DNA of 64,000 nt. It comes from Tubulanus polymorphus (Eukaryota; Animalia; Nemertea). Below are positions 1-64,000 of this stretch, one piece after another (position 1 is the stretch's first letter; every line of letters starts with the position of its first letter). The notes below the pieces were generated by a model that saw only the letters and a program-made list of their open reading frames with translations, searched no databases and had not been told where the DNA came from. Made by a program: the position numbers and the translations under genes. The stretch covers positions 5,528,871 to 5,592,870 of the forward strand of contig NC_134025.1 in NCBI RefSeq assembly GCF_964204645.1, in the 5' to 3' direction.

Positions 1-264
1 ACTTATTTTGTAGGTTTTTTGTGACACCCTGTTACATATTTCATTTTCTCTCAAGATATATAAAAACGAGTTGAAAATCAAAGCAAATGAATGTATAGAT
101 TTTTTTCAGATGGATTTAGTTCGCACGGACGGAAATAGAGTCTTCTCGGGAGTTATTTTGGTGCTAGATATATTTTTAGTTCGCGTAACAGAATTGAACG
201 AGTAGAAAAATTACACACATATAAAGAAATAGTGCGATACGATTCTTTTGTTTTAAGTTTATGT

Positions 265-295
265 GGAGGGACTATTAACTGGGAGGGACTATTAA

Positions 296-297
<2 letters not shown>
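265..297. repeat. Direct tandem repeat 2 x ggagggactattaact overlapping the dynein stop codon / start of 3'UTR
   Basis: gtggagggactattaactgggagggactattaactag read directly at 261-299. Confidence 0.8.
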
Positions 298-25020
<24,723 letters not shown>

Positions 25021-26399
25021 CTGAAATCATAAGAGGGTGAAAAATTAACCACTCATTCATGGAAGGTGCATGCCGAGGCCAGGCAGAGGGGGTCCAGGGG
25101 CAGGGCAGCCAGCAGGTATACTTTCATCTTAATACTTCCAATTTTCACTATAGGCCTGTTCTTCGTTGTTGCTGTTGGTGATTATCAGATGGGCTTACCA
25201 CTCTAAAGCCAGCGCCCAGGGCCTAGATTAGAATATGGATTGTTTGTGAAAATATCTGATTGTGAAACAAAACCACAGACAGGTCAAGAGCCTAGGTCAT
25301 CAGGTCAAGGAGGAGAGATGATATTGCCATTTTTGAGGAGGGTCTGAGGGCTAAATCGCCTGCTAAGCCTAAAAATGAAAAATTGCTAAAAATATTATTA
25401 TTTTCAATTGACTATTAACTTAGGCCTACCTGAACATCAGCCATTTCTAGGTTTTTACAGCACGTCCTCGGCTAGTTCACTATATGAACATAACAATCCA
25501 CACTTAAATTATACTCCTCACACTTGAATCTGAATCAAAATCCTCATTTATTTGAGGAAAAATGTCGTTTCCGTATGAAAGTTATGAAATGGCCTCTGTA
25601 TACAGTCGCTTAGCAACGTCGCTAGATGGCGCAGTGGTTCGTTACAGCGATTGCACAACGATTTTATCATTCATTTGTTCGACGGCGATGTAATGAATAA
25701 TTGCAATAATTACTCTTCTCTACTCGCGTACCAGGTCTGCCTTCTTATGTATTTTTCCGGGTAGGAAAAGGAATTACGCGTGCATTTACGAGTTTCGAGT
25801 TTAATAGCTCCATACTTTACAAACAGTATTTGCCACAGATGATTTGTCATGCAACACTTTTTATCAGGTGTCCAAGGCTTAGTCAGTAATGAAATTGTTA
25901 AAACAGGTTAGATAGACTTCTGTCATCTGAATTTGGTGGCTTCCTGGCCAAATAATGGCCTAAGCCAAAAAGAAAATCGTACTAAAACCGATATGTTTTC
26001 TATCAAAGAATAGCGAAAATTAAATAGAACGTAATTCATGTTTTAAATGTTACAATAGTTTATTTTCATGATTAAACAAACATTAGCAATAATAATAATC
26101 TTTTATCACATTTCAAATAAACACTTTATAAAGTAAAAAGTAAAATTTCAGCAAACAGTAGACATATACGAGTAAATACATAGCAATCCTTTTTAAATTT
26201 TCAATAATATTTCATGAAGATAGACATCCAATAGCACCGTAAGCAGAATGTATGTTATAGTACTGTCTACAATCAGATATATTTACAAACTACATTTAAA
26301 TCACTAAAAATTCTGTTAGCTTCAAATTAGACCATATTTGAAAATTATTAGTTACAAATAAAGACACATGCAAAGTATCTTATGTAGCATGTCCCCTGA

Positions 26400-26650
26400 T
26401 CAATCCGACATGTAAGTGCGCTTGTCCAACAGTTTCCTTATTGCAGAGTCCCAGTTATTTCCTAGTTCAAGAGTCGAATAAAGAATTGGGTATTTGTTGT
26501 CGATATCATGACAGAACTCGAGACTGTCCAGCATTTTTGGAAAGAGTTCTACTTTCACATTTTGCCATTCAGAAGTTCCTGCATCCATCATGTTTTGTAT
26601 CAAATAGCTTTGAATTGTGGATGGATTCAGTGATTGCTCAAGTATTCTAT
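26400..26650 (-). CDS. PARP4: PARP4 last coding exon, C-terminal domain (5' bound approximate), stop at 26400-26402
   Basis: ...TSEWQNVKVELFPKMLDSLEFCHDIDNKYPILYSTLELGNNWDSAIRKLLDKRTYMSD* resembles the human C-terminus ASEWVRRTEGQYPSICPRLELGNDWDSATKQLL. Confidence 0.8.
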
Positions 26651-28329
26651 GTTCGAAATAAAGCATTATCACGACAAGAATAATCAATGTGTTGAACAAC
26701 AAAAATCCATCATTCATTGCTTTCGCACCTATTCAAACAAAAAGATTGAGTAAAATTAGTTCTATGGAATAAAATTGTTGTACAATTTAATTTAACCCTT
26801 TCACTGCTGACTGATCAATACCCTATAGCGCTGGACATAATTTGAAAATTTTGAAAAATTCTGCGCTAGTGTTGAATTACGGGAATACCACGGTGCGTCT
26901 ACACCGCGTCACAGTGTATTGTTATAGTTACTAATATTTCACTATGTTTGACAGGTGCTGCCATCTTTCAATAGAGATAAAAACTAATTACTAATTACAT
27001 CAATACATCGCAGTGCGGTGTACTAGCAAAATCCATCACGGATTCATACACCGCACTGCAGTGTAGACGCACTGAAAGGGTTAATTGCAGAGTCATCAAT
27101 AACAGCACACAGGGCCAAACAAACGGGACACCACTTACCCAAAGATTTTAACCCAGCATTAATGAGCAACATTCTAAGCTCTTTTTCAGGAATAGCGAGA
27201 ATTTCTTGCACCTTCTCACTGAAATCCCAAAAATGTTTCTGCAATGAGAGAAGTTAACAATTACTGTCATGTCCGTTGTAAAAAATAGAAATAATGTTTT
27301 TGTGCAATTTCACATCTAGGAGCCTAACTCATTCATTTACCTGATTATCTTGTAACTGGAAAACATTCTTCAGATCATCTGGAGTAAGTCTTCTTGATGG
27401 CTTGATGATAAACCATTCATCTGAAAAATAAATTTAGTACATGTATATAACTACAAGATCATGCATATACATCAACTATCAAACTGACGTTTTTAAACTT
27501 GACTTTCAGATAATAACAACAAACTAAGATTCACCTTCCATCTGTAGAAATGGTTCCAAAAGGTAACAGTTATCACTTTGTTCTTTCTCATCATCCTAAA
27601 AAGTAATTTCAGACACAGATTTACTCTAGAACCGGTACATGATTCTTCAGTTTTTAAAGTACATAATGCAGCACATTAAAAGTACTGGAAGACAACATAA
27701 ATTTACTTTCCAACTGTTATTGTTACCTACATGCACATCCTAAGAAAACGTGAATATAAGTTACTGGAATAGGAACCTAACCTAGTTATGTGATAGATAA
27801 ATCTAATTTTCTATTGAATTGAGCGATGAATTTACAAAAGCAGTGAACAGCTGATAAATGCAAGCCAACAACAGACTTACTGAATAAATATCAAGTGAAC
27901 ATGGCACCAAATGGCAACTGTAATCACTAAGTTCTTTCATATCATCCTAAAGAGTAACATCACATACAAGTCTACCCTAGGATCAGTACATGATTCTTCA
28001 GCTTTGAAAGTACATAATTCAGCACATCAAAAGTACTGGAAGACAACATGAATTTACTTTCCAACAGTTATTGTTACCTACATGCACATCCTAGGAAAAG
28101 GTGACTAATAAGTTACTGGAATGGGAACCTTACCTAGTTACCGGTACATGATAATTAAATCTAGTTTTCTATTAAATTGCGCAATGAATCTAGAGAAGCA
28201 GTGAACACCTGGTAAGTGCAAGCATGGACTCTGGTCCATGGTGCAAGCCACAGAGGCTCGTATTTGAAGTTTGGGGGTGAACTGTTGCTTAGATCGTCCA
28301 ATATCCAAACTACTATATATATAAGAAGA

Positions 28330-28379
<50 letters not shown>

Positions 28380-31300
28380 CATGGATATTGGATGATCTTA
28401 GCAACAGTTCACCCCCAAACTTCAAATACGAGCCCCTGTGGTGCAAGCCAACAACAGACTTACTGAATAAATATCATCTGAATCAATGTAACTTCGAAGT
28501 GAACGATCAGGCAACACTTTTATCATGGGAGGTAAAATTTTCTGACTACTGGTATTGGTCGATTTTGAAATCTCCCGTTCGACACAATGACCATCAATTA
28601 TATCTCTAAAATTGCGTGGAGGAAAAACCTTTTTCATAGGAAGCTCAGCTTTCCTCCAAGATATAACAGGCTCGGGTATAGTCAAATCTGTAAAAAAAAC
28701 AAAAGCCAAAAATATTTTGTTGACTTACATACCTCTTCAAATTTCGTTAAGTCCTGTAGGTACGTAGGCTTTCTGGCTGAGAACAGAAAAGATTGTCGAG
28801 TCAGTAAAACATGTACCATTGGTCTTATGGTAAGTGAATTTGAACAATACACACACATGTTAATAATACATATTACAAAATTATTTTACTGTTTTGTTAC
28901 CATTTTCATTGTCATCTGATTTTGTTTTCATACATGCATCTTCATCGCTGTCAGGAACTGGCAATTTATTCTGATCTCCAGCATAAGTATAGGTAGTCGG
29001 ACTGCCGCCAAAGGAAAAAGCATCTACTTGATCAGTCACTGTTCTTGGTAATGAAATCATATCCAGAGACTGTTCTTTGAATCTAATTCTCGGCATAGCT
29101 CTGATCATTTTCTTTTTTTCAAATACTCCTGAATCCCTTCCAAAACCACGGTGGCCAGATGTCAGTCCATCATGTTCTACTGGAGAGAGGGCACTGCTAG
29201 AACCAAACCCAGCTGTTGCAGGTGTAGAACTACCTAACGTTGTGGCTTTTTCCAGAAGTGATGAACCAAAACTAACACTATCAGTACATGCATCTGGTCT
29301 TGCAGTGGAGTGTGTACCCCTAATCGATGATCTTATCTTCAATTTTCTAGCACTTTGACCATCTATCGATATTTTTTTCTTAGTAGCTGCTGTTGCTGCG
29401 TAAGTAGTTTCTGTTAATAATGCTTCAGCTCCACTACCAAAAGTTGTGGCTTTATCCAGACGCGATGAACCAAAACTAACACTATCAGTACATGCATCTT
29501 GTGTGACAATGGTGCGACGTAACCTACTCGCTGATCTTCTAAATTTTTCAATGTGTTCATCCAATAATGCGCCGTCTCTAGCACTTTGACCATCTAACGA
29601 TATTTTTTTTTTAGTAGCTGCTGTTGCTGCTGAACTAGTTTCTGCTAATTCATCAGCTCCAAGCAGTGATGCCGCTCTTAGATCCTTTTGAATGGAAGGC
29701 GGGGGAGGTCCTGGTGCAGAAAACCCTCGAGAAACAATCGATGCTTGATCAGTAGATTTTCGCATGAAGGTAGATTTAGATTTAGAAGTAGATTTTCGCA
29801 TGGCCAGAGGAGGTGGTGGGGCAGAAAACATTTGTGGTGCCAAACATGCTTGAACATTAGACTTTAGAATGGTTCCCGGGTGAGTTCCTAAATTTCCAGA
29901 GAGTAGTTTGGGAATTGGTGGGGCTGAGCTCATTGAAGCTTTCAAAGCTAACTTTGGAAGGAGAGGTGGAGGGAGAGATTGTGTCAGAGGTGGTGGAGGA
30001 GGTGGTGGTGGGAGAGTAGGTGGCGGAGGTGGTGGTGGGAGTGTACATGGCAGAGGTGGTGGTGGGGGAGGTGTTGGTCTAGAAAACAAGTTTGATACTT
30101 GATAAGTCGACTTTTGAATGCGTGTTTGGGGAGTTGGAGGAGCAGATATCTTTGAAGCTTTTAAAGTCAATTCTGGCATAGGTGGTGGGACAGGTGGTGA
30201 GGGATATGGTGGGGCAATCATTGAAGCTTTTGGAGTAGACTTTGGCATGTGTGGTGGGACAGGTGGTGGGGAAATCATTGAAGTTTTTGAAAATTTCGTC
30301 AGGGGTGGTCCAGGTGGTGGGGGAGTGGATAAAGCAGAAAATTCTGAAAATGTTTGAAACGCAGACTTTTGAATAGAAGGTGGAGTAAACTTTGAAGAAA
30401 AAAGCGGAAATCCCTTTTTAGCAGAAGCATATATACGCTTGGAAGCCTGAAGGGTATTTGAGGCTAATCTTAATTTTGATAATTGTTGTGAATCTAATTG
30501 TTCGGCTTTTTCATCAGCAATTAGGCCATAAGCATTGTCTGATCGTTGCCTCTGAGCAGAGGGAAGCTGAGAAAACTCTCTAGACCGTCGGGATATACCA
30601 ATAGACATTCCTGGTAGATGATGAGACTTTTCTGATGTTTGCTGCAGGTGCAGTGGGGCTTCCGCTTCTGAAAGTATATTCATAATGAATCTATCTTGAT
30701 AACTACTGTTATAATGTACCTGTATTTGAAATATTGCACAGTATTATTCTGAATGCATGGAATGAAGTGGCCATTAATGAAAAAGCAGAGCTCAAAATCA
30801 CTCATAATCATAAAACATACCAGTTGAAGATACCGCATAATCACATTGTTCTTCTGTTTCCAGTAGGGAACTAACCATCTTATCATCAGGGATTGAATAG
30901 TAACCGCTGTAGAAATCATCGCTAATAGCCTCTGAAATGAAACAGTCACAGCTGCTTATCATGCGCAGTAAAGGTGTAGTACGAGATGGAAACTGAAAGA
31001 GACTACTCACCGATGCAGAACATTTCAGAATCATCATAAACATCTTCAGAAGTTGATAAATATGATTCTGGCGGTGTCTTTATGGGAGCATCGCTCTCTT
31101 GCCAACCGATGTAGGGAAGAAAGTCAACAGTCTCCTCTTGTATAAGTTCATCAAACTGGGGTGAACTCAGTTTCTCATCCTTAAACAAATATGTGGAATG
31201 TTGAAATCCTAAAATTCATTTTGCTTCAATAATCATAAGCGCACAACAATTTGACTCGCTGAGAAAAATATTTTATTAGTGCTAGTAATGTAGGGGTAAA

Positions 31301-34300
31301 AGGTCTGCGCATGTAGATATTGATTACCGGTACCTTTTCTCGTTTCTCAATAGCCACGAAGCTAGTCAAAGCTGTCACTATTGAATACTTTTTACTCAAA
31401 TTGATTATGTAGTTCTTCCTTTTACGGACTGTAAATTCATGTTGTACACGATCTTTGTTTAACATTCCAACTTCCCAATCTTTGATAACTGAACGAGCGG
31501 TTAATCGATGAACAATCTGTGAATACAAATGAAAATGATAAAATTACAAAAATTCAAATGTGTACCTTTGTCTCATCAAATAATTTGCCCTGGTCCGCTG
31601 TAAGCAAGACCTTAAGTAAGATTGAAGAATTTATGATTAAAAAACCGAAACAAAACTGAGACGATATATGGCTTGACTGGACAAAACATAATATGAAATT
31701 GATGACTAACCTGACCATTAGTTCTGCTTAGTTCTGATGTCGACACAATTGTTTCCAATTCTCGATCACCAAATTTAGCTTTCAGTATGGCCTGAATGGG
31801 TTAAATAGTAAGTTCATAGTATCCATGCAAGGGACAACATATAAAAAGCACGACTTAAACAGAAGTGTTTTGTTATGATTCCTATGAAATATTATAAAAG
31901 TACCTGGTAACAATTTGATATGAATCCATAAACAACAAGACGCCTTCCATTAAACAATGAAGTAATTTGTTGTGGAGCTTGAATTACTACATTGTCATCA
32001 GCTCCCCATTCAATGGAAACTGAAGTAAGTGCTGGTTCATGTGTCATTTGCCACAAATCCTCTATCTGCGAGTGAAGTTATAAACAAATGATGAATACAA
32101 AGAGGCAAAAGAAAAGAGAGACAATAAGATGATAAATAAATAAAAGAGATAATAAACTAACCTTCTCGGTCCAAGTAGATTTTCTTTTTTCATCAAGAAA
32201 TATATATGCACCTCGGCCTGCACTTGCAAGCACTTTCAGATTATGTTGATTCGCCGTAGCACTGAAGCCGATTGTGAAAAGACGACTTTTTTCATTGCTT
32301 TCTTTCAATAACGACATCACCGAATTCATATTATCAACATGACCATCCGAAAGAAGAATAATGTTATGTACACGTTTTTTTCCACTGATCATAAGGTATG
32401 AGTTTAGTGGCTTATACAACTCAGTATTCCCACCATCAGCCTAAAATGTAACAACGGATTGAATCGATATCTATTGTTTTTAGTATGGAAAAACAATTAC
32501 TAGTAACATGTCTCTTAGGTTAACAAGAACCTGTAATTATGTATGATGTACCTTAGGAACAAATCTTCTGATATCTTCAAGAGTTATTTCATCATCCAAT
32601 GGATACCCCCAATATTCTGAATATCCTGTTCAATCAAAATCGAGAATGAAATTAAATACTTCTGAGCTGGTAGATCTTTCATTCATTAGTCAAATTTCTG
32701 CACTATATACTATCATACCTGTTCCAAACTTAGCCACATTGAAAGGTAAATTTTCTTCGTTTAAAAGTTCGGTCAGATAATTTGTCACTTGCCGTGCATG
32801 CTCTAATGATTTTCCAGCCATTGAATTTGAACAATCTATCAGCAAAGTGTAACTCATTGTTTTAAAGTCGACGTTCATTTCAAATTCAGGGTAAAACGTC
32901 AACATGGCTGCCTAAAAAGATTTATATTTTCGAGTCAAACAATTTTCAAGCGCTTATTATCGAGAAAATATTTTTCCTTATCTTCACTAACTAACCTCAC
33001 TATCCGGATAATCAGGTAAACTTTCAATCCACATTCTGGGGACATGTATCTCGGCTAGTGAAATGACTAATTCAAATGAATCATCATTGCATAATCGTTC
33101 ATTTTTTCCAAGTTGAACAACGGCTTTTGTGTCGGTTTTCTGAAGTTGAAAAAATAGAGTGTTTTTGTATTTATATCAATATTTGAATCAATCTCAATCA
33201 ATCATTGTTTTCACCCAGTATTATGCTATGTTATGGATAATTGTGAACTTCGAACATACCTTAGTCAGGGTTCTGAAGTTTGGACAAGTAATCTTTTTGA
33301 TAAGGAAAGGCATCTCAATGGATACATGCAATGAGAAATCACTAACTTCACCATCAGCTTTGAGCATATCATGACATATCTGTATTAATAGTAAATGAAT
33401 ACTCTTAAATAAGTCAATCATTCAGTTGTATTGGAGACTAAAAAGATTTGGAAAAATTATACGTACTTGTGTTGTAATGTCAAGATTCTTATCTTTCATC
33501 CATGGAGCAACAGCAGATCCAGCAATCTTGAATATCATGTCGTCTTGTAGGACTTGTAATTCAGTAACGTAAGTTATTTTGATGAGAACAGTGGCTTTTG
33601 GTGGTAAATTACCAACACTAACAGTAAATATATTCTGTGAAATAAGAAAGTAATATATTACTACCATATGAAAATTTGCCAAAATTTCAGAACAGCATCA
33701 ACAGAAAAGATTAGGCGAAATAAACTATTTACTGGCATCTCTTCATCCTGATCCATCAGATAGGCACCATGTCCAGCCTCAACTGCTTCTTTATATTCTT
33801 TGCGAGCTGTCTCTTTCTCTTTCACTTCACCGATGATATGTTTACCATTTATGAATGCTTCAAAACCACACACAGCAGCATTTTCATCCAACGGAAAAAC
33901 ATACTTTGCTTCTATAGGCGCATTATTTTCATTCGTGTATGACTGCAATACAACTACCTACAAAATGAAAAACATGTATAAATGATCTTCAGATTGTAGT
34001 TGATGCGACACAAAATTGTTCTTGTTGCATGTTTGACAGATAGTCTCTAATTTTTATAGGGCACACACCTCCGCAGCCAGATCAACGATCTTTCCACGAA
34101 TATGTATTGACTTCAGCGGTACTGGCGTATCGTTATCCGATACCAAACCAACTTTTACATTTTCCAATGGATCAGCAGCATTTTCAAAATCTGAAGCACG
34201 GAAAGAATGACAAAAATGGCAACTTATCTTCTGAACCTTCTGAATAAAACAAAACTTAAATTTTAAGATTTACATCGGTTATCCACATTGTCAGCGATAT

Positions 34301-37300
34301 CTTGTTCTTCGTCTAGATCAATTTGAGTATCATGTAATAAGTCCTGTTTTTCATTCTTATCAAAAATTTCTATGATATATCGCAATCTCTGCTGTTTCGC
34401 ATCATATATCACATACTGATCATCCTAAATTACAGAAGAAATGAACAATCATTTATTGTTCAATTGAGAATAAACTAAGTATAGATTAACTGTTTCTTAT
34501 GGTACCTCAAAATCGCTAGTGTTTCCCTTGTGCGTGCCAACGCCTTGAGTGCTATTGAATCCAGGGGGAGCTGATTTCAGATCAGGGGCATTGTTGTAAT
34601 AATCTTTTATTTTTCCCAAAGCAACCTCACAAACAGCAATTAATTGATGCCGACTACCATTGCCTGGATGAGTATATTTCAAGCTTGTACTAGAAAAACA
34701 AAACCACATTAAACAATGTATTGCAGTTTCTGGTTAGTATATTTCAGATTTCACTGATCATACCTTATCGAATCAGCAAAGTATATTCCATGTCCTAGTT
34801 GTCCATTGTACATTTCAGTTGGGATGTAAGCTTTTGGTAATAGAAGACCTCTACAATTTGAAGGTTTTCAGATATTCCAAAAATTGGGACTAATAGAGAA
34901 TGCCACACTAATATAACGAGAAAGATGATGTCCGAAAAGTTTCCTTTTAAGTAACTGGTAATTCATTGTTTTGACTACAACTTAATAGTCATCTTCCCGA
35001 GATCACTATTTGCAATTTATGAACATATGCTTAACTTACCGTGATAAAATACCCAAGAAGTTGTTTGTAGGAGAGCCATGAAACATGAGTCTTTGATTAG
35101 ATATGTGCTTGGTGAATTCATTGGATTCTATTGATCGATGAACTTTGTAGATATGAAACTCCATTTTACTTTTGACCTTCCTGAAGTACCAGTAAATACA
35201 TAATTTGTTGTATTCATACAGTTAAAAATATCTTTGAAAAAGCGCACAAACATAAGCCATACTGTGAAAGAGATTTCATGATCATATTGTTTATATTCTT
35301 GAAATCTGAATGATCTGGTTGAACCAATTCTAAGTCACATCTTAAAGCCTTATACTGAGCTACAGCACTGGGTTGTTTTTTCCAGCCAGTTGTCTCTGAC
35401 ACCGCAGAGATATCCCGAATTAGCTGCAACAAACCATCATAAGAAATTTTAGTCAATGCAACACAAAGTTTGATAGGGCTTGTGAGCATTGAATAGATCT
35501 AAATTTTTTTAAGGTTTATCATTAAATTATAAGTGGTGATTTGTACCGATACCTGACATAAATCTTGCTTTTGAGCGACATCTCTGTTCGACTTTATTTC
35601 CTCTTTATCACTACTCCCATGATGAGGTATGATATCATAGAATTCATTAGAGAGCAGCCGTAGTTTTTCAACGGGAATCGGGTTGATTGAAAGGACTTTC
35701 TGTATTTCGTACAACACTGATTCAGCCTTCTCAACCTAAAATGCAGAAATATCCTATGTGTGTAAATTCATAATTCAACCAACTTCCACCTATTCACTTC
35801 ATTGCGCAATATCTGTTTTTGATACCTTGTCATTTCCAATCTGTTTTATCCATTCAACACCACCCTCAACATCTCCGATAGAATCATTCCAAATGTTTTT
35901 CACAAATTTTCTAATAGCAGGTGAGATGGATTGGCTTAAGAAATGGTTTTCTTTGAAGAACTGAAAAGAAGATTCATTGAAAAAAAAAGTTATGAATAAT
36001 CAAGAATTTAACTTTCGTTTCAACTTGTGGTGCTGAACATTATTTACAAACCTTCCTTAAAAGTGGCGATCCCATCCCTGGTAATGGTTGAATGTTTTGA
36101 GACATATCGGAATTATCAATATAAGTGTCAGTGAATAATTTAGCATAAAAATCAAGAGCTTCATCTGCATTTTTTGGAAAGGCACACGCTCGTAACACTT
36201 GGTCCTGGACAGAAAGCACATTGATACAGTCAGATTACAAGTCCACAAGTCCACAAACAGCATGACTTCTACAATACTTCAAGAAATGTACGGTCATTGG
36301 TATACTTACATCTTCTTTCCCTTCCATATAAAGTCTGTAGCGGATGACATCCTTTTCTTCATTAGCCATATGCAACTCATAGATTACATAATCAGGTATG
36401 TCCTAGATTTTTTAACAGATGTTCTAAAATCGCTACTCGAAGATGTTATCACATTATGATTATAGGTTTGGTGGAAGTGGTTAGGGGAAAAATTGGTGAT
36501 AAAAACTCAGAAAACCACTTCATTATCCCTTTAAATGCTTGGACCAACATAGGCCTAACTTGGTATTATTCTTTACCTTTGGATTGATAGCATCCTCTTT
36601 TGAAAGAAGTTTTTGTGCAGTTTCAACCTAAGATAAAACATTTCATATATAAATAGGTCATGAAGATTATCTACATATTTGATAAGATAAATAAAAGGTG
36701 TAGGTGTACCTCAAAATATCTCAAATGTGCTCTAGCAATGCTGTACATGTCAGGCCAATGTGGTATGTTCTTATCAACTCCGATTTCCCATAGCTGAGCA
36801 TCATCTATTTCAATACTCTTTTCATTATGCGTATCTACAAGTGGTTAAGTAGTTCAAGAACAACTTCGAAGCAACTCAACTTATAATATGGATTTTCATT
36901 TTGGCACTCACCATCAATGCATGTTATTAAACCTTTTTTAAATTCATGCGATTCCTCGCATTTCTTTGGTTGTGCAACCAAATATTGATTGGAATCCACT
37001 ATTCTACCATTTTTAATGCAAGCATCAATGAATTGCTCTGTAACTATTGGTATTCCGAGTTTTAGCGCAGCCCGGCATTTGTATGTGGTATCTAGATCAT
37101 CAATACCAACTGCAAGCAAGTAGTCGCTCTGACAAATAGAAACAAAATTAATCATTATTCGGATTTGACATTTTCTAGAATAGGCCTGTTATAGTCTAAT
37201 AATAGCCTTAGCCGTTGTTTCAGGCAGGGTGACCCGTAGTCAGTAACCGTCTGCGGTTTAGTTTCACGATCGGATATTTTCACAAACCACAGAATATTTT

Positions 37301-37547
37301 CAGTTGGTATAAGCTCATCCGATTATAAAAAGCTTACCACCAACGATTAGGTAACTAACTAGGTGACCCGTAAGATTAGATTGTCTGGTATTTAGAAAAA
37401 GTATAGGCCTAATTTACTAACCTTTTTTGTTAGCATGTAAGATACAATGCCAGAATTGTCAGTGATTTTTTTGCGGATCTCTAATTTTTGCTTGAAATGA
37501 ACTTTTATTCCAAACTCCACAACAATCTGCCGCGAAGTCAGTGCCAT
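26400..37547 (-). CDS. PARP4: PARP4 (vault poly(ADP-ribose) polymerase, vPARP) orthologue, multi-exon; ATG at 37547-37545, stop at 26400-26402
   Basis: Domains in collinear order on the minus strand. Exon 1 MALTSRQIVVEFGIKVHFKQKLEIRKKITDNSGIVSYMLTKK resembles the human PARP4 N-terminus MVMGIFANCIFCLKVKYLPQQQKKKLQTDIKENGGKFSFSL. BRCT: KCRAALKLGIPIVTEQFIDACIKNGRIV. ART domain: QYKALRCDLELV, LMFHGSPTNNFLGILSRGLLLPK, GHGIYFADSI, KYTHPGNGSRHQLIAVCEVALGK, KSAPPGFNSTQGVGTHKGNTSDFE. VIT: QSYTNENNAPIEAKYVFPLDENAAVCGFEAFINGKHIIGEVKEKETARKEYKEAVEAGHGAYLMDQDEE and NIFTVSVGNLPPKATVLIKITYVTEL, near-identical to human PARP4 VIT. VWA: LLIDCSNSMAGK (MIDAS), ILLSDGHVDNMNSV, RLFTIGFSATANQHNLKVLASAGRGAYIF. Then HRLTARSVIKDWEVGML...LTSFVAIEKREK, DVDFLPYIGWQE, a proline-rich exon, and C-terminal ELGNNWDSAIRKLL (human ELGNDWDSATKQLL). 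Confidence 0.92.
26796..27080. mobile_element. piggyBac-like MITE (285 bp) flanked by TTAA target-site duplication, in a PARP4 intron
   Basis: TTAA at 26792-26795 and 27081-27084. Termini ttaaccctttcactgc... and ...cagtgtagacgcactgaaagggttaa (TTAA+CCC ends, 16-bp TIR CCCTTTCA(C/G)TGC). Internal inverted repeats ggtgcgtctacaccgcgtcacagtg / cactgcagtgcggtgta / caccgcactgcagtgtagacgcac. Read-through of this element falsely extends ORF 27044..27244. Confidence 0.75.
27138..27238 (-). CDS. PARP4: PARP4 exon (KHFWDFSEKVQEILAIPEKELRMLLINAGLKSLG)
   Basis: Acceptor ttgcag (AG 27240-27239), donor GG|GTAAGT (27137-27132). Aligns to human FWKLTPELGLILNLNTNGLHSFLKQKGIQSLG. Confidence 0.75.
27341..27420 (-). 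CDS. PARP4: PARP4 exon (xEWFIIKPSRRLTPDDLKNVFQLQDNQ)
   Basis: Acceptor tttcag (AG 27422-27421), donor CAG|GTAAAT (27340-27335). Only one frame is open, and it needs an upstream exon ending in phase 1. Confidence 0.6.
27538..28240. repeat. Tandem duplication (2 units of about 340-355 bp, about 80-85% identical) in a PARP4 intron, each unit ending in a copy of the 5' splice-site region of exon 28464-28687
   Basis: Unit 1 27538-27900 and unit 2 27901-28240 align along their length (...catgattcttcag(c/t)tt...aagtactggaagacaaca(t/g)aaatttactttccaac(t/a)gttattgttacctacatgcacatcctag...). Unit 1 ends tgcaagccaacaacagacttactgaataaatatca, identical to the exon/donor junction at 28440-28474. Confidence 0.75.
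28241..28449. repeat. Long inverted repeat / hairpin: 68-bp arms (28241-28308 and 28383-28449, about 93% complementary) flanking a (TA)n microsatellite
   Basis: Left arm gtgcaagccacagaggctcgtatttgaagtttgggggtgaactgttgcttagatcgtccaatatccaa. Right arm ttggatattggatgatcttagcaacagttcacccccaaacttcaaatacgagcccctgtggtgcaagcc. (TA)21 at 28334-28375 in the spacer. Confidence 0.85.
28334..28375. repeat. (TA)n microsatellite, about 21 units
   Basis: Read directly. Confidence 0.95.
28464..28687 (-). CDS. PARP4: PARP4 exon (DLTIPEPVISWRKAELPMKKVFPPRNFRDIIDGHCVEREISKSTNTSSQKILPPMIKVLPDRSLRSYIDSDDIYS)
   Basis: Acceptor ttacag (AG 28689-28688), entered in phase 1 from the Pro-rich exon (G+AT=D). Strongest donor TCA|GTAAGT at 28463. 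See findings for the phase problem with the next exon. Confidence 0.65.
28901..30703 (-). CDS. PARP4: PARP4 large proline-rich exon (about 1.8 kb, about 600 codons) containing a 2-copy 68-aa (204-bp) tandem repeat
   Basis: Acceptor tatcaag|AT (phase 1) joins the upstream exon ...AVSSTG. Donor AAT G|GTAACA at 28900-28899. The apparent stop at 28881 is intronic. PPPPPPPLPCTLPPPPPPPTLPPPPPPPP runs. Repeat units at plus 29237-29440 and 29441-29660: TYAATAATKKKISIDGQSAR...ACTDSVSFGSSLLEKATTLGS and TTYAATAATKKKISLDGQSAR...ACTDSVSFGSSRLDKATTFGS. Confidence 0.75.
32078..32905 (-). CDS. PARP4: PARP4 von Willebrand factor A domain exons (approximate; MIDAS DxSxS in the 32690-32905 block)
   Basis: ORFs 32690..32905 and 32078..32419 minus, with the VWA peptides given in the gene-level entry. 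Confidence 0.85.
33422..33948 (-). CDS. PARP4: PARP4 VIT (vault protein inter-alpha-trypsin) domain exons (approximate)
   Basis: ORFs 33661..33948 and 33422..33682 minus; peptides as in the gene-level entry. Confidence 0.85.
34411..35489 (-). CDS. PARP4: PARP4 ADP-ribosyltransferase (catalytic) domain exons: approximately 35214-35489, 35042-35205, 34772-34852, 34497-34709 (donor GAG|GTACCA after SDFE), 34290?-34428 (acceptor atttag at 34429)
   Basis: Hand translations: LMFHGSPTNNFLGILSR (His of HGS motif present); GLLLPKAYIPTEMYNGQLGHGIYFADSI; KYTHPGNGSRHQLIAVCEVALGKIKDYYNNAPDLKSAPPGFNSTQGVGTHKGNTSDFE; then DDQYVIYDAKQQRLRYIIEIF (human DDEFVVYKTNQVKMKYIIKF). Confidence 0.8.
36860..37128 (-). 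CDS. PARP4: PARP4 BRCT-domain exon (acceptor tttgtcag, exon starts 37128; 3' bound approximate)
   Basis: SDYLLAVGIDDLDTTYKCRAALKLGIPIVTEQFIDACIKNGRIVDSNQYLVAQPKKCEESHEFKKGLITCIDGECQNENPYYK. In-frame junction with exon 1 (…LTKK|SDYLL…) parallels human FSFSL|NPQCTHIIL. Confidence 0.75.
37422..37547 (-). CDS. PARP4: PARP4 exon 1 (initiator ATG; donor GTTAGT)
   Basis: Reverse complement of 37547-37422 translates MALTSRQIVVEFGIKVHFKQKLEIRKKITDNSGIVSYMLTKK. Phase-0 donor AAG|GTTAGT at 37421. Confidence 0.75.
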
Positions 37548-38665
37548 CTTTCTGCCAGACTCTGTCCGTTTCCTCTACCAGTACTGAAGAATTCTAGCCT
37601 AGAATTCACAAAAAAGTTAAACAATAATTTCTGGTCTAATTACTTTTGGTTACTTTTCATGTTTTCAATGAGAACAATTCAAACTTAAAAATGTTTTACC
37701 TGTTTTACATAAAATTAAAAAAAACTTTTATTGAAACTGAACAACAGAACCCAGTGGCCGTATTGTAATTAGAGTAAAGCAGAATTTACCTCACTTTTCC
37801 TTTCGCGAATAAATCAACAAATGACTTCATGAGCCATAAATAGAACGCGATGATCTAAGACGGCAAAATATAAAAACAGAAAACGAAACTAAACAGCCCC
37901 GAAGTAAACAACGTAATCCCTAATGCGCGGCGCTCGGCTCCGGCCTTCGTTCGGAGCTATCCACTATTGGATTCGCGTGCCGCAGTATCCTATGCTATAA
38001 AGGCCTTTACCGCAGATTAGGGATCTCTCATTGACTTCCGGGTTAGTTTTTTTTCACTAAATAAATGCACGTGGTGTATGGTCTAGATTTTTATGATATT
38101 GTGTTAATTGACATAAAACGTAAGGGCTAACGATAGATTCTTCGTTTATGCTGCATTTATACCATCATCGACCCCGTGTGTAAACCAACCCAAGGCGGAA
38201 AGAAACCCTGGCTGCCCTGCCCTTTTGCCAATGCCATGTTTGCCCTGCCTGAAATGGCAATATTTACCTTCGGCTTCAGTTGTCACTTCTGGCAGGTAGC
38301 CTATGCCTGATTTGCCAATACACAATCATTGAATGGATTGTCATATATGCCAGATTTTTTTGTGATTGATGCAATCTGCTGAATGACAGAATCCAGGCTA
38401 AAATCTTTCTAGTGAAGATATCTTAAAATTAACCAATGGCAATGTACTGAATTGCTGAATTTTGAATCTGAAACATTGATATTTAATGTAATTGATTGAA
38501 CCGTTTACGCGGAGAGGTGCGGATCTGCACTTTTACCACGATTTGTACAATTCAATTGCAAATTTCAGTTTTTTAGATGAATGAAAAATCCCTTTTTTTA
38601 GGTGACCTGCAGACAATCTGATAATCTATTTCATAAGACCATACTTTCTTAAATGCATCAACAAC
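37548..38665. promoter_or_regulatory. Putative bidirectional promoter region between divergent PARP4 (minus) and PWP1 (plus) start codons
   Basis: 1.1 kb between ATG 37547 (minus) and ATG 38666 (plus). CpG-rich block 37915-37990 (taatgcgcggcgctcggctccggccttcgttcggagc...ttcgcgtgccgc) with inverted CCAAT (attgg, about 37962) and tataaagg at about 37997-38004. Confidence 0.45.
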
Positions 38666-38734
38666 ATGTCTGAAAATATAATCCCCTGTCTCACCTGGGT
38701 GAAATCAGGTGTTGCCAAATCAAACCCTGAAAAG
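38666..38734 (+). CDS. PWP1: PWP1 exon 1
   Basis: ATG 38666; donor AAG|GTAAGT at 38735. Confidence 0.85.
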
Positions 38735-41700
38735 GTAAGTTGGTTATATCTTGAGGTTTCAAAAAACTAAAAATGTTTTTACATTGAAATAGAATGTCGT
38801 ACATCATCAAAATATGAGATAATATTTACTCAGAAAAATTTATGTCTTAGGTGCATTTGACTGCTGAAGAACTCAAGCGCATCATAGAAGAAACAAAAGC
38901 AAATCTTGAGTAAGCTTCATTTCTTTGTGTAACTTCATATGAAGTTCCTTTTAAATAGATAAAGGGTAACGAAAATTGGTACAAAATGAATAATAATCAT
39001 TTCAGAGGAATAGAAATTGCCGATGATGATGTATCATCGATGTCTGAGGATGAACTGGATGAACATAAAACGAACATTGGTCGAAAGAGAAAAAAAAAGA
39101 CAGCTAGTAGGCCTAATGGTGATGATGCTGAAGTCGAAAATAACACTGAAGCAGATAATGAGGAAAAAGATGAGCTTGAAGCTGATGATGATGACGACAC
39201 GAACAATGTCATAGAAGCTTATGGTTTTGATGATTACGACGATGAAATTGATGATAATGGTAAGATAAGATTTGTCATTTGGCATGTTGATGTGGGGTAA
39301 GATTGGTTTGTAGGCTTGAATGAAAGATGTTCTCTACTGAGCATTCAGAATAGCAATTACACCTGTCTTTAAGGCTGTACCGGTATGCATGTTTATTCAT
39401 TATCATCATTATTGAAAGTGAAAGTTTGGGTCTTTTTATAGAGGCAATGGATAATTTTGCTGGTTCGGCTTACTATGAAGATAACGCAGATGATCCTTAC
39501 ATAACTTTGAAAGATGAAGTAAGTATAGGATTCATTGTTTTACAAAATTTCTTCATAGGTCTTTTATTCTGTGGCTTTGACTGAATATATTATTTTCATT
39601 TATTTTAGGACAGCGACGAGGAAGATTTTGTCATAAAACCAACAGATAACATGATTCTTGTTCCTCGAGTAAAAACGGAACAATGTTTAATGGAAGTTTA
39701 TGGTACGACTCTCAAGCACGCCTGAACCGACGAAGTCCAACTTCCTGCTATTCCAATATTCCATATTCTATTATGTTTATTTCTTGTAGTATACAATGAC
39801 TCTGATGGTGCTTTATATGTTCACCATGATTTTATGCTTACGTCTTTCCCACTCGCTATTGAATGGATGAATTATAACCCGGATGGCAGTCCTGGTGGTA
39901 AGTCATTTATTTCATACACTTTAAAGCATAGTTCCATACACCATTATACTGAACAGAGATAAGTCGATTTCAAATTAAGAGATACTGGTTACTCAGTAAT
40001 TTGCTCTTTTTGTGTTTGTGAGTTCAGGCAATTTTGTGGCAGTTGGGACAATGGAACCTGTGATAGACATTTGGGATATTGATCTTGTTGATAGTGTAGA
40101 ACCTACATGTGTATTAGGTGAAAAAAAACAACTTAAGAAGAAAAAGAAGGTAGTTATTTCTTTCAATTCTGGTAGACTTGTATATGTGTGCATTATAATT
40201 GATAAACCAATTATTTCTTAAGCATCATGTTCTCTTTTTAGAAAACTGGTGTTGTTGGTGGTCACACAGATGCTGTTCTAGCGTTGTCATGGAATTCACA
40301 TGCAAGGTTTGTATAAATCCTGGTCAGATCTGTATGTATGCTACAATACAAGTTAGCAATACTTCATGAGGTATTTGTCAATATGTGTTATAGGAATGTG
40401 CTAGCTAGTGGTTCAGCTGATGAAACAATTGCTTTGTGGGATCTAAGTCAAAGAAATGTTGTGAAAACGATCCACAAACACACAGATAAGGTTATATTCA
40501 TTCTAATACATGATTTCCGTACATTAACATACCGTACCGAAGTTGCAAAGTGAAATCTAAACTCTATTCTCAGGTGCAAGCTTTAAAATGGCATCCATTG
40601 GAGGCACAGACTTTGCTGAGTGGTGGTTTTGATAAGTAAGGAATATGTATCAAGTGTAGTTTAATTGTAAATTTTGTTTTAATGCTTGTCTCGACACGGA
40701 TTTGTTAAAGTTTTTAAATAACTGTTGTATTTCCATGTTGCATTGTAGAATAGTGAATTTATATGATTGCCGGAGTCCGGATGATAGCAACAAGTCATGG
40801 ACGCTTCAAGGAGAAGTGGAGAACATAACCTGGAATCCTTTTTCGCCGTACAACTTTTTGGTGAGACGTAATTATTGAATGACTCACTGGGGTAATCATT
40901 GTAAGAATCAAAGTACTAAACCTTTTGTTTATTTCAGGCATCAACCGATGGTGGTTTTGTTTATCTGTTAGATGTAAGGACAGATAAGACACTATTCACT
41001 TTAAGCGCTCACACAAGTCCTTGTACAGGTAATTCTTATCAGATTGTCATCGAAATTGCTAATTTAAGACGGACAAAAAAGTTTATTTGGAGGATTGAAA
41101 CATCGAATTCAATAGATTTTGTTCATAACTGCTTTCATTTGAAGATGCAATTTAATTACTTTTGTAATCGTTTTGAAGGAATTAGTCTTAGTAGTCGAGT
41201 GCCTGGATTACTAGTGACGTCTTCTACTGATGGTACCATGAAAATATGGGATATTTTGGACGACAAACCAAAAATGATTCGAGAAAAGCCCTTAGGACAG
41301 GTACAACACAGTCAGAAATCAATTACCTTCTGGTAGATTCTATGCTTTGTCCTGGTGTCCTAATGATGAATCTTATTATTTTCTCAGGGTCAACTGATGT
41401 GCTGTGCTTGTTGCCCAGATGCTCCATATGTATTCGCTCTCGGAGGCAGTAAAGACTTGGCAGTTTTAGATATTCGAGAATCTGCAGATGGTAATATTAC
41501 ACAATCCAATGCTATTTCTCATCAACCCATATTTTCATATTAATTGTGTTATTTACATCTAAATCTGTTGTTTTACAGTGAAGAAACATTTTCAAAATCG
41601 AACTGAATTGACACCAGATAGTCAGACTCAAACGACAAGTAGCGTTTCTGAATTTTCAACACTCGATCTTAATTCAAAATCTTCTACGGGAACTAAATCT

Positions 41701-41787
41701 GATACAGCATCGTCAACGTCATCATCAGTCTCAGCTGCCTCTTATAAAAGACCCAATAAGAAAAAGAAGAAGAAACCTGGAAAATGA
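38666..41787 (+). CDS. PWP1: PWP1 (periodic tryptophan protein 1 homologue, WD40-repeat ribosome-biogenesis factor) gene, 15 coding exons, 1644 nt CDS = 547 aa
   Basis: Spliced translation matches human PWP1 throughout. [23 protein letters not shown] (human VTCVAWVRCGVAKETPDK); acidic region; PYITLKD; [93 protein letters not shown]; [12 protein letters not shown]; [17 protein letters not shown]; [21 protein letters not shown]; [11 protein letters not shown]; [28 protein letters not shown]; [11 protein letters not shown]; [16 protein letters not shown]; KKKKKKPGK*. All introns GT-AG, phases consistent, CDS length divisible by 3. Confidence 0.93.
38851..38909 (+). CDS. PWP1: PWP1 exon 2
   Basis: Acceptor ttag at 38850; [20 protein letters not shown]; donor GA|GTAAGC. 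Confidence 0.8.
39006..39259 (+). CDS. PWP1: PWP1 exon 3 (acidic region)
   Basis: Acceptor ttcag at 39005; donor G|GTAAGA at 39260. Confidence 0.85.
39442..39518 (+). CDS. PWP1: PWP1 exon 4
   Basis: Acceptor tatag at 39441; [25 protein letters not shown]; donor GAA|GTAAGT. Confidence 0.85.
39609..39702 (+). CDS. PWP1: PWP1 exon 5
   Basis: Acceptor ttttag; [31 protein letters not shown]; donor G|GTACGA. Confidence 0.85.
39790..39897 (+). CDS. PWP1: PWP1 exon 6
   Basis: Acceptor ttgtag; [35 protein letters not shown]; donor G|GTAAGT. Confidence 0.85.
40028..40149 (+). CDS. PWP1: PWP1 exon 7
   Basis: Acceptor gttcag; [41 protein letters not shown]; donor AAG|GTAGTT. Confidence 0.85.
40242..40306 (+). 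CDS. PWP1: PWP1 exon 8
   Basis: Acceptor ttttag; [22 protein letters not shown]; donor AG|GTTTGT. Confidence 0.8.
40394..40490 (+). CDS. PWP1: PWP1 exon 9
   Basis: Acceptor tatag; [32 protein letters not shown]; donor AAG|GTTATA. Confidence 0.8.
40574..40635 (+). CDS. PWP1: PWP1 exon 10
   Basis: Acceptor tctcag; [21 protein letters not shown]; donor AA|GTAAGG. Confidence 0.85.
40749..40860 (+). CDS. PWP1: PWP1 exon 11
   Basis: Acceptor ttgtag; [37 protein letters not shown]; donor TTG|GTGAGA. Confidence 0.85.
40938..41028 (+). CDS. PWP1: PWP1 exon 12
   Basis: Acceptor atttcag; [30 protein letters not shown]; donor G|GTAATT. Confidence 0.85.
41179..41300 (+). CDS. PWP1: PWP1 exon 13
   Basis: Acceptor ttgaag; [40 protein letters not shown]; donor CAG|GTACAA. 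Confidence 0.85.
41388..41490 (+). CDS. PWP1: PWP1 exon 14
   Basis: Acceptor ttctcag; [34 protein letters not shown]; donor G|GTAATA. Confidence 0.85.
41579..41787 (+). CDS. PWP1: PWP1 exon 15 (terminal; TGA stop 41785-41787)
   Basis: Acceptor ttttacag; [26 protein letters not shown]...[15 protein letters not shown]. Confidence 0.85.
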
Positions 41788-41865
41788 TATAAACATATTT
41801 GAGCTACTTGTAAAATTGATTTTATAGAATATTTGTTGACTGCTTTTTGCATTTAATGTCTGCGA

Positions 41866-41871
41866 AATAAA
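41866..41871 (+). terminator. Candidate PWP1 polyadenylation signal AATAAA
   Basis: gcgaAATAAAgttg lies 79 nt after the stop codon. Confidence 0.5.
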
Positions 41872-43651
41872 GTTGTTTAAAATATATTGAATGATTTATC
41901 TTTCATCCTTTCTTGCCAGGCCCGGGTCCGGTAATCGCTCCCGAACTCGCTTCAACAGCTTTAGCGTAGTGGATTCGAATCCCTTGACGGGTGAAGATGT
42001 TATACTTAATGATGACGAACAAAACTTACCAATATGATATTTACGGTTTCTCAATCATCCCTCCTCCAGCATGTGCTGTCACCTGCATTTGGCGGTTGTT
42101 TACGGAACTTAGTCAAATTGAAGTTTAGATAGCTCCCATTTAGATAGTGGAAGAGTGTATGCTGTATCATTCTTTTTTATGGTTGATCGCATTTCTTTTT
42201 AGAAACTTAGTGGCATTGGCGTGAAAATACGTTATACATGCAGTGAATTGAATTTTCTTTAATGATTCGATCAATTAAAACTTGGAAAAGCCAGCCCGTT
42301 TGGATTCGATCGTGACATCGCTATCAATTTCCTTTCTAGCTGCTCTACTAAGAATCGCCCTACGATGCAAATTTTCGTGAACGTTCGCAAACATTTAATT
42401 CGACCCTTAGCCAAATCTAAATCTCGTAGTAATGTATAATATACATATGACGAAGCAATATTAATGAAATATTTTGAGAAAAAGCGCGTGTTCGGTCTAT
42501 TTATGATTGCTACTTCTTCATTGGGCGATGCGGTTTCGAAAAAGGCGTGGGTTTGAAATTGGCCTGAGTTCGTGCATTGCTGGTGGTTTTTCCTGGAACG
42601 GTGCTGATGACGACGCAGTCGGTATAAAGCTCTACAGTACTGCAGAGCACGAACGTATGCGCGGCCAATCAAAAAAGTCTGCTGTGTGACGTCATGTTGC
42701 AGTCAGTTTCCAAACAAGCATGGCGCGATGAGGAAGATGGACATGCCGGAACTATCAAAACATCTGATTATTTTAATAGTTTTTATCAAACAATTGGAGT
42801 TTTGCTATGGTGACAATGTTGCAAGACGATGTCAAGGAAGATGCGGAGGAATTTTGGTGAGTGATCATCATTTGTGTGGATAGTTATTATATCATTGTTT
42901 ATACGTGTTATCCGTCCTGTCAACGCGTTTAGGAGCGCACTACGTTTTGACAGTTCGTGTTTTGCATTGGTTACGATTCTGCGGATTATCCAAACTTTAT
43001 GCGCGGTTTCCCAGCGTTTTATTGCAGGCTATCTCATGGATTTATTTATATTCGTTTTTCCTATCGTTTTAAATATAGATTCCTCACACTATGCATTAGA
43101 TAAAGTAAGAAGAAAGAAATGCATTGTTTCCAACGTTGAGTGCTGAAAAAACCAACCGTTCCGTTGCCTGAACGGCTTAGTTCTGGCTTGAATCAATCGA
43201 CCTAACTAATTAACATTGCAACGTAATTATTATCAATTATTCACTTGATTCATTTGAAATTGTTCTTTTTATAGAAACCAGCAATGAAACTTTTCTGAGA
43301 ATACTTATCTTGAGATGATTACTTCGATAACTGTCAGAATTAATGGAATATATATATTAATGATTAATCGTTAATTGCAATAGTATATATATTACACGCA
43401 TGAATATCAGGATCCGTTTTCTACAGAAAGGTTATCAAGCTATAAATGATTCGTTATAACTGTTTTAAGTTTCAAAAATGAGGCTTTGGCCTTTTTGTGA
43501 AACCGGGCCAAAGAAATGATTTTTTCAAAACATGTTTGTACTTTCGGCAGGTTAAGCTACGAGAACAATGTATTTCAACATGTTATATAAATATTACATT
43601 CATCATCGGCACGGTGCAAATTCTATTCCAGGGCCGTATCTAGCATTTCAA

Positions 43652-43674
43652 TTTTTTTTTTTGGGGGGGGGGGG
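43652..43674. repeat. Adjacent homopolymers T11 then G12
   Basis: atttttttttttgggggggggggg read directly. Confidence 0.9.
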
Positions 43675-45354
43675 AGGGCAGAGAAACCCGACAAAAGGCA
43701 GTTCTATAGCATATAACAATGATATTTGTAAAGATTGGACGTTTCCAAAATGCTCTGCCCTGCCCCCTGCCGACTGAACGGATCCTTTTCAATATTACAG
43801 GTCCATTGGTAAGCCTAGCAAAAATCTTACTATCAAATTATGATGACAAACCTCCTCAGCCAAAAATAAATTCGATATGTGATCGAAGACCTAGTTCATT
43901 TAGACCTGTAATTAAGGCATAGACTAAATAAATTGTTGAGGATTTTTTTTCTTATTTCAGTGAAATATATACTATTTGTGTACAACGAACAGATGTTGAA
44001 AGCTTTCTAAACAAACGAATCCTTTACCGTGAAATGCGTAGTTTTTTAACATCTTTTATTTCAGTGAAAAAAATGAGTTTTCCATTGTAGCGAAAATCAT
44101 CATTCCTACCGAATCAGCTATTAGCGAAATCTGGTGACCTTTGATTTTACGTAGGGCATGTATGTGATTTATCTGCACTTGTTTTCTTTTTAATCCCAAT
44201 GCTTTGTCTGCCCTTTTGACTTTAAACGTCATTAAAGTTTCCTGCCAAGTCTAGCAAAAATAAGAATTGGCATTGCATTTTGAAAAATTCCTTTTATTTC
44301 TGAATGTAGCGTCAATTTAAGTCCGGTCAAAATTAAGGTTATTGCCAGAATAAATCATTAAAAATTGTATTGTTTTATTGGTGTAGACAGAGATTACGTT
44401 TATTTGTAAAATGTAACGTAACAAAATTCCGTTTTCAGATTTTTAGTGAGTATCACTTTTTTTGTCTCGTGGATGCTTTTAAGGACGGCATAGGAAGTTC
44501 ACCTCTGTTCTCGAACCTGCATGGATAGAACTTGTTCGTAAATCGCCCGATCCGATATATACCTGATGAAAATAGTGGAATGGTGTATTGTAATACATGA
44601 CTTCGTGAGCAGAAACACGAAGATAACGCGATAAACCTAGCGTCAGTTCCTTCATCGGGCTGATATTAAGCATATATACTACCTCGGCGCTATGAGAAAT
44701 ACAAGTTTACTCAGATTCCAATAAATTTCTATATACCATATGGCGAAAACACTAGGCTATGGCTGTTAGAAAGTGCTTGATATATCGGAGAATGAGGTTT
44801 TTTCTTTTCACTTTACCGTACAGAAATTCTATATTATGTAAAAAATACCCGGTCTTTGGTGTATTATTCTTTTTCTATTGTTTTCGCGCGATTCAATATT
44901 CACTGCTATTATTATATTCTATTTCACAAGATCAGATTTTGAAAATGCAGCCCCAACAATCGTGTTAGTTTCTTTTTTTTACCACAGTGTTGATTACCAA
45001 ATCTTATGTGCGTATTGATAAAATCTAACCGAATTTTTCATTTTTGACGAAAATATTCTTTTCTCTTGTTAGCGTTGGATATTGGCATAAATGTATATTT
45101 CTATCCCATCAAATACGTCCAGTATTATTGGTTATGTTTCTACGCACAAGCGTTATTCAAAATTACTGTAAAAATACCATTTAAATCTTTTGATCTATAT
45201 ATATCATATATATGAATATGATTTTCTTCTTTCGTCGTTTTTACCAGTTCGCTTTAAATGTTAGAAATTATCTTAAAAAAGGACTTAACTTGGAATTTTT
45301 TGTCTTGGATAATTAGAGAAACCCTTCAAAGGAGAAATGAAGAGAAATCCCTCA

Positions 45355-45373
45355 ATATATATATATATATATA
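45355..45373. repeat. (AT)n microsatellite
   Basis: Read directly. Confidence 0.9.
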
Positions 45374-48300
45374 GCATTGTATCAGATCGTATCAGATGGG
45401 TGATTTTATTTATTTAGCTAGTGGTACGTTTCATATGAAATGTATTATATGCGCATTGAATTTGAATAATTTGCATAAATGATGTGATTAAATGTTTCAT
45501 TATCGATTAGACAATCATCACTTTTGCGATCTGCCGACTTTTATTTTTCACATTATCAGTTATTAATAATTCGACGTCGGACGCGAACGATGCTGGCCGC
45601 GACTTTTATTCGAGCGTAATTCCCTCGATTCAAGCTAAACAGGTTTTTATTCAATCAACAGATCCATGCGGCATGCTTATGACGAGTAATTTTATTAGCC
45701 GTTCAGTGGCGATTAGTTTTATTCAATCAACGTCAGTATCTTGCATCGGTCATGTTTGTTCGTTTTCTTGCCATGGTGCCGTCTTGATTGCCTAATCATA
45801 CTCGCTTATTGATAAAATTCACAACTGAAATTTACCGACATTCAGGTTACCACCACTACGACTACTACGGATTTTGTGTTTTGATTGGGCCTCGGCGCTA
45901 TGGCTGAGTTTAGTCAGACGGACTGCGCGAAAACATCACGGAGTATGCGCAGTAGCTTCGCCCTCGCCGCAAATTGATTCGTAACTGTGGGTATTAGCAA
46001 TGCTGCAGGCGCCTACAGCTGCCAAATTAACATTCGTCGAGTAGAATTCGGCATTAGGTTTTTCGTAGAAATAACAACAATAAAGAGTTAAAAATGCATA
46101 ACTACTAAATTAAAAAGAAATCATATGATATAGTTGAGATTTCAATGGGGCGTTCATGACATGGGCATATTGTTATAAGTCGCTAGATCTCACAATTACC
46201 ATAGAACGAAATCTAAAGCAAGTTTTCAGGGATTTAGATTATTGAAGATATTACGCAACTACAATATATGGATACTTACGACAAGAATATCTACTAAATT
46301 CTGGCCCGAAAATATTTCTCAATTCTGCTGTACTGATAGAATAATATATTTCATGTCCAATGGTTCTATGAAGAGTTTTCTTTGCTTTCTATACGACGAA
46401 TAAATAAATAGACATAACTCTATTATCATCTGCTAAAAAAGAACCAGACATTATGTATGTAAATACATACGCAAAGGTCCACGTGAAAACAATTTTATTT
46501 CTACGTAGTAATAGTATATTATTATGATGTATTTTATTTAGTAATGCCATGGTGCCTGGAGTATGGTGTATGATGATTTACCATAATTATTTCTGCCCCA
46601 CATGTTTTCTATTGTCATAGTTTTTTTTGTGAAACGATTATAGAACATCGCTAAAATGGATGACGTTTTTCTTAGTCGTGTGTATCTGTTATATGAATCT
46701 GACGTAGAAGTTGAAGTCCACGAATTTCATAAATGCATTTTGAATCAAATTATATGAATATGATTAGAAATTCATATTTTTAATATTTTTTGTACACACG
46801 AATTCTCTTTTTCTATGTATATGGCCTTTCATTGCCAGCATAAGCGATTGAAGTGCCAAAAAAATGATTTCCCAAAATATGCAATTTCTCAGACATAACA
46901 TTGTCAATATATGCTTTATTGTTTTAAAAATCGAACGATGTTCACATGTGCCATTGACAAATCCTCACATATTCCATTCTTCAACACAACTTGTCAACTG
47001 GATGTTTAATCTTACTTTCGAAACGGCAGCGAGACAAAGATATCATCTGAATGAATCTCGGTATTAATGATCAAATAAAGAATACTAATGATTTCTGAAA
47101 AAAATTGATTTTTCTGTGTAAACATTGCGTCGCAATTTTGGTTTATTAAGAAAAGATCGATGAGGACTTGAAGTCTAGTGGTTCTTGAACAGTTTGCGAA
47201 GTGGCACTTGTTCGAGCCCGAAGCAGGAAACCAACGAACTACCTTACCCCTTTACTGGTTTTATTAAGAAATGTGAATACACACATACTCTAGTTAGCTA
47301 GTTAATTAAAAGTATTTCTGAAGTTTGTTGACATAGTTGTAATTTTGATTTACAACTCACAACTGGAATTCATATCAAACAAAGAGATCGTCGTATTCTT
47401 GTGAATGAACCATGGTAATATTTCAAAACCCTTTCGCGGTGCACAGAGCGACCCCGTCGTTAAATTTTTCGCAATTTCTCAAATTCGAGTAGTGCAATGA
47501 TGGGAAATGTGACGATTTCTTCGTTGGTAATAACAACTTCTACCGAGATCACCAGTCTACTGAGATGGCAAATTGGGTACCCCGCGGCAATGGAAAGAAA
47601 TCGAGAAAACACTTTAACAACTATTTAACAATATCATTGGGGGTGAATGCAAAATTCCACCTCCATGCGTTCCGGTGACTTCACTGTAGCTTAGAGTATA
47701 TACACTAGAAAGCAGAAAGTGAAAAGCCCAAAGGCTTCAGATTCTGAAACCCGAGCGATTCTTATTGATTCTTCATATATTTAATGATTTGCGCTGCAGC
47801 ATGTTAAGTTTCTTATTAATTTTTGCGTCGGTCGTGCACGTACAATTCGTCCTTTTAACACTTTCGCATCGCTGAATCAGCATGAAATTGTAGAATTACG
47901 ACGGCAATTGCCGGACAATCCGACATTGATTATGGCTTCCCTGTACTGCTAATTTCATTAAAGATGCCTCACAGGTGCTGTGCTGAGAATATCCAATACA
48001 TTGACCAAATGACCACAGCATTTTCTGCATATCGATGCACAGAAACTCGGGTCTCTGTATTCAGAGTGGACAATCCCCTATGCAATTATTGCACTCATCT
48101 AAAACCACCCACAAAATTAAGATCGAAAAATTCAATCTCACTTTGCATTGTATATAAAACAGTGGTTGACAATGTAACTTTATTCGCAATAAACAAATCG
48201 CCTCGAAAACCAATTTTTGGATACCACCCAATAATCACGGGTGTAATGTTGTTATTACCAGGTAAAATGAGTAGTTAAATTGATCTTCTCATATGACAAA

Positions 48301-48517
48301 CATCGAGCAAAGCGAGACTGCTTCCCGCCAAAAAACGTCCGTACTATACCAACTATGTATGCACATGCATGAATACTGTCGTATATTAACATAGCCTAGT
48401 TTCCCGTCGTAATTAACGCTGGTTATTGCTGACTATTGGACCAATTTCAATAATGATATAATGGTGCATATTATTAATATTCAAGAGTACCAGCTACTGG
48501 TACATACTACTAGGCTT

Positions 48518-48536
48518 ACATATATATATATATACG
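48518..48536. repeat. (AT)n microsatellite
   Basis: Read directly. Confidence 0.9.
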
Positions 48537-51500
48537 GGAAATTGCTGCCGGAATAGTAAGCATATTTCTGAGATAATTAATGCGTTCACCGGATGCCGAA
48601 CGTCGTTTTATTTCTGCGAACGCGAAATTTTCTGTCTCTTTCGCCAGATTTTTTCGCATCCAAACAGTCGGCGATTATACTCCTCCGAAGTTCATCAATC
48701 TTCTCTCATGTTTGAGTGCTTTAAAACAGTTTCTCGATCTGTTTGAAGCCCCGATATTTCGGCTTTGAAGCCGGAAAGTTACTGTCGCAGTGACGCGTCA
48801 ATTAAAATACACTTTATCATCGAGCTCGCGCCCGGATGCAAATAGAATTGTTCTTCGTAATGTCACGCACAATAATTATGCTAAAATACTAGGCCATAAT
48901 ACACAACTATAACATCCGATAAGTTGAATTTGACAATAGGGCAAATCAGGGACACTAGAACTAGACATTTAGTGAGGTATACCTCCGCTCCTAATCAATC
49001 TGTGTCAGGGTATATTTGTCAGAATTGATTGGTCATTTACTTAATTAGAGACCTACAAATGAATAGTGAAATATGGTTTTTATATCAAAGAGGAATGCAA
49101 ACAGTACTTGTAAAAAGTGGAGGTGTTTCCATGTAGAATGAGTTGGTTGATTTACCAAAAGAAATTAACTTATATATACTACATTTATCTATAATAGCTC
49201 CGATTATTGGCGAATCGAGCCTCCAAAATCAAAGAATTTTGAAGACCTTTTCTCCGACCCTGAAAGTTTAAGATTATATATACTTACGTACCGATGTTAG
49301 CTAAGTATTGCGATTTTATAGATTAAGTTATCTGTCATTATCATCATTCAGAAGCGACTGCTTGTTTTATTTGTATAGTTTAATTGGTTCTTTGCTCTCG
49401 GGTACAGAGGTTTACCTGTATTTAAAGACCACCATCTAACTCGTAAACATTCTAACGGAATAAGCAATGCTTAAATAAATAGCCTGAAGACCAAACACAC
49501 GTAAGAGAAGAGAACTCATTGTTGAAATGCTGCTGTTCGTCTTTATGTTAGCGGATTGAAGAACTTTCAAGTTCTGACATTTTCCCGTATCTTCCGCTTT
49601 GCCCATTCTGTGTCTCTGGATAGAATAAACACGAACTTTTTCACAGATTGTCCCAGATCGACTCAGCTATCATAAATTGTGGTAGCCTAGGAATCACGGT
49701 GTCTTGACCATTTTCCCGGTATGGGTAAAAACATTACAATCGGTCGTTCGTTTACAATTCTGGCCAAATCTGCGTGAATTCACACACGGTCATTGTTCAA
49801 TACGCAAAACGGACTGGAGACTTCGTGGCTCCAAGCGGAACAATCGCCCCCACCCACGGCCGTACACAAGTTAGAAGGTCGCCTCCGAGACCGGAGGTCC
49901 GAGATCAGTCTTCGCGTTAGGTTTAAAAAATGAAATTGAAAATAGCGTATTAGCAAATTTTAGATATTTTTTCAATTTCCACCACTGAAACTCTATTTCA
50001 TAACCCATTTATTGAATATCATAATGCTGTTACATTGCAGTAGAAAAGAGATCGTCTGAATCTGAATAAATGATGAAAACTCGTGGTTAGTTAGTGCTTT
50101 AATTAGTCTTAATTCTATTTCATGGATATAGATATAATTTGTACACTGTTGTTATTTAGTTTTATCATGATCATATATTTTCTATATGACTTGTGAAAGT
50201 GATCATACACCCAGCACTGCTGCTGTTGTTCGCATATATCTGGAATGTAGCACGTATGCTTTTCCTCTACCTTTGTTTTCTTGACTGATAGTAACAATTT
50301 TGTATATTGTTGTTTGACATCAACCATTTGCGCTGTACGTTACGTGTTTTTCGGTCATTAAATTCAACCGGTTTATTAGAAATCGTTTATCAAATATTTG
50401 CGAGTATCGTCATAGAAAATGTACAGGACGCCAACAGTATATCAGAAATTCCCCGAAACGATCAAGTACTAAAAACGCCAGTGAACAACATTACGGGCCT
50501 TATGGCAAACACATGAAGTCATCATTAGCGATACATTTTCTGGGAAATCTGTAGCAAATTGGCCTACCTACATTTTGTAAATCTAGACTCAGGTGAGATA
50601 CTATTTTAAACATTCCCCGGCAGGTGATTTTACCTTGCCGGAAAAAGCATCATCGAACAGTATTTTCGTTACTTGACATATTTGTTCAGGGGAAATCGTG
50701 TTGGCATATTTTGGAGACATTTTTCATTTCGGGCTGAATACTGAAATAGACTCCAGCTGATCTCCTAATATTTTTATAGTTACTTTTCGGAAAGGCTTTC
50801 CTATTGAAACAACACCGTGCAATACTCGGCGGGCGATTTCAAAATATTGAGAGAAAACAAATTATTGAAGTTCCCCGTCTGTGGTGGGCACACTTTGAAA
50901 TAAGGGCTTGTTTTCAAGATCAAGTCGAATCTTCGAGCAATTCAGTTAAATTACGTAAATGAAATAAGTATAGTAACATATAGTAAATAAGTAAGCTGCC
51001 ATCATTCTTAGGTCAAAGATAATAGTTAGTTTGGTTTTGTTTCTCGGTATATTCATATCGTTTTCTTGGTTAACTATGTATAAACCCATCTGCTCTAACG
51101 TTTGATAAAGTTCATATCTTCCAGCCTTCACCCTAGTTTTGAAACTGAACCGCGAATGATATGTACTTCTTACTATTCTCTGGAAATAGATCCAGTAAAG
51201 GATTTTGAAGGAACTTTATTATGAAGGGGACCTTACAAGAAAAATGATTGCCGACAGATGATATTTTCGTAGAATAATTCTCACTGATTTCAGCAAGTCT
51301 CTGTTCTTAAATATTGCTACCGTTTGAGTAGGATATTATGTAAATGTAACTAAACTGACTGGTTCTGCTGGTTGAGGTTGGTAATCCTTAACTTCCGATT
51401 CTCGGATGTACTACGAATGCAGTTTCATGCTTGAATGTTTATAAGTAAACAGACTGATGTTCAATACGCAGGTCCAAATGACACAACAGCTGTCTTTCAC

Positions 51501-54500
51501 TCTTAGTTTCGGATATTCATTATTTCTATTCGCCGAGTACGTTATAGTCTATTAGTTCCCAGGGTTTACCAGAATCTTCCGGGTGTATAAGTCATAAATG
51601 TTCGCGATGATATACAATATTGAATAAAACTTGAGAATTTCATTTTTTTTCTCATCCAAGAATATTCTTAGACAGCGGATGTATGTTGGTTTTTCTTACT
51701 AAACAGAAGATGCCGATGGGTTTTATTTTACGCAACTGCGCACTCTTCATTACGGGTGTGATCTTTCTCCTTTAAAGAAATCCCATGCAGACACCGATCA
51801 TGTATTCAGCGTAGGTAAACTCATTGTCGAATTTTGAACCAGATCCGTATTTGCCTGAACTGCGGTGTCTAGGGACTGTAATTTTGTATATATTACTTGA
51901 AATCAAAAAACCTAATCTGGAAAAAAATGTTTGAAAAACGAATCTGACTCATTTTATTTTGAAAGAAAAAATTGGGATGCGTCTCTAAGATTTATGTCTC
52001 AAATTACATCACAATTGTGCACAATGATATGTCGCAACTCCTGTCTTGTATACAGATGAACATATTACGAGAAAGTCCTCAGTATATTTATCATCCCAAT
52101 TAATTGAAATGCTTGACTCAAATTATTCAAAAAAATACAGAAAAGTGCAGAAAAGTGACTTAAAGCTTCTTAGCTATATGAAGAGCTCGCGATTGATTTT
52201 GTATTTCTTTGCTAAGCGCGTACCCGTGGAGTTTACTTAGCAAAAAACTGTTTATCCTGCTGAATCTAACCCTCGCCGAACTGCCACTGATTGACACGCT
52301 ACGGACAGAAACAGTACTGGTTTTTCACACACATTCGCGCGCGCACACACACGAGTTTCCACTACGAAAAATCGTTTCCAGCTTGTGTCTACTCGGGCAA
52401 ATCGTTTCTTGTTGTTGGTTTGGTATTTCTTTTACAATGCGTCTGACTCCGAACCAGACTGCTGAAAGAAGCAAATTGAGGGATAATTGCTAGCTGGAAG
52501 GGGCTCATTTACACCTTCGGTACCTGGAGCTGCAATCGCTTAACTTCCAGACAAAATATTGAACGATTATTCATTTGAAAAGCCTGAATGTGTATTTACT
52601 ATGGAGACTTCAATTTTCTATTTTTGGAATTAAGTACGTTCAAAATCGTTGAATATGCAGTTAAACTATCATTCTTTGCTCTTTGCCATTCTTAATTCAA
52701 TTCGGTATTGGTATTCCTTTTTATTCATGATGAATATCAATCAATTCCTGATGCAAACTTGTACATTTTGAGACTATTATGCAGATACTTTGTAGCTTCG
52801 TAGCATAACTAGGATTTGCTTGAAGTTCTCAACAAGCTATGACCTCGGGGGCTCTCCAGGTACCACATCCACCACGATGTATATCTTATATCTTCACAAG
52901 TACTTTCAGTAGCAGGTAAAATCAACCACCAATCTGAGTGTTGAAGTTCAAGAATAGTGTATCGCACGGGTGAGCCACTTCCGTTCTGTTGGGCCTTCAT
53001 CCTGGCAGTTGATCATCATGCTGGGAACAACTTCCAAGAACTGTTTAGTAATTTTTCTCTCGGCGAAGACTGAAAACAATGTTTTTCGCTCTCGCATACG
53101 CCGGCACTCGAGTCATGTTCAACTGCCGACTGATGATAATCGGTTAAATGGGCATCGGAAGATTCATCGTCCAACGTCAGTTTTACAATGAATCTGACAA
53201 ACAAGCAATAGGAGTTCTTACTCTCATGAGACTGACCTGGCAATCCACCAGAAAATCCTGATGTACCTATTTCATAAGTACTGCAATACCGAGAAGTTTA
53301 TCTGTCGCGTTTATTCGAGCGAATTCTTTCAACTGGGACCGAGTCGTCAAAGCGGGACAGACCAAGGGCTAATTCAGCGACACCCAGAAATTGAGCTGGA
53401 TTTGCCCTTAGTCTTAAATGGATTTTCTTAATAGTTTCCGGCTAGAATCTTCCTTAGAACGTATTCGCGGCGAGCTCATTAAATTTGAGTGAAACATTAC
53501 AGTAAAACAAGTTAAATGCGTTTTACCCTTCGGGGTGAAGTTGGTAGTCATTTACTTTGATTAAAAGCTAAGTTGTCACAAAATCAGCGCAATTTCTCCG
53601 TTTGAATTATTTGGTTTGAGTTGTTGCAAAAATGAGAATTGCTCGTTCTATGTCAGCTTCGTCATCACATTTTGCTCTGATTCATTTTACGGATTCTGTT
53701 TTTCTATACGCACCGTGACAAAGCCAATTATGTAAACGAATTTGTCAGAAGTGAACTCGGAGTAGGTGTGAACACGAAAATATCAACAAAAATATTAATT
53801 ATTTATGGCCACCATCCGTGTTTTCAGCGCTAAATTTGACAGGACACTTTTGGCAAGGCTATTTAGGTTTTCTCATGAAACTTAACTACAAAAATGCCAC
53901 AAGGCAAAAAAGTAAAACGAACAATGTTGAGTGATGGTGTTTATCCGTTTTTCTCGGAAAATAATATCTCGTTATAGAATATAATTATCTATTTGTTCTT
54001 CAAGTAGGCCTATAGAGGAGATTACGCGTATTTCATGGTTGATTTGTTCAACAGAGGTTATTAGTTAGTACATTGGCCCCCATCCCAGATACCCAGCTAA
54101 CAGCTGACTGGACGGCTCCCTGTACTATTGGAAATATCATCATTACCATTAACATATGATGGCTTTAAATAACCTAATGTGATTCATTATCGACAAATCT
54201 AAGCAGTTTAATTACCGTTCAATTTGGCCAATTGGCTCAATCATCTGATCTAGGAAGATGCGTTTCAAATGCAAATCGCGGAGATTTTACTGGCCATGGG
54301 GTTAAATGATAAAACTTCCAATAAAAAAGTAAAATCGAACTGTGTGTAGGAGTTAGGGGTGTGTTATAGGGGTTACAAAATTTCCATATCTATATTGGAT
54401 ATAAGTTATTTGTTTAGATTCAATTACTTTGTGGGAAATATGTCTGTAAGTGAAGCAATGTCGAGTCTCCATTTTTAGTCTTGGACAGAAGCTTACTTGA

Positions 54501-57500
54501 CGAGTAAGTTGCGTGAAATAAAAGCATTTAAAACAGTCACGTTTACACAAACCGCATTCTTATTATCGTGCGGCAGCATTTTTTGTAAATACGGCGGTGG
54601 CATGTCTTGGTGGGATTGCAGGGTCGAGCCTGTCTGTCAACAGGATACTTTCTAATTGATCCATGCTTGATTTGGGGGCCATGATGGATTAGTACAGTTG
54701 ATTGAAACTGGTCGAGATCGATAAGAGATCTGCCAGCTCGGCGCAGTGTGAACTTGGACATGACTAATTGGTCCAGTGGACGACAAGTTACAACAGCGTC
54801 CTTATAAAGCAAATGTTACGCATCTTCTTCGCGCTGGCTGCTGTAGCACTTTGTCTAGATCGGACGAGATTGGATGCATCGGCGGCGTCACTGATAGTCA
54901 TAAATTATAGGCCCATAAATAAGTGCCAGGAAAGGTTACGAAGTCTTGTAAACGCAGGTCGTTGTCGTAAAATCGCGTAATGTTAACTGTGAAAATAGAA
55001 CAGCGCAGACGTGGCTGTATAACGAGCTTTACGTGATAATTCAAATTCCATCAAAACATTATCATTCTAGACTTTTATGATTTCTAACATTATTGCGACC
55101 TTATATAAGCATTTCTCTAAAAAAAGTAGTCGTATATCTTTTTATCAACTGTATGATATACGATATTGCCGGGAGTATACGCTAGTGTGCATATTCCCCG
55201 GTCCAATCAGATGATTATTGAAATTGACGACTCGGTGTCATTTAAAGTTAGGAATATCAGAAGTGCATTCTGTCTATTTTTCCTATCGTATCCGTTTATA
55301 TCGTGGCGAAACATATCTGAATAGGTAACCAATCTAATATCTACCACGTGAAATCGGGTTAGATAATCAGTTGCACATTTCAACACGCTCATTTTCTGCT
55401 CATCTCACGGATAAGATGAAGATAAAGTTAAACACTACTATTGCTGTACTAGCCCGGCTTCCTCTTTCTACGTCTTCAACTCTTCCTCTACTTGTTCATG
55501 GTGTGGTGGAGCCAGGTATCGTGTTCTCTACCGGTACTAACGTGTAATTCACCGGTGAAATCCGATAGTTCACGTGTATAAACTACGCGCACCTACAGAT
55601 AGAAGCTGGCGAAAGGGGTTTGAGAATTTCGTGCATTCGAGAAATACAAAATATCAATTTTCGAGAAGTTGTCCCACGTATGTCGCTTAATAAAAAAAAA
55701 CTTTCCTTTTTAGTCGCATGACGATGGTGTCAAGCTCTGTCAGCCAAATTCCTAAAAAGCACTTTCTCTTTGCAGGAATGATGGAAGCATCAATTTCTTT
55801 TCGGTTTACTATAGGTTTTCAACGAAAATGAAGTACATGCTGATTTATTGTAACGAAGTCAACTTAAATGAATAATCGTGAACTTTTTTAAAAGTATTTT
55901 CATAACGGGAGTAAGTTTGTTTGTAATTGTTATTGTGCCTCATGTAAATGGTGTTTGTTTAAAACGTTGCCTTGTTTGTGTAAATGACTCGTCCATACGT
56001 ACATGTATATATCATTGTTAATCATCGAGGCATTTTCTGTTTTTCTGAAATTTCAGAGTAATTTTACTGGCATTAACGACTTGAGGTGTACTGCCTCTTG
56101 TCGCCTGGTCCAGGTAAGCCCATGTTTCTATCCGTGCACAGTTGTTGTGGGTGCACCACCTAATACACGTTGGTTATTCATTCATTTATTTATCAATTTA
56201 ATTATTATTCATAATTGACCAGTATATATTTACACACATATATATAGCGCTGCTGCGGCTGCTGCGGTCCATCGCTTCACTTCCATACGCTTGCAGACAC
56301 TCGCCCCAAAATGCACAGTATATCACCTCCAAAGCACACACGATTTGCATTTAGGTGCCGCGCGCTATAGCTAGACGCTAAAATGTGAGAAATCTACATA
56401 AAGGGGTCATATATCTTCAGTTTTCAAATCATGCTATACTGATGATGTGACGATGGCCCTCTTATTCACTCGTAGTATAGATTTCTCCGCGCACATTTAG
56501 CACATTCATTCAAATGAATTTTTGTACTTATTGAAGTGTGTAATGTCCATCTGTCCTGTCTTCCATGTCATCAGCTTTATTGTGTTCGCGTTTTTTCTGC
56601 GCAGTTCCAGCGCCCGTTTTTTCATATAAGTCACATATATACCTTCACTTCTTGTTCACTATTAAATTCACTTCTATATTCTTCGTTACTGTTTTTCTGT
56701 ATGACATGGATTTGGTGTTTATATGATGCTGCTACTTTAGAGGAAAAGCTTTGCCAATATTTTCTAAATGAGGAAAATATTCAAATTGAGGAGACTATTA
56801 TCAAATCAATCGCAGCAAATACACCATATTCATGTTTGCTTCTTCCCTTTAACTCTATACACGCTTGTTATTTTCCCTTTTCTCCGTCGCTGTTTTTTCC
56901 CGTTGTGTGACTTAAAATGCGTACGTATATTTGCCATCCAGATGGCTGCAGCTTCGATCCCCTGCGACACATGGCTAAGACAGAACAGAGGACTTTTCTA
57001 CTGTGCGTAGGTGTGTTTTAAACCCACCAGCAGGTATCAATTCACCCCTCTCATAGCATCCGTTTTATCGATAGAACCTTATTCAAATGACAGAACATTG
57101 AGCATTTTTGCATTTGAGGTTGTTGATTAATACCTGCTGATGTTGGGATTCGATGGTTGATAATTCCTTGCTATCATTCGTGCGTAGGTTCTGTTACTTC
57201 TAAACGATTTTAGTTTAGATGTAAAAATCAATTTTTCTGCAGAAGAACATCGTTATATATTTTCCAAAATCTTTATGTGTCAATTTCTACCTTTTAAATA
57301 GTACAATCTTTAAATTTGGTACAAGTTATGTATTTTTTTTTAATCACGGAGAAATACGTTGTTCCATATTAGGTTGAATGCAACTTGACGTCCCAGGTAA
57401 GTATGTCAAGGAATATGGTACTTTTATTCAAACTTATGTATACATAAATATATTACCCTTTGGTTAAATCAATCATTGATCAGAGAGTATCAATACATCG

Positions 57501-60500
57501 ATATGTCAATGATTCAGTTTCGAAAGTTACTGCGTGAATGGCTTGTAAGTGGAGAGATATTCATTTTCAATCCCCACGTCCGTGGATGTAATATCCACCG
57601 AATCCCCAGACAATTGTATACTTTCATTTCATTAATGACCACACCTCATGACACAGGAAGGAAAATCTATGAATGATCCCTCTAATCAACAATCATCAAC
57701 CTCTGAACTCAATTCACCCTTTATCCTAAAATGAAACCTTCAATATTCATCTAAACATCGCATCATCTTTTCGTCAGCTCCGTGGAAGATTGAATGAATT
57801 TCTTATGCTCTGAAAAAATTAGTTTGTGCGCTACTTTAAAGTTGTGTAAACCCATAAAACCACAATGCCTTGAACAAAGTTTCAATCTACATGTCACAAT
57901 TGATAGTAATTCTTGTGCGGCTTCAGTTGCTTCACAATTATCAAACTAAAGAGAGACATTCCTAATCAGATTATAGAACCACACCTTATTTTCTCAAACT
58001 CTCGCAGGAGATATTGTCTTCGCTATTTATGTGAATGAAATATATTCTAGTACTATCAAATATAAAATTCAGTTAGGCAGATACTTTATTAGTATTAGGT
58101 GTGCCATCTTTGATCAAGAGTCTTTTAGTTAATGAAAACATATGCTATTGATGGAACAGTTTCTGTTTTAAGAAAGCTTTTGCGTAGGTATTAATTATCT
58201 GAAGGCTTCCTGACATCGATACGAAAAGACCATTAATAATGACAACCAAAATAGAATTATTATTTGTTCATTAATTCAATTAGTTATTGATTCCGAATAT
58301 ATTATAATCTTCCTACGTTGTCATTTGCTTACAGGTTTGAATCTGTGTTTCTAGTTTAAAGTTCTCTCTTCCATGTGTGACCTATGCCCTTCAAGCGAGA
58401 GAAAACCTGTGTCCATGCTTAGTAGCTAAGGTTTTGAGATATAGGTGATAGGTAGATGAGGAAGTAAGAAATTCTGTTTCTGAAGATATCCTTGTCTTTT
58501 CCATTGGTGCAATCATGAATTTCTCGTTCTGACGTTAGCACAATAAGTAAATTAACATCTTGTCTCTTGCTTCAGTCTGTTTGCCGTTTGAGTACTTGGG
58601 CCACTTTAGAATCAGTCATTAATGTGTTACTTAATGATGTGTTCACCCTGTGCAATCTGCATTAATCCGACATTGTTAATAGAAAGGTTGGAGATTTGAT
58701 GGCAACATCTTCAAGGAGTGAAAATAGCATCAGCTCTGCGTGACGTAAATCTGGAAATCTAAATCTGAGTATTTGCAATAAATCGTCAATAGATGGTTAC
58801 TTCTGCGGTTACTTTATGTGTACGAAAACGCCAGTGTTCTATTTGCTAAAAGGGATTCAAAGTGACGTCATCTTCCGCGGTGCAAGAACCGAATGAAGCT
58901 AGCATCTTTTGGGAATTAATGCAATTGGGTATCAAATGGCATGCATATATGATCATTTCTGATTTTTTAGTTGCCTTGCAAACTTTCAATACACAAGCCA
59001 CGGACGCTAAGACGAAGACAGTCGATGGACAAACTGGGCATATGGATCAGTTTTCAATCAGTCTTTCTACAAAGATTGAACCAACTTCCGTGGTTTAACA
59101 CCCTTTAAAGATTAATGATCGCTGTTGTTATCTAGCCATTTCCTCCATTTTTATCTTTAAAAAGTGTTGTATTGAAGTTCCGGTACCAGTTTTCAATACT
59201 GTTTCATGATCTACTCTCAGCTCTTGGATGCTGTAGCTCTTCTTGGAATTTTGTCTTGGTCAATAATGGTAACAGCTACACAAACAGATGTACCTAGATG
59301 CAAACCTTCGCTTGAAATAATATTGAAATCTAATCAATACACGGCTGATTGGAATTTGAACACTCCACAAGATCATTTCCTTCTGGAATGAGCAGTAGAT
59401 AGCGCATCGTGACTAGTTCATCGCTCACTATTCGGTACTTTGTTGTTTTAATTTTCGATTTTGCCAGATCTTATGTCCAACGCTTACGACGCAGAAAACA
59501 CGGAAACATCAGGAGAATATGTTTCCGAGCGTTTCCTGTGCATGCAGTTTCGGGAATCAATGTTTCGTGTGTACATATTTGGTTCTGAAATACGATTTTT
59601 TGTTATGAAAGACATTAGTGAAAGGATGCGCGAAGAAAATAGGTTGATCAAAGGACGTAGCTTTGATGACAAACTGTAAAATTAACCAACAGGGAAACAA
59701 TCTCATTGAAACCTAATTGCTATTAGATAGATTAGATAGATAGGTCTCACTATCCTTGTCACTTAAATTACGATCACTTACACTCAGCAATAGCACGAGG
59801 ATTTTCTCTGCAATGGGTATTTTTTCTTGGATACAGGTGTTGTATCCGACTCGTCCTAGACTTTTATGGATAATGGTAATCAATTCTGAATATTGGTACT
59901 TATATCGCGTACTTGGTAAAAGTTAGCTTACTTTATATTCCACTGGCAAAACCGCAAACAGACACATATACATATGGACGATACCTCTTAGGTCTAGACC
60001 TATCTGATAAGTAGATCTGAATGACATTTCGAAATATGTCACACATCACATCGGTTTGTTCCATGTCTGATGTAAATGATTTGGTTTTTGCCCTTCTCTA
60101 TTGCCCTTAAGTCATGGGAATATGTGATGGACTAACGCTGTGCTCTATACATATGCCTAATTCTATCATTTGGTATTGATGTCTTTCTATGTTCTATTGT
60201 TTCATTTTTAATTGAGAAGTTTTCATGAAATTTCTGCCTTTAAAATTTAAAAACCAATCAGACCACGGACATCATTATTCAAAATTTCGCTAATGTATTA
60301 TTACTTTTCTCTCTAAAGTGCGGTCTTTTTCCACCCCGAATACATGATGCCCTGATGGTTAATTTTGCTGACGATGATTGAAGCTGAAGTCAGTTTTTGT
60401 GATATGAGCAGTGCGCGTAGTGCCGCATCCAGTCATGGGCCACATGCAAAGGGCTGGCTTGATAGATGATGGTGTCATGCCGGAATGACAAGAGCGTAGA

Positions 60501-63500
60501 CTCGTGGACCGTGAAATAACTGCATTGATTAGGCGGGATAGTTTCGTCAATCAGTCTCTTGGCATATATTGACACCTAGGTTTACCATGGCGCCGTACTG
60601 AAAATATTGCCCGCGTCAACAAAGGGGTGTTGAGTGGTACTACATGTAGAAAATTGCCAGGTTTTATTGACAGTGCGTAACAAATGACTTGATTCCTAAT
60701 GCCGGCCCCATTCGCGAACTCAATTCAGTCCGAGTGCATTGATGGTCTTTTTACTTATTTTCTAATATATATATATAGCCTATTCGAGAAATATTATACG
60801 CTATCGTTTGGAACCGATAACTCCTCTTTTAACCCGTCAGTGCTACTTTTTACGCTTCGAACACTGAAAACTAAAGAGTTGACCCTGCATGCTGTAAACT
60901 GCTGAAACTGGAAAAAAACACATCCTGTAAATTGAACACGGCCAAGTGGTTCTTTTCGTGTATTTGATTAGATATACTTCTGATGCCAAAATATTTATAT
61001 GTAGGATCTCTGGCGTAATTTCTAAGCGAAATTAACTTTGAAGTGGACAAGAAAATTTCGTGAACCTGGTGTGATTTGATTTGCCGGCAGGTGCCCACGA
61101 GTTATTCCTCGTCGCGCTAAATGGCGATGGTTATCCGACGTCCCAGATGACGACGAAGCAATTACACATGAAGTAATTCTGAGTTGGCAGCAGCAAATTT
61201 TCCTGTCAGAGCTCTTAAGGCCCCGAAGTCTCTTGAACCGAGTGTAATTTAATCGAATCGAGACCAACCGTGCCCGGCGCTTAGGAGACGAGTCGGCGGT
61301 AGCAGGCGGATCTCGGTTGTATACGTCGACTGACGAATTACTTTTTGATGACGTACAACTTTGAGATTCATGAGTGAACACCAGAGAGTAAAATTCAAGT
61401 CGCAGATGATATGAATGTTTTTCAATTTTCCGTAGCAGTAAATGCTCGCTGATGTAATATTTGTTTTCTTGATTGAACTGTAACGAAGTTAGAGAAAAGT
61501 GCCGTCTGCTATCTATTCCATTTCATTTTCAGTTATCCCCTCCCCTTCATCGAACAGTCACAACTTCGCCTTGGGTTAATGATAACTCATGCTTATTTTC
61601 TTCAATAATTTTTCACATTAGTATTCTCAGCTGCTGCACAATTTCAGTGAAAATCGGGCAGAGAATTTTCTTCATGCCTGATTTCTTAATTCGGTATCTA
61701 TTTTCCGGCAGAACTTTCGGAAAGTATCGCAGTTAACAAAAAGGACGCGTTGAAATTCAGTACACCAATTTCTCATACTAAGTATTACGTCAATTAGGCC
61801 ACCAGCCTTTCGGTGACTCTTAAATCCGGGATTTAAGTTTACTTTTCGCCAAGCCTGTATTGACTTTGCGTGTGGAAATTTTTAAGCCCGAAATAGTGGC
61901 TCCCGAAAGGACCTGAGGCTACTGAAGTATTATGCGAGGAGAAAAGATGGATGGAAACTTAGCGGCGGCATAAAACGTGCTCTCTGTAGTTGAAAATGTT
62001 GAGAAACCATGGCGATGGTGAAGGCATTGACATATTCGATGTTTATCAGACACTTTTATTCGCTAGGGAACGGGACAGTAATTCCATTCAGTCGCATCCT
62101 CCGGAGTGATTTAAGACCTTTTAGTAACAAAGCCTACAAGATGAAATGAAATGAACAACAGGGTTATACAAAACCACAATAGTGCCGATGCCTCTTCGTT
62201 TTATGCCGTCTTAACTGCTTTTTGTATCTTGGAATGGATGGACTACTTGTTGTTTTTTTTACGCACAATGTACTTCAGGAAATTCTTCTCAACGTTACAA
62301 CACTTAATTCTACCTGAAAATTATTTCAGAAAAATGAGATAACCATCATAAAATCTCCGATAACAGTGCTTGAAGCTCACTTGTTCATAGAATGCAGACT
62401 TAATTTCTTAATACATGCCAACATCATGTGTTACATTTTTTAAAGTTGTTTTTCGAGGCAAGCATAACATATTTGCAATAATTGCACCATACCGATGATT
62501 TTTTTAGGTTTCATTAAGTCGACAGTACGGCAGATCCGAAAGGTATCATATTATTTAACCATATGCCCGAATCCTGGCATGCATATATCTTTGAAACTAG
62601 ATACAAAAGAGTACTTTCCCTATTATGAGTATTCGCTCTTCAAACCCACTTCTCTCTAACGAGTAAAACCCACAATTACTTCTGTAAAAACAGTTTATTG
62701 TCTTACAGTTTCGAGGTTCAAACTAAACCTCATCTTTGGAGGAACAAAAAATACAATGATCCACTTTTCTTTATTTTTATCATCATCGTTTGATTTTATC
62801 TTTACATTAATATAAATCCTACAAACCGTCCTGGACCCAACCCTTAATGGCGGGACGGACATTCAGGAGGTGTGAAAGCCCCATCAAATCTTGTCTTGTT
62901 GATGATTCTTAGATAAAATTGATAGTTAGTCCCGTTGTCAATTAGTTTCTTTTTTTAATTCATGGTTAGAAACTCTTAACTCTGATTAAAAATTCTGTTC
63001 CCATACTAGGCCGCAAATTCCCGACATTTTGTTTTGATATAATTTGAAATGCGACCGTCTGAAATGAAATCGTTTACGCTCGTTTTGGGATATGACAATC
63101 ATTACTAATGGTAATTCTAATTCGATTCTACCTGTCTTATGACGGGGTTGTGAATCATGGCGCATTCGTCCGCTCTCAGTTTTAGCCTGGTGCTATAATC
63201 GCCTGCGCTCTGGTACCGTATAGTTCGGGGCGATGATGCTGCAATAATCAGACATGTGATCTCGTATCCCCCTCATTAACAGTTAATGTAGTTAATGTCT
63301 TTATCCTGAATCAATTTGCCACCATCGACACCACTCATTTACTGCATAACAATTAATCATTGCGTTGTCGTCGTAGTCGTACTATGAAGGGTTCTCGTAA
63401 CGTTGTTGCAATGGTTCAGTCTCCATTTCATTACGTTTTCCATTCGATTTCCTACAATTTAATGCCTATATAGCCAAATGTCTACCGACATCATTAAGCC

Positions 63501-64000
63501 TACGTAAGCTAAAGATAATCGCAGATAATATACCCAGCTGAAATAATACAGAGTTCTAGTGAATGAGCGTAGATGATCGCGCAGGGACATCTTTTTTCTG
63601 ATCTTAAGCTCTCACGATTATGAAATCTGGATTATTTCTAATTCGTGATCGTCGTTAAAAGTCGAGTTCTTATGAAATATTTTGGTTTTAAGGCTCTAGA
63701 TGGCCCATATGTGTATACTATGTTTAATTCAACCCTTATGAGAGGGTCTTTTGCATGAACGAAATCAATCGCCGTATAGGAAATTGGATATTACACGTTG
63801 ATTTATACGTTTTCGAATACGCTCTTGGGATTCGAAAGGAATTCTCGGTTAATCTCACTCAAAGACATTTATTTGGTATCGGGATTTTTCTATTTGAATG
63901 GTATCAATTCAATTGAGCAGTACTGTCGCTGATCGTTTTGTTTTGTTGTATAACTTATATATAAGCACAGAATGCGTCGATCTCTTTACGTGAAATCATC

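Follow-up and report, generated by a model that had tools for sequence, protein, structure and literature searches.

The segment lies in a 64-kb window (the whole stretch of Tubulanus polymorphus DNA analysed, in whose numbering all coordinates are given) and is the 3' part of a PARP4-like gene on the minus strand. Minus-strand exon pieces match Pfam domains in the order BRCT (3e-05), PARP (4e-08), VIT (9.6e-25) and VWA_3 (7e-06), which is the order found in PARP4. RefSeq names the gene PARP4-like, in agreement with the call made in an earlier sequence-only reading of the locus. Using HMMER we found its C-terminal domain to be homologous to that of PARP4 from Lingula (4.3e-12), Branchiostoma, Protopterus and Liolophura, and the alignment has the motifs FW..LG..SLG and LELG..W in common. 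In mammalian PARP4 this domain is the MVP-binding region. The query was a 285-aa model, and an exhaustive search of representative proteins yielded the RefSeq match: the sequence-derived peptide A+B+C+D+E+F equals residues 1819-2103 of XP_074640441.1, the PARP4-like isoform X3 of T. polymorphus, with 100% identity. Between the VWA and the C-terminal domain lies a linker that includes a 1767-nt proline-rich exon and the alternative exons A, M, B and C. A protein search with the PARP/VIT/VWA part returned only fragmentary or distant PARP4 relatives, and none of these reached the A-C linker. Conservation of the B and C peptides in other phyla was not detected in the PARP4 alignment; both are within the linker, and they are beyond cross-species confirmation since the linker has no detectable conservation in other phyla.

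All eight RefSeq isoforms of the gene, whose protein records fall in the range XP_074640424.1 to XP_074640495.1, map exactly to the minus strand with GT-AG introns, as determined by exact spliced mapping. Exon A (28464-28687, 224 nt, phase 1 to 0) is used in X1, X2, X3 and X6; it is open in a single frame and ends in phase 0 with ...TAT TCA/GTAAGT. It is replaced in X4, X5 and X8 by exon M (28733-28776, 44 nt, phase 1 to 0, ARKPTYLQDLTKFEE), and X7 reads through past the exon M donor to a stop at 28682. Two small exons follow. Exon B (27881-27946, 66 nt, phase 0 to 0, DDMKELSDYSCHLVPCSLDIYS) is a chimeric cassette in which acceptor, donor (ctctttag/.../gtaagt), open frame and compatible phase are all kept. 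Exon C (27535-27595, 61 nt, phase 0 to 1, DDEKEQSDNCYLLEPFLQME+G, donor AAG/GTGAAT) is present in all full-length isoforms, X1-X5. Exon D (27341-27420, 80 nt, phase 1 to 0) and exon E (27139-27238, 100 nt, phase 0 to 1) lead to exon F (26400-26728), the last coding exon, which includes the stop codon and holds most of the conserved PARP4 C-terminal domain.

Exon D is open in frame 2 only and must therefore be entered in phase 1. The sequence-only reading had set the ends of exons A and D exactly as in RefSeq, with the correct phases, and had concluded that the phases across the intervening intron do not close unless a small exon is missing or a weak alternative donor is used. The missing small exon is exon C, located in the downstream one of two tandem units. 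The path runs from A, which ends in phase 0, through the optional exon B (0 to 0) and exon C (0 to 1) into D, and in isoform X1 the frame carries through each of the 33 coding exons. The apparent break is thus not a real anomaly once the small exons within the duplication are counted, and both were already in the public RefSeq annotation.

The annotated isoforms take several paths through this region: A-B-C-D in X1 and X3, A-C-D in X2, M-B-C-D in X4 and M-C-D in X5, so that exon B is included in X1, X3 and X4 and skipped in X2 and X5. Exon use was read from XP_ records, which are computational NCBI models, and inclusion or skipping of B is meant here as annotated; the isoforms probably reflect real transcripts. 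As predicted from these models, exon B acts as a cassette of 22 residues within an acidic linker that is poorly conserved and immediately precedes the conserved C-terminal domain. A further alternative acceptor, ttgtcttccag/TAC TTT TGA (28027-28035, minus strand), lies 89 nt upstream of exon B. Acceptors of this type give the truncated 'YF*' isoforms X6 and X8, whose protein sequence is compatible with either this copy in unit 1 of the tandem repeat described below or its twin in unit 2 (27684-27676, TAC TTT TAA). The annotation of the gene therefore comprises several alternative C-terminal linkers as well as truncated forms that lack the conserved C-terminal domain. This variety could matter for spiralian vault biology; it has no bearing on any long-standing open question.

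The intron between exons A and D contains two tandem units. Alignment of 27547-27865 with 27897-28223 gave 83.5% identity over 327 nt (E=6.5e-83), bearing out the pair of units described earlier. Unit 1 (27900-28482, minus strand, 583 nt, or about 358 nt minus two insertions) takes in the final ~14-18 nt of exon A, crosses the intron and ends in the C-like 5' part of exon B. Unit 2 (27547-27899, minus strand, ~353 nt) is without a transposon insertion and has an empty matching site. The copied exon end and donor noted in the sequence-only reading are likewise present: the donor block at exon A (28442-28476, minus strand; the last 13 exon nt plus the first 22 intron nt) and that at exon B (27859-27893) are identical at 35 of 35 positions, and identity over the longer stretch 27859-27899 is 39/41. 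Homology ends at the proposed breakpoints. Exon A before its last ~18 nt is unlike the unit, the 3' end of exon C is unlike that of exon B, and no homology above shuffled controls was found past the breakpoints. The homology covers both the neighbouring exons and the intron sequence beside them, as in other duplicated exons.

Unit 1 also contains the hairpin, a 192-bp non-coding element with terminal inverted repeats (28249-28440, no strand assigned) that is MITE-like in its build. The inverted repeats begin CACAG[G/A]GGCTCGTATTTGAAG..., match over 34 nt with one mismatch and extend right to the element ends; as arms (28248-28344 and 28345-28441) the two halves are 87% complementary around a core of perfect (TA)21 at 28334-28375. 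Folded as RNA the inverted repeat reaches -140.9 kcal/mol (z=-22.7 vs shuffles). The earlier description of an inverted repeat around (TA)21 is accurate except in arm length, which outside the TA run is ~64-65 nt rather than 68 bp; the element also does not abut the exon directly, as had been stated, but begins 23 nt after the end of exon A. An 8-bp direct repeat, GCTTGCAC, flanks it as a target-site duplication (28441-28448 and 28241-28248, minus strand), and the matching site in unit 2, GGCTTGCA/TTTATCAG, is empty, with a single GCTTGCA and neither the element nor the second target copy. Next to the element, at 28216-28240 (minus strand), a 17-nt near-palindrome, CATGGACCAGAGTCCAT, is followed by a third GCTTGCAC. 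This stretch is absent from unit 2 and is possibly the footprint of an earlier insertion into the same target. Chance falls far short of explaining the tandem units, the copied donor and exon end, or the inverted repeat. Placement of the hairpin inside an exon, or as a block on the exon A donor, was rejected, as annotated isoforms use that donor. Membership in an Rfam miRNA family was also rejected for 27200-28900, where the best match, MIR8007, scored 79.3 bits against a threshold of 195; both strands gave sub-threshold matches to a number of unrelated long-hairpin models, and these are generic hairpin similarity only.

From these features we propose the following course of events. In an old tandem duplication of ~355 bp, one breakpoint would have fallen within exon A, ~14-18 nt short of the donor, and the other within exon C, ~50 nt past the acceptor. 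Exons A and C would thereby have been left intact and a chimeric exon B newly made between them, consisting of the acceptor and ~50 nt of the 5' part of C joined in frame to ~14 nt and the donor of A. Later, a non-autonomous DNA transposon of 192 bp, with (TA)21 at its core, would have inserted 23 nt downstream of the exon A donor, yielding the 8-bp target-site duplication; the inserted element is, on this proposal, the hairpin. The sequence-only reading had suggested repeated duplication of an exon/intron boundary, for which a single tandem duplication with its ends in two consecutive exons is the better account, and a palindrome-forming insertion, with which the terminal inverted repeats, the target-site duplication and the empty unit 2 site agree. 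We put the probability of this reading as a whole (a duplication-born chimeric exon B, the frame A-[B]-C-D and the later 192-bp insertion) at about 85%; the order of events, duplication and then insertion, is inferred.

Other ways of closing the frame would bypass exon C. Exon A could be extended by 4 nt to the weak donor GTAA/GTCTGT and joined to D, or a 13-nt micro-exon, GATGTGCATGTAG, could be used at 28090-28078 or 27739-27727. Both routes fit the arithmetic from phase 0 to phase 1. Among 43 open AG..GT segments of phase 0 to 1 between A and D, ranked with generic splice matrices, exon C came first, with the micro-exon candidates close behind in second and third place; these lie within the best-conserved block of the unit. 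Neither route, however, is used in any of the eight annotated isoforms. For later scoring the generic matrices were replaced by one built from the gene's own 32 introns, in which the exon C donor ranks 16/32 and its acceptor 5/32; the splice sites of exon B score within the span of the gene's real ones. The weak donor scored 1.32, below all 32 donors of the gene (minimum 3.14), and this option of the sequence-only reading was rejected outright. A frame closed without exon C is very improbable. The tandem repeat itself could in principle be an assembly artefact, for example a falsely duplicated haplotype segment, for which near-identical copies would be expected. The units instead differ by ~14-16%, with indels and an insertion in one of them only, and the annotated isoforms take exons from both; we rejected this explanation outright on the divergence, the indels and the one-unit insertion, and consider its chance to be close to nil.

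The hairpin and exon B allow for alternatives of their own. Instead of a mobile-element insertion, the hairpin could be a local inverted duplication or a palindrome generated during replication; fold-back synthesis could have started from the perfect (TA)21 centre, and no second copy of the 192-bp element was found within the 64-kb window. Against this stand the sharp boundaries with a perfect 8-bp direct repeat on either side, inverted repeats that run to the very ends of the element and the intact unit 2 site with one target copy, which together form the signature of transposition. A local origin is thus quite improbable, and the hairpin next to the small exons is, to judge from its sequence, probably an ordinary small transposon insertion. 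Exon B had earlier been called a pseudo-exon, and it may be just that: a non-functional, drifting by-product of the duplication that exists at noise level or in annotation only, the real message being A-C-D as in X2 and X5. The coding parts of B and C align without gaps and are identical at 39 of 52 positions, and the 13 differences amount to a divergence that exceeds the 13.7% between the introns of the two units (25%, Fisher P=0.057). Each of the nine codons that differ carries a non-synonymous change (9/9), and the divergence between B and C gives no sign that the peptide is under purifying selection. Exon B is without cross-species conservation, and when a drifting copy was simulated, chance alone preserved AG, GT and an open frame in ~14-50% of the simulations. 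Set against these observations, the annotation treats exon B as a real cassette exon of 66 nt and includes it in three of the five full-length RefSeq isoforms, its donor block is fully identical to that of A despite the intron divergence (P~0.006), and its coding alignment is free of indels where that of the intron has 7 gap columns. Scored by the own-intron matrix against the real sites of the gene, its acceptor ranks 12/32 and its donor, which has the same sequence as that of A, 25/32. We regard the pseudo-exon as unlikely and favor the duplication-born cassette, in line with the earlier suggestion that the repeats may create alternative small exons.

The two best-conserved pieces of the unit are the 22 nt that follow the donors of A and B and a 27-nt box in mid-intron, TAGGATGTGCATGTAGGTAACAATAAC, which lies ~30 nt upstream of the alternative acceptor that introduces a stop. 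Donor block and box are predicted to form an RNA duplex of -16.5 and -17.7 kcal/mol, and only 1.8% of neighbourhood windows pair as well. The predicted duplex is suggestive, falling short of the significance required for a claim. The duplicated unit might carry its own RNA-structure splicing switch, in which a stem between donor block and box hides or loops out the 5' splice site, but we consider this a long shot. If true, a regulated module would have been copied by the duplication, and competing stems, together with the ~95-bp transposon hairpin present in unit 1 only, would choose between inclusion of B, skipping and the truncating acceptor.

Overall, the analysis shows the alarm to have been a false one: with an intact gene and a closed frame, the locus gives no indication of gene breakage, mis-assembly or unusual splicing. 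It appears to be a tidy but ordinary tandem exon duplication that feeds alternative splicing, as judged from the annotated models. Its value lies in showing, in a clean and datable case, how an in-frame alternative exon can come from a short intragenic tandem duplication with both ends in exons, with the later transposon insertion labelling which copy of the unit is which.

Like vertebrate PARP4, the vault poly/mono-ADP-ribosyltransferase, the T. polymorphus gene combines BRCT-PARP-VIT-VWA with a homologous C-terminal domain; unlike it, it has a lineage-specific linker between VWA and the C-terminal domain. The hairpin element resembles MITEs, whose families with 8-bp target-site duplications include hAT-type ones, in that it is 192 bp long, non-coding and intronic, with long terminal inverted repeats, an AT-rich, microsatellite core and an 8-bp target-site duplication. 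It differs from hAT elements in that its inverted repeat begins CACAG, which is no recognised hAT terminus. Tandem exon duplication is a source of alternatively spliced exons (reviewed by Ivanov & Pervouchine 2022, PMC9013439), and about 10% of animal genes have tandemly duplicated exons according to a 2002 survey cited in PMC9013439. As in such genes, exons B and C are adjacent homologous exons of one gene that go back to a local tandem duplication. Each retains its splice sites and an open frame, and the new copy is, by annotation, the alternative one. In contrast to classic mutually exclusive exons, the pattern here is one of cassette inclusion and skipping: B and C occur together in X1, X3 and X4, and B is never found in an isoform that lacks C, a combination that would break the frame as D would be reached in phase 0 and needs phase 1. 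The duplicated segment also differs from typical tandem exon duplications in that it does not hold a whole exon but ends inside two neighbouring exons, and it is because of these breakpoints that the new exon would be a chimera, starting with the 5' part of C and finishing with the 3' part of A.

The BRCT, PARP catalytic, VIT and VWA domains follow one another in exons on the minus strand between about 37547 and 26400, an order that corresponds to PARP4 architecture. We assembled a query peptide for the 3' end of this gene (exons A, B, C, D, E and F) from the sequence alone. In an exhaustive HMMER search 285/285 residues were identical (100%) to a 2103-aa protein, XP_074640441.1, 'protein mono-ADP-ribosyltransferase PARP4-like isoform X3 [Tubulanus polymorphus]'. 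For this palaeonemertean ribbon worm RefSeq lists eight isoforms of the protein (X1-X8). Exact spliced mapping placed all eight in the window with GT-AG introns and zero mismatches, identifying it as the PARP4-like locus. A word-indexed protein search returned zero matches for the same peptide and, with another query, only matches below 812 aa; since this index apparently lacks long proteins, its 'no hit' does not show that a large eukaryotic protein is absent. By eye, many minus-strand exons at ~15000-24000 form an axonemal dynein heavy chain candidate (AAA+ motifs GPTGTGKS and GPAGTGKT), and ~39000-41800 on the plus strand holds a WD-repeat candidate resembling PWP1 with an acidic N-terminus.

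Exon A (28687-28464, minus strand, 224 nt) ends ...GAT ATT TAT TCA|GTAAGT in phase 0, and exon D (27420-27341, minus, 80 nt) has a single open frame that must be entered in phase 1. The sequence-only reading had read these boundaries and phases, the tandem repeats, the copied exon end with its donor and the (TA)21 inverted repeat accurately; its claim that the frame fails to close from A to D does not hold, as the 33 coding exons of X1 all chain in phase. Of its two explanations, a missing small exon was the right one. Using AG acceptors and GT donors, we picked two candidate exons inside the repeats ahead of any database result: B (27946-27881, minus, 66 nt, ctctttag|GAT...TCA|gtaagt, phase 0 to 0, peptide DDMKELSDYSCHLVPCSLDIYS) and C (27595-27535, minus, 61 nt, ctttttag|GAT...AAG|gtgaat, phase 0 to 1, peptide DDEKEQSDNCYLLEPFLQME). 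Exon C closes the frame, with a GAT codon formed by its final G and the AT opening D. Of the 43 AG..GT segments between A and D that are open with phase 0 to 1, it ranks first. The RefSeq models agree exactly with the sequence-derived exons: X1 and X3 are A-B-C-D and X2 is A-C-D. Scored with a leave-one-out matrix from the gene's own 32 introns, exon C ranks 16/32 for its donor and 5/32 for its acceptor, and exon B 12/32 for its acceptor, its donor matching that of A in sequence and score. The other explanation, a weak alternative donor (GTAA|GTCTGT), scores 1.32, below the minimum of the real donors (3.14), and is used in 0/8 isoforms.

The annotation also has alternative exons upstream. Exon M (28733-28776, minus, 44 nt, ARKPTYLQDLTKFEE, phase 1 to 0), non-homologous to the 224-nt exon A, replaces it in X4 (with B), X5 (without B) and X8; M and A together would shift the frame. 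X7 reads through the donor of M to a stop at the start of exon A (28682-28776, minus). Between the BRCT and PARP regions lies a 153-nt in-frame exon (36052-36204, minus; 51 aa, DQVLRACAFPKNADEALDFYAKLF...) that X3 alone skips. A single 1767-nt exon (28901-30667, minus) encodes a proline-rich, low-complexity linker with PPPPPPP runs and at least two copies of an ~80-aa repeat (...ATAATKKKIS.DGQSAR...DACTDSVSFGSS.L.KATT.GS...); none of the aligned PARP4 relatives has an equivalent stretch.

The direct repeats at 27547-27865 and 27897-28223 align over 327 nt with 83.5% identity (E=6.5e-83), and the exon end and donor at 28442-28476 recur at 27859-27893 with 35/35 identical positions. The tandem repeats, the donor-block copy and the inverted repeat are not chance products. 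Read 5' to 3' on the minus strand, exon A, ending TGATATTTATTCA, is followed by gtaagtctgttgttggcttgca, two insertions, intron unit 1, exon B, unit 2 and exon C, where B is C-like for ~50 nt and continues with TTGATATTTATTCA and then gtaagtctgttgttggcttgca. This order is exactly as predicted by a single tandem duplication of a segment reaching from ~14-18 nt before the donor of A to ~50 nt after the acceptor of C. Such an event would have left A and C whole and produced a chimeric exon B at the junction of the two copies; the chimeric join is in frame (~52 + 14 = 66 nt). Homology ends at both proposed breakpoints: neither the rest of exon A compared with the unit, nor the 3' end of C and its downstream intron compared with those of B, shows resemblance beyond the shuffled range. 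The units measure ~358 nt (unit 1, without insertions) and ~353 nt (unit 2). Their introns differ by 13.7% (37/270), which indicates that the duplication is old and excludes an assembly artefact.

The arms of the inverted repeat (28248-28344 and 28345-28441), centred on a perfect (TA)21 (28334-28375), are 87% complementary and fold with -140.9 kcal/mol (z=-22.7). Within it lies a 192-bp element (28249-28440) with 34-nt terminal inverted repeats differing at one position, CACAG[G/A]GGCTCGTATTTGAAGTTTGGGGGTGAAC, and with a copy of GCTTGCAC on each flank (28441-28448 and 28241-28248). The equivalent position in unit 2 has a single GCTTGCA and no insertion, i.e. an empty site. Judged from its inverted-repeat ends, the flanking 8-bp copies and this empty site, the hairpin appears to be a non-autonomous DNA-transposon insertion that postdates the duplication. 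Target duplications of 8 bp are typical of hAT-type elements. The 64-kb window contains no second copy of the 192-bp element, and Rfam gave only sub-threshold matches on both strands, to long-hairpin miRNA models. The element starts 23 nt past the donor of exon A, which four annotated isoforms use; the hairpin thus does not abolish it. Adjoining the element at 28216-28240 (minus), the 17-nt near-palindrome CATGGACCAGAGTCCAT precedes a third GCTTGCAC; unit 2 has neither. They may be what an earlier insertion left on excision, which would mean that the same target was hit twice. The intron between E and F carries a 293-bp element (26792-27084) whose 16-nt terminal inverted repeats (TTAACCCTTTCACTGC / GCACTGAAAGGGTTAA) are 94% complementary and which has additional inverted repeats inside; given its TTAA ends, it may be a non-autonomous element of the piggyBac-like kind.

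Conservation between the units is uneven. The central intron block (28100-27990) is identical at 103/111 positions, compared with 169/218 elsewhere (Fisher P=3.6e-4), its longest identical run being TAGGATGTGCATGTAGGTAACAATAAC. It also holds a strong alternative acceptor, ttgtcttccag|TACTTTTGA, at 28035, 89 nt upstream of B, with a twin at 27684 upstream of C; both (28027-28035 and 27676-27684, minus) lead to an immediate stop (TAC TTT TGA/TAA). In the RefSeq models, use of this acceptor accounts for X6 and X8, 'YF*' truncated isoforms without the conserved C-terminal domain. The donor-adjacent conserved block can pair with a 27-nt mid-intron box, with energies of -16.5 kcal/mol in one unit and -17.7 kcal/mol in the other, as good a pairing being found in only 1.8% of 3996 neighbourhood windows. 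A regulatory stem, gene conversion or chance could each account for the uneven conservation and the pairing, which we regard as a lead rather than a finding.

Whether exon B is functional can be weighed from its predicted use and its divergence. It is present in 3/5 full-length annotated models, its donor block has stayed identical to that of A (35/35) against the 13.7% background (P~0.006), and its coding part is free of indels, compared with 7 gap columns in the intron alignment. However, coding divergence between B and C (13/52 positions) exceeds that of the intron (Fisher P=0.057), and 9/9 changed codons are non-synonymous. The A-B-C stretch is moreover an acidic, lineage-specific linker, sequence conserved in other PARP4 proteins becoming alignable only in exon D, and in 14-50% of simulations a drifting copy was still spliceable and open. 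To our knowledge, transcript alignments are the only basis on which NCBI models alternative isoforms.

Exons B and C were already in RefSeq; added here is how they arose and what the hairpin is. Tandem exon duplication is well documented as a source of alternative splicing (PMC9013439), and the PARP4-like units share its defining homology and intact splice sites. They differ in that the proposed breakpoints lie inside exons, giving a chimeric exon, and in that the predicted pattern is cassette use instead of a mutually exclusive choice, with both B and C in X1.

Follow-up and report, generated by a model that had tools for sequence, protein, structure and literature searches.

The PARP4-like gene of the nemertean Tubulanus polymorphus was found to encode glutamine in place of the catalytic glutamate of its ART domain, within an active site whose donor-site loop had also been rebuilt. 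The preferred reading, to which a probability of about 0.6 is attached, is that the Gln is genuine and that, with the altered loop, it marks an NAD+-binding vault PARP whose mono-ADP-ribosyltransferase activity would be attenuated or otherwise changed. The features concerned are listed in Table 1; all lie within the window, that is, the whole stretch of 64,000 nucleotides that was analysed.

Substitution of the catalytic glutamate

On the minus strand, exon 12 ended in ...AACACTAGCGATTTTGAG|gtaccat at 34506 and the next exon started tctgtaatttag|GATGATCAGTATGTGATATATGAT at 34424, which gave the spliced reading ...GNTSDFE|DDQYVIYDAKQQRLRYIIEIF. The initial annotation had proposed this junction, and it was upheld both by the sequence and by the RefSeq models, since ...GNTSDFE|DDQYVIYD and the same donor loop occurred in all eight isoforms. 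Comparison with PDB chains by phmmer placed the region against human PARP4 without gaps (tsdfeddQyviydakqqrlryiiei / ttdfeddEfvvyktnqvkmkyiikf), and it also aligned to PARP1 (...llyNEYivyd). The Gln was thereby positioned opposite E547 of PARP4 (triad numbering after PMC10711553) and E988 of PARP1, as had first been suggested. The codon had been given as 34418-34420, which was off by two, the true positions being 34418, 34417 and 34416; the diagnostic C (G on the plus strand) does fall at 34418.

A comparison with PARP4-type homologues, recommended in the initial annotation, showed how exceptional this residue is. Among 107 informative homologues, bacterial relatives included, the catalytic position was occupied by Glu in 106 and by Asp in one, and Gln was found in none. 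Two sequences, P0143 and P0155, were exceptions in appearance only, being genomic ORFs that read through into an intron. In place of the H-Y-E triad, therefore, the worm protein has His449, Tyr485 and Gln555; the His of MFHGS and the Tyr of GIYFAD are intact, in agreement with the first description. The observation was thereby confirmed and is more than chance, and the Gln is best explained as a genuine genome-encoded substitution of GAG or GAA by CAG.

Table 1. Features of the PARP4-like gene, in coordinates of the window
Feature	Position	Strand	Basis
Complete PARP4-like CDS	26400..37547	-	isoform X1 XP_074640424.1, 2154 aa, 33 exons; spliced alignment
BRCT-domain exon	36912..37128	-	Pfam BRCT on overlapping ORF 36838-37188; limits from spliced alignment
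Helical (PARP regulatory) domain and start of ART; two exons (35735-35553, 35423-35263) with an intron between	35263..35735	-	Pfam PARP_reg, PARP
Exon 10, MFHGS; triad His449 (codon CAT, 35080-35078)	35040..35180	-	His in 63/63 homologues
Exon 11, GLLLPKAYIPTEMYNGQLGHGIYFADSI; donor-site loop and triad Tyr485 (codon 34783-34781)	34764..34850	-	sequence
Donor-site (D-) loop, divergent, PKAYIPTEMYNGQLG; 3 residues fewer than in human PARP4, no R-x-D (human R466/D468)	34793..34837	-	alignment
Exon 12, (S)TSLKYTHPGNGSRHQLIAVCEVALGK...GNTSDFE; Thr492 (equivalent to PARP1 K903 / PARP4 T484) and Tyr496 (second NAD-site Tyr)	34506..34689	-	alignment
Phase-0 intron of 81 nt, two codons upstream of the catalytic codon	34425..34505	-	position common to four other genera
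Exon 13, opening DDQYVIYDAKQQRLRYIIEIF; last ART beta-strands	34274..34424	-	acceptor tctgtaatttag|G, 8.0 bits
CAG codon, Gln555 (X1) / Gln504 (X3), equivalent to human PARP4 E547 and PARP1 E988	34416..34418	-	sequence and alignment
Linker and VIT domain, three exons	33467..34190	-	Pfam VIT, VIT_2
vWA-domain exons	32162..32911	-	Pfam VWA_3; tblastn of vWA-containing homologues maps here
C-terminal exons (MVP-interaction-like), including ...LELGNNWDSAIRKLL	26400..27595	-	BLASTP to P0149 C-terminus

Gene structure and orthology

The gene runs from 37547 to 26400 on the minus strand in 33 GT-AG exons, which encode RefSeq isoform X1 exactly. Exact spliced alignment of protein P0171 to the window gave 100% identity, with GT-AG at every intron and no disruption of the frame, and exon 12, used as a query against a representative-protein library, returned the species' own RefSeq protein, likewise at 100% identity. 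The locus was placed on a 32-Mb scaffold; RefSeq names it PARP4-like and models eight isoforms, without a 'low quality' flag. A pseudogene, or a gene in decay, was ruled out on the exact 2154-aa ORF across 33 exons and on an ART domain as conserved as those of other lineages. Only one copy was mapped by tblastn, with no tandem PARP4 paralogue inside the window; a second, Glu-bearing paralogue may lie elsewhere in the genome. Scans of the window for Rfam families, tRNAs and tandem repeats returned nothing relevant to the Gln.

The domains of the predicted protein follow the order BRCT, HD, ART, VIT, vWA and a C-terminal MVP-ID-like region. The N-terminal BRCT was recognised in ORF 36838-37188 (Pfam PF00533, 24.4 bits against a cut-off of 21.3), and the helical regulatory domain (PF02877, PARP_reg; 36.3 bits, cut-off 26.8) lay ahead of the ART domain (PF00644, PARP; 109.8 bits, cut-off 26.7). 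The VIT domain scored 134.4 bits with the VIT profile and 49.4 bits with VIT_2, while the vWA domain, scored on a single-exon fragment (32081-32440), reached 27.8 bits with VWA_3 against a cut-off of 27; the succession of VIT and vWA was upheld on the 2154-aa model. At the C-terminus, the last 176 residues matched residues 1637-1766 of a mammalian-type full-length PARP4 of 1786 residues (P0149) by BLASTP (E = 2e-10, 28% identity), pairing LELGNNWDSAIRKLL in the worm with LELGKDWDSATKQLL. This region was interpreted as homologous to the MVP-interaction region of mammalian PARP4, and the binding of MVP is putative.

The best match among PDB chains by phmmer was PARP4 (2.2e-59, against 1.5e-27 for PARP1), and the named matches in the protein database search were PARP4. 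Because of its domain architecture, this ranking, these names and the PARP4-type Thr described below, and despite the absence of H-Y-E, the gene is interpreted as an orthologue of PARP4, or vault PARP (PARP clade 5A), just as it had originally been annotated. The Gln is thus a departure in a catalytic feature and not in ancestry.

The junction preceding the catalytic codon

The initial annotation had recognised that a better splice junction, one restoring Glu, would undo the observation. Such a junction can be specified: a 3' splice site at the AG of the CAG codon itself, 9 nt downstream of the annotated acceptor and in frame, would produce ...GNTSDFE|YVIYD, placing a Glu immediately before YVIYD. 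The frame would be kept, and the resulting E-Y-V-I-Y resembles the N-E-Y-I-V-Y of PARP1. Against this, when acceptors were scored with a weight matrix built from the gene's own sites, the annotated acceptor reached 8.0 bits, where the mean of the gene's 32 acceptors was 6.2, and the downstream site only 1.3 bits, a value equalled or exceeded by 25% of decoy AGs. The presence of the in-frame AG is in any case unremarkable, being matched within 12 nt at 10 of the gene's 32 true acceptors. The phase-0 intron position was kept in a coral (Desmophyllum), a placozoan (Trichoplax), a snail (Candidula) and a frog (Engystomops), which represent four phyla, and the snail likewise reads ...GATGAG there. 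The downstream site is used in none of the eight RefSeq isoforms; its use would remove three residues and would shift a Phe found in all 63 aligned homologues from position -4 to position -1 relative to the catalytic residue.

A splicing artefact is therefore unlikely, given the conserved intron position and the disparity between the two acceptors, and the Glu-restoring acceptor was rejected on these grounds and on the eight isoforms; the chance that it is correct was judged close to negligible. The junction that yields Gln was retained.

The donor-site loop and the rest of the NAD pocket

The second departure concerned the donor-site loop. In an alignment of 63 sequences, the Arg and the Asp of this loop were conserved at 98% and 97% respectively, and the worm had neither. 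A regular expression recovered R-x-D/N from 81 of 85 homologues, and one further sequence had RPD, making about 96%; the near-universality of R-x-D in the vPARP clade is a result of the present comparison and was not taken from the literature. The human PARP4 structure paper (PMC10711553) makes no mention of roles for R466 and D468. Across the 39 alignment columns conserved at 90% or more, the worm deviated at four, and at least four deviations were seen in just 4 of the 63 homologues. The rebuilding of the loop was interpreted as a second, independent and lineage-specific departure within the same active site, and is new to the present analysis.

The remainder of the pocket was retained. The triad His and Tyr485 were present, as were the Gly-Ser, Tyr496, Thr492, the G-x-G and ALG, and DSISTSLKY in the worm corresponded to DSLSTSIKY in human PARP4, so that the PARP4-type Thr stands at the position of PARP1 K903 (Thr492, codon 34688-34686). 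The ratio of ART to VIT identity was 0.66 in the worm, at the low end of the range observed (0.66-0.82). The ART domain is, on these comparisons, interpreted as still constrained rather than decaying. This counts against a dead domain and favours the retention of some NAD-dependent function.

Sequencing error or rare allele

The C at 34418 might instead be an error of assembly or consensus, or a rare and possibly heterozygous allele, the normal PARP4 of the species having Glu (GAG). CAG and GAG are one nucleotide apart, the C derives from one assembly of one individual, and the extreme conservation of Glu itself makes an artefact more probable a priori for a single deviating sequence. The site, on the other hand, lies outside homopolymers and repeats, on a 32-Mb scaffold and within eight unflagged RefSeq models. 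The separate shortening of the donor loop, with loss of R-x-D, would need several substitutions and an indel, and could not arise from one base error. The initial annotation had held that the Gln could equally be a sequencing error; this was an overstatement, given the Gln in 8 of 8 RefSeq models and the independent, multi-residue change in the loop, and only a slight residual chance is left to it.

Searches for copies from the same species or a close relative gave the following. An exact look-up of ten ORFs from the window found none, and a word-indexed search with the 182-aa C-terminal region of the ART domain gave a best match of 51% identity. The exact DNA pattern, with a C/G wildcard, had no match in JGI metagenomes, and a protein-guided metagenome scan for close relatives was negative. 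The ten nearest cluster representatives included a sea urchin and a lungfish, but no nemertean.

Probable activity of the enzyme

The BRCT, VIT, vWA and C-terminal MVP-interaction-like modules are intact. If the Gln is accepted as genuine, the preferred reading predicts that NAD+ binding and association with vaults would both be retained. Transfer chemistry would be strongly attenuated, perhaps leaving a slow H-Y-Q mono-ADP-ribosyltransferase that must work without a Glu to polarise the nicotinamide ribose; catalysis might perhaps be substrate-assisted, as in the H-Y-I/L/Y PARPs. In its extreme version, the protein would be a non-catalytic scaffold.

From the behaviour of PARP1 E988Q, which keeps mono-ADP-ribosylation (PMC5413906), the initial annotation had deduced a strict mono-ART. 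This deduction is largely moot. Human PARP4 is restricted to mono-ADP-ribosylation by changes in its acceptor site, despite an H-Y-E triad (PMC10711553); polymer formation is not at issue, therefore, since PARP4 is mono-only even with Glu. As the worm retains the PARP4-type Thr, the relevant question is how much mono-transferase activity survives, and not whether the product is mono or poly.

Attenuation is a deduction, not a necessity, because the H-Y-Q transferase VopU is active and needs its Gln. VopU is a T3SS2 effector of Vibrio parahaemolyticus, of the diphtheria-toxin-like class, with a natural H-Y-Q triad in which Gln is required for mono-ART activity (bioRxiv 10.64898/2026.05.07.723553). 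The worm protein might accordingly be a fully competent mono-ADP-ribosyltransferase with a real Gln, perhaps with a changed target or chemistry (another acceptor residue, or more NAD+ glycohydrolase), in which the donor loop reflects co-adaptation and not decay. VopU mono-ADP-ribosylates a protein of its host, an activity lost in the Q141A mutant; mono-modification survives in PARP1 E988Q, many PARPs function without Glu (H-Y-I/L/Y), and the worm ART domain is constrained, with all other pocket residues intact. The occurrence of Glu in 106 of 107 PARP4-type sequences, bacterial ones included, nonetheless suggests that selection has strongly favoured Glu in this scaffold, and human PARP4 E547K is ART-deficient (PMC13127586), although Lys is a harsher replacement than Gln. 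Full competence was considered unlikely, while retaining some weight. A bolder form of the idea is that Gln and donor loop co-evolved in a functional eukaryotic H-Y-Q enzyme, not simply weakened, whose chemistry has moved to another acceptor residue, to NAD+ glycohydrolase activity or NAD+ sensing, or to a carboxylate supplied by a partner; this was thought quite improbable.

Attenuated or altered activity in an NAD+-binding vault PARP remains the preferred reading, and it bears on a protein whose catalytic role is poorly understood, whether within vaults or in processes independent of them, the reported modification of PIDD1 (PMC13127586) being one of these. Across animals, amoebozoan-type and bacterial relatives, the catalytic Glu hardly ever varies, and the worm lineage has replaced it while keeping the fold, the NAD pocket and the scaffold domains. 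If real and fixed, this suggests either that PARP4 can manage with its non-catalytic functions or that an H-Y-Q site is adequate to the task, and it would provide a eukaryotic PARP-family case beside the single natural H-Y-Q transferase recently described. On the bolder reading, the worm protein would also become the first PARP-family member of natural H-Y-Q type to have an activity assigned to it, and its gene would serve as a naturally occurring separation-of-function allele for studying the role of ADP-ribosylation in vaults. Practical value is modest and includes a caution for annotation pipelines, where homology earns such proteins the name 'mono-ADP-ribosyltransferase'. The vault PARP of this lineage is probably a weakened or altered enzyme, a modest curiosity and not a new kind of system.

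Comparison with known systems

The closest known system is human PARP4 (PDB 8SX1, 8SWY; Frigon & Pascal 2023, PMC10711553), with which the worm protein shares the order BRCT, (WGR), HD, ART, VIT, vWA and C-terminal MVP-interaction-like region. It keeps the His, the Tyr, the PARP4-specific Thr and an acidic F-E-D-D stretch obstructing the acceptor site, and the intron that precedes the catalytic codon occupies the same position in the frog PARP4 and in three invertebrate orthologues. It differs in having Gln for E547, a loop three residues shorter without R466 and D468, and Met where the human protein has Leu before the His; identity is about 44% over the catalytic and VIT region.

PARP1 E988Q has the same change from Glu to Gln at the homologous position and is a standard reagent that auto-mono-ADP-ribosylates (PMC5413906). 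It is artificial, however, and its loss of elongation does not apply to PARP4, which lacks a working acceptor site even when Glu is present.

VopU has been claimed as the first natural H-Y-Q mono-ART (bioRxiv 10.64898/2026.05.07.723553). It is a small bacterial effector that has only the ART superfamily and the composition of the triad in common with the worm protein, so that the analogy is functional only; the worm protein would provide a eukaryotic PARP-family example. Within eukaryotes, the clade-3 PARP Q24C77 of Tetrahymena thermophila has Gln as its third triad residue (Citarelli et al. 2010, PMC2964712). Like the worm protein, Q24C77 and the H-Y-I/L/Y/T mono-ART PARPs are members of the PARP family in which the third triad residue has been replaced; they come from another clade, however, in which Glu has generally been lost, whereas members of the vPARP clade (clade 5), the worm aside, keep it almost without exception.

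Identity and structure of the gene

The window was eukaryotic in character, with a G+C content of about 36% and short GT-AG introns. Nine exons were joined conceptually into a 474-aa sequence, which matched the Pfam families PARP_reg, PARP, VIT and VIT_2, while ORFs adjoining these exons matched BRCT and vWA. Among PDB chains the top match was human PARP4 (2.2e-59), with PARP1 far behind (1.5e-27). Exon 12 alone, searched against a library of 1.84 billion representatives, had a 100% identical match in a 2103-aa protein: RefSeq XP_074640441.1, 'protein mono-ADP-ribosyltransferase PARP4-like isoform X3', from the palaeonemertean ribbon worm Tubulanus polymorphus. This is one of eight RefSeq isoforms of a gene on a 32-Mb scaffold. 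Isoform X1 (2154 aa) was encoded exactly by 33 GT-AG exons; therefore, the gene is complete and intact, and it was single-copy within the 64-kb window. Its C-terminus was homologous to the MVP-interaction region at the C-terminus of mammalian PARP4 (E = 2e-10). Judged by architecture and best matches, it is a PARP4 orthologue.

The eight isoforms varied only by a skipped exon in the WGR region and by C-terminal exons (~28.7 to 27.1 kb). The former, exon 6, lies in a WGR-like region between BRCT and the helical (PARP regulatory) domain, and is skipped in isoform X3. Exon 27 is a single 1.77-kb exon of low complexity, proline-rich with PPPPPPP runs, and contains an internally duplicated segment (...AATAATKKKIS[L/I]DGQSAR...DACTDSVSFGSS...); it had no Pfam match, and its position corresponds to the disordered linker ahead of the MVP-interaction region in vertebrate PARP4. 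A separate axonemal-type dynein heavy chain gene lies downstream on the same strand. Scans of the window (1-64000) identified no tRNA and no Rfam family at its gathering score, in particular no vault-RNA-like match adjoining the vault PARP gene.

Coordinates of features in the window
Feature	Position	Strand	Description
PARP4-like gene	37547 to 26400	-	33 exons
Exon 6	36052-36204	-	153 nt / 51 aa (DQVLRACAFPKNADEALDFYAKLF...)
Met447 codon (X1, MFHGS)	35084-35086	-	two positions before triad His
MFHGS His codon	35080-35078	-	upstream exon
Donor-site loop	34793..34837	-	exon 11
GHGIYFADSI Tyr codon	34783-34781	-	upstream exon
Upstream exon of junction	ends 34506	-	reads ...GNTSDFE
Intron before catalytic codon	between 34506 and 34424	-	81 nt, GT-AG
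Downstream exon of junction	starts 34424	-	reads DDQYVIYDAKQQRLRYIIEIF
Gln codon CAG	34418-34416	-	spliced reading
Exon 27	28901-30667	-	~590 aa
27-nt tandem repeat	29986-30071		inside exon 27
Perfect (TA)21 microsatellite	28334-28375		intron between exons 28 and 29
Dynein heavy chain	9692-19268	-	several long exon ORFs, including AAA+ P-loop exon

Substitution of the catalytic glutamate

The Glu of the H-Y-E triad polarises the nicotinamide ribose. In human PARP4 the triad is H438/Y477/E547 (PMC10711553). The catalytic strand aligned to human PARP4, and the same segment to PARP1, without gaps, and residues counted along the PDB-chain alignment placed the T. polymorphus Gln on PARP4 E547 and PARP1 E988. 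The initial annotation, which had read H-Y-Q with His and Tyr intact, was correct on both counts; its plus-strand codon coordinates (34418-34420) were two bases off, although the diagnostic base does lie at 34418.

The aligned residue was extracted from every homologue retrieved, giving 107 informative sequences from vertebrates, coral, placozoan, molluscs, rotifers, sea urchin, possibly-protist PARP4-like proteins and bacterial WGR-PARP relatives. This comparison, proposed earlier as a check, left T. polymorphus alone with Gln: 106 homologues had Glu, one had Asp and none a genuine Gln. Two apparent exceptions were genomic ORFs running into an intron. Gln at this position is a true outlier. 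The Asp belonged to P0099, a 395-aa JGI metagenome protein (SKFEDS[D]YCIYD) that retains a normal R-T-D donor loop and was the sole other homologue surveyed without Glu.

A different junction might have restored the Glu, as the initial annotation had allowed. The AG of the CAG codon, 9 nt downstream of the annotated acceptor and in frame, would give ...SDFE|YVIYD, but was rejected on five grounds. The phase-0 intron two codons before the catalytic codon also occurs in Desmophyllum (coral), Trichoplax, Candidula (gastropod) and Engystomops (frog), and Candidula has GAG at the place equivalent to CAG. Under a leave-one-out PWM built from the gene's own 32 acceptors, the annotated site scored 8.0 bits (true-site mean 6.2) and the downstream AG 1.3 bits, which a quarter of decoy AGs equalled or exceeded. 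An in-frame AG within 12 nt accompanied 10 of the 32 true acceptors. All eight RefSeq isoforms used the annotated junction, and the alternative would shift out of register a Phe that was invariant in 63/63 homologues.

Remodelling of the donor-site loop

Across 63 homologues, 39 alignment columns were at least 90% conserved. T. polymorphus differed at four: the catalytic Glu, a Leu-to-Met change near the His, and two donor-loop positions; only 4/63 homologues had as many departures. The loop lacks the R (98% conserved) and D (97%) of the R-(T/S)-D motif, corresponding to human R466 and D468 by counting along the PDB-chain alignment. It reads PKAYIPTEMYNGQLGHG, against PKVVEDRGVQRTDVGNLGSG in human, and is three residues shorter. 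The loss holds independently of the alignment, because neither Arg nor Asp occurs anywhere in the loop. R-x-D, established empirically here as a family feature, occurred in 81-82 of 85 homologues, bacterial ones among them. Two family site features, this motif and the H-Y-E triad, are absent from the T. polymorphus protein. The loop is a second, independent change in the active site. Met447, close to the NAD site, is a third and lesser departure; it replaces a Leu found in 95% of homologues and is shared with 3/63.

Other pocket residues were kept (His, Gly-Ser, G-x-G-I-Y-F, Ser-Thr-Ser, the second Tyr and A-L-G). The ratio of ART to VIT mean identity to other lineages was 0.66, at the low end of, yet within, the range of 0.66-0.82; taken as a whole, the ART domain is not decaying.

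The H-Y-Q finding rests on one assembly, and the Gln codon could represent an assembly error or polymorphism. This is improbable: the site lies in neither homopolymer nor repeat, the RefSeq model carries no low-quality flag and, most weightily, the loop required several substitutions and an indel, so that a base-call error is impossible as its cause. The remodelling shows a genuine divergence of the active site in this lineage.

Functional interpretation and comparison with known systems

The initial annotation had taken a strict mono-ART to be a consequence of Gln, as in PARP1 E988Q, which loses elongation, keeps mono-modification and provides a standard mono-ADP-ribosylated substrate (PMC5413906). 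This was poorly supported. Although human PARP4 has H-Y-E, it yields mono-ADP-ribose only, since T484, E544/D545, a short loop and further changes disable its acceptor site (PMC10711553). T. polymorphus keeps Thr492 and F-E-D-D among these features; therefore, mono-restriction is already the baseline for the PARP4 family. What matters is the degree of transferase activity left to an H-Y-Q PARP4.

In cells, the E547K form of human PARP4 is deficient in ART activity (PMC13127586). We favour, with a probability of roughly 0.6, a protein that would bind NAD+, with mono-transferase activity strongly attenuated or substrate-assisted, and whose conserved functions would be those of a scaffold, through BRCT, VIT, vWA and the MVP-interaction region. 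Foremost among the functional alternatives is an H-Y-Q enzyme of full competence; it seems unlikely, although it has a precedent in the bacterial effector VopU, which needs its natural H-Y-Q triad for mono-ADP-ribosylation (bioRxiv 10.64898/2026.05.07.723553).

The gene itself is already known, being annotated in RefSeq; no description of a vault-PARP orthologue without the catalytic Glu was found in the literature searched. The PARP4 of T. polymorphus is a clean natural variant, cheap to test, at a catalytic residue that hardly varies elsewhere. Its interest is tempered by the common loss of Glu in other clades of the PARP family, and by the reported dispensability of PARP4 activity in mice, according to literature quoted in a passage of PMC2964712. 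Comparable triads are those of VopU, called the first natural H-Y-Q mono-ART by its authors, and of one Tetrahymena clade-3 PARP, in which Gln was noted by Citarelli et al. (PMC2964712).
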